DNA from: Candidatus Obscuribacterales bacterium | Lineage (GTDB): Bacteria; Cyanobacteriota; Vampirovibrionia; Obscuribacterales; Obscuribacteraceae | Length of the DNA stretch: 64,000 bases | Direction: 5' to 3' | Assembly: GCA_965228855.1 (NCBI GenBank) | Contig: CBDDIJ010000002.1 | Coordinates: 1,440,001-1,504,000 of the forward strand | Part shown: positions 1-64,000 of the stretch, in pieces | Position numbering within the stretch: position 1 is the first letter of the stretch | Layout: each line of letters starts with the position of its first letter | Notes under the pieces: model-generated | The model's input: only the letters and a program-made list of their open reading frames with translations | What the model was told of the DNA's origin: nothing | Database searches by the model: none | Made by a program: the position numbers and the translations under genes

Positions 1-2025
1 GGTGGCACCAACATGGTGCGCGCGGCATACAGCTCCGGCAAACCGGCTCTGGGCGTAGGCTCAGGAAACACACCGGTTTACGTACACAAAAGCGCGAACA
101 TAAGCTCCGCAACCATAGACATCATTATTTCGAAAACATTCGATAACGGCACTGAGTGTCCGTCTGAGCAAACGCTCGTCATCGACCGCGAGATTGCCCA
201 ACCCATGCTTGCCGAGTTCAAACGGCTGGGCTGCCACGTTTGCACAACTGAAGAAACAGCCAAGATCGCCGACGCTGTCATCGATCCAAAAACGGGCGGC
301 ATGAACTACAAGATGGTCGGACAACCGGCTAACTTCATTGCCGAACAAGCAGGCGTACAGGTAGCGCCGCGTACAAAAATGATTTTGTGCCAGCTGGAAG
401 GCGATCTTCGCACGCACAAGCTAGCTGTTGAAAAACTGATGCCTGTTCTCGGTTTTGTGATCGTGGATTCTGTTCAGGCGGGTCTCAACCGCGCGCTGGA
501 CATCAACTACGCTGGCGGCACAGGTCACACAGCCGGTATCTTCAGTCAGGATGAAGATGTCATTGAACAGTTCTCGTTGGCGATCAACGCTGGTCGCGTT
601 ATCGTTAACTGTCCCACCTCCATCGGCGGCTTGGGTGGCGTTTATAACAATTTGACCACCACTCTGAGCTTCGGTTGCGGAACAGGTGGCGGCAACATCA
701 CTTCCGACAATGTAAGCATCAAGAATTTGATGAACTACAAGCGTGTGCCTCGCCGGAAAAATCAGACGATGACCTTCCAGACCACGAAGAACATCTACAT
801 CAATCCGGGAAGTATCGATCACCTGAGAGATTTGGAAACAAGAAACGCCATAATCATCACTTCGCGTTCTGCCGCTCGTCGTGGCCATCTGGCGATGGTC
901 ATGGAAAGGATGCCGGCCGATTGTCGGGTTGATGTATTCAGCGATATAGGTGTGGAGCCGGACTTCCAGGAAGTTCAGAAAGCTGCCGCCGCCATGCGCG
1001 CCAGCCAGCCGGATACGATTGTCGCTCTGGGCGGCGGTTCCGTGCTCGATGCCGCGAAGGCGATCCGGCTCTTCTACGACTATCCGGAGATAAACCAGAA
1101 AGATCTGGCGGTCAACTTCCTCGACTTCCGCCATCGAATTTTTGAATTTCCGAAGACGCAGAAAACCCAGCTCGTCTGCATTCCAACGACTTCGGGAACA
1201 GGGTCGGAAGTCACTCCGTTTGCTGTAGTGACGGATACGGAGAAGAACAGGAAAGTCTCGCTTGTCGACGAAGTTCTGCTTCCAAACGTAGCAATCATCG
1301 ATGCCAACCTGACGCGCAGTTTGCCGACCGAGATAACGCGTGATACCGCATTCGATGCACTCACTCATGCGCTCGAAGCGCTCGTTTCGACCTACTCTTC
1401 CGACTATACGGATGGTCTGGCGCTCGAAGCTATGCGCCTCATCTTCGAGGCTTTACCCGAAGTTTTGAAGAAGCCGAACGAAGTTGTCTGGCGGCACAAA
1501 CTGCACAATGCGGCATGTCTGGCCGGCATGGCGATCGGTAACGCCTCCGTCGGTCTGAATCACGCGATGGCACACAGTATCGGAGCTTACTTCGACATCC
1601 CGCACGGTAGAGCCAATAGTGCTTTGCTGCTCACGACCGTCGACTACAACTCGCGCGTGCCTAACAAGTTTATCTCCGTCGCAAATTATCCTATCTGGAT
1701 TGCCGACAAGAAATACGCACGGGCTGCGCGCTTCCTAGGTCTCGTCGATAAGAATGCAGGTCCGGAAGGTTCGCCCGAGGAAGTTGAGGCAGCGGTGGCC
1801 GCTCTCAAGAAGGCGATTCTCGAACTCGGTTTGTCGACCGGGCAACCGCTTTCAATCGCGGAGTTGGGCGTACCGCTGGACAAATTCCAGGAAGCGATTC
1901 CAACGCTCGCCGTAATGTCCTTCGAGGACATGGCGTTGAAGACCAACCCGTGCTATCCGCCGGGAGAGGACATCGTGAATCTGCTCATCAGCTCCTATCC
2001 GCCCAGAGTGCCGGTTGCACAGTAA
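1..2025 (+). CDS. adhE: Bifunctional acetaldehyde-CoA/alcohol dehydrogenase (5' end outside window)
   Basis: Frame open from base 1 (GGTNMVRAAYSSGKPALGVG). ALDH motif SKTFDNGTECPSEQ, linker GCGTGGGNITSDNV, Fe-ADH motifs GGGSVLDAAK, IPTTSGTGSEVT, DALTHALEA, HAMAH, PHGRAN. Confidence 0.95.
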   Translation, partial: GGTNMVRAAYSSGKPALGVGSGNTPVYVHKSANISSATIDIIISKTFDNGTECPSEQTLVIDREIAQPMLAEFKRLGCHVCTTEETAKIADAVIDPKTGGMNYKMVGQPANFIAEQAGVQVAPRTKMILCQLEGDLRTHKLAVEKLMPVLGFVIVDSVQAGLNRALDINYAGGTGHTAGIFSQDEDVIEQFSLAINAGRVIVNCPTSIGGLGGVYNNLTTTLSFGCGTGGGNITSDNVSIKNLMNYKRVPRRKNQTMTFQTTKNIYINPGSIDHLRDLETRNAIIITSRSAARRGHLAMVMERMPADCRVDVFSDIGVEPDFQEVQKAAAAMRASQPDTIVALGGGSVLDAAKAIRLFYDYPEINQKDLAVNFLDFRHRIFEFPKTQKTQLVCIPTTSGTGSEVTPFAVVTDTEKNRKVSLVDEVLLPNVAIIDANLTRSLPTEITRDTAFDALTHALEALVSTYSSDYTDGLALEAMRLIFEALPEVLKKPNEVVWRHKLHNAACLAGMAIGNASVGLNHAMAHSIGAYFDIPHGRANSALLLTTVDYNSRVPNKFISVANYPIWIADKKYARAARFLGLVDKNAGPEGSPEEVEAAVAALKKAILELGLSTGQPLSIAELGVPLDKFQEAIPTLAVMSFEDMALKTNPCYPPGEDIVNLLISSYPPRVPVAQ

Positions 2026-2080
2026 CGAAACAGTTTTATCGCACTGCCGATGGTGATAGTTTAAGTCAAGGAAAAAAATT

Positions 2081-2404
2081 ATGTCAGCGAAAAGCACGGA
2101 CAAAGGTACCAATTACGAAACGGTTCGAATCATGGGATCGCTGGATCGTTCCATCGAAGAAGCGGACCGTTTGCTGGCTGCGGACAAAACCGATGTACTT
2201 CTCGATTTCTCCGCGTGCACATTCATCACCGTCGATGGTCTCGAATGGCTTGAGGAACTGCTCCTTAGAGCTGAGTCGAAGAAGCATTCGGTTATCTTCG
2301 AGAGTATTCCGCCAACCGTGTACAAGGTGTTCAAGGTTTCGCACATCGCGCCGATACTAAAAGCGTGCGGCGGACCGACTCTTCCCAACGGACCCGTCTG
2401 CTAA
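2081..2404 (+). CDS. STAS-domain protein (anti-sigma factor antagonist-like)
   Basis: 107 aa with STAS-like pattern VLLDFSACTFITVDGLEWL...PTVYKVFKVSH; AAGGA upstream. Confidence 0.7.
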   Translation: MSAKSTDKGTNYETVRIMGSLDRSIEEADRLLAADKTDVLLDFSACTFITVDGLEWLEELLLRAESKKHSVIFESIPPTVYKVFKVSHIAPILKACGGPTLPNGPVC

Positions 2405-2604
2405 GTATTCAACAAACTTGCACTTCGACCATTCTGGATTATTCGCTAATCCGTCGCTCATTACTTGACGGGGCGGGATGTTAGAGCCAGAAAGGTCACC
2501 GAAACACATCTGAATTGCTATACACCGTCAAGAGGATGGGGACCGCAGGTTGCAGCGATTTTCCGCACCACGCGTCTGGTAAATTTTCAACTGTTAGGAT
2601 TGTG

Positions 2605-3654
2605 ATGAGTAAGCTAACAAACGCCACTAAGGACTCGATGACCGAAACTGGGATGAGCCGTTCAACTTCCGGCGACGAGCTGCAACAGGCCGCGATTCAA
2701 ACATTCGATCTATGCAAGTCGTTTGGTGATCGGCAAGTAGTCGACCATCTCAATCTCAAGATCTATCCCGGTGAGCTTTATGCATTGCTGGGCGACAACG
2801 GGGCAGGCAAAACCACCACCATCGGAATGCTGACCACGCTACTCAAGCCGACGTCAGGGACATTTTCGATTTGCGGATTTGACGGGCGTAAACAGCCGGA
2901 GAAGGCCAAGGGCATGTTCGGGATAGTGTCCCAGGACATAGCCATTTATCAGGAATTGACTGCTTATGAAAATTTGAAATTTATCGCTGACTTGCATGGT
3001 ATCAAATCCGGTATCGCGAACGAGCGGATAAAGGACCTGCTTCAGCGTGCGGGCTTGACGGACAGGGCGCACGATCGTGCCGGCGTTTTCTCTGGTGGCA
3101 TGCAGCGCAAGTTGACGATTGCAGGAGCTCTCCTGCACTCACCCAGAGTCCTGTTTATGGATGAACCGACAGTCGGGCTCGACCCAGCCTCGCGGCGCCA
3201 AATCTGGGAGTCGCTAAAAGAATTTCGCGCGATGGGCGTGACTATTTTGCTGACGACGCATTACCTGGAAGAGGCGGAACTGCTCGCCGACCGCATCGGC
3301 GTTTTCCGAGAAGGGCGACTGGTCGCGGAAGGCACCATCGAAGAGCTTCGCCATCAGATACGTGGAATTCGCGGAATCGCGGTGCGCCTGACCGAGTGGC
3401 ACGATAGCGAGCGAATCGAAAAGATGATGGCTGAAATTCGCACTCTGTTCGGAGAAGCGAATTTCGACCATCTGCGAAATACAATCAATCTTTCACAGCC
3501 TGGTGATGGAGAGCTGGTCAACACCCTGCAGCGCGTCCTCGCCTGGCTCTCAGACAACAAGATTTCGTTCTCACGATTTGCGACCAGCGAACCGACTCTG
3601 GAAGAGGTTTTTCTTGCCATCTCCACCGATGCGAATCAAGGAGGGGCGGTTTAA
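2605..3654 (+). CDS. ABC-2 type exporter ATP-binding subunit (DrrA/NodI-like)
   Basis: Walker A GDNGAGKTT, signature FSGGMQR, Walker B LFMDEPTVGLDP, TTHYLEEAE, C-terminal PTLEEVF. Start uncertain. Confidence 0.93.
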   Translation: MSKLTNATKDSMTETGMSRSTSGDELQQAAIQTFDLCKSFGDRQVVDHLNLKIYPGELYALLGDNGAGKTTTIGMLTTLLKPTSGTFSICGFDGRKQPEKAKGMFGIVSQDIAIYQELTAYENLKFIADLHGIKSGIANERIKDLLQRAGLTDRAHDRAGVFSGGMQRKLTIAGALLHSPRVLFMDEPTVGLDPASRRQIWESLKEFRAMGVTILLTTHYLEEAELLADRIGVFREGRLVAEGTIEELRHQIRGIRGIAVRLTEWHDSERIEKMMAEIRTLFGEANFDHLRNTINLSQPGDGELVNTLQRVLAWLSDNKISFSRFATSEPTLEEVFLAISTDANQGGAV

Positions 3655-3662
3655 ACCGAGAT

Positions 3663-4706
3663 ATGAGCGCAATTCTAGCTATCGTAAAAAAGGATGTGTT
3701 GCAGTGGACCCGGCGCCCGCTCTACTTCTTCTCAAGTGTCCTGCTCGGGGTTCTTATTCTTACACTGCTAGGTAATACCATATCTGGAGTCGCTGAGATG
3801 CCGTTTGGTTTGTACGATCCCGGCAATGTGAGCGAGCTGGATAAGCAGCTTGAGGCGTCGAAAAAATTTCGCGTCATAAAGTACGACAGCTTAGACGGCG
3901 CAAAAAATGCGTTGAAAGACGGAAAGATCGTCGCGCTTGCAAACGTCGACCAGGACCTTCTCGAGGACTCCGTGCAGATCATCAGCGAAGGCTACAATCC
4001 GCTCGTCGATGACCAAATTTCAATGGGATTGCTGAATGCGTTAACTCAAAAGTCTGGTGATCTCAGTTTGCCGATTTCCTCTAGCACGCTCTTCCCCGTG
4101 AAATTCGATTTGCGCGACTACATGACTCCCGGTCTGGCAGCCTATCTCTGCTACGTGTTGGCCTGCATGAATCTGGGATTCTCCTGGATTTATGAGTGGA
4201 TGGAGAAGACTTATCGGCAGATCATTTTGACGCCTAATGGCTTGCGATCGGCGATTATCGCCAAGACCTTCACGGTCACTGTCGAAGCGTCGCTTGTACT
4301 CTGGCTTGCGCTTCTGGTCAGCGCACCGATGGCGGGATTTCAGATCGGGCAGAATATTCCAGGCATCATGGGTGTGACCGTCATAAGCATGTTTTGTTTC
4401 GCCTGCTTGGGTTTGGGTGTAGCCAGCTTGCTTCGAACAATTAGAATCTACACAATGACTATTTCGATTTTCGGAGTGGCCGTGATGTTTGTCAGCGGCA
4501 TCATAGTGCCTGTCGAGGGGATGCCACTCTGGGAGCAGTACTTCGCCAGAAGCTTTCCCATGTATTACGCCGCGGACGCATTCAAAGGTGTCATGCTCGG
4601 AATTCCGGCGCACTATGGTCTGGACGTTCTCGTTCTTACTGCGTGGGCAATAGTGGGAATGTCCATAGCCACTCTCTTACTGAAACACCGACAGGCGGCT
4701 CTTTAG
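3663..4706 (+). CDS. ABC-2 type transporter permease
   Basis: N-terminal TM, extracytoplasmic loop and several C-terminal TMs; 8 bp after the ATPase gene. Confidence 0.88.
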   Translation: MSAILAIVKKDVLQWTRRPLYFFSSVLLGVLILTLLGNTISGVAEMPFGLYDPGNVSELDKQLEASKKFRVIKYDSLDGAKNALKDGKIVALANVDQDLLEDSVQIISEGYNPLVDDQISMGLLNALTQKSGDLSLPISSSTLFPVKFDLRDYMTPGLAAYLCYVLACMNLGFSWIYEWMEKTYRQIILTPNGLRSAIIAKTFTVTVEASLVLWLALLVSAPMAGFQIGQNIPGIMGVTVISMFCFACLGLGVASLLRTIRIYTMTISIFGVAVMFVSGIIVPVEGMPLWEQYFARSFPMYYAADAFKGVMLGIPAHYGLDVLVLTAWAIVGMSIATLLLKHRQAAL

Positions 4707-4869
4707 AGCGTCCTGTTCAATTTTATAAATCCCCGCAAACGCCGACGGGGCGATCGGATCGGCACTTGCGTGACACTGGCACGCTATAACTCACTTGAGC
4801 AAATATTCTGTTTGCGATATATGTTTAAAAGGGACGTCCTCAGAAAGAGGCGATCGGTAGGTAACTCTA

Positions 4870-5535
4870 ATGTTCAACGGATTATTCGATAAGGCAGCGT
4901 TCAAATCGAAGGTGCGTGCGGTTTTTGCTGCATGTGTAATTGCATCGACCCTCAGTATCAATGTTGCGCAGGCGCAGGTTAATTCGTCGGGCAAAGCGAC
5001 CGTCGATAAGGTCAGTAATTTGTTCTCTGTTTGGACAGAGAGCTCCAATCAATCCGTGTCGCGTGAAGCGGCTGAGTTGATTGACTACAATGAGATGGCG
5101 GAGAAGGCTATGGGTGCGCATTGGGGGCATCTCAATCCGACCGAGCGCCGTCAATTCACGGCTACGCTCAAACACATAATCGAACAGCGATATTACAGGC
5201 GGTGGCATAAAGTTTTTGCTAAAGGAGAGCTCGCATACAAGTCGGAGGCACCGGTTGAAGGCGATTTATTCATCCGAACAGCACTGAATGTCGGTAGAAA
5301 GAATGATGTACTTATCTGGCGTTTGAGCAAAAGAAGTGGCTCTTACAAAGTGATAAGCATCGCAGTCGGCAAAAAGGATTTGTTAGCGCGTTTGCAAACG
5401 CGACTGGATGCACGCATGAAGAAGAAGGAGAGCTTCCAGCAGTTGCTTGCCTGGATGCGCGATGAATCTGATGTCGACGAAGACGAAGGCGTTCCGAAGA
5501 GTCACGCTATCTCAGCCATATCTCAGAAGAGCTGA
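4870..5535 (+). CDS. MlaC/Ttg2D-like periplasmic lipid-binding protein
   Basis: Signal peptide; IDYNEMAEKAMGAHWGHLNPTERRQFT resembles the MlaC pattern; C-terminal YKVISIAV. Confidence 0.65.
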   Translation: MFNGLFDKAAFKSKVRAVFAACVIASTLSINVAQAQVNSSGKATVDKVSNLFSVWTESSNQSVSREAAELIDYNEMAEKAMGAHWGHLNPTERRQFTATLKHIIEQRYYRRWHKVFAKGELAYKSEAPVEGDLFIRTALNVGRKNDVLIWRLSKRSGSYKVISIAVGKKDLLARLQTRLDARMKKKESFQQLLAWMRDESDVDEDEGVPKSHAISAISQKS

Positions 5536-5595
5536 GTATTTAAGCGTTAAAACCGCTTGCACTGGCCTGTGAGAAAGAAGTCTCTGTTTAAAAAT

Positions 5596-5623
5596 CGGGG
5601 AAACGCAGCTGTGCGTGCCCCGA
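5596..5623. terminator. Strong stem-loop downstream of mlaC-like gene (possible terminator)
   Basis: TCGGGG-AA-ACGCA-GCTG-TGCGT-G-CCCCGA flanked by A runs; no clear U tract on + strand. Confidence 0.35.
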
Positions 5624-5815
5624 AAATTTAATGCGCACCCCCCGGTTTCTCCCATTCCGTATCTATAAAGGTAATTGATAGAGTGGTTGACAAGGGGTAT
5701 TCGCGCGCCAGTACCGGCACGACAGGTTTCGCGACACTCGGGTACGGGCATAAATTTACTAAGAAAGTGCCATTCACTCACTGCATCACCAGACCAGTTG
5801 AGGAGTTAATAAGCC

Positions 5816-7930
5816 ATGGGCAGAACAAGGGCCGATCAGCCCGTCGCTGATGATCGTCAGTCAGGGCAGTCTCCGGAAGACACGCGTCTCGAGGCAAGCA
5901 GGACACTCCTGGCGGCGGCAGACAGTCAACCGCAGACCTGGTCGCGGAATGACGGTGGTCGCTACTACGATGTAGCGCAAAACGCACCTAACAACCCGGG
6001 GAATCAATGGGTCGACGTTCCGACCGTTGGTGGCGCAACGGTGCGCTTCGACCCCAGAGGTCAATTTGTCGATATCTACGGACCTAACCGAGAAAGCCTC
6101 GGTAGAACCAGATTGGAGCCTGGGCAGCCCACTCCGTTGCGAATCGGCAATCAAGAAATCTATGCCAATCCGAATGGAACAGTCGATGCGCGCACGCAGA
6201 ATGGCGGCTTCGAGCGCACATATCCCGGAGGCATGAAGGAGAACTTCCAGAAGGTCGGTGACAAGTATGTCATTCAGGACCGTAAGTTTCCAGATGGGTC
6301 TTACGAAAAGTACGCCGATGGCAAATTACAGGAGACGAATCACAAGGGCTTCATAACTAAGTTTGATGCAGCCGGCCATAAAACTGACGTGTCGACTCCC
6401 AACGGTGACAAGTATCACTTCAAGTATGGCGCAAATGGAAAAGTCGATAGCTACGAGCTGTCCAAGCGCAACGAGAAGGGCGAAAACCAGGTCGTGGAGC
6501 GGGCTTCTCGTGGAAGCGACGGTAATCTAAAAGTCGAACGCCGACAAGGTGACGGCACCATGAAGGTGGACGAGCGTTTGAAAGGGCGCGCAGATGTGGC
6601 TCTCCGAGCCGATCTTAAGCTCGATTATCTCGACAAAGACGGCTACGGTATGCCTGATTCGACCGGGCGTATGATCAAGCGCGACGATCGCACCGTGATG
6701 ATTCAGGCTAACGGAGCGGACGGGCGTCCGGTTGCGCATCCGGTCAATCCAATCCGATCGATAAGATATGCGGACGGTAGGCAGACAGATTATCAATACA
6801 GTTCGGACCGCGATCGCGCTCAAGGGCGACAGACAAGCGATGACGGGCTGAGCAGCTACACGATTAGAGACCGTAACGGCAAGGTCGTCGAATTTGCTCA
6901 GAAGATTCCGGACATCCCGGGAACCGAACGTCGAAACAGCACAGCCTGGTTCGAGTTTAAAGCTAAGCCAGGCGAGTCCCTTCCTGAGGATAAAGTCGCT
7001 CAGGTCAAAAGGCTGATGCAGTCTGCCGATCCATCGCTACCGCCGGAAGAGGCGCAGAAGCAGATGATGGCTAATCGCGCGGAACTGATGAAAACTCGTC
7101 CTATGTCGGAGTACATGCCCACTGTGAAGGGCCAGGAGACGACCAACGTCGCAATCGATCAGCTCTCAGGTCGACAGTTCAACCAGTACGCCAACGGTGA
7201 GGTGCGAGGTCGCAACGAGCGGGGATTGGAATTCAAACCATCGTACGATCAGAACACTGGTTCTCGATATGAAACCTATAATGACGGCACCACTTATAAA
7301 CGTACTTGGGATGCGGATCCTCGAATTCACCCGTTGCATCGCACGACAGTTACACGGGCGAACGCCGACGGCATAAATCGGATAGAGTTGCATCATTCGC
7401 GGCGCGACAACTCATTTATAAACGTCAATTACGACAAAGATGGACGCGTGCCACAGGACATAATCGTCACACCGCCTGGTGCACAGCCCGTGCGCATGGC
7501 TCCTGATGCATCTAATCCAAATACGTGGAATGAGTATTCTCGCGACGGAAACGGTTGGAAACCGACTGGCAGGTCGTTTCCGATGAGAGTAGACATGCTC
7601 GGTAAGGATTCTCATGTTACCCTCGACGGTCAGGCCGTCCCGCCAGGCAGCCTGGTGATAAGCCAGGGAGACAAACGCAGGTTAATCACTCCGGGTGGCG
7701 AAGAGTTTCTCGGTACCGTAGGTCGCACGCCCACAGAGATTGTGGCGGACCCGCAGAAAGCTTATCCTATTCCTGAGTTTCCCAATCGTCCTCAGCAGGG
7801 CGATCGGCGCCCTCCAGGGTGGACTCAACAGATTCCGCAGCAGCGACCAGACAGGCGGGCGCAGCCTGGACAGCCTCAGGTTCAGCCGCAAGATGACCCT
7901 CGCAGAAGAGTGCCACCGGTCCGCCGCTAG
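5816..7930 (+). CDS. Hypothetical protein, 704 aa, rich in short beta-hairpin-like repeats with P/Q-rich C-terminus
   Basis: Long ORF with GAGGAG RBS; recurrent (Y/F)xDG motifs; no recognised domain. Confidence 0.8.
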   Translation: MGRTRADQPVADDRQSGQSPEDTRLEASRTLLAAADSQPQTWSRNDGGRYYDVAQNAPNNPGNQWVDVPTVGGATVRFDPRGQFVDIYGPNRESLGRTRLEPGQPTPLRIGNQEIYANPNGTVDARTQNGGFERTYPGGMKENFQKVGDKYVIQDRKFPDGSYEKYADGKLQETNHKGFITKFDAAGHKTDVSTPNGDKYHFKYGANGKVDSYELSKRNEKGENQVVERASRGSDGNLKVERRQGDGTMKVDERLKGRADVALRADLKLDYLDKDGYGMPDSTGRMIKRDDRTVMIQANGADGRPVAHPVNPIRSIRYADGRQTDYQYSSDRDRAQGRQTSDDGLSSYTIRDRNGKVVEFAQKIPDIPGTERRNSTAWFEFKAKPGESLPEDKVAQVKRLMQSADPSLPPEEAQKQMMANRAELMKTRPMSEYMPTVKGQETTNVAIDQLSGRQFNQYANGEVRGRNERGLEFKPSYDQNTGSRYETYNDGTTYKRTWDADPRIHPLHRTTVTRANADGINRIELHHSRRDNSFINVNYDKDGRVPQDIIVTPPGAQPVRMAPDASNPNTWNEYSRDGNGWKPTGRSFPMRVDMLGKDSHVTLDGQAVPPGSLVISQGDKRRLITPGGEEFLGTVGRTPTEIVADPQKAYPIPEFPNRPQQGDRRPPGWTQQIPQQRPDRRAQPGQPQVQPQDDPRRRVPPVRR

Positions 7931-7934
7931 TGTG

Positions 7935-7989
7935 AAACGCAAGCGAGTGCCATCGTTTCGATACTAATGTGTAAACGCAAGCGAGTGCC
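7935..7989. repeat. 17-bp direct repeat AAACGCAAGCGAGTGCC x2
   Basis: Identical copies at 7935-7951 and 7973-7989 between convergent genes. Confidence 0.8.
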
Positions 7990-8074
7990 GCTAGTCCTTA
8001 AACCAGGTGCCACCAGTTTTACTTAGCCTAAACGCACGTAGTTGCCTCGGGCCGAGTTGCAGTCCATTGCTATG

Positions 8075-9958
8075 CTAGTGCCTTGATTGAGGTTGCGAAA
8101 TCGGCTCCGGCAGCGGTCGTTGCTCCGTCGATTGCTGCAAGTCCGTTTTCACCGACATCGGCTTGCCTGGCTCTTGAGCCGGCAAAGTGTTAGTCTCGAA
8201 CTCATCATCTTCGTCGGCAGTGACTGCCTTAATCGCATCTTGCGCTGCTTGATGTTCTTCTTTCGTCAACGACGCGGGTGTCACGTAACCAGGCTCGTGA
8301 GGTAGCAAGAGCTTAGGATTTTCGAGATGTGCCGGTGAATCATGGGCTTCTCGATGAAGCCATTCTTTCTTATAATTCCCTCGATCAGAAGGGCGGGCGA
8401 ATGAATAAGCACCGTCATCCGGCAGGTGTTTCTCAATATCGTCGGCATACTTGTTAATGATGTCGCGTGCAATGATGCGTTTCTCTTCCGGCAGCGATTT
8501 CAGCCAGGCATCGATATCTACCTGCTGCCACCACTTCGAATCACCATCCCAGCGGACGTATTTGAGCATGTCTTTGATGCCTTCGACCTTCAAGTTGGCT
8601 ATCAGGTCTTGAATCATCACGTATGTCTCTTTGTAGAACTTCAACTTCGTGACACCACGATCGTATTGTTTCGTCCAGACTTTAAATTGGCGCCGTGGAG
8701 GCGGGTTTGAGTTAGCTCCGACCCAACTGCAAATTCCTTCGATATAAGGATCGGCAAGTCTCGTATTGAGCAAGTGAATAAGTTCGTGCCCGAGACTATG
8801 GTAGTAGGCATCGGTTGTTTCATCATTTGCCATACAGATGCAAAACACTCCGCGCTTTTCATCAACCATCACCGTCTGGCATGAATTGCCGGTACGATAC
8901 ATGATGTACAGGCGCTTGATAGGCACTTTTGCAGCGCCAAACGTTTTCTGTGCATTTGCCAAAGTGTCATTTGCGAACTTATAAATTTGCGGATTGGTTA
9001 TGAATTCATAGCGTTTTTTCTTAACGCGCTTTTCCTTTGCTTTCTCCTTAGCTTCCAATATCTTTTGCTGTTTTTTATCCTCGGCTGCTCCAGCTTTGTC
9101 GCCAATTCTATCCCGCTCCATACCCCGGCATTCTCGTGGCCATGGGTCATCCGGAGCTACCTTGACGGCGCGATCGAAATCGCGCATGGCCGCTTTTGCA
9201 TCACCAAGTTCGCTGTGAAGCCTTCCCCGAGCACAGAGCACCGCTGAATATTCCGGATAGAGCGCTAAGGCTAAATCGAAATCTTTGAAGGCCGCGTCGG
9301 TGTTTTTCAGCACCAGCTGTTCGTTTCCACGCGCGAATGGAATGTATGCGTCCTTCTTGTCGTACTGAGCCGCCATGTTCAAGTCATCGATTGCGCCTTG
9401 CGTGTTCAACATGAGACCGCGGATGTATGCGCGTGCGCAATAGAGTTCCGGATTTTTGGGATCGAGTTCGATACCTTTGTCGTAGTTGACTAAAACCTCT
9501 TCTCGCTTTCCTCCGGCGGTTGAAATCCCTCTGCCTCTGGCCAGCCAGTATTCAGCATTGCTCGGCTCGTACTTAACAGCGAGATTGAAATCTTCGACAG
9601 CCTTCTTATGCTTCTCCTTATCTACGTAGACTTGCGCTCGTCCAAAATAAGCTCGTGCATTTTTCGGATTCAACTTAATCGCTTCGTTGAAGTCTGCCAG
9701 CGCGCCTTTTAAGTCACCAACGCGCGCTCTAGACATGGCTCTGTCGGTAAACGAATCGGAGTCTTTTGGTTCTGTGATGGCGAAGTAATCGTGAATGGGC
9801 GGTTCTGTCGGACGAGGTTTCGCACCGAGACCGAATGACGATTGCACCGCCAGTGGTGTCAGCCACCATAAAAGGCCGCTTGCGCACAGGATGCACACTA
9901 CCGACGTTACTATTGCGGTTTTGTACGAAGACGGAAGATTGTCAGGTCGGTCTTGCAA
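8075..9958 (-). CDS. Membrane-anchored TPR protein with C-terminal HExxH zinc-peptidase-like domain
   Basis: N-terminal TM; about 6-7 TPR units (e.g. ALADFNEAIKLNPKNARAYFGRA); GHELIHLLN...YIEGICS. Confidence 0.8.
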   Translation of the reverse strand: MQDRPDNLPSSYKTAIVTSVVCILCASGLLWWLTPLAVQSSFGLGAKPRPTEPPIHDYFAITEPKDSDSFTDRAMSRARVGDLKGALADFNEAIKLNPKNARAYFGRAQVYVDKEKHKKAVEDFNLAVKYEPSNAEYWLARGRGISTAGGKREEVLVNYDKGIELDPKNPELYCARAYIRGLMLNTQGAIDDLNMAAQYDKKDAYIPFARGNEQLVLKNTDAAFKDFDLALALYPEYSAVLCARGRLHSELGDAKAAMRDFDRAVKVAPDDPWPRECRGMERDRIGDKAGAAEDKKQQKILEAKEKAKEKRVKKKRYEFITNPQIYKFANDTLANAQKTFGAAKVPIKRLYIMYRTGNSCQTVMVDEKRGVFCICMANDETTDAYYHSLGHELIHLLNTRLADPYIEGICSWVGANSNPPPRRQFKVWTKQYDRGVTKLKFYKETYVMIQDLIANLKVEGIKDMLKYVRWDGDSKWWQQVDIDAWLKSLPEEKRIIARDIINKYADDIEKHLPDDGAYSFARPSDRGNYKKEWLHREAHDSPAHLENPKLLLPHEPGYVTPASLTKEEHQAAQDAIKAVTADEDDEFETNTLPAQEPGKPMSVKTDLQQSTEQRPLPEPISQPQSRH

Positions 9959-10215
9959 CTTGCCTCCAGGAATATCCAGGTCTGTTTAACTTCGAAAACA
10001 CAGTCGCATTTAGAGGAAGCTGGTAAACCCCTCCAGTCCGACATTTGCCAACTGTAGCAAAATTCGGGGTAATTGTGCTCCTGAATTCCCTTGAAAGCGT
10101 TCAACTTTGCCCGTTTATTCCTTGTTGAAAGGGGGCATTTTTCAATTTGGCGGCTTACACCGAGACCCGTGGGGTCCGTACCCTGAAAGCGCGTAAAGAG
10201 GCTATCGGAGAAGAG

Positions 10216-11160
10216 ATGACATCAACCAACACCCAAACGAAATACCGATTAGTAACCCGTAGCGACTTCGACGGCCTGGTGTGCGCCGTAATGCTCAAGC
10301 ATATGAACATGATTGACGACATTTTGTTCGTCCACCCGAAAGACATGCAGGACGGCAAGGTCGAAATTACCGACCGCGATATAACCACCAACCTGCCATA
10401 TGTCGATGGCGTGCATCTCGCTTTCGACCACCATTTGAGCGAAACCATTCGCAATAAAGATAAGAAAGAAAACCATATTATCGACCCCGACGCGATGTCA
10501 GCGGCGCGCGTGGTGTGGGATCACTACGGCGGCGAAAAGACTTTCCCTTCGAAGTGGCTGGGGATGATGGAAGCCGTTGATAAGGCTGATGCTGCGCAAT
10601 TTAGCGTCGATGAGATATTGAATCCTACCGATTGGGTTTTACTGAATTACCTGATGGACCCTCGGACCGGTCTTGGTCGATTTCGCAATTTCAGGATTTC
10701 GAACTACAACCTGATGATGGAACTTATTGATGCGTGCAAAGACAAAGATATCTCCGAGATCATTCAGATGCCTGACGTCCAAGAGCGTGTTGTTCTGTAC
10801 CAAGAGCAGGCCGAGCTCTTTAAGGAGCAGGTAAAACGCTGTTCAACAGTACATAAGAATCTGATTGTTTTGAACCTGAAAGGCGAAGAAACCATTTACG
10901 CCGGCAACCGGTTTATGATCTACGCAATGTATCCGGAGACGAATATTTCAATTCACGTGCTCTGGGGACTGAAGCAGCAGAATACTGTTTTTGCAATCGG
11001 TAAATCCATCGTTAATAGAAGCTCGAAAACCAACATCGGTGAGCTTTGTCTAAAATACAACGGTGGTGGCCATGAGAAGGCCGGCACCTGTCAGATTGAA
11101 AATGATAAAGCTGACGGGGTACTCAAAGAGCTTGTCGAGCAGATTACGTCTGACGGCTAA
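10216..11160 (+). CDS. DHH/DHHA1-family phosphoesterase (exopolyphosphatase-related, nanoRNase-like)
   Basis: RLVTRSDFDGLVCA, AFDHH, GGGHEKAGTCQ motifs; GGAG RBS before ATG 10216. Confidence 0.9.
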   Translation: MTSTNTQTKYRLVTRSDFDGLVCAVMLKHMNMIDDILFVHPKDMQDGKVEITDRDITTNLPYVDGVHLAFDHHLSETIRNKDKKENHIIDPDAMSAARVVWDHYGGEKTFPSKWLGMMEAVDKADAAQFSVDEILNPTDWVLLNYLMDPRTGLGRFRNFRISNYNLMMELIDACKDKDISEIIQMPDVQERVVLYQEQAELFKEQVKRCSTVHKNLIVLNLKGEETIYAGNRFMIYAMYPETNISIHVLWGLKQQNTVFAIGKSIVNRSSKTNIGELCLKYNGGGHEKAGTCQIENDKADGVLKELVEQITSDG

Positions 11161-11167
11161 AGCTGCG

Positions 11168-13648
11168 TTAGAGAGACAGGAACTTCTGCAGCGTCTGAGT
11201 AGAAACAAGCGGATCTGCAGTTCTTACAACCCACTCGTTCTGTTTTATGATATCGCGGGTGGTGCTGGAAATCTGATAGAGGTTGAAAACGGCCTCGTCT
11301 ATCTTTTCTTGTATCTGTGATTCGCGCGTGTTTATGTAATCTATGCGCTCGGTCAGTCTTTTGTACGCGGATTCCGCGTCCTGCGAGTTCGGTTTTCCAT
11401 CCGTGCTGGCGGTGGCAACTGACGTAGCTGGCGTTATCGAGTTCAGTTCTGAATGTCCCAGCAGGCTTATGAATGCTGGTGATGCCGGGTTCATCCGATC
11501 CGCTTCCCTCGCCAAATCTACAGCTTCCATTGCCAATGCAGCTACGTCCCTCTCCGTGTCATGCGGCGGTTTTCGCATCGGGATTCGACGCAGATCGCCG
11601 ATTTGAAAATTCACGGTCGGGTTCAAAGTGCCTAAAATAAAGCGTATGAGCGATGAGTTGAGAAACCCAAGCATATAATTCAGATCGATTTCGTCGCTGA
11701 ATAGAGCTGAGCTTGCGATATCAAATACGCTACCAGGTGATAATAGTCGAGCTTTAAACCCTTTGGTGCCGATATACGAGTATGTGATGCCCTGACGGAA
11801 GTAGAAACGCTCACCAGGCAAGGCTCTTGATTGACCGCGGCCGGCTCGAAACTCGCGAATGTCGTTGCCGTCATCTTTCCACTCCAGCAGATACGGAGTT
11901 GTGCAGAACCATTTTTGTCCGCCACCTTTATCGTATGGAACGAATCCATTTTTCGTCAGCGAAGTTTCCTTACCAATCTCTGAGAAGTGGCGAACAAAGC
12001 GCTTGTTGTCGCATGTGAAAAGTCCGTTAGTTAAAGTGATACCGCAATCGCTTTGCGAGATTGTCGGAAGCATATCAAACAATTTGGCAATTTCTCCGGG
12101 GCATTGTCCGGCAAGCGGAAAACCCGGAATCATGCGGCTGATCGAAAGAAAGTCATTCTCGTCTATTTTGTGGTTTTGAACAGCCTGGACGCCGTCATGC
12201 TCAGCGACACGTTTTGATGCGGTGGAAACAACATTGTAAGCCCTGATTATATGGGAATCTTGAGGTTTGTCTGCTCGCATTCTGCTGAGAGAGATGATGG
12301 CATTATTGACTTTTTCACCGCCACGACTGTCAAAGCTACCAGGTCCCAGGTGGACGATACTGTTTATGTGGCATCTGTCGACTAATTGCCTGCGCAGTTC
12401 TTCGTAGCGCGCAGTGGTGAGAAAACTCTGCTGACAAATCAAAGCGAGCCGCCCTTCTTCTGTCATCAGTCTGATACCGAGTTCTAAAAACGCCGCGTAT
12501 AAATCATAGTGAGACGCGTTGTAGTTTTGAATGAGGAAGTCTGCCGATTCTCTGGGTAGAAGTCGGTGACTGAGGTATGGTGGATTGAGAGCGTGCGCGT
12601 CGAATCTTTCCGGCAACTCCGTAGCCGAAATTTGTGAACCGTCGATCCTGTAAAGGTCAACATGAGGACGTGGTTGGAGCGACAGGAGCAGGCTGCCGTG
12701 GCATGCGGGCTCCGGCAGTGCGGAGTCAAGTGCGCGCTCGCTCGAAAATGCAAAAATATGTGGTATCGGAAGTGGTGCCTGAGTTGAAAGGTCCCGGCAG
12801 GCGAGGTAGATAGAGAATGCTGAAAGACCTGCCATGAGCGGATCGATATCTATGCCGAACAGTTGTTGGTTTAAAACATGCTGAAGCGCCGCTTCAACGC
12901 TTTCCTCCTTCATCTGTGCGTCAACCAATTTGCGCAAGGCTGGAACGAGTATGTGACCGGCTCCGCATGATGAGTCCAGAAATTTAAAAGGTCGATCGCG
13001 GGGAATTTCGTTTGGAATACATTCGGCGATTAGGAAGTTTGCTATCCACTCGGGAGTAAACCACTGTGTTATTTGTGAGATCCCATGAACAGTTTTAGAT
13101 CCACGCAGATCGCTGTAGTTGTTTCGCTTCAAGAGGAGGCACTGATAGATCCAACCGGTGAAGAGGGGGTCTGTGATTTGGTTTAAGGCAAGCTTGTCTT
13201 CGCAAATGGTTTGAAACCTTTCTTCAAGCCAGACCCCGAGTTCGCCTGCTGTTGCTGACATCGATAGCACTGCGTGGGTCGCAATCTGGCTCGCCAGCGA
13301 GCTGGAATCGATCGATATGTTTTGAATCGCGAATAGTTTTCTGGCGGTCAGCTCAATCAGCTTGCCGGCCGGTGTGCCATCAAGCCGCTCAGGCAGCAAG
13401 CCTCGACAGGCGAGCGAAAGTGTCGCGGCGATTGCAATCGAATCGTCACCAGTCTCCGAAAGAGTCTCGGCCATGGCGCCAACGAGGCCCAGACGACTCC
13501 TCGAAGCGCGCTTGTCACGCGCTGCATTATTAGTTCGTGTTTGTTTTCCGGCTCTGCCTGTCATCCTCTTCTGTCCGAGGTTTTTGTCTGTTGTGCTGGA
13601 GCGCTCAAAGGATTTGTTGTTCCTGTGTGACATCGTGCGTAAGTTCAC
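11168..13648 (-). CDS. N6-adenine DNA methyltransferase, BREX PglX/Eco57I-like
   Basis: TQWFTPEWI, SAM motif FLDSSCGAGHIL, LFGIDID, catalytic NPPY, DLYAAF, PglX-like PYDKGGGQKW and LNPTVNFQIGDL. Start uncertain. Confidence 0.85.
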   Translation of the reverse strand: MNLRTMSHRNNKSFERSSTTDKNLGQKRMTGRAGKQTRTNNAARDKRASRSRLGLVGAMAETLSETGDDSIAIAATLSLACRGLLPERLDGTPAGKLIELTARKLFAIQNISIDSSSLASQIATHAVLSMSATAGELGVWLEERFQTICEDKLALNQITDPLFTGWIYQCLLLKRNNYSDLRGSKTVHGISQITQWFTPEWIANFLIAECIPNEIPRDRPFKFLDSSCGAGHILVPALRKLVDAQMKEESVEAALQHVLNQQLFGIDIDPLMAGLSAFSIYLACRDLSTQAPLPIPHIFAFSSERALDSALPEPACHGSLLLSLQPRPHVDLYRIDGSQISATELPERFDAHALNPPYLSHRLLPRESADFLIQNYNASHYDLYAAFLELGIRLMTEEGRLALICQQSFLTTARYEELRRQLVDRCHINSIVHLGPGSFDSRGGEKVNNAIISLSRMRADKPQDSHIIRAYNVVSTASKRVAEHDGVQAVQNHKIDENDFLSISRMIPGFPLAGQCPGEIAKLFDMLPTISQSDCGITLTNGLFTCDNKRFVRHFSEIGKETSLTKNGFVPYDKGGGQKWFCTTPYLLEWKDDGNDIREFRAGRGQSRALPGERFYFRQGITYSYIGTKGFKARLLSPGSVFDIASSALFSDEIDLNYMLGFLNSSLIRFILGTLNPTVNFQIGDLRRIPMRKPPHDTERDVAALAMEAVDLAREADRMNPASPAFISLLGHSELNSITPATSVATASTDGKPNSQDAESAYKRLTERIDYINTRESQIQEKIDEAVFNLYQISSTTRDIIKQNEWVVRTADPLVSTQTLQKFLSL

Positions 13649-13756
13649 ATTTTAGCGAGTTCCAGCACACCATGAAGATAAGACTATGGACGGCTGAACG
13701 AGTTGTCATTTGGTGTATAAATTCAATAGCTTGGTTATATGTTTTAGGAGCTGGTT

Positions 13757-14899
13757 ATGGCTGTTAATCGTGGCTTAGAGGATGTCGTTGCTGCTGAGTC
13801 CTCAATCTGTAAGGTGGATGGCGAGAAGGGGCGCCTCATCTATCGTGGTTATGACATCGATGATCTCGCAGAAAATGCGACTTATGAAGAAGTAGTTTAT
13901 TTGCTTTGGTTCGGTCGGTTGCCCGTGAGAGAGGAGCTCGAAACTCTTCGCAAGGAGCTAGGCGCTAACCGTGCATTGCCTGAAGAACTTGTCGACGAAA
14001 TGAAGAAATGGCCCAAGCATGCAGTGCCGATGGAAGTGCTGCGCTCGGCAACTTCGCTTCTTTCTATGTGGGACGCGGATGCCAGTGAAAATGATCGCTC
14101 TGCCAATATTCGCAAGGCGACTCGTTTGACGGCTCAGCTTCCTACAATTGTCGCTTACTGGGATTGTATTCGCGAAGGACGTGAGCTAGTTGAGCCTAAG
14201 CCGGAACACACTACTGCAGCCAGTTTTCTCTACCTGCTTCACAGCGGGAAAGAACCCGATGAAGTAGCGGTTAAGTCGCTTGATGTAGCGTTGATTCTTC
14301 ATGCGGAGCACGAACTCAACGCATCCACGTTTGCCGCACGCGTTGCAGCCGGAACGCTCAGCGACATGCACTCGGCCGTGACTGCCGCAATCGGGACCCT
14401 GAAAGGACCTCTGCATGGTGGCGCTAATCAGGAAGTAATAAAAATGCTTCTGGAGATTGGTGAAGTTGCGAATGTCGAGCCTTACGTCAAGAAGATGTTC
14501 GCGGAGAAAAAGAAACTGATGGGCTTTGGTCACAGAGTCTATAAAGTGCAGGATCCGCGCGCATTTCACTTGCGTAAAATGTCCGAGGAGCTTTGCAGAG
14601 GCGCCAATCAAATGAAATGGTATGAAATGTCGACCATAATCGAGCGACTTGCTAAGGAAGAGAAAAAGCTCAACTGCAATGTCGACTTTTATTCTGCGTC
14701 GGTCTATCACGTGCTCGGTATTCCGCGAGACCTGTTCACGCCAATCTTCGCCATCAGTCGGATTTCTGGTTGGACCGCGCACATTCTCGAACAGCTCCAG
14801 GACAATCGCTTGATTCGTCCGGAAGCTGAATACACCGGTCACATGGACCTCAAGTACGTTCCGATTGAACAGCGCAAGGAAGTAGCCACCGCTAAGTAG
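13757..14899 (+). CDS. gltA: Citrate synthase (short, Gram-positive/cyanobacterial type)
   Basis: GLEDVVA, HAEHELNASTF, GPLHGGAN, GFGHRVYK, NVDFYSA; AGGAG RBS. Confidence 0.95.
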   Translation: MAVNRGLEDVVAAESSICKVDGEKGRLIYRGYDIDDLAENATYEEVVYLLWFGRLPVREELETLRKELGANRALPEELVDEMKKWPKHAVPMEVLRSATSLLSMWDADASENDRSANIRKATRLTAQLPTIVAYWDCIREGRELVEPKPEHTTAASFLYLLHSGKEPDEVAVKSLDVALILHAEHELNASTFAARVAAGTLSDMHSAVTAAIGTLKGPLHGGANQEVIKMLLEIGEVANVEPYVKKMFAEKKKLMGFGHRVYKVQDPRAFHLRKMSEELCRGANQMKWYEMSTIIERLAKEEKKLNCNVDFYSASVYHVLGIPRDLFTPIFAISRISGWTAHILEQLQDNRLIRPEAEYTGHMDLKYVPIEQRKEVATAK

Positions 14900-14923
14900 T
14901 TCGCTAAATTTGGAAAAGCATTG

Positions 14924-14952
14924 AAGGGCTCGAGTAACCACTCGAGCCTTTT
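14924..14952. terminator. Intrinsic terminator between convergent gltA and RDD genes
   Basis: GGCTCGAG-TAACCA-CTCGAGCC followed by TTTT. Confidence 0.75.
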
Positions 14953-15730
14953 ATTCGAGTCCGCGTGCCTGATAGGAAAGAAAGACTTTTTCTAGAAACG
15001 CCTCGCCGTCATCGGTTTTTCCGTCGGTCCCAGGTGTTTCGGAGAGTTTGTCGCGGAAATAGGTTTCAAGCCGTTTAGCTACAACCGGTCTGTGTGCGGG
15101 TGAGAGAGTTGTGCGTCGTTTGAGGAAGCGAGCAAGAAGGTCGTACTCATCCGGTGTGACGCGACCGATGTCAAGCAAGCTGTCGGCTTGTGCATTTGTC
15201 AGCATTTTGATTTCCGACGTGGCGAGATCGGTGGTTCGCTCTCTAATGACCAGAGTGCCCGCCGCCAGATCGCCCAATCGGCGCTCGTTCTTGTCGATTA
15301 ACATAACCAGAAGTCCAATCAAGAGGAGCCCAGTGTCGAGGACGCGAACAAAATTGCGAATGCAAACCGCCGCCCAGCCGACTGGTTGACCGTTTGTCTC
15401 GATAACTCGAATGCGGGCTATCCGCTTTCCTGGGGTCTGGCCTGCCCAGATGCCCTCGAAAAAGATGTTGTACCCGAAGGTGATTATGAAAGCCACGAAT
15501 ATAGCAATCATGGCTGTTACCATCAATAATGCGTTGTGCGGCAGGGCGAGAACTTTTGTTTGATCTAGAATGAAACCGATAAGAATGAAGGTGAGGCCAA
15601 TGCAGGTAATCACGGTTCCGCTTATCATTGAGTCGATCATCGTGGCAAGCACGCGATTGCCAATCCCGGCAAGCTCGAGGTGTAGGTCAACATTTTCCGG
15701 GGTAGAGATCGAGTAGTCTGGACTTTGCAT
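14951..15730 (-). CDS. RDD family membrane protein
   Basis: ISTPENVDL..LAGIGNRVLATMID, GQTPGKR, RNFVRVLD, RRLGDLAAGTLVI. Confidence 0.9.
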   Translation of the reverse strand: MQSPDYSISTPENVDLHLELAGIGNRVLATMIDSMISGTVITCIGLTFILIGFILDQTKVLALPHNALLMVTAMIAIFVAFIITFGYNIFFEGIWAGQTPGKRIARIRVIETNGQPVGWAAVCIRNFVRVLDTGLLLIGLLVMLIDKNERRLGDLAAGTLVIRERTTDLATSEIKMLTNAQADSLLDIGRVTPDEYDLLARFLKRRTTLSPAHRPVVAKRLETYFRDKLSETPGTDGKTDDGEAFLEKVFLSYQARGLE

Positions 15731-15738
15731 TTGATTCT

Positions 15739-16746
15739 ATGAACGTTGAGCGCTGGCTGAAAACAAGAAGAACGACCTGGGAAAAGCTCGAAGAGCTGCT
15801 AATGCTGACTGACAAACAGGGAGTGGCTGGGCTCGATCGGCAGCAACTGCAGGAACTTGGCAGGCTGTATAGGACCACATCTGCGGATCTATCTCGGGCG
15901 CGAGCCCTGAAGCTTAGCCATGAAGTGCAAACGTACCTCAATAACCTGGTGGTTCGAGCTCACAACCAAGTGTATCAGACCGACCGAAATCGCTGGTTGG
16001 ACCTCTTCCGTTTTCTCTGGGTCGAATTTCCGCGACTGATAAGAGAAAACATTTTGTACCTGGCTCTTTCTACGACCTTATTTCTGCTGCCGGCGGTGGG
16101 TAGTTTCTTCGCCGTTACCCAGGACGTGAAGTTCGCCCAATTGGAAATTGCCAAAGGTCACCCACTGGTTTCAGAAGATTTATGGAATACCATTCAACAT
16201 AAAAAAATGTGGACTGACGCTGTGCAGGACTCAAGCCCTACTGCGTTCAGCCTGATTGCGACCAACAATATAAGAATCGCGATTATGGCTTTTGTCTTTG
16301 GTATTACCTTTGGTGTCGGGACCGTATACGTGCTCATTTTTAACGGCATCTCGATCGGGACGGTTTTCGGTCTCTGTCACGCTCACGGCATGGCACATCG
16401 CCTCAGTCAATTCGTTGCTCCACACGGGGTGCTCGAGTTGATGGCGATTTTTATCAGCGGTGCGGCCGGGCTTGTGATCGGAAAATCTCTTTTGTTTCCC
16501 GGGCCGTATAAACGGATCGTCGCTTTTCGAAGAGCATGTAAAACTGCGCTGGGTTTGTTTTCCGGTACGGTTCCGATTTTATTCGTGGCTGGCTGCATTG
16601 AAGGGTTTGTCTCTCCTCGTACCGATATACAGCCGGATACTAAGTATCTTGTAAGTGTGTGTACCGGTATATTTCTCATGCTCTATCTGTTTATACCGCG
16701 GGGTGCGCAAGTCGATATGACCCAAGACTCCACCGGCGGTGCCTGA
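15739..16746 (+). CDS. Stage II sporulation protein M (SpoIIM/DUF95) family membrane protein
   Basis: LYRTTSADLSRAR, TNNIRIA, PHGVLELMAI, AGCIEGFVSP. Confidence 0.9.
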   Translation: MNVERWLKTRRTTWEKLEELLMLTDKQGVAGLDRQQLQELGRLYRTTSADLSRARALKLSHEVQTYLNNLVVRAHNQVYQTDRNRWLDLFRFLWVEFPRLIRENILYLALSTTLFLLPAVGSFFAVTQDVKFAQLEIAKGHPLVSEDLWNTIQHKKMWTDAVQDSSPTAFSLIATNNIRIAIMAFVFGITFGVGTVYVLIFNGISIGTVFGLCHAHGMAHRLSQFVAPHGVLELMAIFISGAAGLVIGKSLLFPGPYKRIVAFRRACKTALGLFSGTVPILFVAGCIEGFVSPRTDIQPDTKYLVSVCTGIFLMLYLFIPRGAQVDMTQDSTGGA

Positions 16747-16784
16747 GATGAAATTACTTCTCGCCGCTACCCAACTGGGGCGGC

Positions 16785-18422
16785 ATGGGGTTACAATATG
16801 ATTTGACGAGTGGTATATCTACTCGCTATCTATTGCGGGCGACACTACGGATTATGACGATGCCGTCAGGCACAACGGGCACCAATCGCGCTAAGCGCGG
16901 CAGCAACAACCCTATCGAGATACCGTCTATGGTGGCTGCGCGTCAGAAGGCGCCGGGCGCTGCAGTGAACCTGCAAGGAACCATATCCGGTGGCAGCACC
17001 GCTGAGGTCCTCGAAGCCTTTAATAATGCTCTGGCTCAAAGCGATTCAGCAACTTACAGTGACTTGCAAGCGCACAGTAAGTCGGAAGCGTTATCAGATC
17101 TCTTTCCTGCCGAGCATACCGTCCAAAGTTGGGAAGTTGAAACTCAGAATGATCTGAAGACAATCGGTGGCACGTTCGTAGCGAATCAGGAACGTATTGG
17201 GCAGCATAAAGTTTCTAAACAAGCCGAGTCGAAACAGACCGAGTTGAAAACTAGCGCACCGCCGGTGAAGGCATTTAAATTTTTCAATCCGATTTCGTTC
17301 ATCGGTTTGTTCAGTTCAAAGAAAGCCAAGAAAAAAAAGAAACGGTGGAGACCGACGCCTCCCGGTCAGAAGCTGATCAAAGGTATTGTCGTAGCTTGCC
17401 TTTTGTTGCTGGTGCAGGCTCTTTATCATCTTGGTGTTCCTGTAGATTTGTCGCAGGGTCGGGCTCACCAGATTAAGCTGCAGCCACCCTTTCAGCTGAC
17501 TACCGAGCTTTCCCAGTTGCAAAAGGAGCTCACGGGGCTTCATGCAGGCACGTCTATCGATGCCGGTGTATTCGCGATCAATCTGGACAACGGGCAGTAT
17601 GTAGACAGTCACGGCAGAGACAAGTTTTCGTCCGCGAGTATGATCAAGCTCCCCATTCTCGTCAGCTTGCTTATGGCAGTTGAGCGCGGCGAATGCACTA
17701 TGGACGACGAATTGGAAATTCGGCAGGACTTGATCACGTCCGGTAGCGGAATCCTGCAGTGGAAGCCGGTTGGAACTAAACTCAGTGTTAAGCGCGCAGC
17801 GCAGTTGATGATTATAGTGTCCGACAATACTGCTACCAATATGCTGATCGACAAGCTTGGTGGTTTCGATCGTGTGAACAAAGACTTCCACCGCTGGGGG
17901 CTTAAACAGACCAAAGTCAATAATTGGCTCGTCGATGTGGAAGGTACGAACACTACATGCCCCTACGACCTTGTTTATCTTTTGGGTCGCGTCGACCACG
18001 GTGAACTGGTGAATCCCGAGCACCGAGCCTTCATGTACGACATCATGGGGCATTGTAAGAACCGATCGCTCCTCGTTCCGGGTCTCGGTCCCGGCGCTAA
18101 GATTATTCATAAAACTGGAACTATTGGTATCATGGTCGGTGACGCGGGGATTGTAACCACCAGTGGTGGCACACGCTACGCTGTGTCAATTCAGTGTCAG
18201 CGCAAACGTAACGATACACACGCGAACAATTTCATCAGAGAAGCTTCTCGCCGTATTTATAACGAGTACTCGACCCATCCGGCCTCGCCCAAGCTCAAAG
18301 AGCTTCAGGCTGAAGAAGCCATTGCAGCCGCGACTGACGACAGCGAACCAGCGGTCGAGCCGGCTCATGAACAGCCTCGTGAAACGCGCCGTCATTCGCG
18401 CAAGAGAAAGAGACGGAAGTAA
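16785..18422 (+). CDS. Class A beta-lactamase-like serine hydrolase (cyanobacterial PBP-A-like) with N-terminal extension and TM
   Basis: SxxK (ASMIK), SDN and HKTG motifs; TM segment before the catalytic domain. Start uncertain. Confidence 0.85.
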   Translation: MGLQYDLTSGISTRYLLRATLRIMTMPSGTTGTNRAKRGSNNPIEIPSMVAARQKAPGAAVNLQGTISGGSTAEVLEAFNNALAQSDSATYSDLQAHSKSEALSDLFPAEHTVQSWEVETQNDLKTIGGTFVANQERIGQHKVSKQAESKQTELKTSAPPVKAFKFFNPISFIGLFSSKKAKKKKKRWRPTPPGQKLIKGIVVACLLLLVQALYHLGVPVDLSQGRAHQIKLQPPFQLTTELSQLQKELTGLHAGTSIDAGVFAINLDNGQYVDSHGRDKFSSASMIKLPILVSLLMAVERGECTMDDELEIRQDLITSGSGILQWKPVGTKLSVKRAAQLMIIVSDNTATNMLIDKLGGFDRVNKDFHRWGLKQTKVNNWLVDVEGTNTTCPYDLVYLLGRVDHGELVNPEHRAFMYDIMGHCKNRSLLVPGLGPGAKIIHKTGTIGIMVGDAGIVTTSGGTRYAVSIQCQRKRNDTHANNFIREASRRIYNEYSTHPASPKLKELQAEEAIAAATDDSEPAVEPAHEQPRETRRHSRKRKRRK

Positions 18423-18511
18423 AGAGCTTTACACAACGTTTTTAAGCCCTCCAAGCGTTTGGCCGAGGAGTAGAATATATTGCTCTGACCTACTGTCGAT
18501 TCTGGGAGCAT

Positions 18512-20794
18512 ATGGAAAACGTTCTTGCGAAAACCAAGCAAGCTGTATCACGGTATAAATCTCGCTCGCAGAGCGATAATCTGAACGCGACCAAGTCTGT
18601 TTGGGCGGCGGTGCGATTTTTGCGAAAACAGCTGCCGGAGCTGGAAAAGCAAGACCGTGGTGTGACCACGCGAATTGCTCGTGAGCTGAGCGAGCTGCTC
18701 TCAAAGTTGCCAATGTTCAAGTATCTTCGCGAAGACAAAGAGAGTTCCGAAAATCTCCACAGCAAGCCGCAAGCAGAAGAGTTGATTCTCAAGCTCGAGA
18801 ACGAGCTCAAGGTCCTTGTCAAAGACCTTGAGAACAGCAAGATTGACGAAATTCGTGGATGGGTTGAGAACCACGCGGTCCTTGGAACTCTGACTAAGAC
18901 TTTGACGCGCAAGATGCCGGATTCTACCTATGTGTTCCTTTTCCGTCAGACGAAGGGGGGCTCTTTAGAGCTGGTCACCAGTCGGTCTCCCGACGGGCGC
19001 GTGTTTACTCGTTTCCGTCCTCGCGAATTTTTCGATGTAAAGAAACTCTACCGGCTTTACAATCACAGACCGCCAGTCGGAGCGGCCGTAGTGGTCGACA
19101 ACAAGCTCCAAGATGTCATCGGAACCGTTCCGCAACCTGCCGAGGGTGAGGATCAGCTTCATGTGATTTCAGCCCTCTCCAAGGATGCGGCGAGCCAGCC
19201 TGCAAAGGCGTTCATATCGTCTAATCCAGTGTTGCAGAAATTGCACTCACTGGTGAAAGAACGCAAGGTCGACAAGAACGCATACATTTTGCTCTTCGTC
19301 GAGGCGGCTGAGGAAATTGATTTCGACGCCGATCTGGATGATGAGGCAAGCGAAGAGTCTACGGAGACAGAAGCGGTTGGTCATGGCGACGGCGAGACCA
19401 CTGAAGAAACAGATACCGCTCCGGATGCTGAAGGTACTGAATCACAAGAAGACTCTGAGTCGCACGAGGGGCGCTCGGAATCCGCAGCTCAAGACTCTGT
19501 ACAGCCGGCAATTGCCGTTTCCGATCCAACCGAACCGCCCGTGGCAGATACTGCCGCAACTGAGATTCCGATGGGAGAACCGAGTGTTGTCACTGATGCC
19601 GGTGAAGCGGCTGCTACCAGTTCTGACTCCGCTCAGGAAAGTGTAGATGAAAGCCCCGCATCAGCCGGAGCTGATGCTGATGAATCGATGCCAGCAGCGA
19701 ATTCGGACGAAGCATCTGCAGGTGAGTCGGATGCTGTTTCCAATGCGGATGAAACTGCCGGCGTTGAGAACGCAAATTCAGAAACTGCCGAAGATGCAAG
19801 TACTTCTGATTCTGAAACTCCGGGAGAGGAATCCGCCGAGCAACCTGTATCGGATGATACCGCAGGTGATGCCTCCGAAAATTCGCCTGCTGCCAGCGCA
19901 GAAGAGTCTTCTGCGGAGAGTAGTGCTGATGCGGTTTCATCTGAAGGTGAGCCGGAAATTCCGGTTCACGAGGGACCGATTGAAATACTTACTCGCGCAG
20001 GAAGCGATGGAGGCGTACTTACTCGCTACTACGGAAATGAATTCTCCGACGTTCGCAAAGTGTTCGAGACGTTTGGTTCGCTGCGCACCATCACTGGTGC
20101 CGCGGTCGTCAGAGGTCGCGAACTGATGGATGTGATCGGAACCGTTCCGCATCCTGGCGAAGGGCAGAGCCAGATTGATGTTCTGCTGTCGGAGTCGAAT
20201 CATGCGGCAGACAAACCTACTCGCGACTTCCTTGCCGAAAACGAGATATTAAACAGTTTGCACGAGTTGGCCACCGGCAATTTCTCAGATGCGAATGCAA
20301 AAGTACTTCTATTTGTGGAAGAGGAAGGCCGGCTATCCGCGCTCGTTCCACCGGCACCCCCGCAGCGCGAAGAGCGCGGCAGGGGCGACAGAAAAGGCGG
20401 ACGTCACGGCGGCAGAGGCAGGGATGATCGAGGACGCGGAACGCGCGATCCTCGCGGACGAAGTGGTAACGCCAGCTTGCTAACAGATTTCCGTTATCCA
20501 CGAGACATTCGTAATAGTTTCCGCAGTTTGCCGCGCGTCGTCGGTGCGTCTGTCATCGGCGAGTTCAAATCCGGAGGTGGCGCAGGAGCGCCGCGTCGCG
20601 ATAGCGGGCACGGCGGTGACAACCGCGGCTCTCGCGATGATAAGCGAGGTAAAGACAGAGGTCGTCCTGAACAGAGACCGCCTTCAAAATCCGTTGTCTT
20701 GGCGGCTTTTGGAAGAACTCCGCTCAAGCAAAATATATTGATTACTGAAGAGACAACGCGTCGACTTGGTTTAGATTCTTCGTTGATCTATTAA
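18512..20794 (+). CDS. Hypothetical protein with internally repeated domain, acidic disordered linker and RG-rich tracts
   Basis: 760-aa ORF with GGGAG RBS; DVIGTVP-containing segment occurs twice. Confidence 0.8.
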   Translation: MENVLAKTKQAVSRYKSRSQSDNLNATKSVWAAVRFLRKQLPELEKQDRGVTTRIARELSELLSKLPMFKYLREDKESSENLHSKPQAEELILKLENELKVLVKDLENSKIDEIRGWVENHAVLGTLTKTLTRKMPDSTYVFLFRQTKGGSLELVTSRSPDGRVFTRFRPREFFDVKKLYRLYNHRPPVGAAVVVDNKLQDVIGTVPQPAEGEDQLHVISALSKDAASQPAKAFISSNPVLQKLHSLVKERKVDKNAYILLFVEAAEEIDFDADLDDEASEESTETEAVGHGDGETTEETDTAPDAEGTESQEDSESHEGRSESAAQDSVQPAIAVSDPTEPPVADTAATEIPMGEPSVVTDAGEAAATSSDSAQESVDESPASAGADADESMPAANSDEASAGESDAVSNADETAGVENANSETAEDASTSDSETPGEESAEQPVSDDTAGDASENSPAASAEESSAESSADAVSSEGEPEIPVHEGPIEILTRAGSDGGVLTRYYGNEFSDVRKVFETFGSLRTITGAAVVRGRELMDVIGTVPHPGEGQSQIDVLLSESNHAADKPTRDFLAENEILNSLHELATGNFSDANAKVLLFVEEEGRLSALVPPAPPQREERGRGDRKGGRHGGRGRDDRGRGTRDPRGRSGNASLLTDFRYPRDIRNSFRSLPRVVGASVIGEFKSGGGAGAPRRDSGHGGDNRGSRDDKRGKDRGRPEQRPPSKSVVLAAFGRTPLKQNILITEETTRRLGLDSSLIY

Positions 20795-20886
20795 CAACTC
20801 GCAACAGATGCGTGGTCCGATCGCATAGATCCATGCGTCTGCTTTGGTTTTATTTGATTTGCTGCAAGAAGGTTTGATTTGCTGCG

Positions 20887-20919
20887 AAAAGAAAACCGAG
20901 AGAACGAATTCTCTCGGTT
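20887..20919 (-). terminator. Intrinsic terminator of the coaD operon
   Basis: AACCGAGAGAA-CGAA-TTCTCTCGGTT preceded by an A run (U tract on - strand). Confidence 0.8.
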
Positions 20920-20943
20920 CCACAAAACGTCGATAAAGACTTC

Positions 20944-21657
20944 TTAGTCGATGCCGCCTTTGAGGAGTGGGCTCGACAGATGCGGATGCTGTCCGGTTGT
21001 AACCGACGATTGCGTCGGCGCCGGAGTTGGCATTTGCAGCTGGGAAGGCGTCGCAGCGGGTGCGGATGTCGAAGGAACGCGGCGAACTTGCCCGAGAAGG
21101 CGTTGTCCGTTTCTTACGATTCCTTGCGATTCTTGCACGTGCTGTGCGATTTGTTGGAGGTCGGTGTCGACTCTCGTTAAAACGGATTCAGCGTAGTGAT
21201 CAGCACCATCGCGAATTCTGGTCGCATCTTCTTCTGCTTCGATTCGAATGCGCTCAGCTTCGGCGAGAGCTTCGCGGCGCATCTGTTCAATTTCCGTTAC
21301 AACCTGCTTACGGATGCGCTCTACTTCAGCCTGTACAGCTTTCAAAAGCTCTGACTCTTGAAGCATCATCTCAGCCTGACGACGAGCTTGTTGGACGACA
21401 TGCTCGGAACGGCGATGCGCTTCGGTCGTTATCTGGTCTCTTTGCTGAAGTACTTCTGCAGCTTCCCGCAACTCTTCGGGTAGGCGGGCTCTTGCTTTAT
21501 CAAGCACGTCGAGGAAATCGTCGGCATTGATAAATTTAAACTTATACACGCCTGCCGCGTCTTCAATAAGGTGCTCAAGCAAGTCCATGTGTTTATAGAT
21601 GGTTGTTTGCTTGTAGTTATTGGTGACAGTCGCATTAGGTGCGGTCAGTGTACTCAT
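20944..21657 (-). CDS. DivIVA-like coiled-coil protein (cyanobacterial Cdv3-like)
   Basis: LPEELREAAEVLQQRDQI...GADHYAESVL coiled coil; 4-bp overlap with coaD, as in cyanobacterial coaD-cdv3. Confidence 0.7.
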   Translation of the reverse strand: MSTLTAPNATVTNNYKQTTIYKHMDLLEHLIEDAAGVYKFKFINADDFLDVLDKARARLPEELREAAEVLQQRDQITTEAHRRSEHVVQQARRQAEMMLQESELLKAVQAEVERIRKQVVTEIEQMRREALAEAERIRIEAEEDATRIRDGADHYAESVLTRVDTDLQQIAQHVQESQGIVRNGQRLLGQVRRVPSTSAPAATPSQLQMPTPAPTQSSVTTGQHPHLSSPLLKGGID

Positions 21658-22145
21658 ACTGTGGTGCCTCTAATGAAGTGCTTCTTCAGGTAGTCGTCTA
21701 CCGGGGTCGGTACAAAGTGGGATACATCTCCGCCGAGGCGGACTACTTCCTTAACAGTGGATGAACTTATAAAAGAATACTCGGCTTTGGTCATCAGAAA
21801 TAGGGTTTCTAATTCAGGATAAAGCTGCTTATTCGTTTGTGCCATCCCTAGCTCGGCTTCGAAATCTGAGATAGCTCTAAGCCCTCTGATCAAACAAGTA
21901 ACGTCGTTGAGTCTCGCGTAGTCGACAGTCAATCCTTGGAAAGAACCGACTCTCACTCCTGGAATGTCCGCTACGGCGGCTTCTATGAGCTGCGTTCTGA
22001 CTTCCATTGGAAGCAGCGCGGATTTCCCCGGATTGGCGACGACAGCCATAATGACCTCGTCGAAGAGCTTACTCGCTCTCTTGACAATATCCAGATGGCC
22101 GAGCGTCATAGGATCGAATGATCCTGGATAAACGGCCCTCGCCAA
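21654..22145 (-). CDS. coaD: Pantetheine-phosphate adenylyltransferase
   Basis: AVYPGSFDPMTLGHLDI, IRGLRAISDFEAE, ISSSTVKE; GGAGGT RBS. Confidence 0.97.
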   Translation of the reverse strand: MARAVYPGSFDPMTLGHLDIVKRASKLFDEVIMAVVANPGKSALLPMEVRTQLIEAAVADIPGVRVGSFQGLTVDYARLNDVTCLIRGLRAISDFEAELGMAQTNKQLYPELETLFLMTKAEYSFISSSTVKEVVRLGGDVSHFVPTPVDDYLKKHFIRGTTV

Positions 22146-22476
22146 AGTCCACCTCCTCTCTCAACGCCACGTGGGTGTGGTCTCAGACCTTGTCAATGGA
22201 CGTATGATATCACGACCTTTGCTTGGAAACCCGTCGAAAAAGTGGATAATGCGTTAATCTTGGTGCTTGTCATGGGGAAAGCCGCAATACGCGGTCGATA
22301 TACGGATATGTACCGTATATAAAGGAATGAAAACCGACAATATTTTGTTTCACAAGCATTGCACCGCATGTGGTGGCGAGACTGTTGAGCGCAGTTTCAG
22401 CTTCGCTGTAAGACCTGGTGATAAGTTTTGTCCGTTCCTTATTAGAGGTAAGACTAATTTTCGATTCAAACAAGCG

Positions 22477-23208
22477 TTATTGCGGCGAAAAGCTGTCTCG
22501 CATTCGTTTCGTTTCCTCCGGCTTCAGTTTTTCGATTTTGGCCATTTTGCTATCTATCAACCTCTTGGTTGTTTCGTTTCCCGGCAAACCATCAAAGAAT
22601 GCCCTTGCAATCTGAAGTTCCATATACGCAGTCAGATAGTCTCCGCGTTCGACGCATGCATCCGCCCGGACGATTCTCGCTAAGGTTCTCGGTATTTTTA
22701 AATCCTCTAGTTCCTTTTGAATTTTTGCTTGCTCGATCGAATTATTTTCCTTAAGCGATGCAATTTTTTCGAGTAGGTGCAAACTTGTCTCGGCGCCTAC
22801 AAAATTTTTTTCCTTCATACGAAGCTCATAGAGTTCTCGGACGTCGTTGGAATCAACCAGATCTTGTCTGAAGAGCTTCTGCTGAATTTTAAGTTCAAGG
22901 GCAAGGTCTTGTTTCGATTTTTCGGGCGACTTAAGGGGAAGCATTGTTTGAATCACCGTTTTAAGTTCAGGACCCGTTAGTGGAATTCGATACCAGTAAA
23001 ATGTCCCAACGAAAGGATCCGCATTGACTGATTTGGTCCGCATTGATTTGAGATTCAGTACCGTTCCGCTTACGGGACTAGATTCCGTCGGCTGATTAGA
23101 GTCATCTGAGAGAGCTGGCGACGGCGAAACTATGGAGAGCAAGCCCAACAAGCTGCAAGTTATTCGAGCGATGCGCAAATTCGTTTTGGTCTTTATGTAG
23201 CGAAGCAT
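22477..23208 (-). CDS. Putative exported hypothetical protein (paralog of 23979-24722)
   Basis: Signal peptide, GGAG RBS, motifs shared with the 23979-24722 ORF. Confidence 0.7.
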   Translation of the reverse strand: MLRYIKTKTNLRIARITCSLLGLLSIVSPSPALSDDSNQPTESSPVSGTVLNLKSMRTKSVNADPFVGTFYWYRIPLTGPELKTVIQTMLPLKSPEKSKQDLALELKIQQKLFRQDLVDSNDVRELYELRMKEKNFVGAETSLHLLEKIASLKENNSIEQAKIQKELEDLKIPRTLARIVRADACVERGDYLTAYMELQIARAFFDGLPGNETTKRLIDSKMAKIEKLKPEETKRMRDSFSPQ

Positions 23209-23319
23209 TTGTTTCTCCAGAGTAGCCTGGTGCCGTATGTGGTGGCTAAGTTCTACGTCTGCTAAGGCTGGAATAATCGATCTTACTTGCTTACCAACTA
23301 AAAACTCACCCGGGATAAT

Positions 23320-23907
23320 TTAAAGCCAGTTATTTGAAAGAAGCATTTGTTGCCAGACTGCCAGCAACCAAGTCATAAGTGTAAAGTTTAAGACCACCAA
23401 CGTAGCGAACCTGCGTTCGCCTTCCCAGGCCTTAGCGCTCAAAATGTAGAGATACAGTAAGCCATAAGGCGCGGCAAATAACACCAATAGCGATTCGAAT
23501 ACCTCTGCCTGCCATTGACACGTCGATGGGTCCGGGCTTAGCGGTCGGGGCGGAAGACAATATGCGTCCCACATGGACGTAGTGAGTAAGAGCAATACTG
23601 GATAGAATAACAGCAGGTGTCGAGCTGCAAGTCTTCTTGGCAAAGACAAGCATGCTGCCACTGCTAGAAAAATTTCTGCGGCCAGCTGCACCATTCCATA
23701 CATGAAACAATTGCCGGTCGCCCACGCTATATTCGCTTGAAGAAATTTGACGCAGTGGGCAAGCCAAGTTCCCAGGTTCGTCTCGAAATGCCAATCGCTG
23801 GGAACGTGGGAAGTGATTAGACCATATCCGTAGCCGATGTAAGCTAGCGCTGCGATGAGCAGCAGCCAGAGGCGCAGATTTCCGTTTTTCGTTTTCACTT
23901 CTTTCAC
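23320..23907 (-). CDS. Hypothetical integral membrane protein
   Basis: 195 aa with about 5 hydrophobic segments. Confidence 0.6.
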   Translation of the reverse strand: MKEVKTKNGNLRLWLLLIAALAYIGYGYGLITSHVPSDWHFETNLGTWLAHCVKFLQANIAWATGNCFMYGMVQLAAEIFLAVAACLSLPRRLAARHLLLFYPVLLLLTTSMWDAYCLPPRPLSPDPSTCQWQAEVFESLLVLFAAPYGLLYLYILSAKAWEGERRFATLVVLNFTLMTWLLAVWQQMLLSNNWL

Positions 23908-23978
23908 ATCGAGAACGCTGATGGAATTCGATCTTAGCTGTGTTGAACTACGATAGTCTTCTGCGCGGAATCACTTAA

Positions 23979-24722
23979 TTAACTGTTTGTTTCTGTGCGT
24001 GTCTGCAGTTTGCGTTTCCTTCGCTCGGAAACGTCGATGCAATTTGCGGGCATCAAGGTCTCCAGCGCGGCGAATTTTTCAGCAATGCGCTTCGTTGTTT
24101 GGCGTTCGCCTGGTTCGCCTTCAAAGAATAGTTCAGCAAGCACAAGCTGCTGGTAGGCGTCGCTATATTTTTTGTGAGATTTGAACCAATCTGATTTTTC
24201 GATTCTGTAAAACGCCAGCTGTTTACGCAGCTGCTGTTCTTCTTTGTCCAATGCGTTCCGGGCTTCGGCTTCTTCTTTTGTCTTCGTCGCGATCATGCGA
24301 ATGAGTTTCAAACAATTGTCTGCATCTGAAAAATGCTTTTCGTGAACGCGAAGCTGGAACAGGCGCCATAATTCATCGGTTGAGATAGTGCCTTGTTTTC
24401 GAGCGGCCACTTTGATCTGCTTAACAAGTTTTGAATCAGCTTTCGAGTGCTCAGGCTTTTGAAGAGGTAGAACATCGTGGACGAAACCCAAATAGTATTC
24501 CGCAGTCATCACGAACTTGTAGTCGGCGATGTTCTTTGGCGGTGGTGCTGCGTTCGACGCGTTGTCGGCTCGAACTTCATTCAGGTTCAAAACAATTCCG
24601 CTCAAAGGATTAAGCGTTGCGCCCGTTTCCAAAGCGTTTGCGTTCGCGCCGCCAAGCAGCAGTATCGCCGCGAGCAGCAATGGCGTAGTTCCGCGAAGAG
24701 TCTTAAGATGATCTGACCTCAT
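23979..24722 (-). CDS. Putative exported hypothetical protein (paralog of 22477-23208)
   Basis: Signal peptide; SGIVLNL and LPLQKPEHSKAD motifs. Confidence 0.7.
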   Translation of the reverse strand: MRSDHLKTLRGTTPLLLAAILLLGGANANALETGATLNPLSGIVLNLNEVRADNASNAAPPPKNIADYKFVMTAEYYLGFVHDVLPLQKPEHSKADSKLVKQIKVAARKQGTISTDELWRLFQLRVHEKHFSDADNCLKLIRMIATKTKEEAEARNALDKEEQQLRKQLAFYRIEKSDWFKSHKKYSDAYQQLVLAELFFEGEPGERQTTKRIAEKFAALETLMPANCIDVSERRKRKLQTRTETNS

Positions 24723-24872
24723 AAGAGTGCCAGTCTAGCAGATGGGAGCACTAACACACATCTAAATCGGTCGTTGCTGAACTTGACAGTTGAAGTCAGT
24801 GAATGATTGTCATTGGATGGGTGAACCAGTGATACTACTGGTAGTGCGCATGCTTATGTCTGCTCAGGGGCG

Positions 24873-25307
24873 TCAGTCTGGTTCCACTTTGACGAGCCAT
24901 TGGTCGATCTTCTCTTTCAGCTGTTCCAGAGTGAAGGGTTTAGGCAGAAAATCGTCAAGACCGGCATCGATAGCCTGCAACTTGGAATCCAGCGTTACGT
25001 GCGCGGTGACGGCGATAATCGGGATGCGTTTACTGCGCTCCCTCATTGCCCGAATTTTTTTCGTGCAGGCGTATCCGTCAACCTCGGGCATCCGGTAGTC
25101 CATCAGCACCAAGTCGAATGAGAACATCTCGAGCGCTTCGACTGCCTCGCGGCACGAACTCGCGATAAACGCCGTGATTTCCAGGCTGTCTGCGAGTAAC
25201 GCTAGAAGTTTTTGATGCGATTCGTCGTCATCGACTACGAGCACCATTGGTCTCTTATTCAGGCTGCGCTCTGGTTCTTCTTCTTCTTCTGATTGCTCTG
25301 TTTCCAT
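24873..25307 (-). CDS. Single-domain response regulator (receiver)
   Basis: VLVVDDD, DLVLMDYRMPEVDG, IPIIAVTA, DDFLPKPF. Confidence 0.92.
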   Translation of the reverse strand: METEQSEEEEEPERSLNKRPMVLVVDDDESHQKLLALLADSLEITAFIASSCREAVEALEMFSFDLVLMDYRMPEVDGYACTKKIRAMRERSKRIPIIAVTAHVTLDSKLQAIDAGLDDFLPKPFTLEQLKEKIDQWLVKVEPD

Positions 25308-25312
25308 TTTGT

Positions 25313-25525
25313 TTATTCAGATGATGAACGTTTCGAGTTCGGGTTGAAGTCGATAACGTCCGAGGCGTCGGATTCGCCGAGCGAATCCTGGGCGCGATGC
25401 CGTAACTCTTTTAGCTGACCGAATATGGCTCCAGCTAAATCTTCACGGCAGTGTTTCTTGAAATACTGCGCAAGCCACTCAAGCTCCCGAAGTGGTTGCA
25501 TATTATCGTGTTCATCGTGTGCCAT
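25313..25525 (-). CDS. Small hypothetical protein
   Basis: 70 aa, GAGGA upstream, ends 5 bp before the receiver gene on the same strand. Confidence 0.5.
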   Translation of the reverse strand: MAHDEHDNMQPLRELEWLAQYFKKHCREDLAGAIFGQLKELRHRAQDSLGESDASDVIDFNPNSKRSSSE

Positions 25526-25842
25526 TTTTTAGTCTGTCCTCTCGCTCATTGAAGTGGGGCGGTGGAATAACTTTCTGATTCGTTTATAGCAAGATTCAAC
25601 CAAGCGATGTCGCCGCAATCGGCCTGAAAGCTAGACGTGGAGCTGCCACCAGAGAAACGCAAGTGTGTACTCTTTGTAGGCTACTGACTACAAAGTAAGT
25701 ATGAGACCAGCACTTTCGACCTGGTGACGCTAAGAAGACTCGGATGAATTGGTTTTGTTGCCGATTCGCCGCGTCACATTCGAAGAAAAAATTAGGGAAC
25801 CGTGGAGCAATTTGAGCGTCTCGTCTGCGAGAGGTAAATGTC

Positions 25843-26127
25843 ATGTCACAGAGAAAAGAGCTTCAACGGCGGCTCTATGGCTGCCTTGGTAAGGTGATAA
25901 TGCTAAGGCGGAAGCGTCTGGGAATATCACAAGAAGAATTGGCGAAAGATACCGGTGTTGACCGAGCTTTTATTAGCAGTATAGAGAATGGTAAGCGCAG
26001 TCCCAGTTTTGGTTCCGTTCAACGGATCGCGAGAGGTCTGAATATGCGATTCACCCGACTAGTGGACAATACTGAGCGTTGTTTCGAAAACCAGACCGAC
26101 ACAGATGGTCGTGCTCGATCCGCCTGA
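25843..26127 (+). CDS. XRE/Cro-C1 family HTH transcriptional regulator
   Basis: RKRLGISQEELAKDTGVDRAFISSIENGKRSPSF; GAGGT RBS. Confidence 0.9.
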   Translation: MSQRKELQRRLYGCLGKVIMLRRKRLGISQEELAKDTGVDRAFISSIENGKRSPSFGSVQRIARGLNMRFTRLVDNTERCFENQTDTDGRARSA

Positions 26128-26137
26128 TAGCCAAGGA

Positions 26138-28243
26138 TTACGTGGCGCTAGTTTGTTTCTCCGTCTCTGCAATATCGCTGTCATTGGAGGCCGCGTCGCC
26201 ATTTGTTGCTTCCCCGCTGGTGGTGTCACCGTTGGTGGCAACTGGTTTTTCGACATCCGTGCCGGATGACATGCTGACGCTCGGGGTGTTCTTTAATGCC
26301 GGATTGAACTGACCGGGGATGTACTCGTATTCTTCTTCGGCTTGCACTGTTGAAGTAGCTTCCGGAAGAATAAAACTGAACGTCGAGCCCTCGCCGAGTG
26401 ACGATTTTACGTCGACGCGGCCGCCATGTTTTTCGATGATCTTCTTGACGATGGTTAGTCCAAGTCCGGTGCCTTTGATCGTATGCACTTTCTTTTCGAC
26501 GCGGAAGAAGCGGTCGAATACGTGATCAAGGCAGTCTTCCGGAATGCCGATGCCTGTATCTTCGATGTGAATCGCGACTTCTTTCGACTCGGTGAGGTGT
26601 TGTACGCGGACTGTGACGGAGCCACCGTTAGGTGTGTACTTGATCGCGTTAGTCAGCAGGTTGATGACGACGCGTTCGATTGATTCCTGGTTGATATCGA
26701 CCAGCGGGACATTCTCATCCGACTCGAATTTGAGATCGATACCTCTGTCCTTCGCCATCATCTTGAGCGAACGAATAGCGGTCTCGCATGCTCTGCGGAT
26801 TTCCATCGGGCAAAGGTCGAGGTCGCGGTCTGCTTCTTCGAGTTGGCTGAGCTGAAGAACATCGTTTACCAGGTACATCAAGCGATCGGCTTCGTTATCG
26901 ATGGTTTCCAAAAATTCGCGGTGGATATCCGGATCAAGTTTTTCGCCGTGATTGCAGAGCGTGTCAACGTAGCTCTTAATCGAAGTAATCGGTGTTCTTA
27001 ATTCGTGCGAAACATTGCTCATGAACTCGTTCTTCATGCGCTCTAATTCCGCCTGTTTCGTAATGTCCTGCATGATCATTACGGAGCCGAGAAACTCTTT
27101 GTTCAGCAGAATCGGAGCGCTGTGAATACGGACGATCCGCTCGAGAATGTTTACTTGCTGAACAATCGGTCCGACATTGATGCCCGGCGAGTACGAATCG
27201 GTGAAGGCTTGAATGACCTGGCAGATCATTGGTTGGTCAGGTCCTTCGGTGCAGAACACAAGCGGCTTTCCGAGCATCTCTTGCGCGTCTTTGTCGAACA
27301 GAATTGTAGCGGCGCGATTGACGATTTGAACTTTGTTGTCTCTGTCGCACACGACTACGCCATCGGCGATAGACATGAGAACAAGCTCCAGCTTGTTTCT
27401 CTCAGAGATGTATTTGTTTCTCTCCGCCATCAAATTGTCGACGTTGTGCTTGTCGTACAACTTCAATCGACTGGACATATAGTTGAAGGCGTTGACCAGC
27501 TCATCGATTTCCTTGCCCGCGCGTTGACCCGGAATTTGATATCCGAATCGACCGGCGGCGATTTCACTTGATCCACGTGATAGTACCCGTAGTGGCTTGT
27601 TGATCAAGGCATAGTTCGCCCAAACGCCCACGGCGCCAAGCATGCCGACGAGTACGAAGATTGACAAAAGGAAGTAACGCGTTTCGCGCGGCGTTCCTAA
27701 TATGGTGAACGAATTGTTGTCCAAGCCTACCCAGCAGATGCCGAGATCTTGTTGGTTTCTACGCATCAAAACAGCGATGTTTGTGATGCTTCTGTAGCCT
27801 TGCGGGCTTTCATACACTTCCGGTACTTCGTAGGTGTGAAGCGGCTGTTTCCAGATGGGGAAAACGTCTTCAAGATCTTTTTCCGAGTTCGGGTTCAAGA
27901 TGACGTTGCCGGTTTTATCGCAGTAGACAACGTATGCGATTGCCGGTGTGTGACCGCGCTCGGTCAAAATGTAGTAGCGCAAACCGTCGAGATTGCCTGT
28001 GTTCTGCAACGCTTCAGCACCGCCTCGAGCGAGTGCGTGCGCCAGTGCCAGACCAAACTGTTTAACCGAATCGTCGATCATATGCTGGGCGCGGTCGACC
28101 CATACCCACGCGGTGAATGTGACCAGACCGGCTACGCAGGTGAGACCCAACAACAGAAGTTGTTTCTGGATCGAAATTCTGCTCCAGGACAATCGCGCCC
28201 GGGCGACAAATTTTATGAAAGGATTCACCTGGTGAGTTTCCAC
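26138..28243 (-). CDS. Sensor histidine kinase (2TM-HAMP-PAS-HisKA-HATPase), NblS/Hik33-like
   Basis: H-box SNVSHELRTP, N-box NLLTNAIKYT, FDRFFRVEKKVHTIKGTGLGL, HAMP and PAS (SIADGVVVCD). Confidence 0.9.
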   Translation of the reverse strand: METHQVNPFIKFVARARLSWSRISIQKQLLLLGLTCVAGLVTFTAWVWVDRAQHMIDDSVKQFGLALAHALARGGAEALQNTGNLDGLRYYILTERGHTPAIAYVVYCDKTGNVILNPNSEKDLEDVFPIWKQPLHTYEVPEVYESPQGYRSITNIAVLMRRNQQDLGICWVGLDNNSFTILGTPRETRYFLLSIFVLVGMLGAVGVWANYALINKPLRVLSRGSSEIAAGRFGYQIPGQRAGKEIDELVNAFNYMSSRLKLYDKHNVDNLMAERNKYISERNKLELVLMSIADGVVVCDRDNKVQIVNRAATILFDKDAQEMLGKPLVFCTEGPDQPMICQVIQAFTDSYSPGINVGPIVQQVNILERIVRIHSAPILLNKEFLGSVMIMQDITKQAELERMKNEFMSNVSHELRTPITSIKSYVDTLCNHGEKLDPDIHREFLETIDNEADRLMYLVNDVLQLSQLEEADRDLDLCPMEIRRACETAIRSLKMMAKDRGIDLKFESDENVPLVDINQESIERVVINLLTNAIKYTPNGGSVTVRVQHLTESKEVAIHIEDTGIGIPEDCLDHVFDRFFRVEKKVHTIKGTGLGLTIVKKIIEKHGGRVDVKSSLGEGSTFSFILPEATSTVQAEEEYEYIPGQFNPALKNTPSVSMSSGTDVEKPVATNGDTTSGEATNGDAASNDSDIAETEKQTSAT

Positions 28244-28394
28244 GTCCCTGAAAGGATATACAGCAATTGTAGTTCAATTTTTCGCTCTGGCGAGCTTTCT
28301 CAAGCTACGTGAACCCCGGTTTTTACGGTTTAGATCACCGTTGCCAAGGGAAAGTTTATCTTGAGCGTAGTTATAAGGCGTCTGGAGAGCAATC

Positions 28395-29195
28395 GTGAAG
28401 GATTTAAGTGCGACAAAACGGCACGTGCAGCCGAGCTCTTTCTTCTTTACAGAAGACGAGGTCAATGACCTGGTCCGAGACAACATGCCGCTTGTGCGGC
28501 AGATCGCCAGACGTTACAGTCAGTGTTATCCCGACAGCTTCGAGGATCTGGTGCAGGTCGGCTCCATCGGTTTGCTGAAGGCGATTAACTACTACGATCC
28601 CAACCGCACCCGTGCTGCTAGTTTTCGAACTCTCGCCACCTGCTATATTCGCGGCGAGATTCGGCATTACCTCCGCGACCATGCATCTATTGTGCAAGTT
28701 CCGCGGAAACTGACTGAGATTAACGCGCAGATCAGTCAGTTGGAGGAGCGCCTGACCAAGAGCTTGAATCGCTCTCCGTCGGTCAGTGAGTTGTCCGCTC
28801 ATTCCGGTTTCACCGTGCGCGAGATTTTAGATGCCCAGCAGTCCTGGGAAGCCAGGCTGCATTATGAATCTCTGGATGGCGCTGAAGATGACGATCGCGA
28901 CGACCACCGAGGTCTCTCGGAGGTTGTGGCTGATCGTAAGTATATGGAGCTGCTCAAGATGTCTGAGGACAGAGAACTCTTGACGCAAGCTCTCAAGAAT
29001 CTGGGGGAGAAAACAAGGCAAATCGTTGAGTTCGTCTTCTTTTACGACCTTTCCCAGAAAGAAACCGCTTGTGTGCTCGGGCTTTCCGAGATGGGAGTTT
29101 CGCGAGCGGTTCATAGCGGTTTGAAGAACCTCCGTGAAGTGATTGTTGCGGAAGCAGCAGCGAAAGCGGAAAAGAAAAAGCACTCTAAGGACTGA
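28395..29195 (+). CDS. Group 3 sigma-70 factor, SigF/SigB-like
   Basis: LVRQIARRY..FEDLVQVGSIGLLKAI, YIRGEIRHYLRD, region 4 LSQKETACVLGLSEMGVSR. Confidence 0.9.
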   Translation: MKDLSATKRHVQPSSFFFTEDEVNDLVRDNMPLVRQIARRYSQCYPDSFEDLVQVGSIGLLKAINYYDPNRTRAASFRTLATCYIRGEIRHYLRDHASIVQVPRKLTEINAQISQLEERLTKSLNRSPSVSELSAHSGFTVREILDAQQSWEARLHYESLDGAEDDDRDDHRGLSEVVADRKYMELLKMSEDRELLTQALKNLGEKTRQIVEFVFFYDLSQKETACVLGLSEMGVSRAVHSGLKNLREVIVAEAAAKAEKKKHSKD

Positions 29196-29456
29196 AGATA
29201 ACTCGTTGCAACTGTTTAGCTGTCGTGCTTCCCTGGTCCCAAACCTGGTTGGGCGCTTTGATAGCAGGGTTTGACCGCATGTTTGTCGAATACGCGTCTG
29301 GTGATTGATCCGATACGCATCGAGCTCGAACCGGACGAATTTATATTAAATCGGTTCGGTTGGGCTGTTCAGGTTGTTGACATTCCCTTAGACCCTGCTA
29401 ACATTCAACGTTTCATGGGCACCTGGTGTCGATGACCGTCTGTGAAGTGTGCTTTT

Positions 29457-29786
29457 ATGCTTAACAAACATCTGTTTCAACAAGAAAGTAGTCTGGACGA
29501 AGTCCGAATGTTTCCGTCCGCTGACGACCGCGCGGTCGTTCTGGACGAATTGGACGACTATCTCAAAACAATCCTGAAGTTCAAGATCCGTGAGTTCATT
29601 CATTTGAACCCTTGCTTTGAGGCTATTCCCTCGATTGATGTGCGGCGCTATCCGATAGATGTTCGTAACTATCGGCGTCTGCTCTTGCTTGAGCAGAACA
29701 TTCCTCAGCACAAAACGGTCGAGTGCCACAACAAGAAACGCGTCAAAGCAACACGCCGTCGCATCTTGCGCTACTTAGCAGTTTAG
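29457..29786 (+). CDS. Hypothetical protein
   Basis: About 109-aa ORF; no recognised motif; an antisense ORF of similar size overlaps it. Confidence 0.45.
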   Translation: MLNKHLFQQESSLDEVRMFPSADDRAVVLDELDDYLKTILKFKIREFIHLNPCFEAIPSIDVRRYPIDVRNYRRLLLLEQNIPQHKTVECHNKKRVKATRRRILRYLAV

Positions 29787-30193
29787 TTTCAACTCAATCT
29801 CTATTACTTGAAACCGTTTTCGCCTCACGTGAAGACCGTCTTGCGATGAAGTAATTCGCCATACCATGCGTCTCTTCTAGAGGTGTATGGCGTGGTCTTG
29901 CTTCCAGGTGCTTCCTGCGTCCATGCAGGTCTCGGTATGGTGCTGCGAGTTTAGTTATGCCGCTTGCCGAATAACCAATCGGCGTTTCCGTATGCGGTAT
30001 TGCCGTGGTCAGTTTTGATACCGCCAGCAGAATGGCGTGAATAAAAAATTGATAAAGTGCCTTGGCTGCCGGGGCGGAAGAAAGCGATTGTTAATGACTG
30101 ACAACGAGATGTTTCGTCACAGTCAGACCCAGCCTATTTTGATCCAAAAGAAGAAGCCCGTCACCATTTGCGACGAGCCCTGGCTTCCTGTTA

Positions 30194-30268
30194 TGGTCGG
30201 GACGAGAGGAATTGAACCTCCGGCCTCACCCACCCCAAAGGTGCGCGCTACCCCTGCGCCACGTCCCG
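30194..30268 (-). tRNA. tRNA-Pro (anticodon GGG), CCA encoded
   Basis: Reverse complement CGGGACGTGGCGCAGGGGTAGCGCGCACCT-TTGGGGT-GGGTGAGGCCGGAGGTTCAATTCCTCTCGTCCCGACCA folds as a cloverleaf. Confidence 0.95.
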
Positions 30269-30419
30269 ATAAGTTCGTTTTGGGTGGATAGTTAAGGTGG
30301 GCCGCTGACGACATTATAGTACATTGGTACAATCGATAGTTGGAGTGCCAGCAGTCACACACAAATCCATACGCGCATCTCGTTCTTATATCTCGACAAC
30401 TGCTCATGACTGAAAATTT

Positions 30420-32855
30420 GTGACCCAAGAAGGTACTCGAAAAGGCAACACTGGACCAGTTTCTGGAGATGATCCAGCACATCCTTCCAATCTCTTTAAT
30501 TTCGAGTTGGATGAGTTTCAGCTCGATGCTATTCGCTGTCTCCAGGAAGGAAAGAGCGTTGTAGTCTGCGCTCCTACTGGCGCTGGCAAAACGGTTATCG
30601 CCGAATACGCCGTAGAGATGGCGCTGATGCAGAACAAGCGGTGCTTCTACACGACGCCGCTCAAAGCGCTTTCCAACCAGAAGTTGTATGACTTCAAGAT
30701 GAAGTTCGGTGAGGATAGGGTCGGTTTGCTGACCGGCGATATATCCATCAATCGCGACGCTTCAATTGTAGTCATGACTACCGAAGTTTTCCGCAACATG
30801 CTTTACGGCACCATCCTTGGTGAGGTCGGAAAGAATTTGCGCGACGTGGCGTATGTGGTGCTCGATGAATGTCATTATATGAATGACTCCGAGCGCGGCA
30901 CGGTTTGGGAAGAATCGATTATATACGCGCCTACCGATGTGCAACTGGTGGCACTTTCTGCGACCGTTGCCAACGCGGATGAACTGACCACCTGGATTGA
31001 TGAAACACATGGTGCCACGGAGCTCGTAGTCTCCAATTTCAGACCTGTGCCGCTTCGTTTCCACTACTTCGGCGACCAGAGAATTTACCCGTTGCTTAAC
31101 CCGGGTGGTGGCGTCAATACTTTGTTGAAAAACCGATTCGGCAAACGCAAGAAGCCGGACAAATTTCAAAAACGGCGCCCTGGCGGTCATAACATAGGCA
31201 CTCATCCCGCGGATGTTTTAGCCGTTCTATCTGCACGCAACATGTTGCCTGCTATCTACTTCTTGTTCTCTCGACGAGGATGCGAAGAGTCGATGAAGCG
31301 CGCTCGGGGGATTCCACTGGTTTCCGACGAAGAGGCGCAACAGCTGCGAGCTGCGGTCGATGAGTTTACGACCGCGAACCCAAATTTAAAAAACCATCCG
31401 CACATTCCATATCTCTATGAAGGTATGGCTGTGCACCACGCCGGAATGTTACCGAGTTGGAAAGGCATGGTTGAGAAGCTCTTCCAGAAGGGGCTGTTGA
31501 AGGCAGTTTTCGCGACTGAAACACTTGCGGCTGGTATTAACATGCCGGCGCGCTCGACAGTAATTAGTTCACTTACAAAGCGTGCCGATGACGGGCATCG
31601 ATTTTTAACGGCGTCCGAGTTTCTCCAAATGTCCGGTCGGGCTGGGCGTCGCGGCATGGACGAAGTTGGACACGTCGTCGTACTTCATAGCTCATTCGAG
31701 TCATGCGAAGATGCGGCGAAGCTCGCTACTGCTTCGGCGGATCCTCTGTCGAGCCGCTTCACGCCTTCTTATGGGATGGTGTTGAACCTGTTGGAGCGTC
31801 ACACGCTGGACGACGCTCGCGATTTAATCGAGAGAAGTTTTGGTCAGTTTAAAACCAATCATGAGTTGGAGCCGCTTTACGAGGCACGCATGCGTCTGGA
31901 AGCTGAACTTCAGACTTTGCAAGGACCTCTGTGTCCTGGTGAGATCGGCGATTTAGGTTTATACGCAAAGCGACTTGGAGCGATCAGATCGAAACACAAG
32001 CAGCTCAAACACATGGAAAAAGGTTTGAGACCGCAGAAAAAAATCGCTAAAGGCAAAGGCGGTGAGCCAGTTATCGTCACTTCGCAGGTGCCCGGCGCCG
32101 ATGAAGGTGAGATTGCCCTTGAATCGATGCGTGGTGGCATCTCGGAGCTTCTTCGAGAAGCATACGCGATGCCCTGTCATGGTTGTCCCGTGCAAAAGCC
32201 TTGCAGCAAGCAGACCTCGCGAATCGAACAACTTGAGCGCCGCATAAAAGAGATCGGTCGTCGACTCGAAAAAGAGACTGGAAAATATTGGAGAACGTTC
32301 GTGGCGCTGACGGATATACTCCGTCTGCAAGGTTATCTGGACGGTGATAAACCTTCTAAGCTGGGTCATATGGCGGCTTGCATCAGGGGGACTAACGAAC
32401 TGTTCCTCACGGAAGTCGCGGTCAATGGTTTGTTCGATCACTTAAGACCTTGGGAATTGGCCGCTGTGTTTACTGCGCTCGTCCAGGAAGAGGGACGTGG
32501 AAACCAGGACCTTCAGCGGGTTCGCTTGAGTCATGGTGTCGAGTCTACTCTCGAAGATGTCGGTCGTCTTGCTCGAAAAATCAAGCGTCTGCAAAAAGAT
32601 TTCGACATTGATATTCCGGTCGAGTTCAATCCGCAATTCAGCCCGCTTACGGAAATGTGGGCGCAAGGCGCCACTTGGGAGCAGATTCGCCACGTCAGTA
32701 GTTTCGACGAGGGCGATGTCGTGCGTTCTTTCAGAAGAACTTTGGATCTTTGCCGGCAATACATCCGGGCAGAGGGAATGAGCGACCATGTTGTAAACTT
32801 GTGCCGCGATGTTGAGACCTTGATAAACAGGGACGAGGTCAAAGAGGTGTTTTAG
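30420..32855 (+). CDS. helY: Ski2-like DEAD/DEAH RNA helicase (HelY family)
   Basis: APTGAGKT, PLKALSNQK, DECH, LSAT, TETLAAGINMPA, QMSGRAGRRG, C-terminal DSHCT-like EGDVVR. Confidence 0.9.
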   Translation: MTQEGTRKGNTGPVSGDDPAHPSNLFNFELDEFQLDAIRCLQEGKSVVVCAPTGAGKTVIAEYAVEMALMQNKRCFYTTPLKALSNQKLYDFKMKFGEDRVGLLTGDISINRDASIVVMTTEVFRNMLYGTILGEVGKNLRDVAYVVLDECHYMNDSERGTVWEESIIYAPTDVQLVALSATVANADELTTWIDETHGATELVVSNFRPVPLRFHYFGDQRIYPLLNPGGGVNTLLKNRFGKRKKPDKFQKRRPGGHNIGTHPADVLAVLSARNMLPAIYFLFSRRGCEESMKRARGIPLVSDEEAQQLRAAVDEFTTANPNLKNHPHIPYLYEGMAVHHAGMLPSWKGMVEKLFQKGLLKAVFATETLAAGINMPARSTVISSLTKRADDGHRFLTASEFLQMSGRAGRRGMDEVGHVVVLHSSFESCEDAAKLATASADPLSSRFTPSYGMVLNLLERHTLDDARDLIERSFGQFKTNHELEPLYEARMRLEAELQTLQGPLCPGEIGDLGLYAKRLGAIRSKHKQLKHMEKGLRPQKKIAKGKGGEPVIVTSQVPGADEGEIALESMRGGISELLREAYAMPCHGCPVQKPCSKQTSRIEQLERRIKEIGRRLEKETGKYWRTFVALTDILRLQGYLDGDKPSKLGHMAACIRGTNELFLTEVAVNGLFDHLRPWELAAVFTALVQEEGRGNQDLQRVRLSHGVESTLEDVGRLARKIKRLQKDFDIDIPVEFNPQFSPLTEMWAQGATWEQIRHVSSFDEGDVVRSFRRTLDLCRQYIRAEGMSDHVVNLCRDVETLINRDEVKEVF

Positions 32856-32859
32856 AAGC

Positions 32860-34338
32860 GTGGTAACGGAGCTGACGTCGGAGCGCAAACAATGGAAGAA
32901 ATTCCTTGCCTCCTTCGTGTTCACCACGGTTGGTGTCCTCCTGTTCACTGGGCTCATATCGAATCTTCATCTGGATGAGCAGGTTGCGAACATCTCGATG
33001 TTGTACCTGTTTCTGGTCATTCTTGCAGCGCTGGTGCTTGGACGCGGCGCGGCGATTTGGACTTCGGTTGCATCGTTTCTCGCGTTCAATTGGTTTTTCG
33101 TCACACCGCGGCATACATTCAACGTCACTGCGCTTACGGACTGGTCCGTGCTCGTTGTATTTCTTTTCGTTGCTACAGTGACAGGTCAGTTGATGGCTTT
33201 ACTAAAGGCGCGAGCGTGGGAAGCACGTCAACATGAGCGAGAAGCGGCTGCGCTTGCCGAAGCCAGTTGGGCTGTTGCATCGCAGTTGGATATCAATTCC
33301 GCATTGCTCGAGGTGCTTCGACAAGTTTCGAAAGTAGTCGAACTGGAGTCAGCGGCATTCGTTTCAACAGAAACTGGCGCACCGGTGGTGGTGGCGGCCT
33401 ATCCGGCCGGAGCCGATGATGTCCCGTGGTTGGAAACCGCTCACGATACACCTGATTCGCTGAAATTGCCAATCCGAATGAAGGACATCGACTTTGGTTA
33501 TGCAATCTTGAAGTTGTCTCAAAAAGGTTCGCTTACGGCCAGTCAGCAAAGAATCATCGACTCGCTTTTGGGTCATTCCGCAATCGTTTTTCAACGCGAA
33601 CACTTGATGCAGGCGGAAGCAAAAGCGCAGGCGTTAGCCGATGCTGACCGGCTTAAGACTGCTCTCCTTTCAATGGTATCGCATGATTTTCGCTCTCCGC
33701 TGACATCTATAAAGGCCAGTGTTTCGACGCTAATGGAGGGAGGTGCGCCTTTGGATGTTGAAACGAAAAAGGGGTTGCACCATGCTATCGATCAAGAGAC
33801 AGACCGGCTGAACAGAATGGTCGGAAATATTCTCGATCTTTCTCGGCTCGAAGCGGACGCATGGCATCCAAAGCTCGAGTGGACGCCCGTCTCGGAACTG
33901 ATTGGCATGACGCTGGATCAGTTTTCACCTGATAGTAATAAGCGAATTGATGTGAACATGAGTTCTTCGCTCACGGAGATAAATGTAGACTGCGTCCAAA
34001 TGGTTCAGGTCATTAAGAATCTTGTTGAGAACGCATTGAAGTATTCGAAGGCTGAAGAAAGCGTTGAAATCAACATTTTTAGGGATGAGGACACGGCAGT
34101 GATCGAAGTTCTCGATCGTGGTCGCGGAATGACCGATGCAGATCTCGAGCACTTATTCGAACCGTTTTACCGGGCAAAGGAATTGCAGGAGTCGTCTGTG
34201 CCCGGTGTTGGGGTTGGTTTAGCCGTATGTCGGGGCTTGGTCGAAGCGCATAGAGGCAGTTTAATTGCAAAAAATCGTGATAACGGTGGAGCAATTTTTC
34301 GTGTTAATCTTCCCATGCAACTTGCGGGGAACCCATGA
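32860..34338 (+). CDS. KdpD-like sensor histidine kinase (DUF4118 TM region; lacks N-terminal KdpD/Usp domains)
   Basis: 4 TMs with AFNWFFVTPRHTF; H-box LLSMVSHDFRSPL; NLVENALKYS; GVGLAVCRGLVEAH. Confidence 0.88.
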   Translation: MVTELTSERKQWKKFLASFVFTTVGVLLFTGLISNLHLDEQVANISMLYLFLVILAALVLGRGAAIWTSVASFLAFNWFFVTPRHTFNVTALTDWSVLVVFLFVATVTGQLMALLKARAWEARQHEREAAALAEASWAVASQLDINSALLEVLRQVSKVVELESAAFVSTETGAPVVVAAYPAGADDVPWLETAHDTPDSLKLPIRMKDIDFGYAILKLSQKGSLTASQQRIIDSLLGHSAIVFQREHLMQAEAKAQALADADRLKTALLSMVSHDFRSPLTSIKASVSTLMEGGAPLDVETKKGLHHAIDQETDRLNRMVGNILDLSRLEADAWHPKLEWTPVSELIGMTLDQFSPDSNKRIDVNMSSSLTEINVDCVQMVQVIKNLVENALKYSKAEESVEINIFRDEDTAVIEVLDRGRGMTDADLEHLFEPFYRAKELQESSVPGVGVGLAVCRGLVEAHRGSLIAKNRDNGGAIFRVNLPMQLAGNP

Positions 34339-35024
34339 GAGTATTAGTCATTGATGACGAACCCCAGATTCGGCGCGCCCTGCGCGCGGGTCTGGAGCGG
34401 ACGGACTACCAGGTTATGCTGGCGGCGTCCGGAGAGGAAGGTTTGGACATGGCGTCCGAGCATCCGCCCGATCTCGTTATCCTGGATCTAGCGATGCCAG
34501 GCACAGACGGCTTTCACGTGCTGAAGGAGTTGCGGACGTGGACGAAAATTCCAGTCATCGTTTTATCAGTTCGAGATCAAGAAGAAGATAAGATCAAAGC
34601 ATTGGATCTTGGCGCGGACGATTATTTGACCAAACCGTTCGGCGTGGGAGAATTGCTTGCGCGAATGAGGGCGGTACTGAGGCGCTCTGCGAATGAGGAC
34701 GAAGGACCGGACGAAACGGTTTTCGAGCACGGCGATTTGAAAGTCGATCACGCGCATCGCGAGGTCACTGTTGCCGGCGAAAAAGTTCACCTCACTCCCA
34801 AAGAATACGACCTCCTCACGTGCATGGTTCACTTTCGTAATCGTGTGCTGACCCACAGGCAGCTTTTGAGTAAGGTCTGGGGAGCAGAATATGCCGATGA
34901 TACGCACACCTTGCGTGTTCATATTGCGAATTTGCGCAATAAGGTCGAGAAGGACCCGGCCCGACCGCAGCATATTCACACCGAGACGCGGATTGGTTAT
35001 CGGTTTAAAGCGGAAGATAAATAA
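34335..35024 (+). CDS. kdpE: KdpE-like OmpR-family response regulator
   Basis: VIDDEPQIRRAL, KIKALDLGADDYLTKPF, LTHRQLLSKVWG, LRVHIANLRNKVE; 4-bp overlap with the kinase. Confidence 0.85.
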   Translation: MRVLVIDDEPQIRRALRAGLERTDYQVMLAASGEEGLDMASEHPPDLVILDLAMPGTDGFHVLKELRTWTKIPVIVLSVRDQEEDKIKALDLGADDYLTKPFGVGELLARMRAVLRRSANEDEGPDETVFEHGDLKVDHAHREVTVAGEKVHLTPKEYDLLTCMVHFRNRVLTHRQLLSKVWGAEYADDTHTLRVHIANLRNKVEKDPARPQHIHTETRIGYRFKAEDK

Positions 35025-35033
35025 TTCTCGCGA

Positions 35034-35081
35034 CTTGATAGTTTCTTGATGTCGGAGCAATTCCATTGACGCCATCTTGAC
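35034..35081 (+). promoter_or_regulatory. Putative OmpR/KdpE-type direct-repeat binding sites
   Basis: TTGA(T/C) at 35035, 35046, 35066 and 35077: two pairs with 11-bp spacing upstream of the transporter gene. Confidence 0.45.
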
Positions 35082-35152
35082 TGTTGGTCGGCTAAATATC
35101 GATCTGCCGGCACAGTTCGCTTTGGAAGGTTCAGGAAACCGAGAGATTGACC

Positions 35153-37117
35153 ATGTATTATGCAGATGGGTTTGCGCGCGCCGATCATCAAGACCGGAGA
35201 AGTCCGACAGCAGCGAATAAATTTCGTCGATGGTTTCTTGATGGTATCAGGAGCGAGCCGGATGTTCGGGCGAGTTCACCAATGCATAAATCGAAGTGGT
35301 GGAATGTCATGTGTCTTACCGGCGTGGATTACTTTTCCACGCTCGGATATCAGCCTGGAATCGCATTCCTGGCTGCCGGTTTACTGTCGCCGATTGCAAC
35401 GCTCGTAGTTGTACTTTTGACGCTATTTGGACTGGTGCCGTTGTACTCTCGGGTTGCCAAAGAAAGTCCGCATGGGCAGGGCAGTATCTCAATGCTGGAA
35501 AAGCTCATGCCTGGCTGGAGAGGTAAAACGCTTGTTCTGGTCCTGCTGGGTTTCGCTGCAACTGACTTCATCATAACCATCACACTATCGGCGGCTGACG
35601 CCACCGCGCATATAGTTCAAAATCCAATCGTCGGAGCGTATCTAAATAATCAGGTTCTGGTTACCATCTGCCTTCTGGCAGTTTTAAGCGCGATTTTTCT
35701 TAAGGGCTTCAAGGAGGCAATCGGTGTCTCAGTGGGTCTGGTCTTGTTGTATCTCGTATGTAACCTGGTTGTTCTTGGAAATGCAATCGCGCACATCGTT
35801 CAGCAACCTCAGGTTCTGCTCAACTGGCAGAACAATATGCTGGCTGCTCATCACGGTTCTATCTGGTCGGCGATTGGATTGTCGTTGATTTTGTTTCCAA
35901 AATTGGCGTTGGGTATGTCCGGTTTTGAAACCGGAGTTGCTGTGATGCCGCTTGTCGAGGGCAAGTCGACTGATACTCATGAGGACCTTACCGGACGGAT
36001 TGAAAACACTCGCAAGTTGCTTTTGACGGCGGCAATCGTTATGGCAGTTCTCCTCATGTTGAGCAGCATTGCGACTACAGTTCTCATTCCGACCGAGGCA
36101 TTTGCTGAGGGTGGTCCGGCAAATGGACGTGCTTTGGCTTATCTCGCACATACCAATCTCGGCACGTCTTTCGGCACCATATACGATATCAGTACAATTT
36201 TGATACTTTGGTTTGCGGGTGCTTCGGCAATGGCTGGTTTGTTAAACTTGGTTCCTCGCTATCTGCCGCGATATGGAATGGCACCTGCATGGGCTTTAGC
36301 TCAGCGACCGCTCGTGGTTTTCTTTACTATCGTCTCCGTTGTCGTGACTGTTCTATTTAACGCGAACGTTGACGCACAAGCCGGTGCTTATGCGACTGGA
36401 GTTTTAGTTCTGATCACTTCTGCAGCTCTGGCTGTATTCCTCGTGACGTGGAGGGAAGGTGTTCTGAAGCGGTTGGCTTTCGGAGTAATTCTGATCGTTT
36501 TCCTCTACACGTCGGTTGCGAACATGATCGAGAGACCCGAAGGTTTGCACATCGCATCATTTTTCATATCAGCGATTCTTCTTACGTCTCTGATTTCACG
36601 AGGTATTCGTTCATTTGAATTGCGCATCGATAAGGTCCACTTCGATCATAAGGCTCAAGAGATTGTTAACGAGACATTGAGAAAGCGAGGACAGATCTGC
36701 CTTCTTGCTAATCGACCTGGTAGCAATAACTACGCGAGAAAAGAGTTGGAAATTCGAACTCTTCACAAGCTCACTGAAGAAGAAGCCGCGTTTATCTTCC
36801 TTGAGGTTCTGGTTGACGACCCTTCGCAGTTCCAGGGCGACTGCCTGGATGTCACCGGTCATAATGTCGACGGTCACCTGGTTTTGCGCTGCAACAGTTT
36901 GGCTACACCCAACGCAATCGCTGCGATTCTCTTGTACATTCGAGATACGACCGGTAATTTGCCGCACGCATATCTGGGCTGGACCGAGGGAAACCCCGTG
37001 CTTTACGTCTTCAGATACATATTCTTGGGTGAGGGAGAAACGGCTCCTGTTACTCGCGAAATCTTACGCGAGGCAGAACCGGATCCGGACAAGAGACCCA
37101 AAATACTTGTAGGTTAA
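35153..37117 (+). CDS. APC-superfamily transporter (amino-acid permease/KimA-like) with C-terminal cytoplasmic domain
   Basis: About 12 TMs; [48 protein letters not shown]. Start uncertain. Confidence 0.85.
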
Positions 37118-37231
37118 ACAGTGAAACACTGGACCGGCCGAAGGCGAACCAATGTTTCCTGTTTGATTTGCGAGGTCGAATAAAGCTACGGACGCTCGAT
37201 GAGCGCGCGGGTCTCAAGCGCTCTGATCAAT

Positions 37232-37900
37232 CTAATTTCGGTCTTGAGCATCATGCTTCTGGTTGTAGATACTTTGACTCATGCGATCCTGCATGTTGTC
37301 GAGCTTGACTCGCTCTCCGACACTCAGACCGTTTTGACGCATCTGCGCTTCTTTCGCATCGAAGCGAGCTTGTTGATTGTTCAATCGGGCGGCTTCTTGC
37401 GGAGTCAGTTCTCCAGTGCTAATGCCGTTGTAGATACGTTTATCCTGGTTTCTTTGAGTCTGGTTTATGTCATAAAGTTGATTGCCGGGCCCGGGATTAC
37501 CGACACCAGGTCTGGGACCGCCAGGAAATGGACCGTTACCGGGTACGGGGCCATTGCCTGGAATGCGGTCTTGGCTGTCGTGTTTTTGCTGATAGATATT
37601 TTGGCTCAGTTGATTTTGACGGTTTTCCAGGCGCGCCCGCTCCATTGGATTTAAACCGTTGCCGCTTGCTCGATAACGTGCTTCCGTCCTATTTAACGCT
37701 GCTTGCTGCTTGCTCAAACGGTATGCTTCGCGTCCGTTGAGCGAGCCATTGCCTACGCCACTCATAATGCGATTTGCCTGACGCTGCTGGCGGTTGTTCA
37801 CGCCGTATTTGTATTGTTTCGCGTCGGCTGCGCCTACGTTTCCAATCAGTGATGTGGCTAAGACTGCCAGCGATAGGCTTGCAAGAATTTTGAAGTTCAT
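37232..37900 (-). CDS. Exported protein with two helical repeat units and a G/P/N-rich linker
   Basis: Signal peptide; duplicated G(S/E)L..(R/Q)EA.RL...IY(Q/N)QKHD units; GGAG RBS. Confidence 0.8.
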   Translation of the reverse strand: MNFKILASLSLAVLATSLIGNVGAADAKQYKYGVNNRQQRQANRIMSGVGNGSLNGREAYRLSKQQAALNRTEARYRASGNGLNPMERARLENRQNQLSQNIYQQKHDSQDRIPGNGPVPGNGPFPGGPRPGVGNPGPGNQLYDINQTQRNQDKRIYNGISTGELTPQEAARLNNQQARFDAKEAQMRQNGLSVGERVKLDNMQDRMSQSIYNQKHDAQDRN

Positions 37901-38214
37901 GAGGCTCTCCTTCCCATTTTGGACTCTCTAAAATCTAAGACGGAGGTCGAGCGCAAAAAGTTCAAATCCTAGAATGAACTTGTGCTAATTAATCTGGGCT
38001 TGCATGCAGCCGTCAAATTCGCTGCCATTCATTTATATGCGCGATTTTACGGGTCCATTTTGCTTCGACTTAACATTGTGTTCTCCTAAATCTGAGTTGG
38101 TAACTCGTCGCATCGTTCTGAGAGCAGAAACACCGAAGCTCGGCGCTAACCGAGATTGCCTGAGCGAGCCGGTTTTAGCAAATGGCTTCTTAAATTTAAA
38201 GGTCAGGAGGACAC

Positions 38215-39072
38215 ATGGGTATCAAACAACGTAAACGTACCGCGTTAGTTACTGGTGGCGCAGGTGGTATCGGTTTTGAGTTGTGCAAATTAATCGCGGC
38301 GGACGGCTACGACCTGGTTTTAGTAGACATGAATGAGATGGGCTTGAATAGAGCAGCACGACTGCTTGAAACCGAATTTGGCGTGAGCGTTCGAACAATT
38401 TGCAAAGATCTTTCCGATCCAAAGGCGCCAGGCGAGATCGTAGATGAGCTCAATCAGCGGTGCGTTGAAACTGACTTGCTGGTCAACAACGCTGGCTTTG
38501 GACTATCCGGGAGTTTCGTCGAAATTGCGTTAGAGCCGCAGTTGACTATGATTCAAGTCAACATCAGCGCGGTAATCTCTTTGACGAGATTGTTGTTGCC
38601 GGGGATGTTGAAGCGAGATGAGGCAGCGATTCTTAATGTTGCTTCGATAGCCGCTTTTCAGCCCGGTCCCTATATGGCGGCATATTTTGCAAGCAAAGCT
38701 TTCGTCCTCTCCTGGTCGGAAGGCCTTGCAAAGGAACTGGAAGGCAGCAGCGTTTCTGTCACTGCTCTTTGTCCTCCTCCGACTGATACAGGTTTCGCCG
38801 CCCGCGCTAATTCCGGCACGTCGTTTGCGTTTCAAAAACGAGCGATGGCTTCGCCCGAAGAAGTTGCGCGCGATGCCTGGCGAGGGCTAAAAAATAAGAA
38901 GGTCATTGTTTTGCCAACTGTGATGAACAAGCTTGCAGTTTTCTCCAGCCGTTTCCTTCCGCGGAAAACAGTAACAGCCGTAGCAGGTTTAATGAACAAA
39001 CAGAGAACCGCTGTTCAGAATAAGCCCCGCGCCAGACCTACTTCCGAGTTTGCCATATCCAAGGCCGGCTAG
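38215..39072 (+). CDS. Short-chain dehydrogenase/reductase (DltE-like)
   Basis: TGGAGGIG, LVNNAGFG, YFASK; AGGAGG RBS. Confidence 0.93.
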   Translation: MGIKQRKRTALVTGGAGGIGFELCKLIAADGYDLVLVDMNEMGLNRAARLLETEFGVSVRTICKDLSDPKAPGEIVDELNQRCVETDLLVNNAGFGLSGSFVEIALEPQLTMIQVNISAVISLTRLLLPGMLKRDEAAILNVASIAAFQPGPYMAAYFASKAFVLSWSEGLAKELEGSSVSVTALCPPPTDTGFAARANSGTSFAFQKRAMASPEEVARDAWRGLKNKKVIVLPTVMNKLAVFSSRFLPRKTVTAVAGLMNKQRTAVQNKPRARPTSEFAISKAG

Positions 39073-39179
39073 AATAAGGCTTTGGATACTCCATCTAATT
39101 TATGGCGAGAGTCGGTAGAAAAGGTTACGATGGGTATAAGAGACGCCTCCGGTGTTTCTAAAAGGTTCAGGAGAATTCA

Positions 39180-39728
39180 ATGAACGCGAAGTCCACACTG
39201 ATGCTTGGTGCAGTTGCCGCCATTGCAATTCAACTGCCCGCGCATGCATCCGTAATCGTTGAAGACTCAATATTTGTAAACGCCAAGCCGGCGATGGTCT
39301 GGAGAGCGCTCCGCGAGTACCAGAGAGAAGAGAAGGCGTTTCACAAGAAAGTTGTATCTTCAACATCCAATTCGGTCTCACTGAAAGAAGAGTTTGCAAG
39401 ATTGCCGGTGGTTGGAACAATGATGTTAAGCTACATTGAAGTAAACAAGCCGGAAGAGAACCGCGTCGACTATCGGTTGACAGAGAAAGGAACGTTGAAC
39501 AAGTTTGAAGGTTCCTGGATTCTCGAGGAGAATAAAACCACCGGTGGTGTCACTCTCAAATTGGTTACAGAGATCGATAGCTGGGTTCCGGCGCCGTTCA
39601 AGAACCATGTTCTGCGCAGCAATACCAAAAAGGGAATGGAAAAGCGTTTGGAATTCGTCAAGGAATACGCTGAAAATTTGAGCGGTGCAAACAAGGTGAG
39701 CGCTGACCCATCCAAGCGCAGCGGCTAG
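39180..39728 (+). CDS. Exported SRPBCC/START-domain protein
   Basis: Signal peptide; SIFVNAKPAMVWRALREY...KFEGSWILE; AGGAG RBS. Confidence 0.75.
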   Translation: MNAKSTLMLGAVAAIAIQLPAHASVIVEDSIFVNAKPAMVWRALREYQREEKAFHKKVVSSTSNSVSLKEEFARLPVVGTMMLSYIEVNKPEENRVDYRLTEKGTLNKFEGSWILEENKTTGGVTLKLVTEIDSWVPAPFKNHVLRSNTKKGMEKRLEFVKEYAENLSGANKVSADPSKRSG

Positions 39729-41194
39729 TTTAATCCCTCTGCAGCTTGGCGCAGATTAGCACTCTTTTGAGCATCGCCACGAGCTGCGTATTGATGACTT
39801 TTCTCCAGCATTAGCGTTTGCAGTTTGCCAACTTCAGCTATCCGTGCGTCTTTGGCTGCTGGCGCCTTTGGTAGAAATTTTTCGAACTCGGATAAGCCCT
39901 CTTCTGTCTTACCGGCTGCGCATAGAAGCAGTCCCTTTGAGAGTTGGAGGTGAAGACTGTTAGCACCCGTTGATCTTGCTGCTTTGTCGTAGACTGCCAG
40001 CGCGTCGTCGAGTCGACCCATGTTTTCCAGAGCATCGGCTTTGACGATCAGCGCTTCTCCAGGGTTCTTTTCCCGTTTTAAATAAACTTCTGCCGCTTCC
40101 AGTGCTTCTTCATATCTGCCTAAACTGTTTAGCGCTGTCGCTTTAACAATGTGAGTGAACGGATAGAAATTGCTGGTATCGTATTTGATGGCGCGCTCCG
40201 ACATCTCCAGAGCTTTCTCCGGTTGGTCCATGTCCGACAGGCAAGCTGCAGCCACGCCATATGCCTGAGCGCTTTCATTGTCTAAACTTATTGCTTTCTC
40301 TGCCTGTTTCAAAGCCTCTTCTTTTTGTCCCAAACTAAGGAGGCACGTGGAAAGACCGAGCACCAGTCGAGGATCGTCCGGCTTCTTCTCAACCGCTGAC
40401 TGGAACAAGGGAAGCGCTTCTTCGAACTTCCGTTCCTTTGCCAGTTTTTGCGCCTTCTCGTCGTCTGTGCTCAGCTTTGACTTTGCAATGAAGGCTATAA
40501 CGAGTAAACCAACTAAGAAATACGAGTTCTGTTTAATTGCTCGAAAACCGCTGTCAATCAGCTGTCCAGGCGCACCGAGTACCATCGCACCAAGAGCGGA
40601 AGCGAATTGGATAAGGTCGCTGAAAGGCGGAAAGAAGAAAAACATCGCCATGATAAACAGAAATCCAAGATTTCCGAATTCGCGCGCTTTGCGCTGGATC
40701 GGGGCGGGCAGCCAGGGTTCGATTATTCCAAATCCATCGAGTGGTGGCAGCGGAAGAAGGTTTAGGATGAAAACAAAAATGTGCAGGTAGATGAGTGTGC
40801 AGGTGGCACGTGTGAAGACCTGGAATATGTGCACGTTTCCGATCAGGTCTTTGAGCAAAGGAAGAACGTGCAGAAAAATCACCAGACCGATCAGGAATAT
40901 GAAAGTGAACAGCGGGCCAGCGAAGCTAATGAACGATAGCATCGTTCGACTTTTGATACGACTGGTGTTGATCGATACGGCTGCACCTGGCAGCGCTATT
41001 CCGCCGAGCATCAGTGCCAGCACTGGTATGACCAGAGTGGTGGCAGAATTGATGTAGACGAACGGATTGAGGGTCAAATACCCTTTGTCCTTTACGGATT
41101 TATCGCCGCCCCAGTAGGCGGTTATCGCGTGACCAAATTCGTGAAAGCAAGTGGAGAAAATCCATCCGGCGATAATTAGCAGTGCAAGGTCCAT
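39725..41194 (-). CDS. Site-2 protease (M50) with C-terminal TPR repeats
   Basis: FHEFGHA, AGP, NLLPLPPLDG; TPRs after about residue 245. Confidence 0.9.
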   Translation of the reverse strand: MDLALLIIAGWIFSTCFHEFGHAITAYWGGDKSVKDKGYLTLNPFVYINSATTLVIPVLALMLGGIALPGAAVSINTSRIKSRTMLSFISFAGPLFTFIFLIGLVIFLHVLPLLKDLIGNVHIFQVFTRATCTLIYLHIFVFILNLLPLPPLDGFGIIEPWLPAPIQRKAREFGNLGFLFIMAMFFFFPPFSDLIQFASALGAMVLGAPGQLIDSGFRAIKQNSYFLVGLLVIAFIAKSKLSTDDEKAQKLAKERKFEEALPLFQSAVEKKPDDPRLVLGLSTCLLSLGQKEEALKQAEKAISLDNESAQAYGVAAACLSDMDQPEKALEMSERAIKYDTSNFYPFTHIVKATALNSLGRYEEALEAAEVYLKREKNPGEALIVKADALENMGRLDDALAVYDKAARSTGANSLHLQLSKGLLLCAAGKTEEGLSEFEKFLPKAPAAKDARIAEVGKLQTLMLEKSHQYAARGDAQKSANLRQAAEGLN

Positions 41195-41243
41195 TTTGAT
41201 TGGCTCGATAGTAATGAGTCTGTCTCAGTACTATAAACCAAAT

Positions 41244-41972
41244 TTATTGCTCGACACAGAGTCGTACTATGGCGTGGACCACTTGCTCGATCGTCATGTT
41301 GTCAGTGATGATTGCAATGGCGTCGTCGGCTTGTTTGAGGGGACCGTCTGCGCGATTCGAGTCGCGGTGGTCGCGCTCTGCGATTGCTTTGCTAAGGTCT
41401 TCCAGGTCGGGGCTTTCGCCAAGCGCCTGCAGGTCCTTCAGGCGACGTTGAGCGCGAACTTCGACAGAGGCGGTCAAATATATTTTGATGTCCGCGTCTG
41501 GCATGACTACTGTTCCGATGTCGCGTCCATCCAACACGACGCCTCCGCGCTGAATCATTTCCTTCTGGCGAGCGACCATCAGTTTTCTCAGAGCTGAGAA
41601 TGTGGAAACTTTAGACACCAGGTCGCTGATTTCGTGTGAGCGAATAGCGTGGGTGATTTCTTCATCGTTGACATAGACACGCGTGCGACCTTTGGTGCTT
41701 TCGTCGCCCGGTTCCAGTCTGATTGTGGCTTCGGATGCGGCTTTTGCAATTGCCTCGCCATCTTCGGTAGAGATGCCCTGTTTGCGTGCGAGCCATGTTG
41801 CAGCCCTGTACATCGCACCTGTGTCGATATACAGAAGATCAAGATCTTTGGCGACAAGCTGCGCGACAGTCGATTTGCCGGCGCCCGCCGGTCCATCGAT
41901 TGCCACCTTTAGCAGTTTTACCGCGGCATCGTCCTTGCGCGCGGCAGGTTTCGAAGTTTCCATTTGCTGCAT
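41244..41972 (-). CDS. cmk: Cytidylate kinase
   Basis: AIDGPAGAGKST, DTGAMYRA, DGRDIGTVV, ERDHRDSNR. Confidence 0.96.
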   Translation of the reverse strand: MQQMETSKPAARKDDAAVKLLKVAIDGPAGAGKSTVAQLVAKDLDLLYIDTGAMYRAATWLARKQGISTEDGEAIAKAASEATIRLEPGDESTKGRTRVYVNDEEITHAIRSHEISDLVSKVSTFSALRKLMVARQKEMIQRGGVVLDGRDIGTVVMPDADIKIYLTASVEVRAQRRLKDLQALGESPDLEDLSKAIAERDHRDSNRADGPLKQADDAIAIITDNMTIEQVVHAIVRLCVEQ

Positions 41973-42069
41973 CCCGATAGCTCCATAAAAGCTCGCGCCC
42001 CGTGAGGCTGGTGCCCCAGGGAATCGTAAGCCTTCAGGCTACGCATCGCGAGGATGCATATATTATGGA

Positions 42070-42417
42070 CTACCGGACGCGGTTTCTTTCCATGAAAGAG
42101 CCGAGCCAGTCAAAAAACGAAACGGGTTTGGGTACGTCTTCGGCTGCCTTTTGCTGAGCTTCTGGCAGCGGCATACCGCTCTCCACGCCGCGAATAATGT
42201 CCAGTACTTCGTAATCTGCAGGGAATCGTCCGATTGCTTTCTTTGAAAAGATCAATGTTCCGTTGTCTTCGACCTCGAAGACGCCTCCGGAGGATTTGAT
42301 CAATTCTGACGACTCGTCCAATTTTTCTTCGAGTTCAGCTGCCAACCTGACAGCGGCGTTCTTATAGCCTCAGGCGCCGCAATAGGTGATTGTGAACCGT
42401 TTTACATTGCTTCCCAT
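42070..42417 (-). CDS. Rdx/SelW-SelT-SelH family selenoprotein (CxxU; TGA codon 16 read as Sec)
   Basis: AGGAG RBS then ATG 42417: MGSNVKRFTITYCGA-TGA-GYKNAAVRLAAELE...GGVFEVEDNGTLIFSKKAIGRFP, in frame with the 91-aa ORF. Confidence 0.85.
42338..42354 (-). promoter_or_regulatory. Candidate bacterial SECIS hairpin
   Basis: GCTGTCA-GGT-TGGCAGC stem-loop starting 15 nt after the in-frame UGA, with G in the loop. Confidence 0.6.
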
Positions 42418-42525
42418 TTTCGGATCTCCTCTTAGTGGGTCACCAACTGGGATATTATCGCATCCCGGAGGGTGATTCTCACAAGATAGCCTCTGTTTGG
42501 GCTGTTGATGTAACTTCTCCTCGGA

Positions 42526-43671
42526 CTATTCCAAACTCAAATACTTGAGCAACAGGCTGTGGAAGTGATGAACACCGTCTTCCCAGTGCTTCGAATAGCG
42601 CCCCCGATCGTACAAACGTGAACGAACACCCTTTTGTACGAGTTCGACAACCTGTTCATCCTCGCGCTCGGTTTTATCGATATCCGTTGGAGAATACTGC
42701 GCCATGCGGCTTTCATCCCAGATGTATGTGATGAACTTGATTCGAGTTTTGTCGATCGCCATTGGAAGAACGAGATTTATAGACAATCCCCAGGGATAGA
42801 AATTCCACATCATGTTGGGAAACAAGAAGTAGTAGTAGGCCGCGATTGACTTGCCGTAGTCCGGATGTTCCTTGGGCAGATCAAAGGCGTCACATGGATT
42901 AGCGGCGCCACCGACTTGCAGGATGGAGAGCGGTTGAATCTCGGTCGTATAGTTCTTCGTATCAAGAAGTTGAGTCAAAGATGGATGAACGTATGGAACG
43001 TGAAGACCTTCCAGGTAGTTATCGCAATACAACGCCCAATGTGCATTTACAACATAATCACGCGAATCCTTGGCTGAAAATTGTGATTGTTTAAGCGGAA
43101 GAAAACCGACTCGCTCGTTCATATCACCGATCAAATCCTCGAATGAGAAAGCCGGATGGAGCGAGGCAAAAATGAATTTGTCGAACTGTTCGATCGGAAC
43201 GGATGGAAGATTGTCTGAAGGAGCCGGGAAATTGCAGACGTCTTCAAAGCCAGGCGCAGATTGGAATTGACCGTCTAGTGAGAATCGTCTGCCGTGGTAG
43301 CGGCAGCGAATCTGTTTCAAATGGCAATCAGATTCGACGAGTAGTGCGCCACGGTGCGTGCATACATTCGACAAGCAGCGGAGTTTGTCGTCGTTGTCCC
43401 GGGTTAGCATCAGAGGTTCATTCAAACCACCTTCGCCCATCGTCCAACTGATGACTTGACCGGGCACCTTCAGGCGATCGGTTTCCGTGGCATATTGCCA
43501 GCTTCGTGCGAATACTCGTTCTTGGGCGAGCTTGTATAGTTCCGGGTCGGTGTAATACTTCGATGGTATCGTTGCCGACTTTGCTACGTCGCTGTTGATA
43601 ACTTCATCGTCGGAAAGACGCGGCTTCAGTGTCATCTCAACATCCTCCCGGGACGCTTTGGCCTCAACCAC
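42526..43671 (-). CDS. Rieske non-heme iron oxygenase alpha subunit (choline monooxygenase-like)
   Basis: Rieske NVCTHRG...CRYHG; mononuclear Fe site DNYLEGLHVPYVHP; EREDEQVVELVQKG. Confidence 0.9.
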   Translation of the reverse strand: MVEAKASREDVEMTLKPRLSDDEVINSDVAKSATIPSKYYTDPELYKLAQERVFARSWQYATETDRLKVPGQVISWTMGEGGLNEPLMLTRDNDDKLRCLSNVCTHRGALLVESDCHLKQIRCRYHGRRFSLDGQFQSAPGFEDVCNFPAPSDNLPSVPIEQFDKFIFASLHPAFSFEDLIGDMNERVGFLPLKQSQFSAKDSRDYVVNAHWALYCDNYLEGLHVPYVHPSLTQLLDTKNYTTEIQPLSILQVGGAANPCDAFDLPKEHPDYGKSIAAYYYFLFPNMMWNFYPWGLSINLVLPMAIDKTRIKFITYIWDESRMAQYSPTDIDKTEREDEQVVELVQKGVRSRLYDRGRYSKHWEDGVHHFHSLLLKYLSLE

Positions 43672-43760
43672 AATCCAAAGATACTAGCAGAGAGCGAGTA
43701 TTATGCCACTGCGTGTTCGCACATATCTTGTACATTCCGTTATAGGCTTCGGCTGAAAAA

Positions 43761-43866
43761 TCTTATGGAGCCTTGCGGAACAAGCGCTTCCACCAGGGGA
43801 GTGCTAAAAACTCTTATGGAGCCTTGCGGAACAAGCGCTTCCACCAGGGGAGTGCTAAAAACTCTT
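43761..43866. repeat. Exact 51-bp tandem duplication of a gene 3' end
   Basis: TCTTATGGAGCCTTGCGGAACAAGCGCTTCCACCAGGGGAGTGCTAAAAAC at 43761-43811 and 43812-43862, plus TCTT. Confidence 0.95.
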
Positions 43867-44857
43867 GATATTGGCGGCGGTGCTCTTGCAGCGTGCGAGT
43901 CACTTCGACAAGCTCATCCTTCAAGCTGGCTGTTTGCGATGATTTTAACTCGAGCATGCGCATGGAGCCTTGCATCTCCGCTAGGAGTCGAAGATCTTCT
44001 AAGTGTTCGCGGCGCTCATCAGATAGTTCCTTCTGTACTTCATTCAATTGCCGGAGCAGGCGTTCTACCTCATCTGAACGATCTATCACGATCGTCGGAT
44101 GTTCCATATTCGATTCCATCGCGTACTCAGCAGCTCTTGCCAGCTCTGTTTTAGCTTTTTTGCCAGCCGTTTGAATCAAGCTGTTGAAGGAAAAACCTAA
44201 CAAATTTTCGGCGGTCTCACGCAGACCCAGTGGTTCGTCGCTGGGTGCAGGCCGCGATGATGCAGCTGGTTGTGCCTGTGCTGGAGCGGGTTTCTCAATG
44301 GTTTTCTCAGTCATTACTTCCGTCCTTGGCGTGCCACTTTTCGAGTGGCGTATTCTGAAACTTGGTGGCGGAATAATTCGCCATTCGTCCTGTCCGTCGA
44401 TTTTCATCTTGCGGGCTTTCCAGCCTTCGGGAAGGCGATTGCCCCATTTGCCGCTGATTCCACGCTCGATGGCGCGAATAGATTTTCCAAGAATTGTTGC
44501 GGCTTCGTCGATTGTTAGAGCTGGTCTTGGAACATCGTAGACTAAAACCGGGCCATCGACCGCCCAGGGTGAGTCACCATCTGCGGTATCAGCCTCTTCG
44601 GCGTCGACCACGTCATGCTCAATCTCCGGCTGATTTCTCGTAAGAGCCGCATCGAGTTCCAGTCCCTCATCGCCCTCGCCATCTTCGTTGTCGGCACCGC
44701 CGGTGGTGTCCCGAGAGAGTTCTCGTTCAAATCTTTCGATCACGGCGTCATCGATCTCGACTTCAGGAGCAAATGACACAGTTTGATCGATTACTTCGGC
44801 CTCTTGCGATTCCTGAACAGCGGCGCTGAAGTTTGTGTCTTGTTGTAAGTCTTTCAT
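43814..44857 (-). CDS. Hypothetical protein: acidic N-terminus, HTH-like motif, coiled coil, C-terminal amphipathic helix
   Basis: LTIDEAATILGKSIRAIER; heptad region; ends LPWWKRLFRKAP. Confidence 0.75.
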   Translation of the reverse strand: MKDLQQDTNFSAAVQESQEAEVIDQTVSFAPEVEIDDAVIERFERELSRDTTGGADNEDGEGDEGLELDAALTRNQPEIEHDVVDAEEADTADGDSPWAVDGPVLVYDVPRPALTIDEAATILGKSIRAIERGISGKWGNRLPEGWKARKMKIDGQDEWRIIPPPSFRIRHSKSGTPRTEVMTEKTIEKPAPAQAQPAASSRPAPSDEPLGLRETAENLLGFSFNSLIQTAGKKAKTELARAAEYAMESNMEHPTIVIDRSDEVERLLRQLNEVQKELSDERREHLEDLRLLAEMQGSMRMLELKSSQTASLKDELVEVTRTLQEHRRQYQEFLALPWWKRLFRKAP

Positions 44858-45040
44858 ATGACTTGGACCTGTAGATCTAATGCGGCCATGATGTTTATAT
44901 TCTCAGGCCAACCTGATGGATTGACAAATTATATGCTTGAAAGATTTACTGACATCCACTTGAAAGGGCTTGGATTCTAGTATTTATGCGCTTTTCCGGT
45001 TGCTCGCTTCGTTGAGATTGTTAAGCTGCTGCTCATGCGC

Positions 45041-45072
45041 AAAAAAAGGGCGATGCTCGCCACATCGCCCTT
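45041..45072 (-). terminator. Intrinsic terminator of the sod gene
   Basis: AAGGGCGATG-CTCGCCA-CATCGCCCTT with an A run (U tract on - strand). Confidence 0.8.
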
Positions 45073-45091
45073 CAGTTATTTTTTTTCGATC

Positions 45092-45712
45092 CTACTTTTG
45101 GCAGCAGGATAGGCGCTTTTCAACAGCTTCCCAATCAACGTTGTTCAAGAATGCTTCAACGTATTTCGGTCTGTCTGCCGGTTTGTAGTCTCTGAACCAG
45201 GCATGCTCCCAAACGTCCATGACGAGCAGCGGAACGAAGCCGGCAACGTTGCCCTCTTCGTGCATGCTGATCCAGTGGTTTGAAAGGGTCTGCATTTCGG
45301 GATCGTAGTAGAGTACTACCCAGCCAACGCCTCTGGCAGCGCCGAGCTTGCTGAAGTCGGTTTTCCATACGTCGACGCTCGAGTATGTTTCCGTCATCAA
45401 TTTTGCAAGTGCGCTTGATTCCTTGAGTTCGGAACCGCCAGCCTTGAGGTTGCCGAAGTAGAACTCATGCAACTTCATGCCGTTATATTCGAATCCGTAT
45501 CTACGTTTCAGTTCGGAATATTCCGGGGTTCCGGCTTTTCCGGCTTCCGTCAGTTCGATTACCTTCTCGTTGAGAACGTTGGTGTTGGTGACGTAGCCGT
45601 TGTACAGAGCAAAGTGAATCTCCAGGGTCTCGTCTGAAATACCCTTCAGACCTTTCAAATGCGAATAGTCCTTAGCCGCATATTTTTTGTACGAAATCTT
45701 TTGTTGTAGCAT
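45092..45712 (-). CDS. Fe/Mn superoxide dismutase family protein
   Basis: Ligand motifs EIHFALYNGYV, KLHEFYF, DVWEHA; AGGAG RBS fits ATG 45712. Confidence 0.9.
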   Translation of the reverse strand: MLQQKISYKKYAAKDYSHLKGLKGISDETLEIHFALYNGYVTNTNVLNEKVIELTEAGKAGTPEYSELKRRYGFEYNGMKLHEFYFGNLKAGGSELKESSALAKLMTETYSSVDVWKTDFSKLGAARGVGWVVLYYDPEMQTLSNHWISMHEEGNVAGFVPLLVMDVWEHAWFRDYKPADRPKYVEAFLNNVDWEAVEKRLSCCQK

Positions 45713-45934
45713 ATTCATCTCCTATGCAACACAGTGGAAATGGCGGACCGATCGCCATTTGATGAGACTGTAGTTTTAGCATGAATAACTTCTCAAGAAG
45801 CGTATTTGCACATTAAACACTAATGTTTGCGCCACACTATGTAGCTTTCGGGAAGGTTGCCGCTACCTCTATCAATCAAATGATGTGAAACCGCATGCGA
45901 TGTCACTGTGCTTGTGAAACCAGATGCGATGTCA

Positions 45935-48091
<2,157 letters not shown>

Positions 48092-48620
48092 TTACTCCCC
48101 GCCGTACTAACTCGGCTTTACCGCCAAGTGTATATAGTACCTTATTTGGCTCTTGTTGATATCTTTGGCTGCTTTCAAGCAGCGCTTTTCATGTAAAAAA
48201 CTCCGACCGATATGACCAGGAATTTTCGGTCAGATTTCCTTCACTCCATGCGTTGCAAAAGGTGATATCACCTGTGGTGTCAAAAAGAAGAAGCCGAGCT
48301 GGAGGCCCGGCCGCTTCACATTTTTCCACTGTTCCGCCCACGTCGGGTGCGGTAACTAGCCCAATTATTTGGGTTACATGATTTGTGGATTCTCGATTGT
48401 TGGTTTGTCGAAGAAACTCCTCCGATAAACGGAACCAACACTACTAAAATACCAAAAGTTTCGAAGTCGTAAACCCTTTCTAGCAAAGGATTTTGCTATA
48501 TGTCATGGAGATAACAATTGTGCCCGAATTTTGTTATACAACTTACACAAAACGCCCTGATTCGTCACGCTTTTCACGCATGCGCCAGCTGCGATTCCCA
48601 GAGGTGCCCGGTACAACCCT

Positions 48621-48716
48621 GTGATGCTCGGTCCCGGTTCTGTCCGGTTCTGCCCGGTGATGCTCGGTGTTGTCCGGTGATGCTCGGTGCTGTCAAGTGA
48701 TGCTCGGTGCTGTCCA
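48621..48716. repeat. 20-bp tandem repeat GTGATGCTCGGTG(C/T)TGTC.. (3 copies plus a partial) with 10-bp sub-periodicity
   Basis: Copies start at 48657, 48677 and 48697; partial copy at 48621. Confidence 0.85.
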
Positions 48717-48766
48717 GTCTGCCGTCTGGCAATCTTATCGGGTAGCTCTGTTTCTACTCGCTGGGT

Positions 48767-50055
48767 GCCTGCGTTTTTGATTGCAATTTTTGCAGCAAAA
48801 CCTGCAAACAAGATTGCAAGCCTCGATTTTAGCCTCGGAAAGGAGGCTTTTGAGCTTGAAAATACTGCGCCTGCAAACAAGATTGCGGTGTTTGCAGCAA
48901 AACCTGCAAACAAGATTGCAAGCCTCGATTTTAGCCTCGGAAAGGAGGCTTTTGAGCTTGAATATACTGCGCCTGCAAACAAGATTGCGGCTTTTGCAGC
49001 AAAACCTGCAAACAAGATTGCAGCCCTCGATTTTAGCCTCGGAAAGGAGGCTTTTGAGCTTGAAAATACTGCGCCTGCAAACAAGATTGCGGCTTTTGCA
49101 GCAAAACCTGCAAACAAGATTGCAGCCCTCGATTTTAGCCTCGGAAAGGAGGCTTTTGAGCTTGAAAATACTGCGCCTGCAAACAAGATTGCGGCTTTTG
49201 CAGCAAAACCTGCAAACAAGATTGCAAGCCTCGATTTTAGCCTCGGAAAGGAGGCTTTTGAGCTTGAAAATACTGCGCCTGCAAACAAGATTGCGGTGTT
49301 TGCAGCAAAACCTGCAAACAAGATTGCAAGCCTCGATTCTAGCTTCGGAAAGGAGGCTTTTGAGCTTGAAAATACTGCGCCTGCAAACAAGATTGCGGCT
49401 TTTGCAGCAAAACCTGCAAACAAGATTGCAGCCCTCGATTTTAGCCTCGGAAAGGAGGCTTTTGAGCTTGAAAATACTGCGCCTGCAAACAAGATTGCGG
49501 TGTTTGCAGCAAAACCTGCAAACAAGATTGCAGCCCTCGATTTTTAGCCTCGGAAAGGAGGCTCTTGAGCTTGAAAATACTGCGCCTGCAAACAAGATTG
49601 CGGCTTTTGCAGCAAAACCTGCAAACAAGATTGCAGCCCTCGATTTTAGCCTCGGAAAGGAGGCTTTTGAGCTTGAAAATACTGCGCCTGCAAACAAGAT
49701 TGCGGCTTTTGCAGCAAAACCTGCAAACAAGATTGCAGCCCTCGATTTTAGCCTCGGAAAGGAGGCTTTTGAGCTTGAAAATACTGCGCCTGCAAACAAG
49801 ATTGCGGTGTTTGCAGCAAAACCTGCAAACAAGATTGCAGCCTTCGATTTTAGCCTCGGAAAGGAGGCTTTTGAGCTTGAAAATACTGCGCCTGCAAACA
49901 AGATTGCGGCTTTTGCAGCAAAACCTGCAAACAAGATTGCAGCCCTCGATTTTAGCCTCGGAAAGGAGGCTTTTGAGCTTGAAAATACTGCGCCTGCAAA
50001 CAAGATTGCGGTGTTTGCAGCAAAACCTGCAAACAAGATTGCAGCCTTCGATTTT
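48767..50055. repeat. 102-bp tandem array, 12 full units plus one partial
   Basis: Units start at 48791, 48893, 48995, 49097, 49199, 49301, 49403, 49505, 49608, 49710, 49812, 49914 and 50016 (partial); degenerate lead-in from about 48767. Confidence 0.97.
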
Positions 50056-50256
50056 CGTCCGTCGATTTGTCCCGCAGAGAGACGTCTGTCGAGAGGCTGA
50101 CGGGTTTTATTGACGGTTGCAACGGTCGGTGAGGAAGTCCAAAAACGTGCAGGGGGCACTCGTTTCGAGGACAACAGGGGATATATACGTATGTACACCG
50201 CCCTGGCGAGGTGTTATATAACAGCAAGAATCAGCAAACTAGCGGCAGGTTGTTGA

Positions 50257-51408
50257 ATGGACCAGGTACTTTTATCTCTTAAAAAACGAGTGGTCGTGCC
50301 GCTCATAATCGTTGCCGGTTGCTGTGCCTGGCTTATTCTCTGTCACGCTCACTATAAGAGCTACTGGTTCGGCACCATTTACAGGGTGCAAACAACTGAT
50401 TTCAACTTGTTGCACCATGTGCTGCCGCAGACGTTGTCTCAGATGATCATTGCCGGACGCGTCGACCTGATTCAAGAGACCCTGGACTCGACATTTGGAT
50501 TGTTCGGACTGGTGATCACGGATCCTTCCGGAAAGACCGTACTGTGGAAAACAGGCAAGGTCTATCATCGCGAATCTTGGCATCACAAGGCATCGCCGAA
50601 TTTGCTCAAGCTGGAAGATGAGCCCTTTGACCTTTTGACCAATCCTGTGGAGCTGGAGCCGCTCTATGCGCACGCTTCACCGCGTTCGATGCATGCAAAG
50701 CAGTTGCGCCAGCCTAAAGGTCAGGTCCTCGGCAGGCTTTATTACCTGCGAGCCGACCCCCCGGCGTTCTGGACCGATATGAAGAGTTTTCTGACGGGCG
50801 GTTTCTGGGAGGTCTCCGGAGCCAAGCGCGGATATTTATATGTAACGCTCAGCGTCACCGCGTTCTGTTTGGTGATTCTGCTGGTCTTCTGGTTGCGCAG
50901 ACGCAGTATCGAATTGAAACAGCAGGAGCTGGAGAGTGCCGAGCGAGAGTTGGAAATTCGCAGAAAGGCGCTTGAGCACTTGTCGAACGAGCTGGCTGCG
51001 CAAAGGTCGAGAAAGGTTTGGCTCGAAAAAGAAGCCGACCAGGCTTACCGACGTTCGTTGCGGTTAAAGCAATCGCTCGAAAAACTGCGCGATTCGATTC
51101 TTGGAATACCTTCCGGTCAAGAACAGTCGACGACCGGTGGCAATCAGCCGCTCCGGGTGCGCCCACCTGCCCATCCATCCAGCTCGATACTCGAAGAGAT
51201 CGAATCAATCTTGCCTGGTTTGAATGAGAACGCGAAGGTCTTGCGCCATCAAGCAGGCGTACTGCATGACTACTGTTCGACCCTGGAGCAGCGTCAACAA
51301 GAGATGCAGCGCATCGTAGACAACGCGTACAGTCAGACGATGGGACCGGCGCAAATGCCGCCTGCTCAAGCATCTCAAGCAGAGACGATAGATATGCGAC
51401 CACGGTAA
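50257..51408 (+). CDS. Hypothetical membrane protein (TM, extracytoplasmic domain, TM, coiled coil)
   Basis: Two hydrophobic segments flanking about 160 aa, then a long coiled coil. Confidence 0.8.
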   Translation: MDQVLLSLKKRVVVPLIIVAGCCAWLILCHAHYKSYWFGTIYRVQTTDFNLLHHVLPQTLSQMIIAGRVDLIQETLDSTFGLFGLVITDPSGKTVLWKTGKVYHRESWHHKASPNLLKLEDEPFDLLTNPVELEPLYAHASPRSMHAKQLRQPKGQVLGRLYYLRADPPAFWTDMKSFLTGGFWEVSGAKRGYLYVTLSVTAFCLVILLVFWLRRRSIELKQQELESAERELEIRRKALEHLSNELAAQRSRKVWLEKEADQAYRRSLRLKQSLEKLRDSILGIPSGQEQSTTGGNQPLRVRPPAHPSSSILEEIESILPGLNENAKVLRHQAGVLHDYCSTLEQRQQEMQRIVDNAYSQTMGPAQMPPAQASQAETIDMRPR

Positions 51409-51597
51409 TCCGACCTGATTTCAAAATAAGAATTGCAGGTTTCTACGCGCTGGCTTGCTAGTCGTGCTAAGCTAATTAACTGGGAAGACTATGTGCTGCT
51501 GACCTGTGCAATCTAGGGTCAGCGAGTCGTTTGTATACGGCACGTTCGTGCGAGTTTGAGTCTTGTCGCGCGTTGTGGTGAATGGCAATCCAATTAG

Positions 51598-54500
51598 ATG
51601 AAGCCGGTCTCTAGTAACAAGAAAATCCTTTCGCTCTCCTCTGTGCAGGAAGCAAGCAGCGAGCCTGTTTACAGACGAGGAGTGCAATACTACCGTCGCA
51701 AAAAGGTTCTCAAATACGAAGAGAGTGAGGACGGTGGCACCGTAGTCGCTCTCGTAATCGGCTCTGAGCCCCAGCCCTACAGGGTCGAAGTCACAATCGA
51801 CGATGACCACAATTTTGTAGCGACCTGTTCGTGTCCTTATTTCGAAGAGGTCTGCAAGCATTCGGTTGCTGTTCTCCTGACAAACATCGCCCGCACTCAA
51901 CCTGGTGTTCGGTTCGATCTTCAAGATTCGGAGCGCAGAAACGGACCTCAGGAAAAGGTTCCAAAAGCCAAAGACTTTTTGGATGACCCGCTTGAAGAGG
52001 GTGTAACTCCGGATGCAAACAAAGATTTTGAAATCGGCATTCTGGTTCTGGAAAAACCGCTCGCGCTCATTCTTGGCGTATTGCCGGACGAGGTGAAGGG
52101 TAAGGTCAACATCCTCAAAGTTCCTCCACAGATTCTAGACACGATGGAGCCGGAATCGCGCGTCTGGAAGATGACCAAGTATTTGACGTCGCTGCCACAG
52201 ACAACCAAAGGAACAGCAGGTGGTCACCGCATTCCCCGGTTCGATGAGGGCACGGTGATCGGACATTTGAGCCTCTGTGCGAAGGTGATCAATGCAACCG
52301 ATGGTCAGGAGATAAAGTTCTCACAACAAGCCCTGACACCGCAGGCGGTGCTTTCTGAAACGGAGAACGGCGAGCTCTGTTTTAAACTTGAGGGACTGGA
52401 TGCCGATGGCAACCTGGTTTCCAACCCGGTTTTCTTTATGGGACCGCAAAGCTGGATTCTCGCCAACAACGTTTTCTATCCGATTGAACTTGGGGCACTT
52501 CATAAACTGTTCCAGTATTTCGACAGCTATGGCGAGATGACAATCAAGCTCGAACTCGTTCCAAAATTCCTGAGCGAGCTGCCGGTTCTGCGCAAGCGCA
52601 TGCAAGTTCGTCTTGATGAAACATCCGCGCCGTTCCCGATCGCTATAACCGAGCCACCAAAAGTGGTGATTGGTTTGAACGAGAAGAAGGGTGCGGCAGT
52701 GATGAATGCTGATAACGAGTCAGCTCTGGAAGTAGCTCTCGGGTTCGGCTACGGCGACCTGGTGCTGCCGTCTCGGGATGAGACCAGTGCGGTTGAATCA
52801 GAGAAATATACGCGTACCGTGTCTGACACCGGACAGAGCGTATGGGTGAAGCGTCTCTGGGAAGAAGAAAGTCAGGTACGTCTGTTCCTGACAAACCTGC
52901 AGCCCGCTCGGTCTGTCGTGGATAGATTCTTCTTCGAGGCTGAGCCGGCGCTCGAGACGCTGTTCTATTTATCGTCGGAACAGTGCAGCGATTGGGAAGT
53001 GGCAGGTTGGGAGAATCTAAAAAAATACCGAGTTCGCCGCCAGCCGTTAAACGTGAAAGCATACCTTTCGCTCAAGAAAGACTCATTCAAATTCGATTGC
53101 GATTTGCGTTGCACGTCAGATGGCGAGCCGGTCGAGTTAGAACGCGTGTTGCCGTGTCTCTTCCGCAATAAGACATTTTTGGAATTGCCGAGTGGCGAAT
53201 ACGTCAGAATTCCGACTGCGACCCTACTTGGTCTGCTCAAAGCAATCGGTCAGGGCGCCGATAGCGCAAGACCGCTATATCAGGCACTCGCAGTCCTCCA
53301 TGCGCTTGACACACATGAGATTGAAGTCGAGTGCGATGAAGGCTTCGATAACTTCATACACAAGATTCACCACTTCCAGGAATTGGAACCGATCAATATT
53401 CCGGCCGAGTTCAAAGGCGAGCTTCGGATTTACCAGAAAGAAGGCGTCAACTGGCTTGGATTCCTGCGTGAATACGGTCTATCCGGAATTCTCGCCGACG
53501 ACATGGGTCTCGGTAAAACTATTCAAGCGCTCGCTCTGCTACTGAGTCATTATAAGAACGGTGGGAAAAACGCAAATCGCGCGCCATCGCTCGTGGTGGC
53601 ACCGACTTCGGTCGTTTACAACTGGAAGAGTGAAGCCAAAAAGTTTGCGCCTGGATTGAAAACCGCTCTGTTCCTGGGTCGCGATAGGAACGAAATCCTC
53701 GCCAAGCTCCTTAAGGAAAATGCGAAGGATAAACCGGATGTGGTCTTCACTACCTACGGTATCATTCGTCGCGACTGGGAAGAGTTGAAGAAAGTTCAAT
53801 TCGAATTCTTGATCCTCGACGAAGCGCAAAACATCAAGAACCCCGAGTCGGTCGGCGCGACGGCTGCGAAGAGTTTGAACGCGTTTCACCGCCTCGCTCT
53901 ATCCGGTACCCCTGTGGAGAACCGGCTGAAAGAACTCTGGTCTCTGTTCGATTTCCTGATGCCCGATTTCCTCGGACAGTACAAGGATTTCAACGATACT
54001 TTCGAGCGACCGATCGAGTTGGGCGTAGATGGCGCCGGTCAGAAGCTCCGAAAAATTGTTCATCCATTTATCCTTCGCCGACTCAAGAGTCAAGTCGAGG
54101 CGGATCTGCCGGAAAGAACCGACATCATCCACCTCTGCGAATTCGACGACGAGCAACGTTCGCTTTACCTCGATGTGCTTGATGAGTGTCGCGCTAAAGT
54201 TTTCAACGAGATCAAGAGCCGTGGTATCAAACGCTCGCAGATTTCGGTGCTCGCCGCTCTGCTGCGCTTGAGACAAGTTTGTTGCGATCCCCGTCTGCTC
54301 AAGAACCGCGAAGATCCCACCAAGATTGCGTCTGCGAAGCTCGAGACGCTGATGCATATGCTTGAAGAAATCATCGATGAAGGTCACAAAATTCTTGTGT
54401 TCAGTCAATTCGTTGAGATGCTCACTCTCGTTCGTCGCGAGTTTGAAGCGAAGGGTATCGTCTACGAATATATTGATGGTCAGACGCCTGCGAAAGAACG

Positions 54501-54846
54501 TCTCGATCGCGTCAACAAATTCAACGCTGACGAAAACATTCCGGTGTTCCTGATCAGCTTGAAGGCGGGCGGCACCGGTTTGAACCTGACCGGAGCCGAT
54601 TACGTTATACACTACGATCCGTGGTGGAACCCGGCGGTAGAAAACCAGGCAACGGACCGGGCTCACCGTATCGGTCAAAAGCGCCATGTGTTCAATTACA
54701 AACTGATCACGCGCGGCACGGTCGAAGAAAAAATACTCGGACTGCAACAGAAGAAGAAGGAACTTGCCGAGCTCGTCATCGGTGGAGACGAAAATGTGGC
54801 TAAGGAGCTGACACAGGAAGATCTTGAATTCCTGTTCTCGTTCTAA
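51598..54846 (+). CDS. SNF2-family helicase with N-terminal SWIM zinc finger
   Basis: SWIM CSCPY..VCKHSVA; LADDMGLGKT, DEAQ, LSGTPVEN, DPWWNPAVENQATDRAHRIGQ. Confidence 0.95.
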   Translation: MKPVSSNKKILSLSSVQEASSEPVYRRGVQYYRRKKVLKYEESEDGGTVVALVIGSEPQPYRVEVTIDDDHNFVATCSCPYFEEVCKHSVAVLLTNIARTQPGVRFDLQDSERRNGPQEKVPKAKDFLDDPLEEGVTPDANKDFEIGILVLEKPLALILGVLPDEVKGKVNILKVPPQILDTMEPESRVWKMTKYLTSLPQTTKGTAGGHRIPRFDEGTVIGHLSLCAKVINATDGQEIKFSQQALTPQAVLSETENGELCFKLEGLDADGNLVSNPVFFMGPQSWILANNVFYPIELGALHKLFQYFDSYGEMTIKLELVPKFLSELPVLRKRMQVRLDETSAPFPIAITEPPKVVIGLNEKKGAAVMNADNESALEVALGFGYGDLVLPSRDETSAVESEKYTRTVSDTGQSVWVKRLWEEESQVRLFLTNLQPARSVVDRFFFEAEPALETLFYLSSEQCSDWEVAGWENLKKYRVRRQPLNVKAYLSLKKDSFKFDCDLRCTSDGEPVELERVLPCLFRNKTFLELPSGEYVRIPTATLLGLLKAIGQGADSARPLYQALAVLHALDTHEIEVECDEGFDNFIHKIHHFQELEPINIPAEFKGELRIYQKEGVNWLGFLREYGLSGILADDMGLGKTIQALALLLSHYKNGGKNANRAPSLVVAPTSVVYNWKSEAKKFAPGLKTALFLGRDRNEILAKLLKENAKDKPDVVFTTYGIIRRDWEELKKVQFEFLILDEAQNIKNPESVGATAAKSLNAFHRLALSGTPVENRLKELWSLFDFLMPDFLGQYKDFNDTFERPIELGVDGAGQKLRKIVHPFILRRLKSQVEADLPERTDIIHLCEFDDEQRSLYLDVLDECRAKVFNEIKSRGIKRSQISVLAALLRLRQVCCDPRLLKNREDPTKIASAKLETLMHMLEEIIDEGHKILVFSQFVEMLTLVRREFEAKGIVYEYIDGQTPAKERLDRVNKFNADENIPVFLISLKAGGTGLNLTGADYVIHYDPWWNPAVENQATDRAHRIGQKRHVFNYKLITRGTVEEKILGLQQKKKELAELVIGGDENVAKELTQEDLEFLFSF

Positions 54847-57043
54847 CTGTTTCCTCAACTAAAACAGTCGCATCGATCTCTTGCCACAGTTTCTTATAGT
54901 CAATCACGAGTGCCAGCCAGAGTGCGAGTTCACTGCGCGTGACTTGCTCGTTCGGTGCGGACTCGACGCGCTCCGGCGATAGAACTTCGATGAAAACATT
55001 GCGGTGATGAGGTAGGCGCAAGAGTGAATTCTTCGCTGCATTCGACAGCTCTTCGATGGTCAGGTTTGCATCCGGTCGCACGTTGCCACCCCTGTCGGTT
55101 TCAAGAATGTTCTTGGAGGCACAAAAGGATAGAGCCTCATAGTCCGCGTCTTCTGCCGCGACATCGGAGAGTGTAAACTTCGAGTATTTAGTTTTGGAAT
55201 GCAAGGCTCGAATGATTGTGGCGACTTCGCGTCTGGTAATCGGGTGGTCCGGATTGAAACTGAGATGTTCCGGATGCCCTGGCATGATGCCGGATACGGC
55301 AAGCAATTGAATCTCCATAAACTGCTCGTGCCAGGTCGGCACATCATCGTACCAATATAGCGGAGAGCCTGATTCAATCAGTGTTTTTTGCAAGGAAAAC
55401 AGCAGCGATTTGTCTTCGAGAAATTTCCTGATTGGTTTGCCTCTGCTGATTGCTAGTCTTGCAAGGGCACCACAAGCGGTGCCAATAGCCCACTCGATCG
55501 GATGCAATCGGTAGGCGCCGTTTGCGATGTGACTTACTCCTATGTTTTTACAACCAGCGAGCAGGTTTTCGCAGTCCCTTGGAATCAGCGCTCCCAGCGG
55601 GATTTGAAACGGCTTGGTTCCTTGTGCGGCGCCGGCAATCTGTTTCCCATGTATATCGATAGGGTAAAGCCCAATGCCGATTGTGTCTTTAAAACGATGA
55701 GCGCGCGCACCCGGATTGAATGATTTGCCAACGTGCATTTCCGTGACCAGCGTCTCAGCCTTGATGCGCCTTGATTCACGGATGTACGGATATTTTGATA
55801 AACCGTCTTTTGTTCCCAACGTGTCAAGGCGAAGCCTGAAGTCCGGATATCCTTTGCCATCGTCATCATCGCGCGGAGCTTCGGTTTTCAACCAGTGAAG
55901 GAAACACAGGCTCTGACTTTTGGCTCTAGCCAGGCGTTTCGCCAGAGTCTCCGGATCTTGGTCGATGATATTTTCTCCGCGGAAATCATTCGCTTCCCAG
56001 TTGATCATCGAAATGTCGTTTGGAAATCGCGAATCGAAAAAGTTCTCCGCAGCGATCAGGCGGCGATACGTCCAGAAGGGAAGAAGCTCTTGCTCTGTGC
56101 CGTCGGTGAGTGTCTTCTTCGCGTTGACGTACATTTTGTAGCCGAGCAGAGACAGTTTTCCTTGTGAGTTGAATTCGTCATACTCGGCCGGCACAGGTAG
56201 TTTTTCTGGTGCGCCCGTAGACTTATCTGATAGAACGAATGGGTAGACGATGTCCTGTACCGTGTCAGGCTCCGCAGTTTCGGGAGCGTGCTCTTCACCT
56301 GTTTCAGATCTTGATTCAGCACCCGAACTGTACGGCAAATTTGCAAGTGGAAGGAGGTCACCAAGTTCGGTGGCATCTATACAGAGGTCGGGAAGGAATT
56401 CAATTGATTCGCCTGTGTCGAGATTGACCATCAATACCGACTTTATGCGAGATCTTCCATTTGAAGGTATCGTGTTGACGGCGAGCGTTTTTAACCTGTA
56501 GTGAATGTTTAAGCTGCCGGCTTCAATAGCTGGTTGAAGCATATGCTCGATTTGTTCGATGGCTACCTTGGGTTCGAAAGCGAGCCTGCTGACCCAGCAT
56601 TTGCCCGGATCGAAGTACTGCAGGTTTCCGACTTTCGAGTTCAATTTGTAATTTCTGATGTAGTGACGACGTATCAGGCTGCGTAGCCGCTGATATTCGC
56701 TGGTTGCGCCGGATGACTCTACGAGCCAGTTCTCATCGAAAGCCGAGACCCCCTGGCTGGTCGCCTGACCGCCAGGCCAATCGGTTTCTTCGGTGAGGAC
56801 AACCTTGAGCTTCTTGCGTTTTGATTTGCCAATCGTTGCATCGTCCGGAAGCAAGGTTGGAAAAACAGAGTGCAGCGCTGTTGCAATGCCTCCCAGACCA
56901 CCGCCGACAATGAGGATGTCGCAATGCTCTGTGCGCGTCGGTTTCTCTATCGTGAAGGTCTTAACAGCGTCAAGTGGTGACTGGTGATTGACGGACTGGA
57001 CATCGACAACTTTGTAAGTCTGCATAAATGACACCTGAACCAC
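54800..57043 (-). CDS. FAD-dependent oxidoreductase with C-terminal SLH-like domain
   Basis: IVGGGLGG, EETDWPGGQATSQGV, IDATELGDL, YIRESRRI, YRLHPIEW; SLH-like FNPDHPITRRE. Start uncertain. Confidence 0.88.
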   Translation of the reverse strand: MVQVSFMQTYKVVDVQSVNHQSPLDAVKTFTIEKPTRTEHCDILIVGGGLGGIATALHSVFPTLLPDDATIGKSKRKKLKVVLTEETDWPGGQATSQGVSAFDENWLVESSGATSEYQRLRSLIRRHYIRNYKLNSKVGNLQYFDPGKCWVSRLAFEPKVAIEQIEHMLQPAIEAGSLNIHYRLKTLAVNTIPSNGRSRIKSVLMVNLDTGESIEFLPDLCIDATELGDLLPLANLPYSSGAESRSETGEEHAPETAEPDTVQDIVYPFVLSDKSTGAPEKLPVPAEYDEFNSQGKLSLLGYKMYVNAKKTLTDGTEQELLPFWTYRRLIAAENFFDSRFPNDISMINWEANDFRGENIIDQDPETLAKRLARAKSQSLCFLHWLKTEAPRDDDDGKGYPDFRLRLDTLGTKDGLSKYPYIRESRRIKAETLVTEMHVGKSFNPGARAHRFKDTIGIGLYPIDIHGKQIAGAAQGTKPFQIPLGALIPRDCENLLAGCKNIGVSHIANGAYRLHPIEWAIGTACGALARLAISRGKPIRKFLEDKSLLFSLQKTLIESGSPLYWYDDVPTWHEQFMEIQLLAVSGIMPGHPEHLSFNPDHPITRREVATIIRALHSKTKYSKFTLSDVAAEDADYEALSFCASKNILETDRGGNVRPDANLTIEELSNAAKNSLLRLPHHRNVFIEVLSPERVESAPNEQVTRSELALWLALVIDYKKLWQEIDATVLVEETVRTRTGIQDLPVSAP

Positions 57044-57159
57044 TTAGTGCATCCAACTATAGCGAAGTTTCGGGCGGTTCTGTCTCTTGAGTTCTCGATG
57101 TTTTAAAATAGAGACCGAAAAAATTGTAGACTTAGGCGTGGTAACGCCGAGGAATGGAC

Positions 57160-57729
57160 ATGATTGAAACCAAGGAACCCGCCGTGTTTTCGGATGAAGT
57201 GCTGAAGCGCGCTTCCAAAATCAAAGTTTTGCTGATGGATGTCGACGGCGTCCTGACCGATGGGCGGCTGTATTATTTGAAGGACCATGAGGACAAAGCG
57301 GCGGAACTTAAAGCTTTCAATTCGCATGACGGCCTAGGGCTGCATTTCCTCAATTTTGCCGGAATTAAGACCGGTGTGATAAGCGGCCGAATTTCGTTTG
57401 CGACTGAGGAGCGGGCTCGCATATTGAAGATGAGTTACGTATATCAGGGTCACCTCGAAAAGATTCCGCTGTTCGAGGAAGTGCTCGCCAAAGAAGGAAT
57501 CAAAGCTGATGAGGCGGCATTTGTCGGTGACGACTTCACTGACGTTCCGCTAATGCAGAGAAGTGGACTTGGGTGTGCGGTCGCAGACGCGCGCTCTGAG
57601 GTGCGGGAGCGTGCTCATTTTGTCAGCTCTAAACCAGGTGGCAGAGGCGCGGTCCGTGAAATCGCCGAGTTGATTCTGAAGTCCCAGGGACAGTGGGAAA
57701 AAATTCTCGCGAAGTACGAGATGGTCTAA
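57160..57729 (+). CDS. kdsC: KDO-8-phosphate phosphatase (HAD family)
   Basis: MDVDGVLTDG, FNSHDGLG, FVGDDFTD, GGRGAVRE. Confidence 0.92.
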   Translation: MIETKEPAVFSDEVLKRASKIKVLLMDVDGVLTDGRLYYLKDHEDKAAELKAFNSHDGLGLHFLNFAGIKTGVISGRISFATEERARILKMSYVYQGHLEKIPLFEEVLAKEGIKADEAAFVGDDFTDVPLMQRSGLGCAVADARSEVRERAHFVSSKPGGRGAVREIAELILKSQGQWEKILAKYEMV

Positions 57730-57792
57730 TGTTCACGTTGTAAAACGATGCGCGCGGTATAAGCTATCGCGCGTTTTCGTTCTAAACTCGTT

Positions 57793-58383
57793 CTATTGCT
57801 TCGGCGCCTTGGTTTTGTTCACCATCAATTTTGTGACGGCTTTCAGCGTGGCAAACACGCCATAGCCTTCGATGGCGATTGCTTCAAAAGCGGGAACACC
57901 AGCGGTATTCAGCACACGATCGAGACGCTCGACAGGCATTGCGTCTGCCAGGTCGCGCTTGTTGTACTGGAGAACCCAGGGAATTTCGTCGAGCACTAAT
58001 TTGTTGTACTTCAAATTCTCGCGCATGTTTTTCATGGACTCTTCGTTTGCTTCGGCGCGCATTCGGCTTGAGTCTGCGACAAAAACAATTCCGTCGGCTC
58101 CTCGCAATATTTGCTTGCGGCTTCGATCGTATTCTTCCTGACCAGGAACGGTGTAGATCGCGATTCTCAGTTTAAAACCTGCAACAAGATCGAGCTCGAT
58201 CGGCATGAAATCAAAGAAGAGGGTACGTTCGGTTTCAGTCGCAAGTGATACCATCTCGCCACGGCAAGTCGGATTGATTTGCGCGTGAATGTATTTCAAG
58301 TTCGTAGTTTTGCCACCAAGTCCGGTGCCGTAATAAACGAGCTTGTAAGTTATTTCTCTTTTGGCGTAATTGATAAGGGGCAT
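57793..58383 (-). CDS. mglA: MglA-family small Ras-like GTPase
   Basis: INYAKREITYKLVYYGTGLGGKTTNL, TERTLFFDF, YTVPGQ, QYNKRDL; closely resembles Myxococcus MglA. Confidence 0.93.
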   Translation of the reverse strand: MPLINYAKREITYKLVYYGTGLGGKTTNLKYIHAQINPTCRGEMVSLATETERTLFFDFMPIELDLVAGFKLRIAIYTVPGQEEYDRSRKQILRGADGIVFVADSSRMRAEANEESMKNMRENLKYNKLVLDEIPWVLQYNKRDLADAMPVERLDRVLNTAGVPAFEAIAIEGYGVFATLKAVTKLMVNKTKAPKQ

Positions 58384-58479
58384 GTCAAATGGTTCTGTGC
58401 GTGAGCCTTATATATTTAACACTCTCTACGCGCAAGCTGATCACTGAAAGCCACCGTAGATTGAAAAAACTTTTGAGAC

Positions 58480-60075
58480 CTAGAGTCCTTGTATGTTCTG
58501 GTAGAGTATCACAGGGGATGCCGAGGATTCAGCATGCTTCTTCGCCTCAGAGGCGGCTGATAGGAGCTGACCCATAGTTTTGCAGTTCTCCGGAATTCCA
58601 GCGATTCCGAAACACATGACAACGTTCTGCGCGGCTGGAAGTTGTGCAAGGGACTCCTGAACTTTTTGTGCAAACACCGCCGCCGAACGTGTTCCTGTGT
58701 TGGGCAGCACCACTCCGTAGTCAAACATCTGGAAGTGTCCGATCATGTCGATTGGTCGCTTGAGCGAATGAATGACGGACATTATCTCCTTGACTGCCGA
58801 AAGATCGGCTGCATTACCGTCGCTCTTGCGACGGATGCTGAAGACGACTACTGAAAGCGGCATTCCGCAGAGTTCGTAGCGGAAACATTCCTGGGCGACA
58901 AAATACTGGAAGGCTGGATAGGTGAGCACGCCTGTCTCGGGTCGCATGCAAGGTTTTAAAACCTGTTCGAGGGTTTTGATGTCGACCTGGGCGTCTAGGA
59001 GTTGGGTCTGTTTTCTTTGCTGGGGCGGCTTGTCTGAAACGCCAAGCAAATTGAGCGTAACCAGATTGAAGATGATCGGGACCCATTCGGAACGTTTCAA
59101 AGGCTTGCTGCGCAAGAGATCGAGGAGAGTTTTGTAATCGCCGACCTCGCGGTAGATCTGGCGCTGCAGCATTTCGTCTACCGGAGCGCCTCCTGAGACA
59201 ATCTGAGTGAACTCTTCGAGCGTCAAGTTGGGATTGCGCGTGATCAGATAAGCGTCTCCCGTTAGCCCTTGCTGGTCGAGGTAAGTGCTCTGGTCGACGA
59301 GCGTAACGGCTTCCATTATCAGTCCGTCGAGGCGCCTATTGATGCTGCGTTCTACGGTGCGCTCGTCAGGTATGAAACGGAATTTGCCGACGTTAAGCGT
59401 GATCATGTCGAGAATTACATCTGCACCAGTATCCACCCCGTCGGATGCATGCACGGGTTCGCCTTCGTCGAAGTAAACGTCGACTCCCCGACCCTCGCTG
59501 CGAACCGCGAGTCGACCGGTCATCTGCCCCATCTGAATTGATTGCAGAACAGTCGGCAGCTGAACTTTGGCTATGTCACCCTGAAGCACAGCCTCTGCTT
59601 CATTCTCCGATTCCTGCTGGAGCTTGAAGGAACGCGTCGAGCCCTTCGTGGTTGCGGTGCTATCCTCCGTGGTCACTCCGAGCGTTATGGACGAACCGCC
59701 GCTGAGTCCGCCATTGGAGGTTGAATTCGCTGAGATGTCGCCTGTGCTCTCCGCGAAGATGAGATTATGAATGAGCCCTGTGTCGATCGTCCTGTGCTGC
59801 CACAAAGTCGACGTGTCCATCATGTTGCTTGCCGAAAGCGTCCAGCAAGGGTCGCCCGTGTCGTCGCAGGATACTCGCAAATTCAAAAGCCTGTCCTGTC
59901 CTTCCACCGACCAGTACTGCTCGATCACGCGCCCCTGGTCTTTGTTTGCCATGCTGAGCATGGAAATCACGTTTTCCAGGGTTGGAACGACCCAGAGCTG
60001 CGGCAGCTTCAGGGACGAGGTGCTCTGGGATCGTCTGGAGGCGGAGAGCTCTTTGTGTTGGTTCGATCTGAACAT
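58480..60075 (-). CDS. DUF4388 (PatA-N-like) plus degenerate GGDEF-like domain protein
   Basis: LQGDIAKVQLPTVLQSIQMGQMTGRL..VYFDEGEPVHA; PETGVLTY...RPIDMIGHFQMFDYGVVLPNT...FGIAG. Confidence 0.75.
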   Translation of the reverse strand: MFRSNQHKELSASRRSQSTSSLKLPQLWVVPTLENVISMLSMANKDQGRVIEQYWSVEGQDRLLNLRVSCDDTGDPCWTLSASNMMDTSTLWQHRTIDTGLIHNLIFAESTGDISANSTSNGGLSGGSSITLGVTTEDSTATTKGSTRSFKLQQESENEAEAVLQGDIAKVQLPTVLQSIQMGQMTGRLAVRSEGRGVDVYFDEGEPVHASDGVDTGADVILDMITLNVGKFRFIPDERTVERSINRRLDGLIMEAVTLVDQSTYLDQQGLTGDAYLITRNPNLTLEEFTQIVSGGAPVDEMLQRQIYREVGDYKTLLDLLRSKPLKRSEWVPIIFNLVTLNLLGVSDKPPQQRKQTQLLDAQVDIKTLEQVLKPCMRPETGVLTYPAFQYFVAQECFRYELCGMPLSVVVFSIRRKSDGNAADLSAVKEIMSVIHSLKRPIDMIGHFQMFDYGVVLPNTGTRSAAVFAQKVQESLAQLPAAQNVVMCFGIAGIPENCKTMGQLLSAASEAKKHAESSASPVILYQNIQGL

Positions 60076-60334
60076 CTAGGCTGGCTTTTCCTTGCTATGA
60101 GCCCATCAAACGTTCCAAAAGCGTACTAGATGGAACCGACTGCAGAGAGACTCGGTAAGTTCTGGTAAGGAGACTACAGTTATGTACCACTAATGGCCCT
60201 CAGGCCTATCAACTTAGAAGAACTATTCCCGTAACATTTGAGATCACAACTGCCGGACCGTCTACTGACCGAAGACAGTCCACCACATGACCAGTCGAAT
60301 TTTTCGGCGTTCTCATGAGCAGGCTGTCGATTGG

Positions 60335-62518
60335 TTAGACCGTCGTTACCGGAATCTGTTTATCAGAACCGTTAGTGAGCTTTTCAAGATTGCTCAGGAA
60401 CGCACGAACCTCTCGTTCGCGGCGCTCCTGGTTTGCTTGCTGTGAGTCGCTTTCATGCTGGGCGTCGCTGTGAGACGCCTTGAGAATTGACCAGGAGCGC
60501 TGCAGACTGTTTGCCATCGGCAGATTGCCAACAAGCGAAAACAGATTGATAAAGTTCTGAATGACCGACATGTTTGCTTCGATCAACGCGAGGTCGGCCG
60601 GATTGAACGAACCGCTGTGAACTCTTCCTGCAATCGCGGTCGCCATGCTCAGTGCCTGGGATACGATTGCGTCTAGATTCGCTTTTTGTGGAACATTCGC
60701 AATCGTTTTACTGACAGATCCGTCCTTGGAAACCAAGGTGCCATCACGGTAGAGCACGGAACCATCGGCGAAGTAAACATCGTTTTTCGCATTGATTTTT
60801 GTGCCGTCCGGCAATTCGACGTCGCCTGAGTCGGCAATTTTAGAGCCGTTATTAAAAGTGACCACTCCATCTTTGCGAACAAAGTCGTCCGTCTTCATGT
60901 CGAAATTCGGGCTGTCCAAATCGATTGTGGTTTTCTTGCCATCCGTCTCGGTAACAAGTTCTCCGGTCGTCTGATCGAATGAAACTTTTCTGCTCGGATC
61001 ATCGACCGTGTAGCCCTTATCGGTCAAAATAGCGACAGTGTTGGTCTGCGGCTCGCCGCTTTCATTGGGTTTGTTTGGAGCCGTGGCGATTATTTTGTTG
61101 GTGCCATCGACGATTCGAACTTCTTGACCGTCACTGAATCTGAGCGTTTCGCCGTTCTCGAGAGCTTGCAACAGATGTTTGACGATTTGTGCTTTGGGAC
61201 CGAGCGTTTTCATCAGCCGCAATTTTTGTTCGTCCGATAGCTCCTTCACCGAATTGTCTTTCGAATCGAGAATATACATTTTTCCCTGCGGCGAACGCAA
61301 GAGCTCTTGCCCGTTTCCGATGTCCATGTGAACTTCGACACCATCTTTCGAGTATTTGTATTCGATAATTTTGTTCAGATCGGGGTGTACCAATGCCGCG
61401 CCATTTTTCATAGCTATGAATGCCGGTTTATCTTCGGGCAACTCGATACCACGCGCTTTGAGCTTAGCGAGAGCGTCTGCAACCGTATCAGCCGTAGTCT
61501 CGTGCAGTAGAGTCATGGTTTCATAGTATTGAACTGAATCAGTTTTTCCTGCGATCAAGAGTGTCTGTTCGCCGCGTTTTTGAACTAGAGTGCGACCGTC
61601 AGATGAGAATTCGCCTGCCTGAAAACCAAGCCCGGCGCCGTTCAAGCGATAAATGGCTTGACCGTCTTTCATCATGGTGCGGCTGCCGTCAGGGTTTGCA
61701 AATAACTGGGTTTGATTGCCTTTGTTTGAGTCCCCGATGATCGCAGTCAGGCGCCGATCGCCGGTGCCCTCGATTCGAACAGCTTTGAGCGGGTCAGTGT
61801 AAACCAATTTACCGTTTTCAACTTTGAGTTGCGGTTGAAATTCAGGTGGGACTGTTTTCAAAAACGGATCAGAGTCCGGGCGCGAAACTTTCGGTTGACG
61901 GTTTTCGTTTGCCATCTCACCTGGTGTCGTATGTGGTGCCGATGGTTTGGAAGTTTCGGGTTTCGCTGCTGCAACTTCCGTCGGTTTCACTCCTGCCGAA
62001 GAGGCGGTATCTGAGCCGCTAATCGAGCCGAAGATAAACTCTGTCGCGCTGATAAGTGCATCGGGAATATAACCGCTAACGTCCGAAGGTTTAGTGCTTT
62101 TATTATCGGTTTTCGGCGCATCTGGTCCGGTCGCGTTCATTTTCGCTGCGTCCGTTGTTCCCTCTTGCGACTGTTCCGCAGTTTTGTTTTCGCTTGACGA
62201 TTTTGCTGTTTCCGAAGTGCCCTGTGCCAGTTTTGCCATTGCAGATGTTGCTTGCAGTGGAAGGGTCACAAGGTTGGATAGAGTTGCCGTATTTGTCCAA
62301 TTTTCGGCCAGAGTTTTAGTAAGTTGGTTCAGGTCTGAGTCGGATGCCTTCGTAGCCTTCTTCTCGAGTTCAACCCAATTAGAGGTAAGTTTGGCTGTCT
62401 GGGAGCCAGATTTCTTCGCGTCAAAATGTGAGTCAACTGTGGAGTCGAGCACTTCAATCACCGAATAATTTTTCCGCCACGCAAGGGTATCTACACGCCG
62501 CAAATAATTGTTGGACAT
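60335..62518 (-). CDS. Large hypothetical protein with beta-hairpin-like (xDG) repeats
   Basis: Long ORF; start moved to ATG 62518 because the 62638 start overlaps the divergent amrS. Confidence 0.7.
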   Translation of the reverse strand: MSNNYLRRVDTLAWRKNYSVIEVLDSTVDSHFDAKKSGSQTAKLTSNWVELEKKATKASDSDLNQLTKTLAENWTNTATLSNLVTLPLQATSAMAKLAQGTSETAKSSSENKTAEQSQEGTTDAAKMNATGPDAPKTDNKSTKPSDVSGYIPDALISATEFIFGSISGSDTASSAGVKPTEVAAAKPETSKPSAPHTTPGEMANENRQPKVSRPDSDPFLKTVPPEFQPQLKVENGKLVYTDPLKAVRIEGTGDRRLTAIIGDSNKGNQTQLFANPDGSRTMMKDGQAIYRLNGAGLGFQAGEFSSDGRTLVQKRGEQTLLIAGKTDSVQYYETMTLLHETTADTVADALAKLKARGIELPEDKPAFIAMKNGAALVHPDLNKIIEYKYSKDGVEVHMDIGNGQELLRSPQGKMYILDSKDNSVKELSDEQKLRLMKTLGPKAQIVKHLLQALENGETLRFSDGQEVRIVDGTNKIIATAPNKPNESGEPQTNTVAILTDKGYTVDDPSRKVSFDQTTGELVTETDGKKTTIDLDSPNFDMKTDDFVRKDGVVTFNNGSKIADSGDVELPDGTKINAKNDVYFADGSVLYRDGTLVSKDGSVSKTIANVPQKANLDAIVSQALSMATAIAGRVHSGSFNPADLALIEANMSVIQNFINLFSLVGNLPMANSLQRSWSILKASHSDAQHESDSQQANQERREREVRAFLSNLEKLTNGSDKQIPVTTV

Positions 62519-62629
62519 CCCGGCGAAAATTTTTTGACCCTCGTTAAAAAGAGGGGAAACGCCGGCATCGCGGATATACTGAAAATTAGAAGGGAGCGTT
62601 GTTTTAGATTGCAGAGTAGAGTAAGCGAT

Positions 62630-63793
62630 ATGAGCCAAAATGACGAGCGCTCGAACCTGGCTGGTGAAAGCGTTTCAGCAAAAGATATTTCGAAACTTAT
62701 TGATCCGCAGGACCTTCCGTTCACCGTGGCGGGAAAATACTTTCATGCACTCGAGGATGGCAGATTGCACTGTGATCTGTGCCCGCGCGCTTGTGTCCTC
62801 AAAGATGGGGATCGCGGATTTTGTTTTATCCGTCAAAATGTCGACGGACATATGTATTTGACGAGTTATGGACGGTCGACCGGATTCTGCGTTGATCCGA
62901 TCGAGAAAAAACCATTGAATCATTTTCTGCCGGGAACGAGCATCCTTTCTTTCGGTACTGCGGGTTGCAACCTTGGATGCCGTTTTTGTCAAAACTGGGA
63001 CATCAGTAAGTCCAGAGAGATTGAACGATTGAGCGAAAAAGCTACGCCTGAGAATATCGCTCTTGCGGCTCAGCGACTGGGTTGTCGCAGCGTGGCGTTT
63101 ACTTACAACGATCCTGTGATTTGGGCGGAGTATGCGATTGATACGGCTAAAGCCTGTCATGAACTTGGTTTGAAGGCTGTGGCAGTGACCGCAGGTTATA
63201 TAACGGATGAAGCTCGTCCGGAGTTTTACTCGGTCATGGATGCTGCAAACGTGGATCTAAAAGCTTTTACTGAGCGCTTCTACGAGAAGCTCACACTTTC
63301 ACAACTCGAGCCTGTATTGAAGACACTGAAGTGGCTCAAGCATGAGAGCGATGTCTGGTTTGAAATTACCAACCTGGTAATTCCGGAGGAGAACGATTCA
63401 AGTGAAGAGTTCAAGGCGATGTGCGATTGGATCGTGACAAATCTCGGAGATGAAGTTCCACTTCACTTCACCGCATTTCATCCGGATTTCAAGCTCACCC
63501 ACCGCGAGGCTACGCCGCCCAAAACGCTTTTGCGGGCGCGCGAGATTGCCGTCGCCGCTGGTATCAAATATGTTTATGTCGGTAACGTGGACGATACCAA
63601 ACATCAGAGCACGTACTGTCCGTCTTGCGGAGAAATGGTGGTCGAACGAAACTGGTACGAGCTTGGCAAGTTCAAAATAAAAAATGGCAAGTGTGAAAAG
63701 TGTAAAACCGATATTGCCGGTCTCTTCGAGAATGAGCGCGGTAACTGGGGACGGCGCCGATTGCCACTGTCCTTTGGTGGACCGGCGCGCTGA
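62630..63793 (+). CDS. amrS: AmmeMemoRadiSam system radical SAM enzyme
   Basis: CDLCPRAC, VDPIEKKPLNHF, GCNLGCRFCQNWDIS, HFTAFHPDF, TYCPSCG. Confidence 0.93.
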   Translation: MSQNDERSNLAGESVSAKDISKLIDPQDLPFTVAGKYFHALEDGRLHCDLCPRACVLKDGDRGFCFIRQNVDGHMYLTSYGRSTGFCVDPIEKKPLNHFLPGTSILSFGTAGCNLGCRFCQNWDISKSREIERLSEKATPENIALAAQRLGCRSVAFTYNDPVIWAEYAIDTAKACHELGLKAVAVTAGYITDEARPEFYSVMDAANVDLKAFTERFYEKLTLSQLEPVLKTLKWLKHESDVWFEITNLVIPEENDSSEEFKAMCDWIVTNLGDEVPLHFTAFHPDFKLTHREATPPKTLLRAREIAVAAGIKYVYVGNVDDTKHQSTYCPSCGEMVVERNWYELGKFKIKNGKCEKCKTDIAGLFENERGNWGRRRLPLSFGGPAR

Positions 63794-63856
63794 TTTTACT
63801 ATGACTGGGGGAAGACAGGGCCTACAATGGTGATACGTCGCTTTCGAGGTTCGGCT

Positions 63857-64000
63857 ATGAAGTCTTTGGGTTTAGTTGCGTTGTTCGTGGCAAGCAGCCT
63901 CAGTTTCGGTTTCTGCTCGGATGCCGATGCGTCGAATCTATGCCAGGCGACTTTGATTGCGCAGGCTGCTGACTCTGAAGCTGCTGGCACCGGCGAAGTC
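63857..64000 (+). CDS. Exported protein, 5' fragment (runs off the window)
   Basis: GAGGT RBS; MKSLGLVALFVASSLSFGFCSDADA signal-peptide-like; open to the window end. Confidence 0.55.
   Translation, partial: MKSLGLVALFVASSLSFGFCSDADASNLCQATLIAQAADSEAAGTGEV

Follow-up and report, generated by a model that had tools for sequence, protein, structure and literature searches.

A dispersed double-palindrome repeat in an Obscuribacterales genome, likely bound and spread by a cognate PLD nuclease-HTH protein

The 102-bp tandem array in the window (the whole 64,000-nucleotide stretch of DNA that was analysed) belongs to a non-coding double-palindrome repeat family dispersed over 11 loci of its genome (G000), and a PLD-HTH nuclease gene about 445 kb away is paired with the family. 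Neither the other loci nor this gene formed part of the original prediction. The reading that we judge likely, if by no means assured, is that the array is a non-autonomous element bound and spread by the cognate PLD nuclease-HTH protein. The repeat family is dispersed, has a fixed geometry, clusters near the origin and lies adjacent to the gene, and the pairing of gene and motif is genome-specific. This nuclease-repeat pairing is a real, undescribed system, known from sequence and model, and it is probably a new kind of self-spreading element.

The tandem array itself was borne out. TRF gave a period of 102 over positions 48788-50055, with 12.4 copies at 96% match, and the 17-nt sequence R that had been noted earlier occurs in exactly 25 copies whose spacing alternates between 33 and 69. 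PWM scoring gave a better register of 13 modules of 51 bp each, from 48769 to 50044. Each module consists of an 18-bp dyad, 15 nt and a second 18-bp dyad, the dyad being CTGCAA-N6-TTGCAG and the pitch 33 bp; the 12 linkers in the array are 51-52 nt each. The unit variants listed in the original prediction were all present, including the additional T near 49545, as was the C-to-T change in unit 6, which keeps a G-U pair. The features of the window are:

45935..48091, minus strand: left flanking gene, 718 aa, kept in the genus where the array is absent; outside the element
48769..50044, no strand: whole array of 13 double-dyad modules at a 102-bp pitch (one of 103), the largest of the 11 loci in the genome
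48769..48819, no strand: module 1, with a degenerate first dyad, an eroded array end
49075..49125, no strand: typical 51-bp module, with a 15-nt spacer containing a T-tract and an A-tract between two 18-bp dyads
49126..49176, no strand: typical 51-nt linker, carrying a terminator-like hairpin that is broken in the sister genome G007
49994..50044, no strand: module 13, the last, followed by about 11 nt of linker-like sequence
48769, 48871, 48973, 49075, 49177, 49279, 49381, 49483, 49586, 49688, 49790, 49892, 49994: module starts
50257..51408, plus strand: right flanking gene, 383 aa, found in 8 of 8 genus genomes; outside the element

Read depth over the collapsed unitig was 103 (run X1) and 123 (run X3), compared with 12-16 in the flanks. 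Thirteen modules predict a 7.96-fold depth and the observed depth matches this value, which argues against an assembly artefact, with the qualification that the two runs may be the source sample of the assembly and the agreement is not independent.

The left flanking gene, which we presumed to resemble MshEN, gave no MshEN match against Pfam at E<=0.05, so that this label of the original prediction was not confirmed; the only matches were to DUF4388 and DUF2949, both below cut-off. Segments of RLGxLL type recur in it, along with a poly-Q run and QTGQH repeats of 9 aa. The right flanking gene had no Pfam match. Directly left of the array is a 10/20-bp microsatellite (48640-48715) with about 6 copies here and 15 in G007, and it was not seen in other aligned members of the genus. 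Elsewhere in the window, a 51-bp tandem duplication (43752-43866; 2.3 copies, 96% match) lies at the 3′ end of a 347-aa gene.

A genome-wide BLAST of the unit, as the original prediction had proposed, together with TRF turned up other arrays with a period of 102-103 bp in G000, with relatives mostly lacking the array. By PWM scoring the family comprises 46 modules at 11 loci. No locus consists of a single module; every one has at least two, at a pitch of 101-103 bp. The pattern exceeds chance: real modules scored 42-74 versus a best score of 2.8 in shuffled contigs, and CTGCAA-Nx-TTGCAG was found 58 times in the whole genome at x=6, whereas the count for any other x between 0 and 12 was 0-4. 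According to rough ORF calls, the 11 loci fall between unrelated genes.

When the 14 loci of G000 and G007 were compared, the half-sites and the T and A tracts of the spacer were nearly invariant. Linker length was 51-52 in all 14 and linker sequence was locus-specific, with one clearly homologous linker pair at non-orthologous loci (z=10). Between the two genomes, the dyad cores differed at 2 of 144 positions and the linkers at 19 of 307. Three G007 arrays were missing from the orthologous sites of G000, in genomes that are about 95% identical, and at all three empty sites 190-1000 bp of unrelated DNA replaced the array. Comparison of filled and empty sites revealed no target-site duplication and no fixed ends, and the end points in the linker varied. 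A MITE or IS-derived element was rejected on these features at 3 of 3 empty sites. Similarly, capture of local flanks at fixed cut positions was unsupported because the overlap between linker and flank ranged from 0 to 51 nt.

The gene that is paired with the family lies on the same contig as nine of the loci:

G000 C2:1042621-1043481, minus strand: cognate PLD-HTH gene, 287 aa; outside the window

This gene sits between arrays at C2:1040793 and 1043743, one of them 261 bp upstream of its start and the other about 1.7 kb downstream, and a 95%-identical metagenome copy of the gene has the same upstream array. Pfam identified PLDc_2 (below cut-off) and HTH_3 in the protein. Residues H102, K104, D109, G116, S117, N119 and E128 and a CxxC motif were invariant in 23 of 23 aligned homologues. 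The protein has the features of a Nuc/BfiI-type enzyme, namely HxK(x4)D(x6)GSxN, a downstream Glu and a PLD fold; we take the motif and the Glu to map onto the corresponding residues of Nuc. Structural matches of a model of the protein (pLDDT 81.9) included the chromatin protein TrmBL2 as well as Zucchini, NucT and Nuc. The dN/dS values of the gene were 0.14 and 0.11, and the intact catalytic set is under purifying selection. The PADLOC Mokosh models MkoB and MkoC matched 21-23 of the 23 family members, which suggests kinship between the nuclease domain and a defence module. No methyltransferase was recognised in the neighbouring ORFs, two downstream ORFs having been scanned against Pfam.

Of 107 order genomes, 30 had matches better than E 1e-40 over most of the profile, some of them as many as 10 copies, and 19 further genomes matched mainly the PLD part; no homologue was found in 250 other genomes of the phylum. 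The family is large, with 340 clusters at 50% identity (E<=1e-30), some PLD-only matches included, and three of ten sampled clusters had organism names, all of them Obscuribacterales HTH proteins. In G051-G065, G017 and G023 the same PLD domain occurs within open frames of about 900-965 aa. Longer homologues of 365-402 aa (P0009, P0014, P0017, P0019 and P0029) have two matched stretches and possibly carry a second HTH or PLD domain.

We predicted that the dyad pair adjacent to each homologue would be dispersed in that homologue's own genome only. Four of the 73 homologue loci had too little upstream DNA, leaving 69 upstream windows, and a strong double dyad was defined by a score of at least 22 of 24 and a pitch of 30-35. 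Strong double dyads were found in 15 of the 69 upstream windows, compared with 2 of 65 windows on the downstream side and 2 of the 300 ORFs that served as controls; 1 of 150 other C2 genes had a double dyad. The remaining 54 homologues with upstream sequence had no strong double dyad. The gene-proximal module was mostly about 190-470 bp upstream.

Ten motifs were then each tested in five genomes (candidates L091, L093, L101 and L102 were left out). In eight of the ten tests, on motifs that were chosen by visibility, include kin that are not independent and in two cases lie downstream of the gene, the dyad pair adjacent to the homologue, different from the one described here, was dispersed in the home genome. 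Counts in the home genome were 64 and 17 in G013, 53 in G049 (overlapping matches), 15 each in G043 and G010, 5 in G005, 3 in G077 and 2 in G086. In the other two tests (G069 and G006) the motif occurred beside the gene alone. Reversed patterns gave 0 in all tests, and unrelated controls had none. Outside the home genomes, matches were limited to G087 (three), which belongs to the genus of G086 and has a matching gene, and G002 (one), where the G006 gene has a clade-mate. The minimal unit of G013 was again module-linker-module (33+38+33). On a quick tree of 73 rows, related proteins had related motifs (L035/L038; L109/L028). Despite similar half-sites, the G000 and G013 proteins showed no visible resemblance in their HTH helices, and two of the five G000 paralogues had no dispersed upstream repeat.

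From these patterns we infer that the PLD-HTH protein binds, cuts and mobilises the repeat. Each module is a predicted pair of binding sites for the cognate HTH. XRE-HTH dimers would bind each dyad on double-stranded DNA, with two dimers per module across the A/T-tract spacer; recognition of the duplex is suggested because the half-sites and A/T tracts, and not hairpin pairing, are conserved. Single-HKD domains would dimerise to form a Nuc/BfiI-type active site able to make nicks or cuts close to the sites. The module-linker-module unit would then be copied into new intergenic sites by break repair or by transesterification and strand transfer. According to the accessible parts of the sources, BfiI, a PLD-family enzyme, cuts via a covalent intermediate and is capable of transesterification (PMC2475615; PMC2853115), so that joining by the PLD-HTH protein would be chemically plausible. 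Unequal recombination would expand and homogenise each array, here to 13 modules, and both the interspersed variants and a triple-dyad unit present in G007 fit this step. In addition, the array copy upstream of the PLD-HTH gene may double as its operator. We extend the proposal more tentatively, as something just short of likely, to a class of Obscuribacterales mobile DNA in which a PLD-XRE-HTH nuclease mobilises its own double-palindrome repeats, each of hundreds of variants having its own site.

Restriction-modification controller (C) proteins and HipB-type autoregulators use a double-operator logic. The protein studied here resembles them in having an XRE HTH and, upstream of the gene that encodes it, paired palindromes, but its HTH is C-terminal to a fused nuclease and its sites are copied to 3-64 places per genome. 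An unlikely alternative is of the operator and decoy kind: the protein would repress its own gene via the dyads, and the dispersed arrays would titrate a potentially toxic nuclease, as part of an addiction or defence module whose antidote is DNA and whose copies are spread by host recombination and kept by selection. The position of the gene-proximal module in most cases and the lack of target duplication at empty sites are consistent with this alternative. So are the matches of the HTH to HipB-like and restriction-modification control-protein models and of the PLD domain to Mokosh and DrmC, all of which were below cut-off or partial. However, sinks are not required, since some genes have an adjacent site alone and most have none. 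Moreover, the two cognate motifs downstream of their genes are not expected of operators, and the fixed length of the module-linker-module unit is left unexplained.

G000 has its GC-skew turn near C2 0.8 Mb, with dnaA located at C2:793 kb. Nine loci are on C2, within 0.7 Mb of dnaA, and two are on C5, the end of which would adjoin the beginning of C2, since both are covered by contig C4 of G007; C3 (3.76 Mb) has no family locus. Of the 950 large gaps, 271 are in origin-proximal bins, and ten of the 11 loci fall in these bins (p=3e-5, post hoc). The arrays share this confinement to a replication domain with parS- and matS-type sites, but not the lineage-wide conservation of site and binder, which extended to 2 of 107 genomes. 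The motif was found in just these two order genomes, the two that have this PLD-HTH protein clade, and six of the seven other genus members had the same flanking genes and no array at the site. A conserved centromere role is unlikely because those six genus members lack the array at this site and 105 of the 107 order genomes lack the motif. The earlier idea of a locus with many protein-binding sites is supported in outline. In a strict-pattern scan of 185,579 genomes, arrays were confined to one Obscuribacterales genome; among eight other loci, in unrelated phyla, and one viral locus, none had a 102-bp array or lay within 2.5 kb of a PLD-HTH gene.

The clustering of the loci, the A/T-tract spacers and the structural match to TrmBL2 would also suit a domesticated protein that anchors, compacts or segregates the origin from phased arrays. 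We consider such an organiser quite improbable, as only two sister genomes have the motif and the gene clade, loci have been gained or lost between genomes of about 95% identity, the catalytic residues are invariant, and a sister repeat family clusters in the same zone. Furthermore, the period is 102, 70-72 or about 62 in different families, so there is no common phasing, and universal helical phasing of the long period was rejected.

We give as little credence to coincidence, in which selfish repeats are moved by another enzyme (an IS110 recombinase or host repair) and PLD-HTH genes share variable intergenic zones with them. Four of the 11 arrays have a copy of the sister family at a distance of 105-427 bp, which makes these gaps hot spots. 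In contrast, coincidence would not explain the excess of strong double dyads upstream of the homologues over the downstream side of the same genes and over other C2 genes, or the way in which motif relatedness tracks protein relatedness. A Y1 transposase (PF01797) had 0 matches in G000, which is 95% complete, whereas 6 of 14 control genomes were positive.

A multimeric ncRNA or repeat protein is very unlikely: a hairpin and U-tract are present in every G000 linker and long stop-free frames run across the array of the window, but of the 9 linkers in the orthologous G007 array 8 have a broken stem and just 1 an intact one, no reading frame is open at all loci, and the period is 103 bp at several of them. 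At 3 of the 11 loci every one of the six frames is closed, and a 34-aa coding repeat was rejected. The ncRNA or terminator option of the original prediction also failed on folding, with z=-1.1 for the unit, and on covariation, the pairing of the spacer arms being at or below the expectation from base composition in 46 distinct G000/G007 modules and 44 distinct G013 modules. Rfam gave sub-threshold matches alone, none near the gathering score. A CRISPR array, which the original prediction had correctly discounted, was rejected because the linkers are near-identical within the array and not unique spacers.

The closest parallel among known systems is to REP, BIME and REPIN sequences with their RAYT (TnpA-REP) enzymes. 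In the available parts of the sources, these are short extragenic palindromes that occur dispersed and in tandem clusters with a doublet as the apparent minimal unit, and a single-copy enzyme gene is flanked by its own repeats, with several such pairs per genome (PMC3116915, PMC8266576). Here, too, dispersed and clustered palindromic doublets flank one cognate enzyme gene. In contrast to RAYT, as those parts describe it, the enzyme here combines a PLD/HKD nuclease with an XRE HTH and is not an HUH Y1 transposase. GTAG was found within 8 nt of the module end in 1 of 45 modules, and any of four tags in 11 of 45, none of them fixed. Conservation of half-sites and A/T tracts also differs from selection for hairpins in single-stranded DNA. 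Judged by these features, the array family is not a RAYT system, although it would work in a REPIN-RAYT-like way. The REP/BIME-like option raised earlier therefore survives as far as dispersed palindromic doublets are concerned and fails on the Y1 enzyme and GTAG that define RAYT systems.

Neisserial NIME/dRS3 elements, in the part of the source available, have 6-bp inverted arms round a variable centre, variable spacers and dynamic arrays, and are proposed recombinase sites (PMC1797815). The repeat described here shares with them the conserved 6-bp inverted arms round a variable centre that alternate with spacers in arrays. It differs from that description in sequence (not ATTCCC-N8-GGGAAT), in its fixed 33-bp and 102-bp geometry, in linkers that are uniform within an array instead of diverse RS spacers, and in being paired with a chromosomal PLD-HTH gene and not with a phage recombinase. 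Compared with BfiI, Nuc and Zucchini, the protein has in addition a C-terminal CxxC and an XRE HTH, and its candidate sites, which are long and rare, form arrays in the chromosome of the host itself.

To our knowledge, repeat and IS systems of bacteria have mobilisers of the DDE, HUH, serine, tyrosine or DEDD type. The literature searched, with most subscription journals and all supplements outside its scope, describes no PLD-HTH-paired repeats and no PLD-family mobiliser, and PMC8987985 contains no mention of PLD or RAYT. If mobilisation by the PLD-HTH protein is correct, this would be the first PLD-fold transposase-like enzyme described within the literature found, and a PLD nuclease with a covalent phospho-histidine intermediate would be new chemistry for the spreading of DNA. 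The homologues would then form a natural library of metal-independent DNA cutters or joiners with long sites, for which the roughly ten protein-motif pairs offer a ready swap panel for recognition and cutting. The proposal is also relevant to the unsettled matter of how REP-like repeats originate and persist, as the same logic would have been reached with an unrelated enzyme. DNA arrays that serve as a nuclease antidote, should the decoy alternative hold, would be unusual as well.

Several further observations concern the origin region of G000. Over C2 0-1.1 Mb, GC content is 0.54-0.63 compared with 0.50, and there are about 1.6 times more large gaps. G000 is flagged as 5.8% contaminated, so that part of the first 100 kb of C2 and C4 may be foreign. 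The sister repeat family, an approximately 50-bp double dyad, has 70 of its 81 pattern matches in C2 0-1.2 Mb, and one copy is upstream of the paralogue at C2:103086. At the metagenome locus (L045), no downstream array was seen in the 5.3 kb examined, and a sister-family-like copy, read by eye at about 2990-3050, lies in that downstream gap. Upstream of a third paralogue (L037, G000 C2:66400-67200; also L036) is a 57-bp inverted-repeat module mixed with 38-bp tandems; this module had 15 BLAST matches, all in C2 0-400 kb. A 16-bp near-palindrome, TAAACCGATATCGGTT, which we guess to be a parS-like site, was counted 28 times over the two strands together and is among the commonest non-simple 16-mers of G000.
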